NCBI GenBank assembly: GCA_964016885.1
Contig: OZ024746.1
Coordinates: forward strand, 81,158,001 to 81,222,000
DNA: 64,000 nt
Direction of reading: 5' to 3'
Origin: Eledone cirrhosa
Lineage: Eukaryota
Shown: positions 1-64,000 of the stretch, one piece after another
Position numbering within the stretch: position 1 is the first letter of the stretch
Layout: each line of letters opens with the position of its first letter
Program-made: the position numbers and the translations under genes
The notes under the pieces: generated by a model
The model's input: only the letters and a program-made list of their open reading frames with translations
Databases searched by the model: none
What the model was told of the DNA's origin: nothing

Positions 1-847
1 TTATCTCACATAATATCGAACCTATGAGATTTTGATGTTATTTATTTTGAGAACAATACCTTAACATCAGTATGAGTGGCCAGTTACAGCCAGTTTGAAC
101 AGAAAGAAGTGAGAGAATTTTGGCAGGATATGGCCGATTTAAATGCTAAAGGGTTAAAAGGAAGTTCCTACTTATACATGTCATCATCATCATCAACATT
201 ACAGTTTTTATGTTTACTTTTCTATGCTGGCATTGGTTGGTCAGGATGTTTCGATACTAACCAATTTTGTCACCTCTTATAACACCAGGATACAGTGTAT
301 CTATTCCCTCTCTCTCTCTTTCTCTTTCTCTTTCTCTCTCTCTCTCTATATATATATATAAAGTGAGACATGGTCACTTGACCCAACTTGCCTCTAATGG
401 GACGAATCCGTCTAACCCATGCTAGCGTGGAAAATGGACATTAAACGATGATGATGATATGTGTGTGAGTGCATTTATATGTTTGCATACACACGCACAC
501 ATATATATGTATGACTATTAGGTTTCCCAGGATTTTCCAGTAACCTGCTCAAGTTAACTTTTGAATACCTTATCTTCTGAGATTTTTATATAATACTTTT
601 GTTATTAGACTTGTGCAGGATATCTGCACACATACTTGTTTCTCTGTGACGAGATTAGATTTCAAATCAATATTTAGCCTACAATATATAATAACATTTT
701 CAGTGAGTTTCAGGTCAAGGTAAGATAATATTTGATTTGTAGAATTTTTTTCTATGTGGAATAAGATTTTGACTAGATTTTGGAATTATGTAGCATCCAT
801 GTTTATGAAAACTTATTCTTCCCCACCCCTTTGGAATTAATAGTAAG

Positions 848-890
<43 letters not shown>

Positions 891-1261
891 CTTCTATAAA
901 ATTCTATATTGATTTTTCATAAAGATTCTAAGCAGGATTACTAGTTGAAACTTATTCTTTTAAAATCTTATTTCATTAAATTGTGAGTATGGTAATAAAT
1001 TTAGTTTTAAGATTACAAGTTTTAAATTTTATTTAACCCTTGTGATACTAACATATTCTAACTGTCCCTTTAAATCTACTTGACTCCATAGTGAAATATA
1101 TTGGGTGACTAAATTTCTTGCCAACAAACACTAAAACTGAAACCTTACTAGAAACTAAAATAAAAAGGCATCTTTATTTCCCTTCTGTCTCCGTTTTTCT
1201 AGAGTTGAAATGACATAATCTTCATGTATCTATAATAATAATATTAATAGAATTCTTTTTA

Positions 1262-1590
1262 ATGGTTGTGCAGGATCAACTTCTAAGAACAAGATACATC
1301 AGAAAACATACTGGTGGGGAAGTTGTGACAGATTAGTGTCAAATATGTAGGTCAAGGAATGTACAGGACCAACATAAAGGCAATATAAATTGTAGAGACG
1401 TGGCTTATCCATTTGGAACTTTGTCACAAGTTCAGCATAAATTGCTCCTAGAAATGGTATAATCATCAAGTTAAAAGGGTGATGGAAAATGAAACTGGGA
1501 TTTTCACACAGGGACAGACAAAGTCATTGAACACTGTAGGCCAGATATTGTTCTGCTTAATAGAGCTGAAAAAAGGTGTGACAATTCATT
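1262..1590 (+). mobile_element. Decayed RLE-type non-LTR retrotransposon (R4/Dong-like) C-terminal fragment
   Basis: Frameshifted translation gives QDQLLRTRYIRKH..VTD*CQIC (zinc knuckle), IHLELCHK, KWYNHQVKRVMENE and WDFHTGTDKVIEHCRPDIVLLNRAEKRC, which contains the RPD motif of the restriction-like endonuclease. Confidence 0.75.
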
Positions 1591-4500
1591 GTTCAATATG
1601 TGTATTACTAAATTTTGCCTCAGGTGTCAGGTTGACACTCGGAAAAATATGGGAAAGAAGGAGAATTCAAAGGAAGTTTCAAATAATAACAATCCAAAGT
1701 TAAGATAAGTATATTGTAAGAAAGTTAGTGAACAATAAATGGCCCTTCTACTATGATAGAAATTTTACCTTTATAGACTTAAAACAAAATTTGAATGCGT
1801 TTCTATAGGAAAACAAAACATTTTTTTCTTCTATACTACATAACTTAAGTGAAGTTAACTTTTCCTTGTGATGTCTGGCTTTCATCTAGGCTTACTCATG
1901 ACCTCCTGAAACTTGATATTGAGGTGGAGAAGGAATGCCCTCTACATTGAAGTAGAATAGGGAGAAGCTATCCTTCGCCGCCCCAGTCTTCACAAGTAAA
2001 CCCTGTTCACTAAATTAAACAACACATTCACTTATAGTTTATATGGTTTTTATGGCTTATCTATATAATATCATTTTGCTATAGTCTTTGTATTTAATGC
2101 TTAACTATGGAACAAATTTGAAAACATAATCTTATTATACTCTCAACATTTATGTTATTCTGCTTGCCACAATGTGTGTTTGAATGTTTGGCTTTCAACA
2201 TATAGAACAAGATCGGACATAATCAAAATCTTTAACAATGTTAAATAAATCCATATATCAAAATAGAAATAACATTCATAGAATGTGAAATTTCCACGGG
2301 TCCTGTTGGTATGACATCAGCCCCATCACCAGGCTTTTATGCTCAAAACTGGGTCTGGGTGTGCACATCTGTTACAAGAAATGTATATTTTATTTTCTAA
2401 ATCTGAGCGTTCATATTGAAAAGTATGACAGGCAGTGTCATCCAGTGCAACCCCTCGGGGACAGGCCAGCTTAAATTGTAAATATTGATTATTCAAAACC
2501 ATTGGAAAATAGTTATGCTGAAAGAAAAGGTAAATCTTTCAAGAAGGTAAATCTAGGTCAGTCAGATCTGCTGTGTTTTTTTTTTTAGTTTTTTTTTTAC
2601 CACTTTGAAGAGTGTGCATCATAGAAATAAAGTACCAATTACTTGTATAGTTTCCACTTGAAGCTGCTTACACAAGTGAGCCAATGAGGGAGATCTTTAA
2701 GTGGTTTCTCAATCTGATACAAATAGACCCTACCATCTTAATCCTTTCATTGCCATATTTCTATCTCTAAATTCCCCAATAAAACCAGCCTGGAAAGCTA
2801 GATGCACCCCACAATGCTGCCAGGTGTCACTCATTCCCTTAAGTGCCTCTCCCCTCTATGGGCTAGTAACATGCAGCCTAAACTCTGCTGTCATCACCCT
2901 CTGGCTCCTTATCATTGTCCTCCCAACCTGACCAATGACACAAGCACCCTAGAATTGAAATGCGGTAGCACCTGCTCCACAATAAACTGCTCTCAGCACT
3001 CAGCCTATACTGAAAAGTGGAAGTGCTGATTCCACAATAAAATATACCCAGCCCACACTGTAAAGTGGTAGTGCTGATACCACAAAAATGCACCCAATCT
3101 ACCCTGTCAGGTAGTAGTGATGGTGCCGTGAGAAAACAAACTCAGTACATGCTGTGAAGTGGTTGGGAAAGGCATCCAGCCATAGAAACCATACGAAAAT
3201 GGAATATCTAATCTGTCTGTCTACTCCATGCAAATATGAAAAATAAATGTAAAGCTGTGATGATGATGAGGATGATACATTATATTTCAATTAATTACCG
3301 AATATTTCGGAGGGATTTACTAAAATTTTATTTTATCATTAAGATAGTATTTGAAACAAATGGTTCTAATATAAAGTTGTATTGGAAGATTTTAATATAA
3401 ATAAAGACCCTTTAAAATGGGTGGTTTTGTTTCATAGAACCAGAGATCATTCTAGGTGGGTTGGTATCAAAAGAGTTAAAGAAGGACACATTGTACTATG
3501 TAATCCTAAATATACTATTTCTGAAAATATAAAATGGTCATAGCTGGATCAAAGCAGACCTTGGGCTAAATAGCAACTATTGCTGCCATAACTATATTTC
3601 TGTTGTTTTTTGTGTGTTTTTTTAATGGTTAAAATGACTCTTCCACATTATAAATACCTAAGTTTCAATGTACAATTTCAGATCAAGTCACTTGCCAAAC
3701 AAGTACAACATTCTGTGGTTGTTATATCAACTAATAAATCATTCTACAACTAAATACCAACACTAGTTGTTAATGTTTCTACTACTACTACCTCCACCTC
3801 CAACACTGCTACTACTACTAATACTACTAATATTACTACTACTACTACTACTACTGTTTATTACATAGTACATTCATATAGTTATTAACTAATTTGAGAT
3901 TAGTATATATTTAATTCATGATATTGATTTATCATTTCAATATTATGGATAGATTTCTATTTTTCCATTTTGTTATTCAGTTTACTAGTTGTATCCATTT
4001 TTGGTTTCTTCCTGATATCTGTTAAAAAAGACAGCCAAAGTTAATATAATGAATGAGTTACTGACTGAACCTCTGTTAATGAATTCTAATAATTATTGAC
4101 TATAAACCTTTTTTTACCAACCCGCCTAAAGCTGCCCCCAGTTTTATGATACAAAACTGACTGTTTTAAAGTGTTTATACTTATAGTAAAGCCTTCCATT
4201 GGGGTTGGATTTAGTCCTTGGGAGCCCAGGGCACTTCAGGTTGGGGAGGGGGGGCTCTCATACACAATGAATTAGAATACCCCCCCCCCCTCTCTGCCCC
4301 CAATTTTACATAACAAAGTTAGCTTGGCACAAGTATAAAATAAAATGCTCAACTATTGCCCCTTATAGACAACATAGTTCAGATTCAGTTAATGTTATTC
4401 TGATTTGTTAAAACAGTGAAGTAAAGTACCCCGGTAGAATTATTATATATTAAACATTTTTGAATATTTATTCAAAACCCCATTGAGGATAATTTGATAG

Positions 4501-6671
4501 AAATAAGGATTTATTATCATATTGAGAATAAAGTAGCCACACATTCAGTTAAATCACCCTCCTCCCCTACACATACACACATACATATACAGTACATGAC
4601 TATTGTTATTTTTATGGCTGGCTCACACCTTTATAGGTTTAGCTGGCTTCCTATGAGGTTGCATCTTACAGAAGGTGTCTATGGTGTTTTAAGGACAGCT
4701 CCAAAATGTACATGATGGACTTAAAAGTAATAACAGAATAAAAAAACAAGAACTTCAGATGAGTAGGCCTCCTTAAATCATATGTCCTGTCTTCTCTGTC
4801 TAATCTGGCCTTATTACACAATTACTAAAACAGATCTAATTAAACAAGTGGTCTTCTATCTCAACATTCAAATGCTACAGTAAGCCATTAGGACAGTCAC
4901 ATTTCCAATATTTGAATTTATAATGTGGTTAATGTCATCACAAAACTAAGCTAATTAGTTTATTAGTTTTAAAAACATATTGAATTAATGTATTAGATCT
5001 TGATCTCTCTCGTTCTCTCTCGTTCTCTCTTCCCACTTCGCTCTGTGTGTGTGTGTGTGTATAGAATTTGTGTGTATTGCATCATTATTAAATGTCCATT
5101 TTTCTTGAGAAATTGATGGTTGACTATTTTTGTGATCATTTGCATTGGGATACACACGTTTCAGATTTCTGATGTTTCCAATGCTTCCTAAGTCAATCAA
5201 TTTGTTTACATTTCTAGCTACAGGCTTAAAATATTGTAAAAACCCCCCCAAAAAAAACCAGAAAGGATGGCCTGCAGCTCTTTAGTATAGTGGTTACACA
5301 CTCACCTATAAGCCAAGAGATGTGAGGCCCTATTCCTCACATATCTTTTATCCACTTTTATCCATCTCCAAGAGTACTTTACCCAATTTTCTCAACTATA
5401 ATATATTCTATAGCATGTGAACTATTTCTGATAAGAAGTTGCTAGTCCTCACTCAATGCTTCTCCATTTCTGAAGAAAAGAATCAACCACAGTACTTGAC
5501 TGGTACTTTATTTATTAACCTCTAAAGAAAGTTGACTTTGCCAAGATTTAAACTCAGAGTACAAGGAATCAGAACAAGTACCACAAGATGCTCTATTACA
5601 CTCTCTATTGACTCTGCCACTTTACTAGTCTATAGTATATTACTTAACTATAATAATACTACACACAACTTCAGTTGGCCTTTGTATTTTATTTGAGTAA
5701 ATAATAACTGCCAAAGGTCTTTTATAAATACTTAATGCTTTTAAAAACTTCAACCAACAATCAATCTAAAAAAAAGAATAATTGAAATATAAACAAAATT
5801 GTTTAACAAACTGCTATATATCTTGATAAATGCAGAAAATAAACACACTTGACGTCTGGATTCAGATATTTGACATTTGATAAATATTTACTGACCTATT
5901 GAAACAACAAAAGTCCATGAAACTATTCAGTTATACAAACCAATTTCATATTACATTTCTCTGACTGTAAGTTTTATCCTTACCTAAATGAACTACTTTG
6001 AAGTTCTGAACAAAGAGAGCCTACAACAATTGTACTTGGCTTTTAAAGAAAATAAAACTATGGAATAAGTTTTAAAATTTTATCTAATAATTGTCAACAA
6101 CTCTCTTATTTGGGGGGGTTCAAGTTCTTTTAATAATTAACTATTTATACTGTCAGATATAAAGAATGCTTAGGTCTACTACTGGAAATAGTGAGAACTA
6201 AATAATTTCACAATCAAGTTGCATCCTTCCTTGTACACTGCATGAAGATGAAAACCTCAAGGTTTTCATCAAATATATTTAGCACAGCATGATGGTGATG
6301 TTGAGTAGGAATTCATCATCACCACCACACTCCATTTCCTTTTATTTATTTATTTTCAAAAAGGGGTTCTAATCTCGAAATATTCTGAAATATAACATAA
6401 AAGTGTAAACTGTTTTTTGTTGGTTATACTTTACTTTAGTTTTCACTCCTTTATTTCTAATTTGCATTGTACTGGCTTTCTTCAAACAATCCTGATCATA
6501 TATTTCCCAATGCTTCATATAAACCATATCTATTAGACATAGGGAATGTATTTCAGAAGAAATCTTTAGAAACTGATTCTATTTTCTAGCTGTATACAAT
6601 TTAATATAGGGGTTAGAGGACAGAAAAGCTATCATGAATCTATTCTAAGATGTCTTTAATTATATTTGCAG

Positions 6672-6738
6672 TCTCGAAGAAGCTCCAGTTCTAGTCAGAA
6701 ATCAGCCAGTGTAAACAGTACACCATCACACACACCAG
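6672..6738 (+). CDS. Probable penultimate coding exon of GKAP/DLGAP-family gene (SRRSSSSSQKSASVNSTPSHTP-G)
   Basis: Acceptor tttgcag, donor ag|gtatac. 67 nt open, ending in phase 1, which matches the phase-1 start of the terminal exon at 18994. Ser/Pro-rich linker. Confidence 0.55.
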
Positions 6739-9700
6739 GTATACTTCTCCTCCATTATAATCCTTTCTTTAATCATGCCGTTTGTTTTGTTTGTTTTCCA
6801 TCTTGCATGATATAGCACAAAGAATTTTATGGCTTCTGAGCCTTGAATATTAACTTTTACCTGTATAATTATGGTATAATTAATTAACTTATGAAAAGTA
6901 TTCTCAATTTCTTTTTCCAGGAAATTTATTAAAATACATTTTTTCTGCACATTTTTATATTTATTACAATTTTTCGTCAGAATGAAACTGCCCCTTGTTC
7001 TACGATACTAACACCAGCTTAATAAAGTTAGTTATATTACTAAATCCCTCCAAATTCTGATATTTAAAAAATTAGTTGAACATTATAGGCAGTGTCTCTT
7101 GTTAAAAATATGGCAACAAAAGGATTAAATACTGAAATAACCTAAGTACATGAGATAGTTATTAAATTTTAAAGAATGTTGTTTTTAACTACAACTAGGA
7201 GTAATGCATTGGTGTATCTCATGCAATATCTTTTTATATATAGTGGGTTTTGTAGTTGTTGTTGCATGTAGTTCTAAGCAGTGTTACATAAGCAAAAAAG
7301 GAAGGAGAGGTGATGAAGTGAGACATGATAAACTTATAAAACTGTATATGTTTTATGTTTTATTGTTCATTTAAGTGAGGAATCTAGGAAGATAGATGTG
7401 TGTAGATGGAGCGGAAATGGAAAGTGGGAGTTAGCATAAAATAGAATGAGATGGAGAATTGATAAAAATAGGGTGGGATAAATATAATTAAAACTAATTG
7501 AAATACCATGAACAAGCTTGTTGCTGTGGACTACAAGCCTTGTTGCTGGGCTAGTTATGGTTTAGTTGTTAGTCTGAAGAAGGATTGTAGATCCAAAAGT
7601 ACTGTTTCATTCATGACTTGGCAAATCTGTCAATGGCCAGAGTATGTGTAAATGTGTTTCCCTGAATCCAGATCACTCAAACACTTTAGAGTAGGTTTTC
7701 ATGCTTCTTAATGAAATCAACTTTGGAGATTTACTGTGTCTAGAACATAAACATACTTGTATGTATAAATAATAAATATATATTGCACCCTAATACACAT
7801 TAGATATTTAGTTCAATTCCATTAAACAGCATTAGATAGTTAATAAATATTATACATGCATGTTAGATTGTGTTCAGTTGGCTACAAACCTGTGTATTTT
7901 AAACAACTGAATAAGGCTTAATATATTAGTTATACTCTTGAGCTGGTTATTAAAAGTAGTATTAAAAAAAACACCTTTTATTATTAGATCACACGACTGG
8001 TGATATTGTTATTAACATTACAACCAATATCACCTCATTATTGATCGTGATGTTAATTGATCATTTATAAAACCTAGTTAATCAAAAACTGGGAGTAATC
8101 ATCATCATTTTTTATATGCTTTCCATGTTGGCATGGACTTAATGGATTGTTACAGCTCAAGTTAGTTTCTATTTGGAGTTACTGCCCTCTTAAACATGTT
8201 GAAGGACCACATCTTGCTTGTACATTCCATTTTAAACATGATTTCTATAGTTGGATTCTCTTACTAACACCAACCTCTTTACAGAGAGTATTGGGTGCAT
8301 TTCATCATGACACCAGTACTAGAGAGGTTGTCATGCCCTTGTCCACTCATCTGCCAGCCACTTTATCCTAGCACCAGCACTAGTGTGAGTTGTGAATTCA
8401 TATTTGCTGCAAGTGTTTGACTGTGGCTATGTAAGAATATTCTCCACTACTTCAATTGGCTTCTCAAAATAGGTATCAGTAATTTGTAGATTTATTTTTC
8501 CTATCTATGAGGATATTCACTTAACACTTGTGAAACTAGAGCTAAGTAGCATGACTCTGTTGTTCTCATGATTTATTTCAAAGATTAAAGAACATTAATG
8601 TTACTATATAGCAATTTTCTATTAACACATCCTACCATTTCATGTATAGTTACACAATATTTTTCCACCAGTACAAATGTTGCAATACTAAAAGTAAAAT
8701 AAATGTAGTGAGAGCCATAGAAACCATGTTAAGATTTACGAGATAAATAATCAAAACAGTAACATTATATCTAGAATTTGACTTTATAAAAATGAAATTA
8801 TGTTATTAGCATCTAAATGTATAAACCTATTTAATATTTAATATATATATATAGTGTGTGTGTGTGTATGACAGATCTCATTCCTTGGAATAAAATGCTG
8901 ATATTGTTTGGAAAAGATGAAAACTCATAATTTATTCAACAGATTTGTATCAGTATTATGTTTGTATATGAATACAATTTGCTTGGTTGATTCTTTGTTT
9001 GTGTAAAATACTTGTGAAAAATATTGCATTCTGTCTCCATTACTTTTCAGAATAGCAACCAGAGAGGTGCCAGCATTAAAATTTGATTTGATGTATTTAC
9101 TAAAGTTTTTTTTTCTATTCTGTTTAATGCAAGACAGTGTTTCTCTTTTCTAATATTCAAAATCAGTCAAAATTTGAAATAACTCAGACTGGAAACATTT
9201 CACATTATTTCAACCATGTTAAAATATTTTAAAACTAAATCAACTAAAATCAACTGCTCCTGTCTCTATCAAAATCTTTGGTTTGTACTAAAAGAAAAGA
9301 AAGAAAATATAGGATTAGTTTGTTAATGAGACTTGACCAACTTCCCTTTTGTTTCAGTCACCATCAAGACCCCTAGTGGTGTCCTCAGTCCCTGAATTGC
9401 TATTGTCCTCCTCAATATCAGGAGGAGTCTATCAGGCCTGAAAAAGAAACCCTGTGAGGCAATGTGGCTGGTGCAGTGAGTGTCACTGACTAATCTCCAT
9501 GGCAATGCTTTTGGCATTTTATCCATGAGGCACAGCTGAGATATATAGGGCTACCTCCTTTCTCACCATCATCGGCACAGAGTTGACTACCCACAGATGT
9601 GAGCCTCAAAAGCTAGAATTGCTCTTCCAGCACGTCTCCCTCACCAGGGAAACACCTCTCTTCTGTCTGCTGGAATCATGGGGTAGCCAGTGAGTGGGCC

Positions 9701-10242
9701 CCCAATTGCTCATAATAGTGAGAAATGGACAGAGGCAGTGACAGTGGGAGTTTGGTTCTTTTGTGTTCAGACCTGGTGCATATGTATGTTTCACAGATAC
9801 ACACTCACACTGAGTCTGCCAAAACAGTACCTGAGGTCCTGAATGCCATAATAACTGGAAATGAATCTAAATGCAAGGGTAATGAGCGGAAACCTAATCT
9901 CAGTCATCTCATGCCTAGACTGAAGTACAGAGTCTGCCACTCTCTCCCCCCTTTTCCCTTACTTTTGCTATTTAATGTTATCTTTTTCTCTTTCTTGTTT
10001 ATTTAAAAAAATATGCAAACGTTGACGATTTGTAAATTTTTTTCTTACATTTTTAAATAGCCCAAAGATTATTAATTACAAAAAAGTTTAACTATTATAT
10101 TCTAGACCATACAATTTGGCATTAATGGTAGAACGCTGATGAGTTAGGTTGTGTTGTTTGGTTCTTTCAGGATTGATAAAATTATTACCAATGACATTGA
10201 TTTCATCCAATTGGCCTTATTATTATTATTAAAGGGCAGCAG

Positions 10243-10645
10243 ATTGGCAGTATCGGTAGAGTGGCAGACAACATGCTTCGCAGCATAGAGTTACGCACCT
10301 TTACATTCTGATTTCAAATCCCGCCGAGGTTAACTTTGCCTTTCATCCTTACGGGGTCGATAAAATAAAGTACCAGTCATGCACTGGGTCGATTTAATCG
10401 ACTTTCCCCTCCGCCAAAATTGCTGGCCTTGTGCCTATATAAGAAACCATTATTATTCTATAAAAGGGCAGTGGATCGGCACTATCAGTAGAGCATCAGG
10501 CACCATGCTTTGCAGCATAGAGTTATAGTCCTTTACGTTCTGAGTTCAAATCCCACCGAGGTAAGCTTTGCCTATCATCCTTACGGGGTTGATAAAATAA
10601 AGCACCAGTAATGTACTTTTGTGCCAAAAGTAGAAACACTTATTA
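10243..10645 (+). mobile_element. Tandem pair of tRNA-derived octopus-type SINEs (Meta-domain-like core)
   Basis: A-box-like TGGCAG, B-box-like GTTCAAATCC, core TTTGCCTTTCATCCTTACGGGGTCGATAAAATAAAGTACCAG, (ATT)n tail. Many similar copies across the window. Confidence 0.8.
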
Positions 10646-12959
10646 TTCTATAAAATCAACATTATCAAAAGAAATTATTAATGAGTGGATATTTTGATTC
10701 ATGAATAAAAACAACCAAAATAACTTATGTTAAATATTTTAGTAATAACTTTACATGAATTTTAATTAGCATTAGTCTAATCATTTCAAGCATTTGTAAC
10801 AAGATGTTTGATTTTTATGAAAGAGAATTTGGTAGCAGAATACAGACCCTTATTTCAGATAATTTATTCTAAAATAGTAGACAATCCATCTTAATTGGGT
10901 AACATTTTTGAGTCATTAAATATTGACATAAGATGATGTACACTGCATATCTTTCAGTTATGATTTCCATGGTTTCTAAGTCTGTTTATAATATTTTAGC
11001 TTTACATGTAACTTTGTATTAATTACAAAATTAATGATCGAAGACTAACCATTTCGTTTGGAAACAGAATCATTCTAAATCATTAATCCTTTTGATACTA
11101 ACCTGGCAAAAAAACTGCCTTTGCTGCTATGAAACAAAACTACCCATTTTGAAGGGTTCTTATTTAAATTAACATCTTCTAACATACTTTTATATAAGAA
11201 CCATGTTAAATAATGAAATTATTAATAATTTTAGTAAATCCCTCAAAATTTATTATTAATTAATTGAAATGAACCCAATATGTTACTAATCAGAAACAGA
11301 TTCACGGAGAGTGCCTTTGCAGTGTCTGATACCAAAATAACTGTTTTCAGATATTAGTGGCAAATTAGGAATAAATATGTTATTTATATATGATTGTATT
11401 ATTAGCATTCCAAATGGTATAAAAAAAAAACTATTCTGGAGTAACTAACTCATCTGAAGGCCTGAAAACTAGAAATTTCATTATTCAAATTTTACTTTAA
11501 ATAGTATCATCCTGACATCTGAAATAAGCATTTATTAATTTGTCGAGCTGATGGGTGTGGTTTGATGTTTATTTTGATAAAGGAATAAGAACATTTTAGG
11601 TATTTTCTTCTTTCTTACACTGAAACACAGTGGCTGAATATTTGTAATAATAAAGAATATTTCAAAAATAATTCTTTAGAGTTGAATACTTAAAACATTT
11701 CTGTAAATAAACATCAGAAATATCACAGGAAAGCATCTATTTGCAATATAAGCACTATGCTGATGAAATATTAAAAAGACTTATGAAGAACTTCATATAG
11801 TATGTCAATACATTTTATTTATCGTTAAAAGATTGACAATTTACAAAAGTATATAATTTACAAAAATGAGTCAAAAAAACAAACACATTCCTTGGATCCC
11901 ACAGCACAACAGGAAACACTGGCACTTCCCGCTAAATATCTTTGGCACTTCCCGCTAAACTTCATTGTCAGTGGCCTGGCTTGTCTGAACATCTCATAGG
12001 TTGAAAATATAAATCACCATCAAAATCATTATTTCAAGATCTTATTCTGCTTGGCTACACTATTGAATCATATGGAAATATCCTAAAGTCATACTCCCCC
12101 ACATAACAAATAATAAAAATAATAATAATAAAGCATATCAACAAGAAATAACAATACAATGAGAAAAAAGAAATTCTAGAAGTTAACCTCTAGTATTATT
12201 CTGTTTTGAGTTAAAATCTTGCCAAAGTTAGCTTTGGTCAATAAAATAAAGTACCAATAATGCACTGGTGCTTTCTTCTTTCTTTAAATTGCAGGCCTTG
12301 TGCCAAAAGTAGAAACAATTATTAACAAGCCCTATCAGGAAATATAATACAGCACAGATTATTTTTTTATAACTGTGACCTCAGAATACAAACAGTCAGA
12401 AGAGATATCAGATATCACAAGATATCCCATCAACTGCTCTAATGATTTTGCCACCCCCACTGTTCTAGACTGGTACTTAATTTCTCAACACTGAAGGGAT
12501 GAATAGCAAAGTTGACATTGGTAGAAATTGAACTCCCAACACAGTCTGTCTTATAAGGTGGAAAAATAGGTGAACACATCATCATTAAGAATACTGAATA
12601 TCAACAACATTGAAAATCTCTTATTCCACTTACAGAGCAGGTTGTAAGAGTGTGAGAGTTATTGTTGTTTGCCAGCAGTTACAGGTCAGCCTGATCATTT
12701 AGATCAATTAGATCAGGCTGGAATTAAAATTGATCTGCTGATATCAAAATGTTATAAAATCCATCTTAATAAAACCCTGTTTTATTTATTTTCCTTTTAA
12801 CTCAAGAAGTTAATAAATTTATCTATTTTATTTACTTTACCTAATGAAAGAATTATCACCATGCATACAACTATCTGCTAATTATTCATATTTCATTCCT
12901 GTAGACTAGCTATATATACATATATATCAATTATATTTTTTAAGCACATTGTTCAGATT

Positions 12960-13160
12960 CTAGAACCACAAATACGAAGTCTTCCTCATCTCCAACCCCT
13001 AACCAAGACCACCAGCCAGGTAAACCCTGTTTGTAAGCACTGATATTACTCTCACCAGAATTATATATGTCCACTATTTTTATCAGGAAACCACATCACG
13101 AATAGCTTACCTCCTAAAATTTCCCCTGATGGCCATCTGATGGTAATGGATGCCACAGGT
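12960..13160 (+). mobile_element. Possible very decayed Penelope-type RT remnant
   Basis: Fragments resembling PGRPIVS (QPGKP..VS) and LVTMDV (HLMVMDAT); heavily frameshifted. Confidence 0.25.
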
Positions 13161-13689
13161 AAGATCACTTAAGCACTGCACCAAATAGACTAGAAGGCAT
13201 CTCTTTTTTAAGATTTTTCACATACCTTACGGATATTATTTTAAAGAGCTATTGGGATTCTTGGTGCTCGGAAATATTTTTTTCTGCTTTTGGTAAAGGA
13301 TATTTTTTTTACTGGTTTTGCTTTCATTAAAACATATATCAATGTAGTATATGCACATGTGTATACACAAATCATATTTTCTCATATTCAAGTAGTTGTT
13401 AATTTTAGCAGATACTAACATTCAGTTCAGACATAACATCCTTACTACTTTACAATTGGTTAAGGACACAATAAGCAGCAGCAGTAGTAACTTGACAGAT
13501 AGCAAGTCATACTGAGAATGGTTGTTTGGCATTTGTGTAAAAATGAAGTAATGAGGGACAAATTTCCTCTTCTGACATAGGATTTATTTTCTCTTCACAA
13601 CTGAATATGAGTCGTGTAAAATAGCAACACCATTGTCAATTGCTACAAAAGTAAATATGTGCTGTTGTGAGGGAAATGGCTGAGATATC

Positions 13690-14100
13690 AACTTATAAAC
13701 TGGATAATGTTATGAAAGTAATTGCAACATTAGTACAAGATAAAATTGAATTGAATATAGTATCAAGACATGGAAACATAGGCACTATATTTTTAGTGAG
13801 ACAGTTGCAAGAAAAGCTCTTAGTTAAAAACATTGCATTTGTTGACCTGGAGGAAAAACTTCAATACGGCTGAACATTCTAGATAGTAAGAAAGCTGAAT
13901 AATGATAAATGGTTTATGGAGGTATTTTAGACTATGTATGAGTGAGCTAATAAAATCTAAATCAACTGTGAACTACAATGGAATTTATTGTATCCATAAG
14001 TCTTAAGTTCACTCCTTCTATTCTAGTCTTCGAAGCAATCACAAAGAAGTCCAGGACTGGTTGCTCATAGAAACTGTTGAACTGCATAACTTCATATCTT
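13690..14100 (+). mobile_element. Decayed RTE-clade LINE reverse transcriptase fragment
   Basis: KLDNVMKV...TIFLVRQLQEKLL..IAFVDLEEK, followed by a remnant LVFEAITKKSRTGC resembling IVLEAITEEFRTGCPWELLYADD. Confidence 0.75.
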
Positions 14101-14460
14101 TGAAGAATGGGTATAATTTAAAAAGTCCTGAAGGTAAATGGTCAATACCTAGAAATTTGCAATGTAAACTTTTTTATGACTTTTTCTGCTCCACTATACA
14201 TGCAACCCCTATTGTAAATCCCTTAAAAACTATTCACTGCCTTTGCCTTTCCACCTGCTATTTGCCACACAAGGCACTCCTCAAAGGAGCAGCTGTGTTC
14301 ACTTCAGCACTTCACTTTACACTTGCATTTCCTACACTTCCAGCCTAAGAGATCCAGAACAGATTAACATTGTAAACCTTCATCCTGAAGGTTAATATTT
14401 ATACATAAAAATATATTAATTGAATAGGGGGGTACCTTTAAATACTCAATTGCCCATTGC

Positions 14461-14731
14461 CAGAGAGTCACTCCAGGTAGAGCCGATCACAGCTCCGATA
14501 ATGTTGGCATGGGTTAGAATGTCACCGGAAAGAATTGCTGGACAAATTTTAAGGGTGAAACCAACAGGTTAGTCTACCACTCAGGGGTAGACTGCGAGCA
14601 AGATGGTTGGATAACATCCATGAACTTGACTGGTCACAGTTGGAGATGGTTGCTTCTGACAGGACCCGCTGGAGTGAGTGTTTGAGGATTCTGCCCCCTC
14701 GACCCTCTTAGGATTAAGTGGGCGAAGAAGA
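14461..14731 (+). mobile_element. 5'-truncated RTE-clade LINE 3' end
   Basis: RSQLR..VRMSPERIAGQIL..RARWLDNI..ASDRTRW..LPPRP and a (GAA)n tail. Near-perfect TSD aattgcccattgc (14448-14460) / aattggccattgc (14732-14744). Confidence 0.8.
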
Positions 14732-15243
14732 AATTGGCCATTGCTACAAGTCATTACTGCTTAGCCAGCACTGAAAGAAGCTACTCATGACAAAGTATAT
14801 AGTCAACTCAATCAAGAAAAAACTGCAGGTAGAATCAGTACACCTATTGTTAGTTTGCAGTATTTTTATTACTTTTTATTTTATATCACAGGTTGTGAAC
14901 AATATTGTTGTTGGTTATAGGTTTCCAATTGGCCAATTGCTGGTTCATTGTATATCTGTTGGTGAAAGAATCTATAACTCTGTACATAACAAAGAACTTT
15001 GAGTATCATTGGTTGGATACTGATATTTACATCTTTCACTGGTATACATTAACAAAATATACGCACACTTATGCACATACAGACACAGACAAACAAACAC
15101 ACACGGTAAACTTCTTTACAGTTTCTAACAAAGCAAAATACTCTTACAAGGCATTTGTCAACCTGAGTGTATGGAAGTTACTACTTGCCCAAGATGTGAA
15201 CGGAACTTCTTTGCCACATATGATCTTGTTGGTACTGCTACCA

Positions 15244-15287
<44 letters not shown>

Positions 15288-16189
15288 ACATTTTTCCACA
15301 TATAAATGACCAGACATTCATGAAACTAACCTCAATTTTCACAATCAAATTTGATATATCTATCAGTTGAAGATGTACTTGAGTGTAGTTTGAAACACTT
15401 ATGTCGAATATTATACACCGTAGGAAAGACAGTAATAAGCTTTTAACTCAACCATAGCAGTATAGAATGCGAGATGAAAAACCTAATGTCATCAGTTAAT
15501 ATTTTATAATGGAATAGAAGAAACAGCAAGAGAACCTAGACATAACCAACATGATTTTCATCGGAATTGGTCTGTCTATGTTGTTATATAGACAACCTAG
15601 ATGACAATACATTTTATTGCAGATGTGTGTGACTATATCTGAAGTAGGACAAAACCTCCTTAAACCCTCTATTACCATATTCTAAATGAAATGCCCTATT
15701 AACGTGTTACAATGCTTTTGAAAATAAGCAATAATTTATAAGGATTTAATAAAAAAAATAATTGACCTTTCCTAAGAAATAATTTTTATTTAAAATTATG
15801 ATGTATAGTTTGAATACAAATATGAACTCTTTACAATTAGAGGTTTTGTATATTATAAATATTAAGTTTCAGGTAGGTTGATGCCAAAGGGTTGTCTCTA
15901 CAGAAAAAAGTTGTGTACATGTGAGAATAGTACAAATTAACATTTTCACAGAGAAATATTTACTTCTGGTGTTTTACTATAGTTGGAAACAGTTCTTGCT
16001 TTTGAGAGGCTTTTTATGGTTTTAATCTGGTTTTGGATTTCACTGAATGTAATTGTTGGACAGATAATGTGCAGAATTGTTTAGTTTGGCTCATATCTGT
16101 TACAACAGCTATATCACTGCAGCTATAGATATGGTACATCACTCTAATTGCATAACATTTCATACCTGTTGTTGTTGACAAAATACTTT

Positions 16190-16376
16190 GCAGTATTCAG
16201 TTATGTACTTTTGCATTCTGAGATCTGATGTCATCGAAGTCAACTTTGCCTTTCATCCTTTTGAGGTCGATAAGATAAAGTACCAGTTAAGTACTGGGGT
16301 CTGTACAATAAATTCCCCTTCTTACAATTTGCTGACCTTGTGTCAAAAGTAGAAATCAATATTATTATTATTATTG
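16190..16376 (+). mobile_element. Octopus-type SINE
   Basis: Core CTTTGCCTTTCATCCTTTTGAGGTCGATAA and (ATT)n tail. Confidence 0.75.
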
Positions 16377-18993
16377 CTTGGTTGGTTTCTTTCTTTTAGC
16401 CTCCACTCTGTCAAGTTCAATGGATCCATTCCATTGTTAAAAATAGATGTCTCCAGCAAATAGTTATGGAATTTGCTGCTATGATATAAGTGAATATATC
16501 AGTCTAAACAGCTAGTGATCCACAGACTTACAATACATATAACTTCTCACATTATAGATAGTGTCAGTTATGATAAAATTAATGGTTCCAGTTGCCAATA
16601 GATCCTAACAAAAGTGAGACGAAAAAGCAGAATTACATACAAAAACATGACACAGTTTATTGATTTTTGTAATGATAAACTAATTTTATATGACATTACT
16701 CTGAGAAATGGCTCCCATAAATATAAAACAACCAGCACTTATGAATGCAAAATTTTCAGAGAAAACTTTTTTTCTCACATCTTTTCCACTTGGGTGGAAA
16801 TAAAAAATAATAGAATGAAAAAAATGACCCCAGAACATTGTTTTGTTTTGTATTGTTTGCTACAATAACTAGTCTACAAGGAAACCAACTATAAAATATC
16901 TCTCCCCTCAAAGAAGTGATGCAGATGAATCAACCAAATTTAAGCTGACAAGTATTTGACTATGAAGAAATACTTTAACAAATTACAACTTGCAGTAAAA
17001 CAAATTCAGAATTCGTCCTTTGGTATTTCAACCATCATGTGAACAAAGCTATTTAGTCAATCTAACCATGCCCAGCCAAGTTGGAATTTTACTGATTTTA
17101 CTGCCAATGGTATCATGTTAGTTTTATCATGGCCTCGTTTTAACCCTTCTGTTACCATATTTCTAATGAAATACATTGTACTTGAATGAATTAATTAATG
17201 ATTTGTATGGGTTTACTAAAATGATTAATTTCACTATTAGTTGGTCTCATTTGAGGATGTGACTGTATCATTTCAAGATGGTTGCTTCTGATAGGCCTCT
17301 TTTGAAGGTATGTCTGAAGACTCTGCCCCAACAATATCCTCAGGAATAACTAAGAAGGTTTTAATTTAAATAGGAACCATTAGAATTTGTGGTTTGGTTT
17401 CATAGAACCAGAGGTAGTTTTAGGCAGGTTAGTATCAAAAGGGTTATCAAGAATAGAACAAAATAACTAATACTATTGTTGTTATAAATAGTTACAGGAT
17501 TATCAAAAGTAGTACAAGTATATAGAGACTTAATGTTTATTAGGTTAAAGGTACTGGACAACTGACCATGCTGCTATAAATTCAAACTTTACAGCAACTA
17601 TTTTGCTAAGCCTCTCACTATAACAAATTGTATCAGCCAGCAACATAGTTAAGTGGTTTACTAGTAGGAAAATCCATGCAGCTATTATTTCTTTTTATGC
17701 AAATACTCGCATTTGCATAATCCCATCACATACATAAAAACAAGTAAAACACTCCTGAGAATTGGTTCATTTTTATTTGAATTCTGTGTTCTATGATACA
17801 TATTAATTTTTTGTTGAAATTTATAAACTTTCTTTGTATTATTATTTTTAAATGTTATAATAAATGAAATTATTATTTTCAGTTTCAACAGACAAAGGAA
17901 AATTCGATGGCCTGCTCAAAGTATTTTACTAAAATCATTTTAGAAAGCCAATACAGTACCATTTGCAATTCTTTCCATAGGGACCATATGGCAACACCCC
18001 ATTGATCTTTTGCAAGGGGCATACAAATTTTATGAGTGAAAACTAATACAAGGCATAACAAAACAAGTTTATACTTTTAAATTATATTTAAATATTTGGT
18101 TGTTAAACCCCTTTAACAGAAAAAATGGAAGTCAGTAACAAGCTGGTATCTAAATGATATCAGATTGTTCCTGAAATAGAGGATGGTAATGGGTTGGTAT
18201 TGAAAAGATACCAGCTTCTCACCATTCTCTATTTTTTCTTGCTAAAGAAGTTTTATCTCTGTTATCGTGAAATATTAAGTAAAAGTAGAAATTGTTTTGT
18301 TTTACTTTACTTCTGTTTTTACTTCTTTATTTCCAATTTGTATTGTACTGGCTTTCTAAAACTATTTATTTACTATTTGTTTGCTTTTTAAAATCAATTT
18401 TAGGGTCTTCGAAAGTTTTATTTAAAAGTTTTATTGTAAAGAAATATAATTAAATGATTGACTTTGTCTCTTATATTTTAGATATGTATTCAACAATATA
18501 TACAGACTAACACATTGTTTCTTGCTATACATGCCATTAATTCTATTATGTTACATGCAAACGACGATATTTAGCATCAAAGGTGAAATTTCAGAATACA
18601 GTAATATACTGATTGAATAATTGAACAAATTGATGGTTGAGGTAAAGAAATGATGAAACGAAGAGGGAAGGGGGGCATCTGGTGGAATTTTAGGAGGGGT
18701 TGTAACAGTAGCAGAGAGAGGAAAGGAAACGGCATATACATGGACTAATGGTTGTAGTTTTCATCACAAATAAGAGTGGAGTAACTAATATTGGACATTA
18801 ACCTTGTCAAGTATTTTGAATGTATTTTATGCAATGACAAATTTTTATGAAAACTTTATTTCCAATGTTGGTTTTGATTTATTGTAAAGACTCCAATTGT
18901 TTTTAAACTGATTTTGACATATAACACCTATTTTAATCATGAAAATCTAGACTGGTTTTTCTAACTTCTCTTTTTTGTTTTTTCTTTTTCTAG

Positions 18994-19181
18994 GACTGAA
19001 ACGAAAAGGCATAAAAGGAACCCCAGATTCTTCCCCAGAATCCAGTGAAAAAGCTCGGCAGGCAGCCAAAGCTCGCCAGGATGCTCGGCGAAAAATGATT
19101 GCAGACAAAAGGGCAGCCATGCGAAAACAGTCTAATGCATCGGCAAATCAAGAAGTTGAAATCTTCATCTCCGACAAATAA
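18994..19181 (+). CDS. Terminal coding exon of GKAP/DLGAP (SAPAP/vulcan-like, disks large-associated protein) family gene
   Basis: Strong polypyrimidine tract plus tag acceptor (18961-18993). Peptide ..KARQDARRKMIADKRAAMRKQSNASANQEVEIFISDK* resembles the DLGAP1-4 C-terminus (RQEARKRLMAAKRAASVRQNSATESA(D/E)SIEIY) as recalled. Stop TAA at 19179-19181. Confidence 0.8.
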
Positions 19182-19261
19182 TTGTGCAAACAACTAATCC
19201 AGTCACAATATATATTTATTCTAGGTATACCTGGATAGGTGTTCGCTTATGAAGATAAATG

Positions 19262-19398
19262 AATAAAGAAACATATATATTATATATTAGTGCTATTTTT
19301 TCTTTTCCTTCTAATTATTTTTAATTTATTCATATTTTTATTTTGTGAACTCCGCTCTCAATAAATGATGTGCTATCATTTAGAAATATTAAAATAAA
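19262..19398 (+). terminator. Candidate polyadenylation signals of the DLGAP-like gene
   Basis: AATAAA at 19262, 19360 and 19393 downstream of the stop. The region is AT-rich, so this is weak evidence. Confidence 0.35.
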
Positions 19399-21699
19399 CG
19401 AAAAGCAAAAAGCTACTGGAACACAGTTTAACTTCTGATGGCTTCTGGGGGCCTTAACTATGAAGTCATTTTAAACCAACTTGGATCTGTTCATTTTCTC
19501 TCTAAACCCGGCAAGTTCTATTTTAAATTCTAATTTGGAAGATATGTGGACCAAGTAAACTTTTTGAAAAGATTTTGTTGTTTGTTGTTTTTATCATTCA
19601 TTTTACAGCGCTCTAAATATTCTGCTAGTCAGCTGCTCTTGACAAGAACCCAGAAGAATAAAATGAAGAATTTTAACTCAGAATGCAAGAAGCTAGAATA
19701 GATACTGCAAGCTATTTTATCCAATGCTCTGATGCTGTTGCTAATTCACCATTTGATTCTATAAATTTCAAAGTATATAAAATTTAATCTTACACCTACT
19801 AATTTTTCTTTTGATTAACCTCCAAAAGGCTTTTCAACTATAAATTTTCAAAGTCTGTCTCTGCTTCACAATCATTAGGTCTCTGGTTCAATCCCACAGC
19901 ATGGCATCTTGGGTAACTGTCATTTATCATAGCTTTGATTCAACCCATGCCTTGTGAGTGAAATTGAGTAGACAGATATTGTTTAGAAACCCATCAAATG
20001 GAATTGTAATTAAAAGGACTAGCCTTATTATACTGTCTTGTTCAATCTCCCTAAGAATTACATTAAGGGTACATTTGCCCATGGAGTGTTTATTAGCGGG
20101 CTGTTCCATTGATGAAACAACTGCAGCACTTATCATTGAAACCAATGAATGTCTAGTCAAAGCAACTGCGTGTACAAAACTTTTCCTCTGGATGAGATAC
20201 CAAGTCTTTTTATTTTTCAACTGAGTGAACTGGAGCAAAATGAAATGAAGTGTCTTACACAATGACTCTGCATTTTTTTCTTATGTTTATAGTCCTTCTT
20301 TATCTTCTTTCATGACAAATAAAAACATTTGCAGTTAAAGAAACAAGTAACTTCTGATATGAGATAATTTCAACTATTGGAGACTGATGTATAAAGTCTT
20401 ATTTAGTAATCAAAACAGATAATACAATCTGTTAAGAATTTTCTAATTGATTTTTCATCATCATAATCATCATCGTTTAACATCCATTTTTTCCACGCTA
20501 GCATGGGCTATTTTAAACTGCCTAATGAGTGAATGGTTTTTCTTCTCAAAATCTTTATTTTCTAAAGTTTGGTAAGAATAACACTATGCTTCACTGAGAA
20601 TGTCTAATAAGAGTGAAACATGTCTGTATTTGTCATCATACTTAGCAAAACTTGTATACTCATTACTGCATGGTTCCAACGTTTAATCAATTTGGGTTTC
20701 AGAGTTATCTCTCTTGATATTCATAGCACAAATGATCATTAATTCTATTTTTCGTTTCCTTATTGGTATAGTATTACATAATTTAATGCTCTCTCTCTGT
20801 CCTGGAATGCACCTGGTTACCACTTGAGAAAGTGTCACTGCATGAAGAAGACCAAATAATAATGTAGTTAAACAAAAGACTTCTTCACTAAAATGCGTTC
20901 TGTTCCACTTAAAGTCAATCCTAATTTTGTTATCTGTTCATATAAATAAAAACTGGCATGTGTATATGAAATGGGAGGGTGAGAGGAAAGAGGGAGAGTA
21001 GGGAAAAGAGAAATACTGTGACTGACAAAGAGGCGAAGAAAGACAGATAGATTGTTAAAATTACACAGAAATGATAGATGTCATATTACAAACAACAGAT
21101 TTTGTTTTGTGTTTCTTATTTTGAAGCCATGAAGGACTGCAGCCTCGTGATTAGGGTGTTGGACTAACTTAGTGTTTAGGTTGAGGATTTGATCCCTGGA
21201 CTATATATCATATTGTATCCTTAAGCAAAGCACTTCATTTCACATACCTCTAGTTCACTCAATTGAATAAAATAATACAATGATGGGATCCATGGCAACA
21301 ACACCAGTAACCCTACCCCATAAATAAACAAAAGATGAACATATTTCGTTTATTTATGGTAGCTAAAATCATTCAACCTGTTTTAATATTTAGGCTTGAC
21401 CTAGGGAAATAAGTTGCATACATATAATGCAGATTCAACAAGCTTTTTACATTTTAAGAAGCTATATGTTCTTTACCTTTATATAGTTCTATTATCAACT
21501 CACGTATATATATATATTATACATATATATTATTAGAATTCAAATTTTCAGAGTATCAAGAAGAATCCAATAAGCTGGAGAATAAATATCAGTCTCATAT
21601 CATAGGGCCTAATATTTGACAAGTAAGGCAACTCTAAACTGTCTACAACAGAAATTATCGAGTTATCTCCCTTGCCTATAAAAACTTCTCAAAAGGAAT

Positions 21700-21850
21700 A
21701 ATTGTTTCTATTTTTGGCACAACGCCAGCAATTACTAGTACTTTGTTTTATCGACCCCCGTAAGGAAGAAAGGCAAAGTTAACCTCGCTGGGATTTGAAC
21801 TCATATTGTAAAGGGTCGCAACTCTGTGCTGAAAATCATCGTATCTGACA
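21700..21850 (-). mobile_element. Octopus-type SINE
   Basis: Reverse complement of the SINE core (TTTTATCGACCCC..GAAAGGCAAAGTTAACCTCG..GATTTGAACTC). Confidence 0.75.
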
Positions 21851-22296
21851 ATAATAATAGAGAGGTAGTGTTTAAAAATAATATTTCAGTATTTGAACAC
21901 TAAATTAAGGTATATGTTTAAAAGGTGGCTGATTGATATACACACACACACATATATATAGAGAGAGATATATACATACATAGACACACAAACACACGCA
22001 CGCACACATACATACATGCATGCATCAAGGTAGAAAATAACTGTAACCACTTCAAATTAGCGGAGAAAAATGTGATAGACTCGTTGGTGTAATGATAGCA
22101 TATCAGACAGGCAAGTCTGAAGTTGTGGGTTCCAGTCCCACATGTGATAATGTCCATTTTTTTCTGTTTGGGGTTTATAATGAAAATTTTCTCAATATTC
22201 GATGAAGCCATTTCTATATTAAATTTGTTGTTTACACTCTACTAATGCATTGAGTACCTTACTTACTGTGGTTACCCCCGATTGAACCCCGGACTC

Positions 22297-22330
<34 letters not shown>

Positions 22331-22496
22331 ATAACACACACACACACGCGCATAATCTATTGAAAGAATTACATCATTTCTATTGTTTAGTTACATGCCA
22401 ACTCTAGTCGTGCAGAGCTAATATCACGATTTCTCCAGCCAGGACCATCCCAACACGACATTAATTTATTCTTGCCCTTCCCTCTGCTCTATCTTC

Positions 22497-22535
<39 letters not shown>

Positions 22536-22702
22536 CGTGGTAATATGCTTTGATGGAGATCAGTTCCTGCGACAATGTAAATAAAAGCTTTCTCGTAATC
22601 AGGAGTTACAAGTTATTTCCCTTTATAGAAAATAAGCGAGATTATTTCGCTTCGTGAATTTGTATGATAATAACTGATATTTCTTACTAAGAATTCCTAT
22701 AT

Positions 22703-22826
22703 GGGATCAAGCCGGATCAGTTGGAGACGGTTGCTTCTGACAGAACCCGTTGGAGGGATGTTTGAGGACTCTGTCCCCATGACCCTCTCAGGAATAAGTG
22801 GGCGAAGAAAGAAATAGAAGAAGAAG
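22703..22826 (+). mobile_element. Short 5'-truncated RTE LINE 3' end (same family as 14461-14731)
   Basis: Matches 14637-14731; (GAA)n tail; perfect 14-bp TSD aagaattcctatat at 22689-22702 and 22827-22840. Confidence 0.85.
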
Positions 22827-23242
22827 AAGAATTCCTATATAATCGGAAAATGTTTTTTTCCTAATAAATCTAGTTTGTAATTCAAGGGACATAACTAGTA
22901 TTTTCAGTAGTTTACGTCCCTTGAAATACCATCATTAGCCTTTCGCTGAATGTATTCAAAAAAGTATATTATGCTATCTGAATTGAAAAAGATATATATA
23001 TATATATATATATTCACAGTTGCAAAAATGATATTACAAATTGTTCACAGTTCTTTCAGAATGAAAATATAAACACATAATAAATACAATTAAATATTGC
23101 TAGGAAATCACAAATATAAGGCACAAAAATACATGATCAAAGCGAGAGAAAGAGAAAAAATAGAAAAGAAAAGGGGAAAACAAAAACCAAAGCGACCATG
23201 AATTGACCACCAAGTGCGACAATCGGTGGCACATCATAAACA

Positions 23243-23742
23243 TCAAAGGAAATGTCTGAGGCAAGCCAATATGCTCGCAACATTACCATAGGTGATGGCG
23301 AGGCTAAGGTGCTGGAACAACCAGGCCCCTTCATTGGCATCACCTAACACAGAGGTTCTCAAACCTTTTGGGCCACTGACCCCCCCCCCCCTCACGGCCA
23401 CGTAATACCCCCAGCGCCTCCACCTCTATTTCCAGAGAGACCTGCCTACACGCAAATTGTAAATAATAATAATAAATAATAATAATAAATAAAATGTTTA
23501 ATTTATATATAATAAATAATATAATATGATATATATCATTTGATATTTAATATACTATTATATCATCTCTACCGCCCCCTTAGGCCCCAGCGCTCCATGG
23601 ACCTTCTCAGGGACCCCTCCCCTCCTTAGCGCCCACTTTGTGAACCTCTGGCCTAACACCTCAGTAAGGCGTACTGCCAACGATGACAAGAACTTCGATG
23701 TCAGCGGCCCAACTCCAACAAATGTCTCGAACGCCACAGGAT
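23243..23742 (-). mobile_element. CRE-clade non-LTR retrotransposon C-terminal (RLE) fragment interrupted by a MITE
   Basis: Removing the MITE and one TSD restores DPVAFETFVGVGPLTSKFLSSLAVRLTEVLGDANEGAWLFQHLSLAITYGNVASILACLRHFL*, matching the CRE-type P.A.ET.G..G...GD..E..FLFQRLSLAIQRGNA terminus. Confidence 0.75.
23350..23650. mobile_element. hAT-type MITE
   Basis: TIRs CAGAGGTTCTCAAA / TTTGTGAACCTCTG; 8-bp TSD acctaaca / gcctaaca. Confidence 0.8.
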
Positions 23743-24517
23743 CTAATATTCATTTTGATAAGCAAGGTACAAGTTCTGCTTTACACGTGATATCATAGTA
23801 TTGAAGCACATCTAGTATTGTCTTCCGTACTGAGAAAATTAAAATAAAACTTTTCAATAACTAATGCCTTTTTTCTCTGTGGCATGTTTATTTTTTGTTA
23901 GCTTTTGTATAATGATTTTTCTAATTTCCGCACAAATTCAGCAATATGCGGGGAAGAGAAATTCGATAATATTGGTCCCAGTACTTGACGTCGGCGGGAT
24001 TTGAAACTAGAACCTAAATGGCCATTATTAAATGCTGTAAAAGATACTGTCTGGTGCTATAAAGATTCCGTTAATCCAACGTTTAATTTTTAATTTTTTC
24101 TACATTTGACACACGGCCAGCAATTTGAAGGGAAGGGTAAAGTCGATTGAATCGATCTCAGTGTGTTATTGGTATTTCATTTTATTAACGACGTAAGAAC
24201 TAGTATATAATGTGAGCGAATCGGTTCTGTCCTGGAGTCATATACCACGAAAATCTCTTACTCAAGAACCCAGGAAACTGAGCAGGTTCCACCTGGAGGC
24301 AAGGACTTCAAGGATAAAACATCTGTATGTGTATTCTCTATAATTTATATATATATATATAAGATACCAGGTGGTATCATAACGCCTCAGAGTACTCGAT
24401 ACTCGGGGTAGCAGAGTGGGTAATATGAAGAGATTCAGGACCCCATCGGCTGAGCTCCGGCCGTTTCGATAGCTAGACCCGAACGGTTCAGATCTACACT
24501 CATTTAAACGATGAGTT

Positions 24518-24548
<31 letters not shown>

Positions 24549-24680
24549 TGTTATACTTTGGGAGGGTCATGTTGCCAATAAGAAACACACGCACCAGTTG
24601 CTTTCACTTCAATTTATTATCACAATATCGGTTTCAACACACGTTTTCAGATAAAGAATCTTGCTAAACAAATTCAGAAA

Positions 24681-24723
<43 letters not shown>

Positions 24724-25027
24724 CACACACGAGCTCATCGTTTAAATATGAATAATTACGAAAACGGTGCTAATTTTCCATATGTTATATTCCAGTGAAT
24801 TACAAAGTTTACATCCTGTCTTCGTAATTATATACACACAGGTGCTTTTTTCAAAAAATAAATGTTCGGTACTTCATCCTCTCACTCTCTATATTTCTAT
24901 TTCATCTTATATTTCTCATTGTATCTTCTAATGAAGGACTAGTGTCCAACACGTAAATACTTTTTTCCTACTATATCAAGCGTTAAAGTTATATATTTCT
25001 TCACTTTGCTTTGTTGTTTCCGTTTGC

Positions 25028-25071
<44 letters not shown>

Positions 25072-25155
25072 TGTGTGTGTGTATATATATGTATATATAT
25101 ATATATATATATAAACTTTGTTGAATGATAATCAACAAACCATATAACTCATTGT

Positions 25156-25329
<174 letters not shown>

Positions 25330-25983
25330 GTGTATATATATGTGTGTATATATAGCCCTACCCTGAAGGGTACTTTTGTCACATAGCCGCCTCGACAAAA
25401 AATAGCTACCAGCATATAATGCACGAATGTAAAAACCAAATCCCTGTAGAAGAGATTTAATTCTGTCTTGATGATCAAGAGTAGTTTCATTATATAACTT
25501 TAGTTTTACTGGCAGTAACGAGAGCGGAATCACAATCCGTTCATACAATAACTAGCAACCAGTCTTCTCAAAATACTGGATTGTTTTTCAATTACTTAAA
25601 AAAGCCCGAGTGCATGGTATTTTCAATTCTCACTCCACTAATTGATGAGAACAATACAGCTGATATTCATATTGAAAATCTGTAGGTCAAAGTCTGCAGG
25701 AAAAACGTGATCCTTTACGTTGTCTGTACATTTTACCAAAAGGGGTGACTAAATTAGTAAACACCTGTTTTACATTCTTCTTCATAGAAACAACTGATAC
25801 TGCAATGACGTAATCAGGTTTAAAACATTGCAAGATAAGACGAGATAAGACATTACTTGCCGTTCATTCCTTTTGTAAGTAGAAATTATGGCTAAAAATA
25901 AAACAAAGAAAAATAACAAAAAATAGACAAAAACTAGTCTGAGGAGCCCAGTGATGGTCGAGGTCTGCAAAATACAGTGAATA

Positions 25984-26031
<48 letters not shown>

Positions 26032-26393
26032 TAGCTAACTTAGTCATTTACAATACAAACACTTATATGTTGGTATTTGTGTTTTATCATATATATTAAT
26101 TTATATTAACTTGTATTACACGGCCTCAGAAATACTTCTTTCTTTGAGCTATTTCATTGTAAAGGACTGCTTGAGTTTAGAACTCATTATTCTTAGTATA
26201 TATATATATATGTATATATATAGTTATGTAATAAACAACATAAGATAATTATTTCATTTACCAGTGGTTTCTTGAAGACAAATATTTATGTGTCTTCATT
26301 CATCAGAAGAAAATTTATTTAGCACTCTCTTTTCCTTTACCTTTCCTACGGAAATACTTCATATATTGTATACTTCATGTATATGTATATGTT

Positions 26394-26600
<207 letters not shown>

Positions 26601-26753
26601 GTATATATATATATATAATATAATATAATATAAAGAATGATGTGCATGGATGCTAGGTCTGCAAAATACAGTGCATATATATGTATATATATATTTATAT
26701 ATATGTGTATATGTATATGTATATGTATATATATATTTATATATATGTGTATA

Positions 26754-26804
<51 letters not shown>

Positions 26805-26933
26805 ATATAACATAACATAATATAATATAAAGAATGATACGCATGGATGCTACAAAATAGCTTATAAAATAGAGTGAATGTGGAAAAATAAGTTACCATC
26901 GGTCGCTATATATTATATATATACATATACATT

Positions 26934-26995
<62 letters not shown>

Positions 26996-27025
26996 GATAT
27001 ACTTATATATACATATATATATATA

Positions 27026-27160
27026 CATGATGATTTCTAATGAATGAAACAGTTCTAGTCTTGTAGATGACATTTCTAAATATATACCATCTTCACTAAT
27101 GTATTGAGTAGTTTATTTAACTGGGGTTCCTACGTTCTTCTCCGAAAAACCATTCTTATA
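27026..27160 (+). mobile_element. Penelope-like terminal fragment with degenerate hammerhead (family of 48002-48137)
   Basis: ATGATGA-tttctaatgaat-GAAA-cag ttctagtc ttg-TA, followed by the shared AATGTATTGAGTA tail; flanked by (TA)n. Confidence 0.5.
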
Positions 27161-27499
27161 TATATATATATATACACGCACGCTTACACACACACACACA
27201 TATATATATACACATATATTTATATCTATATAATGTTGATGCAGGTTAATATCTGTAAATACAGTCGGTTGTTATATATAGCTTAGAAAATCGTGTAAAT
27301 AACCTTTACAGACGGAAAAGTTTTATCAGCAGTCGTTACGAGGAATCGAACTATATATCTTTCAGATATCGGCTGAGTGTTCTAACCATTGAACTCAATA
27401 GATCTCCATATTTGACAAGAAAATGTTATAATAGTAGATTTTTCCATGAAAGTTTAGAAGTGAAGAACGAGGAGACTGGGGTGTTCTGGCCTTTTGCAT

Positions 27500-27765
27500 T
27501 TTGAGTTCTTGGTTGGCAGACGTGATCTTTTCCTGGTTTAACATCACCACCTGGTTATTGGGTGTTTTTTTGAGAAGTTCAATCTCTTGCAAGCATTCGG
27601 ACCAAAGCTCTAGTTTCAGGATAACTTCTTTCCCACCAGCAGCATTCCTGGATACCAGGAAAAAACGAAGGGTCATGAACATTGACTTTCCCTTTCAGAC
27701 TATGACGAAACAAAAGGCGCAGGTTCTCATCGCAACATCAATCCTGTATTGAGTTCATGGGCACG
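27500..27765 (-). mobile_element. Decayed RTE-like RT fragment
   Basis: LFVIV...EVILKLELWSECLQEIEL resembles the RTE region after YADD (EVNEKLELWRECLE). Confidence 0.45.
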
Positions 27766-27814
27766 CGTTAAGTAGTACCAGTAATTTACTAAAACACAAA
27801 CACTTAAGTATATT

Positions 27815-27885
27815 GCCAGGTGGTGCTATTAAGTTAGACATGGTCTGGGCCAACACTGGCCGAAACCTATCAAAGTTAAAGTTAT
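27815..27885 (+). mobile_element. 3' end of CR1/L2-group LINE (same as 50826-50890)
   Basis: gccaggtggtgctattaagttagacatggtctgggccaacactggcc matches the 3' UTR of the LINE at 50826-51263. Confidence 0.65.
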
Positions 27886-28075
27886 GATACAAAACCATTT
27901 TGTATATCAAAATATTCGTTGCTGGTCTATGATTAACGACATTCCAGTCGCGACCACCCCGTCTATTTTATGTATATCTAAGACGACCTTGCTGGTTTAA
28001 CTGACTCTTACAATTGCTATTACAATTGCCTATTACTATTGTCTATTACTATTGTCTATTACTATTGTCTTTGTT

Positions 28076-28182
28076 GTATTTGCTTCAGAAGTACATATCC
28101 TAATATTGGAAAGATACAGAGAGGGTTAGCATGGCTCCTGTGCATGGATGACACGCACATTCGTGAAAGTTCTATATTTTTT
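28076..28182 (+). pseudogene. U6: U6 snRNA-like copy (probable pseudogene)
   Basis: Full-length similarity to U6: ACAGAGA box (28116-28122), AGC triad (28128-28130), GGATGACACGCA, terminal TATTTTT. About 17 differences from the vertebrate sequence by eye, including ISL changes (GGCTCCTGTGCATGG vs GGCCCCTGCGCAAGG). Confidence 0.9.
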
Positions 28183-28195
28183 ACATAAAGACATT

Positions 28196-28360
28196 GAATT
28201 GGCAGAGTCAGTAGAGCGTCGGACAAATGTGTAGTGATATGTTTACGGCTCTTTACCATATGAGTTCAAATCCCGTCGAGGTCAACTTTGCGTTACATCC
28301 TTTCGAGGTCTTTCTACTCCCCCAAATGTTTGGCCGTATACCTAAAATAGTAATCATTGC
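28196..28360 (+). mobile_element. Octopus-type SINE with internal deletion; tail continues into the satellite
   Basis: TGGCAGAGTCAGTAGAGCGTCGGAC head, GAGTTCAAATCCCGTCGAGGTCAACTTTGC core, 3' end CCTAAAATAGTAATCATT. Confidence 0.8.
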
Positions 28361-31300
28361 TATTGTCCTTGTTATTGGTCTTGTTGTTGTTCTTGTTGTT
28401 GGTCTTGTTGTTGTTCTTGTTATTGTTCTTGTTATTGGTCTTGTTGTTGTCCTTGTTATTGGTCTTGTTGTTGTCCTTGTTATTGGTCTTGTTGTTGTTC
28501 TTGTTATTGTTCTTGTTATTGGTCTTGTTGTTGTCCTTGTTATTGGTCTTGTTGTTGTCCTTGTTGTTGTCCTTGTTGTTGTTCTTGTTATTGTTCTTGT
28601 TATTGGTCTTGTTGTTGTCCTTGTTATTGGTCTTGTTGTTGTCCTTGTTATTGGTCTTGTTGTTGTTCTTGTTATTGGTCTTGTTGTTGTCCTTGTTATT
28701 GGTCTTGTTGTTGTTCTTGTTATTGTTCTTGTTATTGGTCTTGTTGTTGTTCTTGTTATTGGTCTTGTTGTTGTCCTTGTTGTTGTCCTTGTTGTTGTTC
28801 TTGTTATTGTTCTTGTTATTGGTCTTGTTGTTGTTCTTGTTATTGGTCTTGTTGTTGTCCTTGTTATTGGTCTTGTTGTTGTTCTTGTTATTGTTCTTGT
28901 TATTGGTCTTGTTGTTGTCCTTGTTATTGGTCTTGTTGTTGTTCTTGTTATTGTTCTTGTTATTGGTCTTGTTGTTGTCCTTGTTATTGGTCTTGTTGTT
29001 GTCCTTGTTGTTGTCCTTGTTGTTGTTCTTGTTATTGTTCTTGTTATTGGTCTTGTTGTTGTCCTTGTTATTGGTCTTGTTGTTGTCCTTGTTATTGGTC
29101 TTGTTGTTGTTCTTGTTATTGGTCTTGTTGTTGTCCTTGTTATTGGTCTTGTTGTTGTTCTTGTTATTGGTCTTGTTGTTGTTCTTGTTATTGTTCTTGT
29201 TATTGGTCTTGTTGTTGTCCTTGTTATTGGTCTTGTTGTTGTCCTTGTTATTGGTCTTGTTGTTGTTCTTGTTATTGTTCTTGTTATTGGTCTTGTTGTT
29301 GTCCTTGTTATTGGTCTTGTTGTTGTCCTTGTTATTGGTCTTGTTGTTGTTCTTGTTATTGTTCTTGTTATTGGTCTTGTTGTTGTCCTTGTTATTGGTC
29401 TTGTTGTTGTCCTTGTTATTGGTCTTGTTGTTGTTCTTGTTATTGTTCTTGTTATTGGTCTTGTTGTTGTCCTTGTTGTTGTCCTTGTTATTGGTCTTGT
29501 TGTTGTTCTTGTTATTGTTCTTGTTATTGGTCTTGTTGTTGTCCTTGTTATTGGTCTTGTTGTTGTCCTTGTTATTGGTCTTGTTGTTGTTCTTGTTATT
29601 GTTCTTGTTATTGGTCTTGTTGTTGTCCTTGTTATTGGTTTTGTTGTTGTTCTTGTTATTGTTCTTGTTATTGGTCTTGTTGTTGTCCTTGTTATTGGTC
29701 TTGTTGTTGTCCTTGTTGTTGTCCTTGTTGTTGTTCTTGTTATTGTTCTTGTTATTGGTCTTGTTGTTGTTCTTGTTATTGGTCTTGTTGTTGTCCTTGT
29801 TATTGGTCTTGTTGTTGTTCTTGTTATTGTTCTTGTTATTGGTCTTGTTGTTGTCCTTGTTATTGGTCTTGTTGTTGTCCTTGTTGTTGTCCTTGTTGTT
29901 GTTCTTGTTATTGTTCTTGTTATTGGTCTTGTTGTTGTCCTTGTTATTGGTCTTGTTGTTGTCCTTGTTATTGGTCTTGTTGTTGTTCTTGTTATTGGTC
30001 TTGTTGTTGTCCTTGTTATTGGTCTTGTTGTTGTTCTTGTTATTGTTCTTGTTATTGGTCTTGTTGTTGTCCTTGTTATTGGTCTTGTTGTTGTCCTTGT
30101 TATTGGTCTTGTTGTTGTTCTTGTTATTGTTCTTGTTATTGGTCTTGTTGTTGTCCTTGTTATTGGTTTTGTTGTTGTTCTTGTTATTGTTCTTGTTATT
30201 GGTCTTGTTGTTGTCCTTGTTATTGGTCTTGTTGTTGTCCTTGTTGTTGTCCTTGTTGTTGTTCTTGTTATTGTTCTTGTTATTGGTCTTGTTGTTGTTC
30301 TTGTTATTGGTCTTGTTGTTGTCCTTGTTATTGGTCTTGTTGTTGTTCTTGTTATTGTTCTTGTTATTGGTCTTGTTGTTGTCCTTGTTATTGGTCTTGT
30401 TGTTGTCCTTGTTATTGGTCTTGTTGTTGTTCTTGTTATTGTTCTTGTTATTGGTCTTGTTGTTGTCCTTGTTATTGGTTTTGTTGTTGTTCTTGTTATT
30501 GTTCTTGTTATTGGTCTTGTTGTTGTCCTTGTTATTGGTCTTGTTGTTGTCCTTGTTATTGGTCTTGTTGTTGTCCTTGTTATTGGTCTTGTTGTTGTTC
30601 TTGTTATTGTTCTTGTTATTGTTCTTGTTATTGGTCTTGTTGTTGTCCTTGTTATTGGTCTTGTTGTTGTCCTTGTTATTGGTCTTGTTGTTGTTCTTGT
30701 TATTGTTCTTGTTATTGGTCTTGTTGTTGTCCTTGTTATTGGTCTTGTTGTTGTTCTTGTTATTGTTCTTGTTATTGGTCTTGTTGTTGTCCTTGTTATT
30801 GGTCTTGTTGTTGTCCTTGTTATTGGTCTTGTTGTTGTTCTTGTTATTGGTCTTGTTGTTGTCCTTGTTATTGGTCTTGTTGTTGTTCTTGTTATTGTTC
30901 TTGTTATTGGTCTTGTTGTTGTCCTTGTTATTGGTCTTGTTGTTGTCCTTGTTATTGGTCTTGTTGTTGTTCTTGTTATTGGTCTTGTTGTTGTTCTTGT
31001 TATTGTTCTTGTTATTGGTCTTGTTGTTGTCCTTGTTATTGGTCTTGTTGTTGTTCTTGTTATTGGTCTTGTTGTTGTTCTTGTTATTGGTCTTGTTATT
31101 GGTCTTGTTGTTGTTCTTGTTATTGGTCTTGTTATTGGTCTTGTTGTTGTTCTTGTTATTGGTCTTGTTGTTGTTCTTGTTATTGTTCTTGTTATTGGTC
31201 TTGTTATTGGTCTTGTTGTTGTTCTTGTTATTGGTCTTGTTGTTGTTCTTGTTATTGGTCTTGTTGTTGTTCTTGTTATTGGTCTTGTTGTTGTTCTTGT

Positions 31301-34300
31301 TATTGGTCTTGTTGTTGTTCTTGTTATTGGTCTTGTTGTTGTTCTTGTTATTGGTCTTGTTGTTGTTCTTGTTATTGGTCTTGTTGTTGTTCTTGTTATT
31401 GGTCTTGTTATTGGTCTTGTTGTTGTTCTTGTTATTGGTCTTGTTGTTGTTCTTGTTATTGGTCTTGTTGTTGTTCTTGTTATTGGTCTTGTTGTTGTTC
31501 TTGTTATTGGTCTTGTTATTGGTCTTGTTGTTGTTCTTGTTATTGGTCTTGTTGTTGTTCTTGTTATTGGTCTTGTTGTTGTTCTTGTTATTGGTCTTGT
31601 TGTTGTTCTTGTTATTGGTCTTGTTGTTGTCCTTGTTATTGGTCTTGTTATTGGTCTTGTTGTTGTCCTTGTTATTGGTCTTGTTGTTGTTCTTGTTATT
31701 GGTCTTGTTGTTGTTCTTGTTATTGGTCTTGTTGTTGTCCTTGTTATTGGTCTTGTTATTGGTCTTGTTGTTGTCCTTGTTATTGGTCTTGTTGTTGTTC
31801 TTGTTATTGGTCTTGTTGTTGTTCTTGTTATTGGTCTTGTTATTGGTCTTGTTGTTGTTCTTGTTATTGGTCTTGTTGTTGTTCTTGTTATTGGTCTTGT
31901 TGTTGTTCTTGTTATTGGTCTTGTTGTTGTTCTTGTTATTGGTCTTGTTATTGGTCTTGTTGTTGTTCTTGTTATTGGTCTTGTTATTGGTCTTGTTGTT
32001 GTCCTTGTTATTGGTCTTGTTGTTGTTCTTGTTATTGTTCTTGTTATTGGTCTTGTTGTTGTCCTTGTTATTGGTCTTGTTGTTGTCCTTGTTATTGGTC
32101 TTGTTGTTGTTCTTGTTATTGGTCTTGTTGTTGTTCTTGTTATTGTTCTTGTTATTGGTCTTGTTGTTGTCCTTGTTATTGGTCTTGTTGTTGTTCTTGT
32201 TATTGGTCTTGTTGTTGTTCTTGTTATTGGTCTTGTTATTGGTCTTGTTGTTGTTCTTGTTATTGGTCTTGTTGTTGTCCTTGTTATTGGTCTTGTTGTT
32301 GTCCTTGTTATTGGTCTTGTTGTTGTTCTTGTTATTGGTCTTGTTGTTGTTCTTGTTATTGTTCTTGTTATTGGTCTTGTTGTTGTCCTTGTTATTGGTC
32401 TTGTTGTTGTTCTTGTTATTGTTCTTGTTATTGGTCTTGTTGTTGTCCTTGTTATTGGTCTTGTTGTTGTTCTTGTTATTGGTCTTGTTGTTGTCCTTGT
32501 TATTGGTCTTGTTGTTGTCCTTGTTATTGGTCTTGTTGTTGTTCTTGTTATTGGTCTTGTTGTTGTTCTTGTTATTGTTCTTGTTATTGGTCTTGTTGTT
32601 GTCCTTGTTATTGGTCTTGTTGTTGTTCTTGTTATTGTTCTTGTTATTGGTCTTGTTGTTGTCCTTGTTATTGGTCTTGTTGTTGTCCTTGTTATTGGTC
32701 TTGTTGTTGTTCTTGTTATTGGTCTTGTTGTTGTCCTTGTTATTGGTCTTGTTGTTGTTCTTGTTATTGTTCTTGTTATTGGTCTTGTTGTTGTCCTTGT
32801 TATTGGTCTTGTTGTTGTTCTTGTTATTGTTCTTGTTATTGGTCTTGTTGTTGTCCTTGTTATTGGTCTTGTTGTTGTCCTTGTTATTGGTCTTGTTGTT
32901 GTTCTTGTTATTGTTCTTGTTATTGGTCTTGTTGTTGTCCTTGTTATTGGTCTTGTTGTTGTTCTTGTTATTGTTCTTGTTATTGGTCTTGTTGTTGTCC
33001 TTGTTATTGGTCTTGTTGTTGTCCTTGTTATTGGTCTTGTTGTTGTCCTTGTTATTGGTCTTGTTGTTGTCCTTGTTATTGGTCTTGTTGTTGTTCTTGT
33101 TATTGTTCTTGTTATTGTTCTTGTTATTGGTCTTGTTGTTGTCCTTGTTATTGGTCTTGTTGTTGTCCTTGTTATTGGTCTTGTTGTTGTTCTTGTTATT
33201 GGTCTTGTTGTTGTCCTTGTTATTGGTCTTGTTGTTGTTCTTGTTATTGTTCTTGTTATTGGTCTTGTTGTTGTTCTTGTTATTGTTCTTGTTATTGGTC
33301 TTGTTGTTGTTCTTGTTATTGGTCTTGTTGTTGGTCTTGTTGTTGTCCTTGTTATTGGTCTTGTTGTTGTCCTTGTTATTGGTCTTGTTGTTGTTCTTGT
33401 TATTGTTCTTGTTATTGGTCTTGTTGTTGTTCTTGTTATTGTTCTTGTTATTGGTCTTGTTGTTGTCCTTGTTATTGGTCTTGTTGTTGTCCTTGTTATT
33501 GGTCTTGTTGTTGTCCTTGTTATTGGTCTTGTTGTTGTCCTTGTTATTGGTCTTGTTGTTGTTCTTGTTATTGTTCTTGTTATTGGTCTTGTTGTTGTTC
33601 TTGTTATTGTTCTTGTTATTGTTCTTGTTATTGGTCTTGTTGTTGTCCTTGTTATTGGTCTTGTTGTTGTTCTTGTTATTGTTCTTGTTATTGTTCTTGT
33701 TGTTGGTCTTGTTGTTGTCCTTGTTATTGGTCTTGTTATTGTTCTTGTTATTGGTCTTGTTGTTGTCCTTGTTATTGGTCTTGTTGTTGTTCTTGTTATT
33801 GGTCTTGTTGTTGTTCTTGTTATTGGTCTTGTTGTTGTCCTTGTTATTGGTCTTGTTGTTGTTCTTGTTATTGGTCTTGTTGTTGTTCTTGTTATTGGTC
33901 TTGTTGTTGTCCTTGTTATTGGTCTTGTTATTGTTCTTGTTATTGGTCTTGTTGTTGTCCTTGTTATTGGTCTTGTTGTTGTCCTTGTTATTGGTCTTGT
34001 TGTTGTTCTTGTTATTGGTCTTGTTGTTGTCCTTGTTATTGGTCTTGTTGTTGTCCTTGTTATTGGTCTTGTTGTTGTTCTTGTTATTGGTCTTGTTGTT
34101 GTCCTTGTTATTGGTCTTGTTATTGTTCTTGTTATTGGTCTTGTTGTTGTCCTTGTTATTGGTCTTGTTGTTGTCCTTGTTATTGGTCTTGTTGTTGTTC
34201 TTGTTATTGGTCTTGTTGTTGTCCTTGTTATTGGTCTTGTTGTTGTCCTTGTTATTGGTCTTGTTGTTGTTCTTGTTATTGGTCTTGTTGTTGTCCTTGT

Positions 34301-37300
34301 TATTGGTCTTGTTATTGTTCTTGTTATTGGTCTTGTTGTTGTCCTTGTTATTGGTCTTGTTATTGTTCTTGTTATTGGTCTTGTTGTTGTCCTTGTTATT
34401 GGTCTTGTTGTTGTCCTTGTTATTGGTCTTGTTGTTGTTCTTGTTATTGGTCTTGTTGTTGTCCTTGTTATTGGTCTTGTTGTTGTCCTTGTTATTGGTC
34501 TTGTTGTTGTTCTTGTTATTGGTCTTGTTGTTGTCCTTGTTATTGGTCTTGTTATTGTTCTTGTTATTGGTCTTGTTGTTGTCCTTGTTATTGGTCTTGT
34601 TGTTGTCCTTGTTATTGGTCTTGTTATTGTTCTTGTTATTGGTCTTGTTGTTGTCCTTGTTATTGGTCTTGTTGTTGTCCTTGTTATTGGTCTTGTTGTT
34701 GTTCTTGTTATTGGTCTTGTTGTTGTCCTTGTTATTGGTCTTGTTATTGTTCTTGTTATTGGTCTTGCTGTTGTCCTTGTTATTGGTCTTGTTGTTGTCC
34801 TTGTTATTGGTCTTGTTGTTGTCCTTGTTATTGGTCTTGTTGTTGTCCTTGTTATTGGTCTTGTTGTTGTCCTTGTTATTGGTCTTGTTGTTGTCCTTGT
34901 TATTGGTCTTGTTGTTGTTCTTGTTATTGTTCTTGTTATTGGTCTTGTTGTTGTCCTTGTTGTTGTCCTTGTTATTGGTCTTGTTGTTGTCCTTGTTATT
35001 GGTCTTGTTGTTGTTCTTGTTATTGTTCTTGTTATTGTTCTTGTTATTGGTCTTGTTGTTGTCCTTGTTATTGGTCTTGTTGTTGTCCTTGTTGTTGTCC
35101 TTGTTATTGGTCTTGTTGTTGTCCTTGTTATTGGTCTTGTTGTTGTCCTTGTTATTGGTCTTGTTGTTGTTCTTGTTATTGGTCTTGTTGTTGTCCTTGT
35201 TATTGGTCTTGTTGTTGTTCTTGTTATTGTTCTTGTTATTGTTCTTGTTATTGGTCTTGTTGTTGTCCTTGTTATTGGTCTTGTTGTTGTTCTTGTTATT
35301 GTTCTTGTTATTGTTCTTGTTATTGGTCTTGTTGTTGTCCTTGTTATTGGTCTTGTTGTTGTTCTTGTTATTGTTCTTGTTATTGTTCTTGTTATTGGTC
35401 TTGTTGTTGTCCTTGTTATTGGTCTTGTTGTTGTCCTTGTTATTGGTCTTGTTGTTGTTCTTGTTATTGGTCTTGTTGTTGTCCTTGTTATTGGTCTTGT
35501 TGTTGTTCTTGTTATTGTTCTTGTTATTGGTCTTGTTGTTGTCCTTGTTATTGGTCTTGTTGTTGTCCTTGTTATTGGTCTTGTTGTTGTCCTTGTTATT
35601 GGTCTTGTTGTTGTTCTTGTTATTGTTCTTGTTATTGGTCTTGTTGTTGTCCTTGTTGTTGTCCTTGTTATTGGTCTTGTTGTTGTTCTTGTTATTGTTC
35701 TTGTTATTGGTCTTGTTGTTGTCCTTGTTATTGGTCTTGTTGTTGTCCTTGTTATTGTTCTTGTTATTGGTCTTGTTGTTGTCCTTGTTATTGGTCTTGT
35801 TGTTGTTCTTGTTATTGTCCTTGTTATTGGTCTTGTTGTTGTTCTTGTTATTGTTCTTGTTATTGGTCTTGTTGTTGTCCTTGTTATTGGTCTTGTTGTT
35901 GTCCTTGTTATTGGTCTTGTTGTTGTTCTTGTTATTGTCCTTGTTATTGGTCTTGTTGTTGTCCTTGTTATTGGTCTTGTTGTTGTTCTTGTTATTGTTC
36001 TTGTTATTGGTCTTGTTGTTGTCCTTGTTGTTGTCCTTGTTATTGGTCTTGTTGTTGTTCTTGTTATTGTTCTTGTTATTGGTCTTGTTGTTGTCCTTGT
36101 TATTGGTCTTGTTGTTGTCCTTGTTGTTGTCCTTGTTATTGGTCTTGTTGTTGTTCTTGTTATTGTTCTTGTTATTGGTCTTGTTGTTGTCCTTGTTATT
36201 GGTCTTGTTGTTGTTCTTGTTATTGGTCTTGTTGTTGTCCTTGTTATTGGTCTTGTTATTGTTCTTGTTATTGGTCTTGTTGTTGTCCTTGTTATTGGTC
36301 TTGTTGTTGTCCTTGTTGTTGTCCTTGTTATTGGTCTTGTTGTTGTTCTTGTTATTGTTCTTGTTATTGGTCTTGTTGTTGTCCTTGTTATTGGTCTTGT
36401 TGTTGTTCTTGTTATTGGTCTTGTTGTTGTCCTTGTTATTGGTCTTGTTATTGTTCTTGTTATTGGTCTTGTTGTTGTCCTTGTTATTGGTCTTGTTGTT
36501 GTCCTTGTTGTTGTCCTTGTTATTGGTCTTGTTGTTGTTCTTGTTATTGTTCTTGTTATTGGTCTTGTTGTTGTCCTTGTTATTGGTCTTGTTGTTGTCC
36601 TTGTTGTTGTCCTTGTTATTGGTCTTGTTGTTGTTCTTGTTATTGTTCTTGTTATTGGTCTTGTTGTTGTCCTTGTTATTGGTCTTGTTGTTGTTCTTGT
36701 TATTGGTCTTGTTGTTGTTCTTGTTATTGTTCTTGTTGTTGTTCTTGTTATTGGTCTTGTTGTTGTCCTTGTTATTGGTCTTGTTGTTGTCCTTGTTATT
36801 GGTCTTGTTGTTGTCCTTGTTATTGGTCTTGTTGTTGTCCTTGTTATTGGTCTTGTTGTTGTTCTTGTTATTGTTCTTGTTGTTGTTCTTGTTATTGGTC
36901 TTGTTGTTGTCCTTGTTATTGGTCTTGTTGTTGTCCTTGTTATTGGTCTTGTTGTTGTCCTTGTTATTGGTCTTGTTGTTGTTCTTGTTATTGTTCTTGT
37001 TGTTGTTCTTGTTATTGGTCTTGTTGTTGTCCTTGTTATTGGTCTTGTTGTTGTCCTTGTTATTGGTCTTGTTGTTGTCCTTGTTATTGGTCTTGTTGTT
37101 GTCCTTGTTATTGGTCTTGTTGTTGTCCTTGTTATTGTTCTTGTTGTTGTTCTTGTTATTGGTCTTGTTGTTGTTCTTGTTATTGGTCTTGTTGTTGTCC
37201 TTGTTATTGGTCTTGTTGTTGTCCTTGTTATTGGTCTTGTTGTTGTCCTTGTTATTGGTCTTGTTGTTGTTCTTGTTATTGTTCTTGTTGTTGTTCTTGT

Positions 37301-40285
37301 TATTGGTCTTGTTGTTGTCCTTGTTATTGGTCTTGTTGTTGTCCTTGTTATTGGTCTTGTTGTTGTCCTTGTTATTGGTCTTGTTGTTGTTCTTGTTATT
37401 GGTCTTGTTGTTGTCCTTGTTATTGGTCTTGTTGTTGTCCTTGTTATTGGTCTTGTTGTTGTCCTTGTTATTGGTCTTGTTGTTGTTCTTGTTATTGGTC
37501 TTGTTGTTGTCCTTGTTATTGGTCTTGTTGTTGTTCTTGTTATTGGTCTTGTTGTTGTCCTTGTTATTGGTCTTGTTGTTGTCCTTGTTGTTGTTCTTGT
37601 TATTGTTCTTGTTATTGGTCTTGTTGTTGTCCTTGTTATTGGTCTTGTTGTTGTTCTTGTTATTGTTCTTGTTATTGGTCTTGTTGTTGTCCTTGTTATT
37701 GGTCTTGTTGTTGTCCTTGTTATTGGTCTTGTTGTTGTTCTTGTTATTGTTCTTGTTATTGGTCTTGTTGTTGTCCTTGTTATTGGTCTTGTTGTTGTCC
37801 TTGTTATTGGTCTTGTTGTTGTTCTTGTTATTGTTCTTGTTATTGGTCTTGTTGTTGTCCTTGTTATTGGTCTTGTTGTTGTCCTTGTTATTGGTCTTGT
37901 TGTTGTTCTTGTTATTGTTCTTGTTATTGGTCTTGTTGTTGTCCTTGTTATTGGTCTTGTTGTTGTTCTTGTTATTGTTCTTGTTATTGGTCTTGTTGTT
38001 GTCCTTGTTATTGGTCTTGTTGTTGTCCTTGTTGTTGTCCTTGTTATTGGTCTTGTTGTTGTTCTTGTTATTGTTCTTGTTATTGGTCTTGTTGTTGTCC
38101 TTGTTATTGGTCTTGTTGTTGTCCTTGTTATTGGTCTTGTTGTTGTTCTTGTTATTGTTCTTGTTATTGGTCTTGTTGTTGTCCTTGTTATTGGTCTTGT
38201 TGTTGTCCTTGTTATTGGTCTTGTTGTTGTTCTTGTTATTGTTCTTGTTATTGGTCTTGTTGTTGTCCTTGTTATTGGTCTTGTTGTTGTTCTTGTTATT
38301 GTTCTTGTTATTGGTCTTGTTGTTGTCCTTGTTATTGGTCTTGTTGTTGTTCTTGTTATTGTTCTTGTTATTGGTCTTGTTGTTGTTCTTGTTATTGGTC
38401 TTGTTGTTGTCCTTGTTATTGGTCTTGTTGTTGTTCTTGTTATTGTTCTTGTTATTGGTCTTGTTGTTGTCCTTGTTATTGGTCTTGTTGTTGTCCTTGT
38501 TATTGGTCTTGTTGTTGTTCTTGTTATTGTTCTTGTTATTGGTCTTGTTGTTGTCCTTGTTATTGGTCTTGTTGTTGTCCTTGTTGTTGTCCTTGTTATT
38601 GGTCTTGTTGTTGTTCTTGTTATTGTTCTTGTTATTGGTCTTGTTGTTGTCCTTGTTATTGGTCTTGTTGTTGTTCTTGTTATTGTTCTTGTTATTGGTC
38701 TTGTTGTTGTCCTTGTTATTGGTCTTGTTGTTGTTCTTGTTATTGTTCTTGTTATTGGTCTTGTTGTTGTCCTTGTTATTGGTCTTGTTGTTGTCCTTGT
38801 TGTTGGTCTTGTTGTTGTCCTTGTTGTTGTCCTTGTTATTGGTCTTGTTGTTGTTCTTGTTATTGTTCTTGTTATTGGTCTTGTTGTTGTCCTTGTTATT
38901 GGTCTTGTTGTTGTCCTTGTTGTTGTCCTTGTTATTGGTCTTGTTGTTGTTCTTGTTATTGTTCTTGTTATTGGTCTTGTTGTTGTCCTTGTTATTGGAC
39001 TTGTTGTTGTCCTTGTTGTTGGTCTTGTTGTTGGTCTTGTTGTTGTTCTTGTTATTGGTCTTATTGTTGTTCTTGTTGTTGGTCTTGTTGTTGTTCTTGT
39101 TGTTGTCCTTGTTATTGGACTTGTTGTTGTCCTTGTTATTGGACTTGTTGTTGTCCTTGTTGTTGGTCTTGTTATTGGTCTTGTTGTTGTTCTTGTTATT
39201 GGTCTTATTGTTGTTCTTGTTGTTGGTCTTGTTGTTGTTCTTGTTGTTGTCCTTGTTATTGGACTTGTTGTTGTCCTTGTTATTGGACTTGTTGTTGTCC
39301 TTGTTGTTGGTCTTGTTATTGGTCTTGTTGTTGTTCTTGTTATTGGTCTTGTTGTTGTCCTTGTTATTGGTCTTGTTGTTGTTCTTGTTGTTGGTCTTGT
39401 TGTTGTTCTTGTTGTTGTCCTTGTTATTGGTCTTGTTGTTGTCCTTGTTATTGGTCTTATTGTTGTTCTTGTTGTTGGTCTTGTTGTTGTTCTTGTTGTT
39501 GTCCTTGTTATTGGTCTTGTTGTTGTCCTTGTTATTGGTCTTATTGTTGTTCTTGTTGTTGGTCTTGTTGTTGTTCTTGTTGTTGGTCTTGTTGTTGTTC
39601 TTGTTGTTGTCCTTGTTATTGGTCTTGTTGTTGTCCTTGTTATTGGTCTTATTGTTGTTCTTGTTGTTGGTCTTGTTGTTGTTCTTGTTGTTGTCCTTGT
39701 TATTGGACTTGTTGTTGTCCTTGTTGTTGGTCTTGTTATTGGTCTTGTTGTTGTTCTTGTTATTGGTCTTGTTGTTGTCCTTGTTATTGGTCTTGTTGTT
39801 GTCCTTGTTGTTGTCCTTGTTATTGGACTTGTTGTTGTCCTTGTTGTTGGTCTTGTTATTGGTCTTGTTGTTGTTCTTGTTATTGGTCTTATTGTTGTTC
39901 TTGTTGTTGGTCTTGTTGTTGTTCTTGTTGTTGGTCTTGTTGTTGTTCTTGTTATTGGTCTTATTGTTGTTCTTGTTGTTGGTCTTGTTGTTGTTCTTGT
40001 TGTTGGTCTTGTTGTTGTTCTTGTTATTGGTCTTATTGTTGTTCTTGTTGTTGGTCTTGTTGTTGTTCTTGTTGTTGGTCTTGTTGTTGTTCTTGTTATT
40101 GGTCTTATTGTTGTTCTTGTTGTTGGTCTTGTTGTTGTTCTTGTTGTTGGTCTTGTTGTTGTTCTTGTTATTGGTCTTATTGTTGTTCTTGTTGTTGGTC
40201 TTGTTGTTGTCCTTGTTATTGGTCTTGTTGTTGTTCTTGTTGTTGGTCTTGTTGTTGTCCTTGTTATTGGTCTTGTTGTTGTTCT
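28361..40285. repeat. ~11.9 kb 12-bp satellite (variants CTTGTTATTGGT / CTTGTTGTTGTC / CTTGTTGTTGTT / CTTGTTATTGTT; loose 24-bp alternation)
   Basis: Every 60-nt line begins in the same register, so roughly 990 units are in phase with no visible indel. Confidence 0.97.
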
Positions 40286-40336
40286 TTCCAATGACGATGT
40301 CGGCAATGGTATTGCTGGTTGTGGCGAAGACACTCT

Positions 40337-42500
40337 ATGTGTGTGTGTGTGTGGAGGGTGTGTGTGTGTGGAGGGTGTGTGTATGTGGAGGGTGTGTGCG
40401 TGGAGGGTGTGTGTATGTAGAGGGTGTGTGTATGTAGAGGGTGTGTGTATGTGGAGGGTGTGTGTATGTAGAGGGTGTGTGTATGTGGAGGGTATGTGTA
40501 TGTAGAGGGTGTGTGTGTGTGGAGGGTGTGTGTATGTAGAGGGTGTGTGTATGTAGAGGGTGTGTGTATGTGGAGGGTGTGTGTATGTAGAGGGTGTGTG
40601 TATGTGGAGGGTGTGTGTATGTAGAGGGTGTGTGTATGTGTGCGCGCGTGTGTGTATGTGGAGAGTGTGTGTATGTGGAGGGTGTGTGTATGTGGAGGGT
40701 GTGTGTGTGTGGAGGGTGTGTGTATGTGGAGGGTGTGTGTATGTAGAGGGTGTGTGTGTGTGGAGGGTGTGTGTATGTAGAGGGTGTGTGTATGTGGAGG
40801 GTGTGTGTATGTAGAGGCTTTGTGTGTGTGGAGGGTGTGTGTATGTGGAGGGTGTGTGTATGTGGAGGGTGTGTGTATGTGTGTGCGCGTGTGTGTATGT
40901 GGAGAGTGTGTGTATGTGTGCGCGCGTGTGTGTATGTGGAGAGTGTGTGTATGTGGAGGGTGTGTGTATGTAGAGGGTGTGTGTATGTGGAGGGTGTGTG
41001 TATGTAGAGGCTTTGTGTGTGTGGAGGGTGTCTGTATGTGGAGGGTGTGTGTATGTGGAGGGCGTGTGTATGTGTGTGCGCGTGTGTGTATGTGGAGGGT
41101 GTGTGTATGTGTGCGCGCGTGTGTGTATGTGGAGAGTGTGTGTATGTGGAGGGTGTGTGTATGTGGAGGTGTGTGTATGTGGAGGGTGTGTGTATGTAGA
41201 CGCTTTGTGTGTGTGGAGGGTGTGTGTATGTGGAGGGTGTGTGTATGTGGAGGGTGTGTGTATGTGTGTGCGCGTGTGTGTATGTGGAGGGTGTGTGTAT
41301 GTGTGTGTGTGTGTATGTGGAGGGTGTGTGTATGTGGAGAGTGTGTGTATGTGTGTGTGTGTGCATGTAGAGGGTGTGTGTATGTGGAGAGTGTGTGTAT
41401 GTGGAGGGTGTGTGTATGTGGAGGGTGTGTGTATGTAGAGGGTGTGTGTATGTGGAGGGTGTGTGTATGTGTGCGCGCGTGTGTGTATGTGGAGAGTGTG
41501 TGTATGTGGAGGGTGTGTGTATGTGGAGGGTGTGTGTATGTGGAAGGTGTGTGTATGTGTGCGCGCGTGTGTGTATGTGGAGGGTGTGTGTATGTGGAGG
41601 GTGTGTGTATGTGTGTATGTGTGTGTGTGTGTATGTGGAGGGTGTGTGTATGTGGAGGGTGTGTGTATGTGGAGGGTGTGTGTATGTGGAGGGTGTGTGT
41701 ATGTGGAGGGTGTGTGTATGTGGAGGGTGTGTGTATGTGTATGTGTGTGTATGTGGAGGGTGTGTGTATGTGGAGAGTGTGTGTATGTGTGTGTGTGTGT
41801 ATGTGGAGGGTGTGTGTATGTGGAGGGTGTGTGTATGTGGAGGGTGTGTGTATGTGGAGGGTGTGTGTATGTGTGTGTGTGTGTATGTGGAGGGTGTGTG
41901 TATGTGGAGGGTGTGTGTATGTGGAGGGTGTGTGTATGTAGAGGGTGTGTGTATGTGGAGGGTGTGTGTATGTGTGCGCGCGTGTGTGTATGTGGAGAGT
42001 GTGTGTATGTGGAGGGTGTGTGTATGTGGAGGGTGTGTGTATGTGGAGGGTGTGTGTGTGTGGAGGGTGTGTGTATGTGGAGGGTGTGTGTATGTGGAGG
42101 GTGTGTGTGTGTGGAGGGTGTGTGTATGTGTGTGTGTGTGTGTATGTGGAGGGTGTGTGTATGTGGAGAGTGTGTGTATGTGGAGGGTGTGTGTGTGTGG
42201 AGGGTGTGTGTATGTAGAGGGGGTGTGTATGTGGAGGGTGTGTGTATGTGGAGGGTGTGTGTATGTGGAGGGTGTGTGTATGTGGAGGGTGTGTGTATGT
42301 GGAGGGTGTGTGTATGTGTGTGTGTATGTATGTGGAGGGTGTGTGTATGTGGAGAGTGTGTGTATGTGTGTGTGTGTGTATGTGGAGGGTGTGTGTATGT
42401 GGAGAGTGTGTGTATGTGGAGAGTGTGTGTATGTGTGTGTGTGTGTATGTGGAGGGTGTGTGTATGTGGAGAGTGTGTGTATGTGTGTGTGTATGTGTGT
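40337..42500. repeat. 17-bp minisatellite (GGTGTGTGTATGTGGAG)n derived from (GT)n
   Basis: Period 17, seen directly and from the 17-aa (51-nt) translated periodicity. Confidence 0.95.
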
Positions 42501-42509
42501 AAAAATAAC

Positions 42510-43210
42510 TGCAATGACGATGACGATGAAAATGATGATAGTAATGAGGTTGAGAATGTTAACGACCATGATGATGATGAGTATGACTGTGATGATGATG
42601 GTGATGATGGTGGTAGCCGTGGTAATCGTGGTAGCCGTGATGATGGTGATGATGATGGTGGTAGCCATGGTAGTCGTAGTAGTCGTGGTTGTCATGGTAG
42701 CCGTGGTAGTCGTGGTAGTCATGGTAGTCGTGATGATGATGGCGATGATGGTGATGGTAGCCGTGGTAGTCATGGTAGTCGTGATGATGATGGCCATGGT
42801 GGTGATGGTAGCCGTGGTAGTCGTGCTGGTCGTGATGATGATGGCGATGATGGTGATGGTAGCCGTGGTAGTCATGGTAGTCGTGATGATGATGGCGATG
42901 GTGGTGATGGTAGCCGTGGTAGTCGTGGTGGTCGTGGTAGTCGTGATGATGATGGCGATGATGGTGATGGTAGCCGTGGTAGTCGTGGTGGTCGTGATGA
43001 TGATGGCGATGATGGTGATGGTAGCCGTGGTAGTCGTGCTGGTCGTGATGATGATGGCGATGATGGTGATGGTAGCCGTGGTAGTCGTGGTAGTCGTGGT
43101 AGTCGTGGTAGTCGTGGTAGTCGTGATGATGATGGCGATGATAAAGAAGGAGGAAGATGATGAAGGTAACGATAATATTAACGATTAGGATAATGATGAT
43201 GATGATGAAC
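42510..43210. repeat. Trinucleotide-based GAT/GGT/CGT compound repeat with ~45-54 bp higher-order units
   Basis: Recurrent gtagccgtggtagtcgt..gatgatgatggcgatgatggtgatg blocks. Confidence 0.9.
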
Positions 43211-43857
43211 TCCAAGTCATGGTGGTGGTGGTTGTAAAAGAAACCCCACATGTACCTAAAACATGCAAAAAACAACAACAAAAACAAAACAAAACAAAAT
43301 ATAAAAAGAACCAAAATAAATTAAAAAAACAACAACCAAAGAAAAAAAATCTTAAACTTAGAAGTCAACTGAGTAAAACAACCATATTTAGTAAGAGTTA
43401 GTTAGTTCTGATGAGGCAAATCCTCTGTTACGTGGCCCTTCTACATTGAACTCCCTAGAGGAAACATCTGGCATTGATAATGGTATCTGCTGAAATTAAA
43501 TGCAAAGTTGTGTCAGATATTTGGTTCTGGAATTTTAAAGAAAAGAACTAGCCGACTCCGCCTTCTCTTTAAAGTTGACAAAGAAAATTTCAGGTAAAAG
43601 AAAATAGAAAACATAATAAAAAAATTTAATATACTAAAATAAATGCTTACGTAAACTCGAAATACGAAACTATGGTGTAGAATAAACAAATAAATATGTT
43701 TAGAAAATGAAATTTTTGACGAGTGAGAAGAAAAGTAAGACAGAAAAAATATTTAGAAATTGCATTAAAAAAGAGGAAAAAAAGTAAATGGATAGAAAAG
43801 GAATTAAATCAAAGAGAGAAGTTTAGAATGCGTATAAATGTATAGATGTTTCTACAC

Positions 43858-43974
<117 letters not shown>

Positions 43975-45609
43975 TATATTTACATATATATATTTACATA
44001 TATTTACATTTTTGTTCATGCTGAGTGGACTGGAGCAATGTGAAATATAGTGTCTTACACAAGGATACAATGTATGTATATATGTCCGTGAAACATATAT
44101 ACATATACACAAGGTCCGAACACAAAAGAACCAAACTCCCACTATCACTGTCTCTCTGTCTCTCCCCATCTCTCATATACACAAGGTCCCAACACAGAGG
44201 AACCAAACCCCCACTGTCACTGCCTCCGTCTCTATCGTTCTCCCCATTAGGGGAAATTGGGATGGGGTACAGGAAGCAAATGCAGAAAGTTCCTTCCCAA
44301 GGTACAAGCCTGAGGAAGAGGGTTTTGTGGAAGACCAGTGGTCACCTTTGCATGCCAGTCTCCCCTCTTCACACCACTGTTATTGTCCAAAAGAGAAAGG
44401 CAAGGTTAATACAGCTTGGCACCAATGACGTCACAACTCACTTTTTTGTTCATGCTGAGTGGACTGGAGCAATGTGAAATATAGTGCCTTACATAAGGAT
44501 ACAATGCATCACCTGGTACAGGAATCGAACTCATGACCTTACAATCTCGGGCCCAACATACCTAAGTCACATACGTTCCCCATTTAATATTAGTATCTTT
44601 AAAATCAAAACTTAGGAAAATAATAAGGGGTAAATCTATTAAACTCGGTGCAAATAAGGATGAATAATTTTCCAATTTAAACTCAAGTTCCCTAAAGGAA
44701 TCCTTAAACGTCCTCTGGTATCTTGATATTCTCCCATCGGGAATATATTTCCCCTATGTTAAGAATAATTGCTCTAGACAGTGATATGACTTCGACTGGG
44801 AAACTGTGATTTACAATATGGAAATAAATAATATAGACTGGAAATTGAAATTTTTGAAAAAATAAGGAAAAGAAATGGAAAGAAAAGGGAAAAAGAAAAA
44901 AAAATGAAATAACATAAACATAAGAATGTTGTTTTTCAGTGGTGTTAGGGGAATAAAAGTAGGAACGGGTGTTGTGGAATCAACCATAATTACAAACTAT
45001 GTCTCTGAGGAAAAAAAAAAAGAAAACACGCGTGCATACACAAGAAAACACGCGCGTGCCAACACATAGGAATACATACGTAAGGTTGCTGATAGAGAAA
45101 ATCAAATATATTCATACACCAGCACACGTCTATTGTATGTATGTATGTATGTATGTATGTATGTATGTATGTATGTATGTATGTATGTATGTATGTATGT
45201 ATGTACGTACATATGTATGTATGTATGTATGTATGTTAATATTAGTATCTTTAAAATCAAAACTTAGGAAAATAATAAGGGGTAAATCTATTAAAGTCGG
45301 TGCAAATAAGGATGAATAATTTTCCAATTTAAACTCAAGTTCCTTAGAGGAATCCTTAAACGTCCTCTGGTTTCTTGGTGAGGAGGGTGACTTTGGACAT
45401 CCTGCAGGACTAACAAAGCCTGTCAAAGGGCAAAGGAGCTCTTAAGAATCAATGGCCATCCAAAATCACCGGGAGAGATGACCCCTTAGCCTTTGTCAAG
45501 GCAGAATTCTAGAAGGAAAATTCTGATATAACACCTGCAACCCTAATGGTATCCAATGATGTTGACATGTTCTTCTTTTTGGTAAATATCATCTTGGTTA
45601 AGAGAGTGG

Positions 45610-45900
45610 GACTGGCTTTGTGCAGTGCCTTTGCTCACTATAAAAGCTTCAAGGCACAGGCATTGCTTTATATCTGGAGATGTCTCTGCACTTGTCGCCA
45701 CATGGTACCAAGGGCCCAGCACTATGTGTCAATAATTGTCACAAGTGTAGTGTTTGTACCAGAGTTTTTAAGTCGCTGGCTGGACTAAAAAGTCTCACTC
45801 GTTCAGCGCATCGGTAGGGGTTCTCCTACATGGATATAAAGTAGTGGCCGTACTCGAAAACAAGTTGGCAGCCGCCATGTATGTATGTATGTATGTATGT
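45610..45900 (+). mobile_element. RTE (BovB-like) LINE 3' end with terminal C2H2 finger and (TATG)n tail
   Basis: HKCSVCTRVFKSLAGLKS(L)TRSAHR*, short UTR, then (TATG)n. Second copy at 53900-54170. Confidence 0.65.
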
Positions 45901-45928
45901 ACGTATGTATCTCTCTTTCTTTCTACAT

Positions 45929-45994
<66 letters not shown>

Positions 45995-45996
45995 TG

Positions 45997-46115
45997 GAGG
46001 CGCGTGGCTGAGTGGTTGGAGAATTGGATTCACAATCGTGAGATCGTGAGTTCGATTCCCGAACCGGGCAATGCGTTATGTCCTTGAGCAAGACACTTTA
46101 TTTCACGTTGCTCCT
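45997..46115 (+). mobile_element. tRNA-derived SINE head (CORE-like domain)
   Basis: A box TGGCTGAGTGG, B box GTTCGATTCC, then TGTCCTTGAGCAAGACACTT. Confidence 0.75.
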
Positions 46116-46226
46116 TCTACCTGGAGTTGCGACCGATAGATAGTACTAGCAATTGGAAAGACCAATGGAGACATTGTTTCCTCGTCCGATTTGACGAAAG
46201 TCGATCGACTGTCGATATATATATAC

Positions 46227-46297
<71 letters not shown>

Positions 46298-46329
46298 TAG
46301 GATTGGTGCTCTGAAATAGCGATGTATAC

Positions 46330-46522
46330 ATGAATGTATGTATAGTATATTTGGCAATAGACTGTATGTTTAATTTAAAACATTTAGAAGTCCATACGCT
46401 ATCAGTTTTAAATTTAAAGTAGTGACTATGTCACACTACTTTAAAATTGATAGCGTAAGGTCTTCTAAATGTTTTTAATTAAACATACAGTCTATTGCCA
46501 AATATACTATACATACATTCAT
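46330..46522. repeat. Imperfect ~190-bp foldback palindrome
   Basis: atgaatgtatgtatagtatatttggcaatagactgtatgttt... mirrored around ~46428. Confidence 0.85.
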
Positions 46523-46542
46523 ATACATATATATATATATAT

Positions 46543-46698
46543 ATATTTATTAAAATAACAGATTAAAGTTTAAGCAAAGAATCGCTGCTTTCACCCTTAA
46601 CGGGATCTTCTGAAACTAAGGTTAGTTTCAGAAGATCCCGTTAAGGGTGAAAGCAGCGATTCTTTGCTTAAACTTTAATCTGTTATTTTAATAAATAT
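46543..46698. repeat. Perfect 77-bp-arm palindrome (2-nt spacer)
   Basis: 46543-46619 is the exact reverse complement of 46622-46698. Confidence 0.95.
46624..46674 (+). ncRNA. Type-I hammerhead ribozyme-like motif, U4A core variant (mirror copy on - strand 46567-46617)
   Basis: agttt-CAGAAGA-t ccc gttaa ggg t-GAAA-gca gcgattctt tgc-TT-aaact. Stems I, II and III all pair. Confidence 0.6.
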
Positions 46699-46783
46699 TT
46701 GCTCTACAGTTCTTATATATTTGATATATATTTTCCTTATCGAGCCCTCTTTGGATTTTAGTCTTCAATTTTATTATTATTAC

Positions 46784-46887
<104 letters not shown>

Positions 46888-47057
46888 GTATTCCACGTGG
46901 TTATGGTGGAATTGGTAACGCTGTTAGAGCTTATGTCCTTGGAAAGGTCGATGCAGTGCGATTAGGAGGTGTGGTCAGTAGTTTTTTGTAGTAGGTGACC
47001 CCTGCTTACGGTTTCTTCGAAGACGAATCCGCCCAGGTTACAGTGTCATTTATATAA

Positions 47058-47403
47058 GTGTGTGTGTATAGAACAATGTGTGTGTGTGTATAGAACAATG
47101 TGTGTGTGTATATAGAACAATGTGTGTGTGTGTATAGAACAATGTGTGTGTGTATATAGAACAATGTGTGTGTGTGTATAGAACAATGTGTGTGTATAGA
47201 ACAATGTGTGTGTGTGTATAGAACAATATGTGTGTGTATATAGAACAATGTGTGTGTGTGTATAGAACAATGTGTGTGTGTATATAGAACAATGTGTGTG
47301 TGTGTATAGAACAATGTGTGTGTGTATATAGAACAATGTGTGTGTGTATATAGAACAATGTGTGTGTGTGTGTAGAACAATGTGTGTGTGTGTGTAGAAC
47401 AAT
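47058..47403. repeat. ~20-bp minisatellite (TGTGTGTGTGTATAGAACAA)n
   Basis: About 17 units, seen directly. Confidence 0.9.
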
Positions 47404-47541
47404 GAAAACAAGACTGAAGTCAGAGGTAGGTAGTTTAATTAGTTCATGGTGTTACTGTCGCTTCAGAGGCTTGTAACCACTACCATACTACTCGATATAT
47501 CGATCTTCCAGGATCAATCGACCATCTGAAACGATTGTAAA

Positions 47542-47543
47542 AT

Positions 47544-47577
<34 letters not shown>

Positions 47578-47581
47578 ATAT

Positions 47582-47646
<65 letters not shown>

Positions 47647-47729
47647 CATATATATACATACATACATACATATATTTATACATATATATATACATATATA
47701 TATATACATATATATATATATATGTATAT

Positions 47730-47764
<35 letters not shown>

Positions 47765-47765
47765 C

Positions 47766-47812
<47 letters not shown>

Positions 47813-47906
47813 CATACATGTATATATATACATACATATATATATATATACATATATATATATACATACATGTATATATATACATATATATATATATATA
47901 TTTATT

Positions 47907-47992
<86 letters not shown>

Positions 47993-48136
47993 TATATATG
48001 CGCTTCCTGAAGATTTCATCTGAATGAAACAGTACTAGTCCTGTAGAAGCTCCTTCTATAAAATATAAAAAGATTTTACTCTGCAATGTATTGAGTACCT
48101 TACTTACTGTGGTTATCCCCGACTCAACCCGGGATC

Positions 48137-48180
<44 letters not shown>

Positions 48181-48195
48181 CATACATATATACAC

Positions 48196-48228
<33 letters not shown>

Positions 48229-48244
48229 CATATATATATACACA

Positions 48245-48278
<34 letters not shown>

Positions 48279-48339
48279 CACATATATATATACACATATA
48301 TATACATATATACATATACACATATATATATATACACAC

Positions 48340-48374
<35 letters not shown>

Positions 48375-49148
48375 CACACACATATATATATATATACACA
48401 TATATATATATACACATATATACACGTATACATATATATATACACATATATATACATATATATATACACATATACATATATATATATACATATATATATA
48501 TACATATATACATATATATACACATATACATATATATATACATATATATATATATATACATATATACATATATACATATATATACACATATACATATATA
48601 TATATACATATATATATACATATATACATATATACATATATATACACATATACATATATATATATACATATATATATATATACATATATACATATATATA
48701 CACATACATATATATACATATATATATATATATATACATATATACATATATGTACACATATACATATATATATATACATATATACATATATATACACATA
48801 TACATATATACATATATGTACACATATATACACATATACTTATATATATATACATATATATATACATATATACATATATATACACATATACATATATATA
48901 TATACATATATATATACATATATACATATATACATATATATACACATATACATATATATATACATATATATACACATATACATATATAAACATATACATA
49001 TATACATATATACATATATGTACACATATACATATATATATATACATATATACATATATATACACATATACATATATACATATATGTACACATATACATA
49101 TATATATATACATATATACATATATATACACATATACATATATATATG

Positions 49149-49182
<34 letters not shown>

Positions 49183-49209
49183 TATATACATATATACATA
49201 TATATACAC

Positions 49210-49246
<37 letters not shown>

Positions 49247-49347
49247 CATATATACATATATACATATATATACACATATACATATATATACACATATACA
49301 TATATATATACATATATACATATATATACACATATACATATAAATAT

Positions 49348-49416
<69 letters not shown>

Positions 49417-49470
49417 TACATATATATACACATATACATATATATATACATATATATATATATATGTGTG

Positions 49471-49500
<30 letters not shown>
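47542..49500. repeat. Long degenerate (TA)n/(TACA)n microsatellite field (interrupted at 48001-48137)
   Basis: Direct inspection. Confidence 0.95.
48002..48050 (+). ncRNA. Type-I hammerhead ribozyme (Penelope-associated type)
   Basis: gcttc-CTGAAGA-t ttca tc tgaa t-GAAA-cag tactagtc ctg-TA-gaagc. Intact core, perfect stems I and III, predicted GUA cleavage after 48045. Confidence 0.75.
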
Positions 49501-49502
<2 letters not shown>

Positions 49503-49626
49503 CATACATGCACACATATATATATGCACGTATGGATTCACCGAACATTTATTATAATGCTCGGTGTGTTTGTAAACAAACATCCCGTATTAAGCCGTAG
49601 TGTCTAGCAACCACCGTTGCTCATTT

Positions 49627-49713
49627 TTTCAACACTGACAAAGGAACGCTGTACTAGTTTCAAGCTTGTTAGCTATCGTCAGCAACGTATACCTTCCTGC
49701 CAGATTGTTGAAC
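49627..49713 (-). ncRNA. Type-I hammerhead ribozyme (inverted unit of 422-bp repeat)
   Basis: Reverse complement of 49920-50006; predicted cleavage between 49652 and 49651. Confidence 0.8.
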
Positions 49714-49870
49714 GTATATACTTACCTTATGCATATCAACGGCTGAGTAGCCCAATTTGCATATCGAGTGGGTTAATCGGCCGGGTGCACCGAAAACGAT
49801 AAACGGAAAAAATGTTTCATATTTTTCCGTTTATCGTTTTCGGTGCACCCGGCCGATTAACCCACTCGAT

Positions 49871-49878
49871 ATGCAAAT
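49871..49878 (+). promoter_or_regulatory. Octamer motif ATGCAAAT (one upstream of each ribozyme in the 422-bp repeat)
   Basis: Perfect octamer, conserved with the 466-bp family. Function is inferred only. Confidence 0.4.
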
Positions 49879-49919
49879 TGGGCTACTCAGCCGTTGATAT
49901 GCATAAGGTAAGTATATAC

Positions 49920-50006
49920 GTTCAACAATCTGGCAGGAAGGTATACGTTGCTGACGATAGCTAACAAGCTTGAAACTAGTACAGCGTTCCTTTGTCAGTG
50001 TTGAAC
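49920..50006 (+). ncRNA. Type-I hammerhead ribozyme, minimal palindromic stem III
   Basis: acgttg-CTGACGA-t agc taacaa gct t-GAAA-ctag-TA-cagcgt. Extended stem I gttcaac/gttgaac, ctggc/gtcag, gaagg/ccttt. GUA cleavage after 49981. Confidence 0.85.
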
Positions 50007-50341
50007 AAATGAGCAACGGTGGTTGCTAGACACTACGGCTTAATACGGGATGTTTGTTTACAAATACACCGAGCATTATAATAAATGTTCGGTGAATCCA
50101 TACGTGCATATATATATGTGTGCATGTATGTATATATATATATACATACTACTGTACGTCGGTATACATATATGTATGTACGTGTACATACTTATATTTA
50201 AGTAACAGCCGTACTAAGAGTGGGAAATGAAATATCGTTTCATTTTTTCCGTTTATCGTTTTCGGTGCACCCGGCCGATTAACCCACTCGATATGCAAAT
50301 TGGGCTACTCAGCCGTTGATATGCATAAGGTAAGTATATAC

Positions 50342-50428
50342 GTTCAACAATCAGGCAGGAAGGTATACGTTGCTGACGATAGCTAACAAGCTTGAAACTA
50401 GTACAGCGTTCCTTTGTCAGTGTTGAAC
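50342..50428 (+). ncRNA. Type-I hammerhead ribozyme (second tandem 422-bp unit)
   Basis: Same core as 49920-50006; cleavage after 50403. Confidence 0.85.
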
Positions 50429-50690
50429 AAATGAGCAACGGTGGTTGTTAGACACTACGGCTTAATACGGGATGTTTGTTTACAAACACACCGAGCATTA
50501 TAATAAATGTTCGGTGAATCCATACGTGCATATATATATATGTGTGCATGTATGTATATATATATATACATACTACTGTACGTCGGTATACATATATGTA
50601 TGTACGTGTACATACTTATATTTAAGTAACAGCCGTACTAAGAGTGGGAAATGAAATATCGTTTCATTTTTTCCGTTTATATATATACAC

Positions 50691-50777
<87 letters not shown>

Positions 50778-50825
50778 CATACATATATATATGTATATAT
50801 ATATCTATATATATATATATATACA

Positions 50826-51263
50826 TAACTTTGAAATGTTTTGGCCAGTATTGGCCCAGGTCATGTCTAACTTAATAGCACCACCTGGCGAAGTCTTTCA
50901 ATTCAGGATTTGGGCACCATGGCCCATTCGAGAAGAGAATTACTGTTTGCGGAGACATATCCGGGTGTGGGTGGTTTGTCCGGGATTACTTGGAGGAATT
51001 TGTCCAAAGACTTCTTGAACTTTGTGTGGTCAGTTTCTATTTTGACGTGTCCTGGTGTGATGTTGAAGAGAGCAGGGCCAATTGAGGTGAAATAATTGTG
51101 CTGTACTGCTGTTATGAGTTGCGATTTAGATTTTTGTATGGGACGGATAGCACGGGGCCCAAGCCTTGGGTGTATCTTGAAGGCGATGCCAACATCATTT
51201 GGGCAGTGATGATGGAACATTTTCCACATCATGCAGATAATATAACGCTCACGGCGACGTTGG
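50826..51263 (-). mobile_element. CR1/L2-group LINE 3' fragment embedded in (TA)n
   Basis: Open frame [46 protein letters not shown] typical of CR1-group RT C-termini, plus a short 3' UTR. Confidence 0.8.
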
Positions 51264-51285
51264 ATATATATATAAATATATATAC

Positions 51286-51320
<35 letters not shown>

Positions 51321-51371
51321 CATACATATATATATATATATACATACATATATATATATACATATATATAT

Positions 51372-51410
<39 letters not shown>

Positions 51411-51498
51411 CATATATATATATACATATATATATACATATAAATACAAATATATATACATACATATATATATATATATTCATATATATATATATACC

Positions 51499-51564
<66 letters not shown>

Positions 51565-51601
51565 CATACATATATATATACATATATATATACATACATA
51601 T

Positions 51602-51665
<64 letters not shown>

Positions 51666-51754
51666 CATACATATATATATACATATATATATATACATAT
51701 ATATATACATACATATATATATATATTAGCATACATATATATATATATACATAC

Positions 51755-51867
<113 letters not shown>

Positions 51868-51889
51868 CATACATATATACATATATATA

Positions 51890-51930
<41 letters not shown>

Positions 51931-51934
51931 ATAC

Positions 51935-51965
<31 letters not shown>

Positions 51966-51978
51966 CATATATACATAC

Positions 51979-52009
<31 letters not shown>

Positions 52010-52010
52010 C

Positions 52011-52071
<61 letters not shown>

Positions 52072-52076
<5 letters not shown>

Positions 52077-52284
52077 TTGGGGAGGGTCATATTTGTGTAA
52101 TATTGCTAGAATTAATAACAGAACACACTCACCGTTTGGTTGGTTTTCGCTTTTCGCTTCTGTGTCTTTTATATCGGTAATCTAATTTATTCGGTCCTCA
52201 ATGTTGCCATTGACTGACAAACGGTGAGTGTGTTCAGTTATTAATTCTGGCAATATTACACAAATATGACCCTCCCCAAGTATA
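52072..52284. repeat. ~67-bp inverted repeat pair (foldback element; relative at 24548-24650)
   Basis: tatacttggggagggtcatatttgtgtaatattg...ccgtttg (52072-52138) mirrored at 52218-52284. Confidence 0.85.
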
Positions 52285-52405
52285 ACAATATTTGTTTCGA
52301 CACACGATTTCATATAAAAAAACCTCGTAGGCGAATTGGCAGAGTCGTTAAGACTCGGATAGAATGCTCTACGGTATCCCATTCGCCTGTTTATCACATG
52401 CACAT

Positions 52406-52452
52406 CTGATGACCCTGTGATAAACAGGCGAAAATCCAGTGTAACAAGATTC
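52406..52452 (+). ncRNA. Hammerhead ribozyme-like motif with disrupted stem I
   Basis: CTGATGA-c cctgt gataa acagg c-GAAA-atc...gat-TC. Upstream lies an inverted partial copy (52382-52397); downstream is the GTATTGAGTAC tail shared with 48090. Confidence 0.55.
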
Positions 52453-53129
52453 ACTATTTAGCTTTAATATAATGAATATCTAAACTCTACTTCAGTATTG
52501 AGTACTAATTTCTCTCAACCACCATACGAATATATATGTATATATAGTTAAAAAAAAAAAACAACGCATGACTAAGTCTATTTTGAATTTATATTCTAAA
52601 GACTTCCCAGACAGCAGCAAAACAGCACATATATTGCATCTACTTAAAAAGCATTCAAATCCCCTTCAAACATTACCTTATATATGAAGAAAACACATAC
52701 GATCAAAATTTTCCAAAATGGATTACGTAAAAAATTCTGATGTTCTGCGAAATAACGCATTTTTTGTATTAATATAATACAAAAAATTCAATAAAATCCA
52801 TAATAAATTGTCTTTTCTTTGTGAATAGATTCTCACTCAATAATTTTGTTAAATTATATCTATTGTCTTATTAAAATTGGAGTATTGGGGACCGTCTATA
52901 AAATATAGGTATAGGTTGCGCGATTTTTGAAAAATTACTTGGAAAAGTTACTTGGAATTTATGTTTAAATTAAGTAATTAAGTAATTTATGTTTAAATTA
53001 AGTAATTAAGTAATTTATGTTTAAATTAAGTAATGCCATTTTCGAGTGATTTCATAAACTGGACTTCAACCCTAATAACTTTTCATCTGATTTTTCATTG
53101 TTACAAGACGATGCTAGAAATTTAGAGGG

Positions 53130-53470
53130 AGAGATTAGTCAATCAGATAAATTGATCCCAGTACATGACTGATACTTTATTTTATCGAACTCGGAGGCAT
53201 GAAAGGCAAAGTTGATCTCCGTGGTTTGAACTCAGAACATAAAGAGCCGGAACAAATACTGCAAGGCATTTTGCCTTTATCCACCGTCCTCACTAAAAGC
53301 TGAAAGCCAATAATTTGTGGGAGGGAAAAGTAGATTATATCGACTTCAGTATTTATCTGGTATTTTATTTTTATTGAAACTGGAAGAATGAAAAGCAAAG
53401 TTGACCTCGGCAGAATTTGATCTCCGAACACAAAGAGCCGGAACAAATATTTCAAGACATTTTCTCCAAT
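53130..53470 (-). mobile_element. Two tandem octopus-type SINEs
   Basis: Two reverse-complement cores ATGAAAGGCAAAGTTGA..TTTGAACTC. Confidence 0.7.
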
Positions 53471-53899
53471 GTTCCACTGATTCTCCCTATACACCGTTCT
53501 CAACACTTATATAATAAAAATAATATTAAAAAAAAATTGTTTTGTTTTCTTAAGAGTCATTTACGTCTAAGAGAGAAAAAAAAGCTAAACGTCTGTGTAT
53601 ACAAACCCCTGTGTTTATATACACCGGGTTTGAATTACATTACCTGCAAAGAATGTAGAGTATTTATTACAGTCGTACTTTAATAACGAGGAGAGAAACA
53701 GCAAGTGGTGGAGGTGGGGGGGGGGGGGTGTTACTCTTCTATATGCGGTTGTTTCTTTCTTTCTTTCTTTTTTTCACAGGTGGATCACATTGGTCAAGGA
53801 GCAACAAACACATCAATAACAAACATGTGTGTTTGTATGTATGTATGTATGTATGTATGTATGTATGTATGTATGTATGTATGTATGTATGTATGTATG

Positions 53900-54170
53900 T
53901 GCCTTTGCTTACTATAAAAGCTTCACGGCACAGGCATTGCTTTATATCTGGAGATCTCTCTGCATTTGTCGTCACATGGTACCAAGGGCCCAGCACTATC
54001 TGTCAATAATTGTCACAAGTGTAGTGTTTGTACCAGAGTTTTCAAGTCTCTGGCTGGACTAAAAAGTCACACTCGTTCAGCTCATCGGTAGGGGTTCTCC
54101 TACATGGATATAAAGTAGTGGCCGTACTCGAAAACGAGTTGACAGCCACCATGTGTGTATGTATGTATGT
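53900..54170 (+). mobile_element. RTE LINE 3' end (copy of 45645-45900) inserted in (TATG)n
   Basis: HKCSVCTRVFKSLAGLKSHTRSAHR*; (TATG)n on both sides. Confidence 0.7.
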
Positions 54171-54324
54171 TGTATGTATGTACGTATGTATGTATATTTG
54201 TACACACGCACATACACACACACATAGATAGATAGATATAGAGAGAGGGGGGTGAGAATCATATGTATATACATATGAGACGGACGTACGAACAAACACG
54301 TATACATCTATGAATAGAAATTAC

Positions 54325-54373
<49 letters not shown>

Positions 54374-54385
54374 GTATAAAGAATT

Positions 54386-54471
54386 GGGACCCGACGGCTG
54401 AGCTATTGCCGTTTCAACTGTTAGTTCCTGAATTTGCTGTTGAAACGGCAAGAGCTCAGCCGTCGGGTCCC
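54386..54471. repeat. 33-bp-arm hairpin containing the 3' half of a hammerhead (GAAA-cggc..gccg-TC)
   Basis: gggacccgacggctgagctattgccgtttcaac / gttgaaacggcaagagctcagccgtcgggtccc. Homologue on the - strand at 24391-24469. Confidence 0.7.
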
Positions 54472-54522
54472 GACACTTTATAATATAACCATACTCTACT
54501 ACCCCAAGAATCGCGTACTTTA

Positions 54523-54563
<41 letters not shown>

Positions 54564-54861
54564 CACCGTATGGCATAAATTCAGGCTGTTCAGTTTGTTT
54601 ACAGACGAACAAAGCGACGTTAGCGCCGCTAAACTGATACGTGCATATATGTATGTGTACCTGTATGCATATGTATGTATATGTGTATATATATATATAT
54701 ATGTGCATGCTACTGTACGTCTGTATACATATATGTATGTACGTATACATGCATACTTACATTTAAGTAAGTGCCATACTAAGAGTGAGAAATGAAATTT
54801 CGTTTTCATTTTGTTTCAATTTATCGTTTTCGGTATGCCTGACCGATTTAACTCACTCAAT

Positions 54862-54869
54862 ATGCAAAT
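54862..54869 (+). promoter_or_regulatory. Octamer ATGCAAAT (repeated at 55328, 55794, 56260)
   Basis: Perfect octamer ~50 nt upstream of the ribozyme stem in each unit. Function is inferred. Confidence 0.4.
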
Positions 54870-54918
54870 TAGGCTGCTCAGCCGTTAATTTTCATAAGGA
54901 AAGTATATACTTTCGAAC

Positions 54919-55005
54919 GTTCAACTATCTGGCAGATGGGTAAACGGTGCTGATGATAGCTAACAAGCTTGAAACTAGTACATCGTTCCTGTGTCAGTGT
55001 TGAAC
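54919..55005 (+). ncRNA. Type-I hammerhead ribozyme, unit 1
   Basis: aacggtg-CTGATGA-t agc taacaa gct t-GAAA-ctag-TA-catcgtt. Extended stem I gttcaac/gttgaac and ctggca/tgtcag. GUA cleavage after 54980. Confidence 0.88.
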
Positions 55006-55384
55006 AAAAAGGTGACGTGGTTGCCTTAACACCGTATGGCATAAATTCAGGCTGTTCAGTTTGTTTACAAACGAACAAAGCGACGTTAGCGCCGCTAAAC
55101 TGATACGTGCATATATGTATGTGTACCTGTATGCATATGTATGTATATGTGTATATATATATATATATGTGCATGCTACTGTACGTCTGTATACATATAT
55201 GTATGTACGTATACATGCATACTTACATTTAAGTAAGTGCCATACTAAGAGTGAGAAATGAAATTTCGTTTTCATTTTGTTTCAATTTATCGTTTTCGGT
55301 ATGCCTGACCGATTTAACTCACTCAATATGCAAATTAGGCTGCTCAGCCGTTAATTTTCATAAGGAAAGTATATACTTTCGAAC

Positions 55385-55471
55385 GTTCAACTATCTGGCA
55401 GATGGGTAAACGGTGCTGATGATAGCTAACAAGCTTGAAACTAGTACATCGTTCCTGTGTCAGTGTTGAAC
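55385..55471 (+). ncRNA. Type-I hammerhead ribozyme, unit 2
   Basis: Identical to unit 1; cleavage after 55446. Confidence 0.88.
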
Positions 55472-55850
55472 AAAAAGGTGACGTGGTTGCCTTAACACCG
55501 TATGGCATAAATTCAGGCTGTTCAGTTTGTTTACAAACGAACAAAGCGACGTTAGCGCCGCTAAACTGATACGTGCATATATGTATGTGTACCTGTATGC
55601 ATATGTATGTATATGTGTATATATATATATATATGTGCATGCTACTGTACGTCTGTATACATATATGTATGTACGTATACTTGCATACTTACATTTAAGT
55701 AAGTGCCATACTAAGAGTGAGAAATGAAATTTCGTTTTCATTTTGTTTCAATTTATCGTTTTCGGTATGCCTGACCGATTTAACTCACTCAATATGCAAA
55801 TTAGGCTGCTCAGCCGTTAATTTTCATAAGGAAAGTATATACTTTCGAAC

Positions 55851-55937
55851 GTTCAACTATCTGGCAGATGGGTAAACGGTGCTGATGATAGCTAACAAGC
55901 TTGAAACTAGTACATCGTTCCTGTGTCAGTGTTGAAC
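55851..55937 (+). ncRNA. Type-I hammerhead ribozyme, unit 3
   Basis: Identical; cleavage after 55912. Confidence 0.88.
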
Positions 55938-56316
55938 AAAAAGGTGACGTGGTTGCCTTAACACCGTATGGCATAAATTCAGGCTGTTCAGTTTGTTTAC
56001 AAACGAACAAAGCGACGTTAGCGCCGCTAAACTGATACGTGCATATATGTATGTGTACCTGTATGCATATGTATGTATATGTGTATATATATATATATAT
56101 GTGCATGCTACTGTACGTCTGTATACATATATGTATGTACGTATACATGCATACTTACATTTAAGTAAGTGCCATACTAAGAGTGAGAAATGAAATTTCG
56201 TTTTCATTTTGTTTCAATTTATCGTTTTCGGTATGCCTGACCGATTTAACTCACTCAATATGCAAATTAGGCTGCTCAGCCGTTAATTTTCATAAGGAAA
56301 GTATATACTTTCGAAC

Positions 56317-56403
56317 GTTCAACTATCTGGCAGATGGGTAAACGGTGCTGATGATAGCTAACAAGCTTGAAACTAGTACATCGTTCCTGTGTCAGTGTTG
56401 AAC
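56317..56403 (+). ncRNA. Type-I hammerhead ribozyme, unit 4
   Basis: Identical; cleavage after 56378. Confidence 0.88.
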
Positions 56404-56682
56404 AAAAAGGTGACGTGGTTGCCTTAACACCGTATGGCATAAATTCAGGCTGTTCAGTTTGTTTACAAACGAACAAAGCGACGTTAGCGCCGCTAAACTG
56501 ATACGTGCATATATGTATGTGTACCTGTATGCATATGTATGTATATGTGTATATATATATATATATGTGCATGCTACTGTACGTCTGTATACATATATGT
56601 ATGTACGTATACATGCATACTTACATTTAAGTAAGTGCCATACTAAGAGTGAGAAATGAAATTTCGTTTTCATTTTGTTTCA

Positions 56683-56767
<85 letters not shown>

Positions 56768-56918
56768 CAAAAGGGATATTATTTGTTGGTAAATCAACAA
56801 ATATAAATGTTTATAACTGATTCGAAGCACTCGACAAGTTTTCTGGAGTATAATATCAATGATATTAATAAATGGGAACTATATTTATAAAACCATATTT
56901 ATTCTATTATATATATTT

Positions 56919-56920
<2 letters not shown>

Positions 56921-57002
<82 letters not shown>

Positions 57003-57072
57003 TGAGAGAAAGAGAGAGAGAGAGAGAGACAGAGACAGAAAGAGAGAGAGAGAGAAAGAAAGAAAGAGAAAG
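56921..57072. repeat. (AG)n microsatellite
   Basis: Direct inspection. Confidence 0.95.
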
Positions 57073-57325
57073 AACGTTAGGAGTTCTACGTGCCATTAAT
57101 TATAGGAAAGAGAGAACTCAATACGTGTGTAGGGTATTTGTGGCAGTTGGAAGCTTCGTCCCACTCGAGAGTCCTCAGACTATACCTCTTACTAGCTGAC
57201 ACCTCTGAATTATACCCTCCTCCTACCCTACGGGGCAATTTTCTTTTATTCTATTTTTTTTTTTGTTACATCCTTTGTTTTTTGTTTTATGTTTGGTTTT
57301 ACACGCAGAAACCTCCATTTGTACA

Positions 57326-57740
57326 GTGGATTGGCAGAGTCGGTAGAGCGTCAGACGCCCTGTTTCGAGACAAAGAGTTACGGCCCTTTAAGTTCCGAGT
57401 TCAAATCCCACCGAGGTTAACTTTGCTTTTCATCCTTACGGGGTCTATAAAATAAAGTACCTGTAACGTACTGGGGTCGATTTAATCGACTTCCCCTCCC
57501 CCCAAATCACTGGCCTTGTACCTATATTAGAAATCATTATTATGTGGTGGTTTGGCAGTATCGGTAGTGGGTCGGACAACATGCTTTGTAGCACAGAGTT
57601 ACGCCCCTTTCTGATCTGAGTTCAAATCCTGCCGAAGTTAACTTTGCCTTTCATCCTTACGGGGTCGATAAAATAAAGTACCAGTAATGCACTGGGTAAT
57701 TGCTGGCCTTGTGCCAAAAGTAGAAACATTTATTATTATT
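57326..57740 (+). mobile_element. Two tandem octopus-type SINEs
   Basis: Heads TGGCAGAGTCGGTAGAGCG and TGGCAGTATCGGTAG, B box GTTCAAATCC, conserved core, (ATT)n tails. Confidence 0.85.
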
Positions 57741-57842
57741 ATTGTCATTATTATCATCATTATCATCATCATCATTATTATTCAACTTTCCCTTGTTAAG
57801 AAAAATGAAAAAATGTTTATGGATTAAATTAATTTTTGCTAA

Positions 57843-58015
57843 TTTTGACACAAGGCCAGCAAATACCCAGTACATTACTGGTACTTTATTTTATCGACCC
57901 CGAAAGGATGAAAGGCAAAGTTAACCTCGGCAGGATTTGAACTCAGTCCGTAAAGGGACGTAACTATGCTGGAAAGCATGGCGTCCGACTCTCTACCGAT
58001 ACTGTCAATCCAACG
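57843..58015 (-). mobile_element. Octopus-type SINE, inverted relative to 57550-57740
   Basis: Reverse-complement core; shares the same internal deletion as the 57550 copy. Confidence 0.8.
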
Positions 58016-58132
58016 CCCGTTTATGGATTAAATTAATGTGGGTATGTGTTGTTTCCAATAATAGATTCCTTATTATAATGTCAAGGGAGAAAGGAACACT
58101 TTGGTGAGATTTCTTTTTCACCTTTTGATTTC

Positions 58133-58145
58133 CTTCTTCTTCTTC

Positions 58146-58184
<39 letters not shown>

Positions 58185-58313
58185 TTTTCTTCTTCTTCTT
58201 CTTCTTCTTCTTCTTCTTCTTCTTCTTCTTCTTCTTCTTCTTCTTCTTCTTCTTCTTCTTCTTCTTCTTCTTCTTCTTCTTCTTCTTCTTCTTCTTCTTC
58301 TTCTTCTTCTTCT
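58133..58313. repeat. (ATT)n(CTT)n compound microsatellite
   Basis: Direct inspection. Confidence 0.95.
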
Positions 58314-60134
58314 TTCAACAGCGGAATTCATCTCAGTCTTTCCGATGGTCCTTTTTTGCTTTAATTTTAGCTTGTATTTCATCTCCCCCATTAACCCTTA
58401 AATACTTGTAAACTCTCTATTCTTTTAAAAAGTCAAAACAGTTTTCAGAATTAGTTACGTCCCTTTTATATTCTGAGTTCAAATCTTGATGTGTGTGACG
58501 TTGTTCTTTGTTCCCCTTGAATCCATAAAGATAAATCCGAATGGAGTAATGGTTTCGTGAAGTACTCAACAGAATAGTCGAAATCTTTCCTTTATGGCTG
58601 AATATTATTTGTAAATATTTGTAATCCACTGTATTTTGCTGTCTAACATGTGGGGAATGTTATATTAATGCGCCCTACCTATTCACCACCTGTTATGTCA
58701 ATAAAATCAACGGAAAAATGCATGATTGTGAGGGTAGCCTTCTACTACTTGTATCAGTGCAAGGTTTGCTGTGAGTGATATACAAGGCCTATAAAAATGC
58801 CATCTCTATAAAAAAAAGCTCTCAGGCTCTTTGAATTCTAAAAGGAGCTCGTCCCTTCTACATTAAACCCGTAGCAGTCTTGTTCCTCTTTGCAAAATTT
58901 CTCTCAGGGGGTCTTTGACCATATCGAATACTAATAGAACATAAATTGGCAACAGCAGTAACTACTGTCGCTTCATTAACAATAAATAAATAAGTAAACG
59001 AGAATGATGACAGCAATGACAACAACAAAACTAACAATAGTAACAATAATAATATAAATATTATAAATTTGAGCGTGGTGGTTAACAAGGCATTTCATCC
59101 TACGCTTTAGCAGCTTCACTAATTCGCCGCCTGTATTTTGAAGGTGGGGTACTTGCCTCGGGGCTCTCGGTGTCCTATTCTGGGTCAGATCCCTTCAGTT
59201 TTGATGATCAGATCTAACCTTTTTAGTTTATAAATCGCATGCTGAGGTTTATATTCATATAATTTGTAAATCAATTTCTAAAAATCGTCTGAGGATTATT
59301 TTACTCAAGTGTTCTTGCTACTGTGTTACCCCAGGTCAGCTTTAATTGACCAGGTCTAAGTTGTAAAGATCATCTTACTGAATTGAATCAACTTCAAACT
59401 GCAAAAAGATTTAAAAGAGGTGAAACAAGGTATCAGTTTGTAAACTAGTGGTTTTAGTCTGCGTACTGAATCAATTGCTTTGTAGAATTTAGTTACGTTC
59501 TTTTATGGCCTGAGTTGAAATTCCATTCGTTCTTCTACACTTTTTTTAATATATATATCCTAGAATCTGGGATATATGAAAAATGTACCAATCAATTACT
59601 GTGGTCAATATACCCCCCACCCCCACATTCTTGCATCAAAAAGGATCAGCAGGTGGAGAAATTGGCAAGTTGTTTGATGGAATCTTTATTGTTATTTCTA
59701 TTAGTTCTGATTTGAAACCACACCGAGGAATAGTTAAGATTCGTTACGTTAAGTATCTCAACTGTTTTTTTTTTTTTCTGACTAAACCCAACAAGGTGCC
59801 TAATAAATTAAATGAATAAAGTTAAGAAATTGTTGATTTGTTGCTTGAGTTCTATTTTATGTTGTTATTGTTTTTCTTTAGAAGAAGAAGAAGAAATTTT
59901 TACAACTACTGCCAGCCCCAAACCATACATAATATCCCTTCCACTCCCCTAACTTCTTATACGTGTGCCAAACTTCTTGTCAAACGCTTTGTGCACAGAG
60001 CTTACGTCCGTTGGTATCAAGTCACACATATATACACATATACATACAACCATCTCTATAAATATACTTCCAACCCCCCTATCTACCGACCTATCTCACT
60101 TACTTGGTAATATGGAAATACATAGAAATCACAT

Positions 60135-60687
60135 CATACATACATACATACATACATACATACATACATACATACATACATACATACATACATACATACA
60201 TACATACATACATACAATCATACATACATGAATACTTACATACATACATAAACACATACATACATAATACATACATACATAGATACATAGATACATACAT
60301 ACATACATACATACATACATACATACATACATACATACATACATGAATACATACATACATACATACATACATACATGCATACATACATACATGAATACTT
60401 ACATACATACATAAACACATACATACATAATACATACATACATACATAGATACATACATACTTACATACATACATACAGCTACACGTACACACACACATA
60501 TAAACATACATACACACGCGCACACATAGATTCACACATATATATACACACACATGCATACACTCACACAAACATACAGACACTTACACACACATACATA
60601 CCGACAGGCACACACACACACGCACACACACACACACCATCATACATACGTGCACACATACACACCATCATACATACGCACACACAA

Positions 60688-60761
<74 letters not shown>

Positions 60762-60780
60762 ACATATATATATACACACA
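60135..60780. repeat. (TACA)n / (CA)n microsatellite region
   Basis: Direct inspection. Confidence 0.9.
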
Positions 60781-61539
60781 GACAAGCACACGTACAAACA
60801 TACATACATACAAACATTCCAGCATACATACAGCTAACTTGAGATTCTTGAAATAGTGAGCTGTCCACAACAAGTTCTTTACTGAGCGGAAGTGTCCCTA
60901 TAGTTAACGAGAGACATTTTAAGACAAAGTCTTCTCGGCGCACTTATTTTACAACACGAGTCAAATTTTTCAAATACTGGCACGCGCTCTGCATTCATGT
61001 GTTCAATTCCTCGGGGTTACGCCTCATATTACATTGTCGTCAGATTTTGAAGACATCCGCTGTTTTTCTTTCTTTTTTTCTTCTTCTTTCTCTTACATTT
61101 GGTGACCAGCAGGCTGGTAAAATCTTGGTTAACACTACTAAAATGTGGATAATACTATTTATTATTGCAATGATTGCAGTCATGTAATACGCTCGTTTAT
61201 TTTTTCTATTACCCGTTTCATTTTGTTTATTTTTCTTTGCTTCCTTTCTTTTTTTTTTACTTTCCCTTTCTTTTTAAATTTTTATTTTATTTTATTTTGT
61301 TTTTGTGAATTTTTGAATTCTTTGAAAAATAAAGCATTTGTGGAATCTAAGACTAAATAATGACGAATATGGAATATCGTTTTAATTTTATTTTTTATTC
61401 ATTTTATTTTTTTTAAATTTTATTGGCTGTTTTTGGCAGTTTTCGAGGAACAAGTGGTAATCTATCAGCCTGCTTGTCTCGAGACCCGGTTTCGATTTTC
61501 ATTTCAATCTTGCTACACTGATATGAATGGATCTCCGAC

Positions 61540-62240
61540 GGTTTCGATGGTGAATGTTCCATTTGCTCGATCAACGGAACAGCTTGTTCATGAAATTAAC
61601 GTGTAAGTGGCTGAGATTTACATAGATATATGTACCCTTAACGTAATTCTCAGGGAGATTCAGCATGGGACAGTTCGTGACAAAGATGGGCCTTTGAATT
61701 ACAGGTACAACCCATCCGAAACACTTCCAAACAGTTTCTGTCTACCTAATTTCATTCACAAGGCATGGGTCAACCTGAAGTTATGGTTAATGTAACTTGC
61801 CCAAGATACCATGCAGTGGGATCGAACACACGGCCTAATGATTGCCCATTGCGCTGTAAATGGTTCTTATGAAACACATGAAAAACAACTTTTCATTTTC
61901 CTTTGCATCTTTTAGAATTTAGTGACTTTATATTCCGACGACTAGTGTCCCAGCTGTTTGATTAACGGAACAACTTGCTCGTGAAATTGGCGTGCATGTA
62001 GCCGAGGATTCCATAACACAACGAGGACACGTAATGTAATCCTCAGGGAGATTCGGCGTGACAGTGAGTGACAAGACTTGTCCTTTGAATTATAAGTACA
62101 ACTCATTTATTACAGTTGAATAGACTGGAGCAAAATAAAACAAAGTGCCTTGCTTAAGGTCACAACTCACCGCCAGGAATCGAAAGTACAATCTTATGAT
62201 CGTGAGCTGAACACCCTAATCATTAAGTAATGCGACTTCA
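61540..62240 (-). mobile_element. Two copies of a second octopus SINE family (relative at ~19990-20260)
   Basis: Repeated AACGGAACAGCTTG..GAAATTAACGTG..CTCAGGGAGATTC..CCTTTGAATTA..GTACAAC block, joined to reverse-complement B-box heads (GGATCGAAC / GGAATCGAA). Confidence 0.6.
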
Positions 62241-63127
62241 GTGTCTTTATACATAGTCAACAAAAAGAAAATAATAATTTTGGGATGAGTTTCCGGTAGA
62301 GACACTGTCCATACATCGTTGAATGAAACACCTAAACATTAAGTTGTCCTTTAAAATATAGGGTTTAGTGCCTTTTAAAAATAAACTGTTTACCCGCTGC
62401 ACGAGTGTTTATAGTTTAATCATTAAGGTATGGGCAATGCCTAGCCTCTAATACTGGTGTGAGGGAAATCTGACCCGAATGTTTGCAAGAGAGTGGAGTC
62501 CACTAAAGTCAACCAGGGATCGGATGGTGTTAAACCGGGCGACGAATTAAGTCTGCCACTGTGAGATTTGAGCTTAATACAACAAAACAACTCATCCGAT
62601 GCTCTAACAATCTCGCCAATCACTGCATCTCACAATGGTGCATCTCACAATGATGAAAAAAAAAAAAGTTGACCGCCAAGGAATTTAAACTCAGAGCGCA
62701 GAACCGAAAAAAAGCGCCGCAAGACATTTTGTCAGTAGCTCTGATGGCACTGCCCATGCGCTATCTGTTGTAAATGGAGTTAGAAATCAAATTCTTTGCA
62801 TATAATCCGTATAAATGTTCTTAAGGCTATTGAAAAACCAACAACTCTGATCGTCATGAAATACATAGCTTTAATTTTCGCATTTAATGTTGTGATGAGA
62901 AAACATGGTTGATGATCATTGAACACAATACGTGTAATTAATTATATTTCGATTTAATTATTTTATTGAAATCCTTGTTAAATAATGCTTTAAATTATCT
63001 TCAGAATATATAGTTCAGTCATAGTAAATATACATACTTTGCTTAATGCTACATATAACTGTTGGCTTATGATTGCAGTCTCAACCTAGTTGTTAGCAGG
63101 AAAGTAGAGATAAAGCAAGTGTGTAAA

Positions 63128-63276
63128 CTTGGTTCAAATCCCACTGAGGTTAGCTTTGCCTTTCATCCTTACGGGGTCGATAAAATAAAGTACCAGCCAC
63201 ACACTGGAGTCGATTTAATCGGCTTTCCCTTCCCCCAAAATTGGTGGCCTTGTGCCTAAATCAAAAACCATTATTA
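63128..63276 (+). mobile_element. Octopus-type SINE (5'-truncated)
   Basis: GGTTCAAATCCCACTGAGGTTAGCTTTGCCTTTCATCCTTACGGGGTCGATAAAATAAAGTACCAG and ATT tail. Confidence 0.8.
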
Positions 63277-63760
63277 CCATATATATTTATGTATATACGC
63301 ATACATATTCATACAGTAATACATATATATATACATACATACACACATACACACATATGTATATATCTATCTATATCTATATCTATATCTATATCTATAT
63401 ATATCTCTCTCTCTCTATATATATATAAAGGGATATATTTATATAAATACACAATTATTTGATATGTATATGTGCCAATGTATACATGATTGTGTGTCGG
63501 TGTGTATGTAAATGGGTATTTGTGCATTTGAGTGTTTATACGTGTGCCTTGAGGTATCGAGTTACCCAAACAAGCTAAGGTGTGTATGCGCGTGCGTCAT
63601 GTAAAGATTGTTTTTCTCTCTGCGAGAATTTACGATGAAAAACAACTTAAATAAAATAAAGAACATTCTCTCTAAAGTAAACGAAAAATGTAAAACGTAG
63701 AAAAAGCAAAGATCACAGGCACGCGGACGAACACATTTACATTAATTATATATATATTAC

Positions 63761-63857
<97 letters not shown>

Positions 63858-63894
63858 TATATGTATATATGTATATATATATATATACATATAC

Positions 63895-63939
<45 letters not shown>

Positions 63940-63940
63940 C

Positions 63941-63980
<40 letters not shown>

Positions 63981-64000
63981 ACATACACACACACACACAC

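Follow-up and report, generated by a model that had tools for sequence, protein, structure and literature searches.

Back-to-back retrozyme arms in the genome of Eledone cirrhosa: a young insertion of likely Penelope type

The window analyzed here, a 64,000-nt stretch of the Eledone cirrhosa genome, contains a young copy of a non-LTR retrozyme whose arms lie back-to-back, and this arrangement likely arose in a single insertion event in which a Penelope-type enzyme primed DNA synthesis at both target strands. Our confidence for this particular locus is lowered because its left arm stops at about unit position 331 in a TA run and because its junction is symmetric near a hairpin. The locus is ordinary for its family, and back-to-back arms are the commonest arrangement in the sample, not the special feature for which an earlier note on this DNA had taken them.

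Two 323-bp arms (49489-49811 and 49822-50144) form a palindrome with its axis at i + j = 99633 and its centre at 49816/49817; they flank 10 unpaired nucleotides and differ at only two positions, 49627/50006 and 49568/50065, and the mirror symmetry ends at the edge of the element (Table 1). The earlier note had described a palindrome with arms of about 320 bp at this centre and a hammerhead on the - strand opposite + strand units; both were recovered, with three matching type I motifs. Its + strand units with their predicted cuts were likewise borne out, but they do not form the plain dimer of that description: beyond unit 2 the array runs on for about 19 nt into a third unit, up to 50680, giving a right arm of 2.05 tandem units. 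The right arm terminates at the tailed site of the family, and the left arm has its 3' end within the TA run of the unit, where it falls about 50 nt short of the customary untailed end. No trace of the missing 3' portion was detected within 47400-49495, which rules out a long TA expansion concealing the rest of the left arm. All differences among the three copies are private, with one substitution in the left arm, one substitution and one insertion in unit 1, and two substitutions and a 2-nt indel in unit 2. This pattern points to one recent template for the three copies and argues against a read artefact. The units are 422 to 424 nt long with a GC content of 0.382 and have no open frame of 90 amino acids apart from microsatellite read-throughs at the edges; no ORF with reverse transcriptase (RT) and GIY-YIG domains was found in the frames of the units.

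Table 1. Features of the retrozyme locus and of the sister array, in window coordinates
Feature	Position	Strand	Remarks
Compound TA/CA microsatellite, left flank	47542..49488	.	About 2 kb; putative target
Inverted (left) arm	49489..49814	-	Covers unit positions 4 to about 331 (0.77 unit)
Type I hammerhead motif with extended stem, left arm	49627..49713	-	Predicted cut after GTA 49654-49652
Head-to-head junction	49812..49821	.	10-nt unpaired centre; 1-nt microhomology G 49814; 1-nt insertion 49821
Retrozyme unit 1	49815..50237	+	423 nt, counting the 1-nt insertion at 49821
Type I hammerhead motif, unit 1	49920..50006	+	Core from 49951; predicted cut after 49981
Retrozyme unit 2	50238..50661	+	424 nt; reference for unit positions (numbered from 50238)
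Type I hammerhead motif, unit 2	50342..50428	+	Core from 50373; predicted cut after 50403
59-nt tail	50622..50680	+	Segment between the fixed untailed end (unit position 384) and the fixed tailed end (next unit, position 19)
TA microsatellite, right flank	50681..50827	.	Putative target
Sister retrozyme array	54560..56688	+	4.6 copies of a 466-bp unit, four hammerhead motifs

A descriptor of the type I hammerhead found seven motifs in the window, three at the locus and four in the sister array, and none in a reversed-sequence control. The motif is composed of the conserved core, a 6-bp inner helix I, a 4-bp helix II over a U-U mismatch, and a helix III of 1 bp with a palindromic loop; GTA precedes both + strand cut sites, whose predicted spacing is 422 nt. 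Among 53 distinct motif sequences from 73 loci, the six inner helix I pairs are kept in 47 to 52 sequences and the helix II pairs in 50 to 53, with one wobble position of helix I reading TG, GT, AT or CG; the helix III pair is present in all 53 but is dictated by the search pattern. The monomer is predicted to fold stably (z = -7.1), although fold stability by itself is not cleavage. Rfam returned no hammerhead at its gathering threshold and none among the 150 listed of 241 weak matches; these weak matches are microRNA models on hairpins and microsatellites and do not identify the ribozyme. Hence, the assignment to a retrozyme hammerhead is based on motif and fold rather than on Rfam, and cleavage is predicted.

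In the 3.0-Gb genome, exact matches to a 30-mer from the unit number 3,473 (1,784 plus 1,689), and those to the hammerhead core, common to sister families, number 23,741 (12,184 plus 11,557); control sequences gave none in either search. A hammerhead in each unit, tandem units of 422 to 424 nt, the non-coding sequence and the dispersed high copy number all agree with the retrozyme identity given in the earlier note. The survey of other genomic copies for 5' inversions, also proposed there, covered 17 stretches taken from the best DNA matches and a position-ordered set from one contig (C1), the latter comprising the first 41 clusters less one, L034, which the best-match set already contained. 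Within the position-ordered set, 22 of 40 loci are head-to-head and 18 have a single arm, a fraction that may be inflated since choosing loci by an exact 30-mer favours longer insertions. In two of the 22 the inverted arm is as short as 14 and 18 nt, compared to a maximum of 9 nt in a random control. The head-to-head architecture with fixed ends repeats on several contigs.

Two 3' ends are fixed in this family, and most arms stop at one or the other: unit position 384 (untailed) and, with a spacing of 59 nt, position 19 of the following unit (tailed). Beyond either end the arms usually enter (TA)n. Exact patterns for the two ends matched the genome 1,517 and 3,426 times, respectively, with differing specificities, so that their ratio is no measure of relative frequency. 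Of 26 tailed and 24 untailed ends, 21 and 19, respectively, lead into an alternating purine/pyrimidine run of at least 8 nt; in such TA-run targets a target-site duplication is unreadable. We tabulated 35 head-to-head junctions (25 with two standard ends, 8 with one non-standard end and 2 cut off), omitting L034c as a duplicate of L034b as well as convergent neighbours across TA runs, and merging arm pieces broken by internal deletions or TA expansions (L035, L042, L057 and L058). Where both ends are standard, the pair is mixed, with a tail on one arm and none on the other, in 22 of 25 loci (p = 8e-5 for a null of 0.5); the exceptions are tail/tail in L058 and L067 and a tail at neither end in L083. 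The pairing recurs in lists of ends made independently of the inspected loci. In C1:0-97 Mb (100 tailed and 43 untailed ends), all 10 divergent pairs within 6 kb are mixed, against 42% expected (p = 1.7e-4); four of them overlap the 35-junction set, and a further exception, the untailed/untailed pair L165, sits further along. The hammerhead-core list gave nine further divergent pairs, all of which were fetched: the eight with two standard ends are all mixed, five of them from the sister family, and the ninth, L174, has a non-standard end. Fixed ends, one-tail pairing and TA targets across the family strengthen the Penelope-type integration signature that the earlier note had read from a single locus. 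At the studied locus itself the tail is on the right arm.

What kind of template gave rise to these arms? The 5' truncation points are uniform along the unit (Kolmogorov-Smirnov p = 0.55), and only 2 of 70 5' ends fall near the ribozyme cut, compared to 1.8 expected; without a pile-up at the cut site, linear cleaved monomers as the only template were rejected. Because any arm of more than one unit runs through the ribozyme site, its template would have been circular, a multimer that escaped cleavage, or a series of monomers bridged by template jumps, and a circular template would fit the sequences. Multimers were rejected as proof of rolling-circle copying, since L050 and L069 show variants spreading within one arm. 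In 18 of 21 comparable loci, divergence between the two arms is lower than their divergence from the median other locus (at the studied locus, 0.9% divergence between arms versus a median of 3.4% to other loci), and locus-private variants are common to both arms in 6 of 23 loci, including L070, where two private variants occur in all nine units of both arms. This sharing would fit one template RNA or conversion between arms. The arm-specific or alternating unit variants of L050, L055 and L069 suggest that arrays also grow after insertion or derive from dimer templates. The A-B-A-B alternation in L055 (2343-4273) and L069 (1-2897) could reflect a dimer template or a duplicated two-unit block.

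In the dual-priming event that we favour, a Penelope-type RT with its endonuclease would nick both target strands in a TA microsatellite, and each 3'-OH would prime reverse transcription on retrozyme RNA, one at each of two start sites. Each cDNA would halt at a random point, and the two truncated ends would then be joined via short microhomology or filler; among the 35 junctions, microhomology of 1 to 16 nt is seen in 18, filler in 14, and a blunt joint in 3. At the studied locus, the left arm may have been primed at the internal UA run of the unit, or its last 50 nt may have been lost between two TA runs, and later tandem growth of arrays would be an additional process. A purified Penelope-like protein, for which a dimer is predicted, is reported to cut both strands and to extend them, and its two RNA start sites bracket the tail (PMC11167929). 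In that study the choice of start site did not differ between strands, which by itself does not yield the anti-correlation of tails, and inverted copies are not discussed in the main text of that paper; elsewhere, the tail has been ascribed to endonuclease resolution (PMC8557442). A bolder version, which we put forward only tentatively and hold to be doubtful as it stands, is that the palindrome with one tailed and one untailed end would be the default Penelope product, made by a dimeric enzyme that is bound to one circular RNA, primes both strands at the two start sites 59 nt apart and rolls round the circle from each. If true, retrozymes would record Penelope transposition in thousands of short, young copies.

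Foldback, or self-priming, is an unlikely origin for the studied locus but the rival that survives best. Here, a cDNA starting from the right flank would turn back near the small hairpin of the unit and copy 326 nt of itself, and in a last step it would be connected to the left side of the target, either through annealing of TA repeats or following cleavage by the endonuclease. It predicts all three features of the locus that count against dual priming: the left end is non-standard, in a TA run; the left arm is contained in the right arm (unit 1); and the junction links unit positions 4 and 424, symmetric within 4 nt, in the region of the natural hairpin. Zero-offset junctions at internal palindromes also occur in L050, L065, L069, L164 and L169, and inversions at palindromic junctions have been ascribed to self-priming (PMC3846280). 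However, annealing of two same-sense cDNAs would predict symmetric joints at palindromes too, and the fixed outer end would require a second step. In the family as a whole, the offset exceeds 10 nt at 30 of 35 junctions; the 5 that are symmetric within 10 nt represent a modest enrichment (p = 0.028), three of them at internal palindromes or a TA run. In 9 of 22 mixed loci the arms are not nested in either direction (L057 being borderline), although a later central deletion could blur this count. With these non-nested arms and mostly asymmetric junctions, foldback is not the general route. The foldback invoked in the earlier note may thus apply to the studied locus, but for the family it is unsupported on both counts and by the fixed outer ends of both sides.

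L1 elements produce 5' inversions by twin priming, which yields an inverted 5' segment in one event, with microhomology at the junction. An L1-style event on one multimeric retrozyme RNA, in which the second target end anneals to an internal UA run upstream of the first cDNA, differs from dual priming only in the placing of the second primer, and we regard it as improbable. The left arm does end in a UA run able to pair with (TA)n, about 90 nt before the start of the right arm, and a few loci have abutting ends (364/366 in L075, 19/20 in L051 and 384/377 in L076). Most loci, however, have arms that duplicate rather than abut each other, the uniform 5' ends do not fit, there is no poly(A) tail as in L1, and the two outer ends, fixed in most loci, are left unexplained. 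Rearrangement of a plain tandem after insertion, through inverted duplication by replication foldback or repair, is very improbable: TA-rich flanks are unstable and the arrays L050, L055 and L069 were altered after insertion, but such changes do not account for fixed outer ends, tail pairing, a frequency of about half of the loci, or a mirror that halts at the element's edge. Least credible, judging from the assembly, is an assembly or foldback-read artefact; palindromes and microsatellites are hard to assemble (PMC8557442), but the same architecture with fixed ends is found on several contigs, and the earlier note's argument from substitutions holds, since the arms differ at 2 of 323 positions and at one of them the left arm agrees with unit 2, not unit 1.

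Autonomous Penelope-like elements of the same genome show a comparable pairing. A GIY-YIG search gave 10,595 candidates, 150 of which were scored, and Pfam analysis of 13 long frames identified RT plus GIY-YIG in eight (E <= 0.001), RT only in two and GIY-YIG only in three. Long Penelope-like frames include L108 3809-6622, L109 2488-5019 and L110 1775-5062, with 938, 844 and 1,096 codons, respectively. The C termini of the autonomous frames bear a CX2-5CxxC linker, a feature of Neptune and Nematis (PMC8557442). Downstream of the ORF, autonomous copies contain hammerhead-like motifs, and they terminate in TA runs. The tail is on one arm only in seven of eight head-to-head autonomous loci from four families, the eighth (L119) having none, and two more autonomous loci (L126 and L153) carry a one-arm tail. 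No pLTR or 3'-end similarity to the retrozyme was found in 40 GIY-YIG loci and 30 further loci of one family, a small sample in which apparent matches were separate retrozyme copies or chance words of 12 to 13 nt, and the retrozyme has no sequence link to any autonomous family sampled. The last 7 to 9 letters of its tailed end recur in L123 (a 9-mer near the 3' end, about 130 nt past the hammerhead-like motif) and at the minus arm end of L125, which may be a lead to a partner or may be due to chance.

Retrozymes, Penelope inversions and tails are each known already. Like the metazoan non-LTR retrozymes of two earlier papers (PMC7229834; 10.64898/2026.07.22.740005), the units are non-coding tandems of 150 to 450 bp with a GC content below 50% and one type I hammerhead per unit, and there are thousands of dispersed monomers and multimers. 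The U-U mismatch at the base of helix II is shared with axolotl HHR_Amex2 as described. The retrozymes in these two papers are head-to-tail tandems, whereas here inverted pairs with fixed ends are commonest; word searches of the main texts of PMC7229834 and 10.64898/2026.07.22.740005 found no "inverted" or "head-to-head" arrangement, nor a "tail" in that of the latter. We found no description of inverted, tail-paired retrozyme insertions in the mostly open-access literature searched. In Schistosoma, opposite-strand hammerheads 100 to 700 bp apart had already been noticed, but these are minimal motifs (PMC4209133).

The endonuclease-bearing Penelope-like elements Penelope/Poseidon, Neptune, Nematis and Naiad have an inverted 5'-truncated copy at the 5' end, partial tandems, a tail that is often confined to one end, insertion into AT-rich or (TA)n sequence and microhomology junctions, all as seen here (PMC8557442, PMC3846280, PMC11167929). 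The retrozyme differs from them in having no ORF, a tail of 59 rather than 30 to 40 nt, a full type I hammerhead instead of the minimal pLTR form, and arms that can both be multimers of the 0.42-kb unit. Non-autonomous Chlamys elements such as MRC1 are likewise non-coding and moved by Penelope-like enzymes, but these derivatives have 3' sequence in common with their partners, and hammerheads are absent from most Chlamys elements, unlike the retrozyme (PMC8557442). The case that Penelope-like elements mobilize animal retrozymes has been built on their co-occurrence and on pLTR similarity, with life-cycle evidence called limited by the authors; a Penelope origin of animal retrozymes has been proposed (10.64898/2026.07.22.740005), and the origin of tandem and inverted Penelope structures is termed undefined in PMC8557442. 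The insertion scars themselves now match such mobilization, and the one-tailed/one-untailed pairing ties two start sites defined in vitro to the inverted structure and provides a substrate of 0.4 kb on which this link can be tested. Many near-perfect palindromes of this type may also be present in the genome, and hairpin RNA is conceivable if they are read through. A read-through transcript of the studied locus would form a 323-bp hairpin in which the unit 1 ribozyme is paired, with that of unit 2 left free.

The sister array is a single arm between TA runs that ends at the equivalent tailed site and is 99.9% identical to its own unit. It shares 86% identity over aligned columns with the 422-bp family, in keeping with the sister relation proposed previously, and the helix I wobble pair is swapped between the two. 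Immediately beyond the right flank, 50828-51260 (-) is a 3' repeat fragment with copies at 94 to 98% identity in L170, L049, L116 and L033. It contains a frame without a Pfam match, which we take to resemble a LINE-like C terminus. The TA run of this repeat abuts the retrozyme end both here and in L033, suggesting that the retrozyme may have inserted into the microsatellite tail of the repeat. The youngest insertions, L032, L033 and the studied locus (left flank), adjoin 2-kb compound TA/CA runs. Other hammerhead repeats were seen at L149 90-1330, L098 25 and L120 2358, among them a tandem that repeats every 310 bp and a motif whose helix III is longer. The octamer ATGCAAAT is present at 50293-50300 and at equivalent positions of both sister families, without excess conservation (columns 57-64, 98.7% versus 97.9% overall); newt satellite 2 has an snRNA-type promoter (PMC2220036). 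Elsewhere in the window, a 12-kb array of a 24-bp unit (28363-40286) and a 2-kb array of a 17-bp unit (40341-42485) show strong strand skew, and Rfam matched a U6-like copy with several substitutions at 28076-28182 and, weakly, a tRNA-like sequence at 22078-22149.
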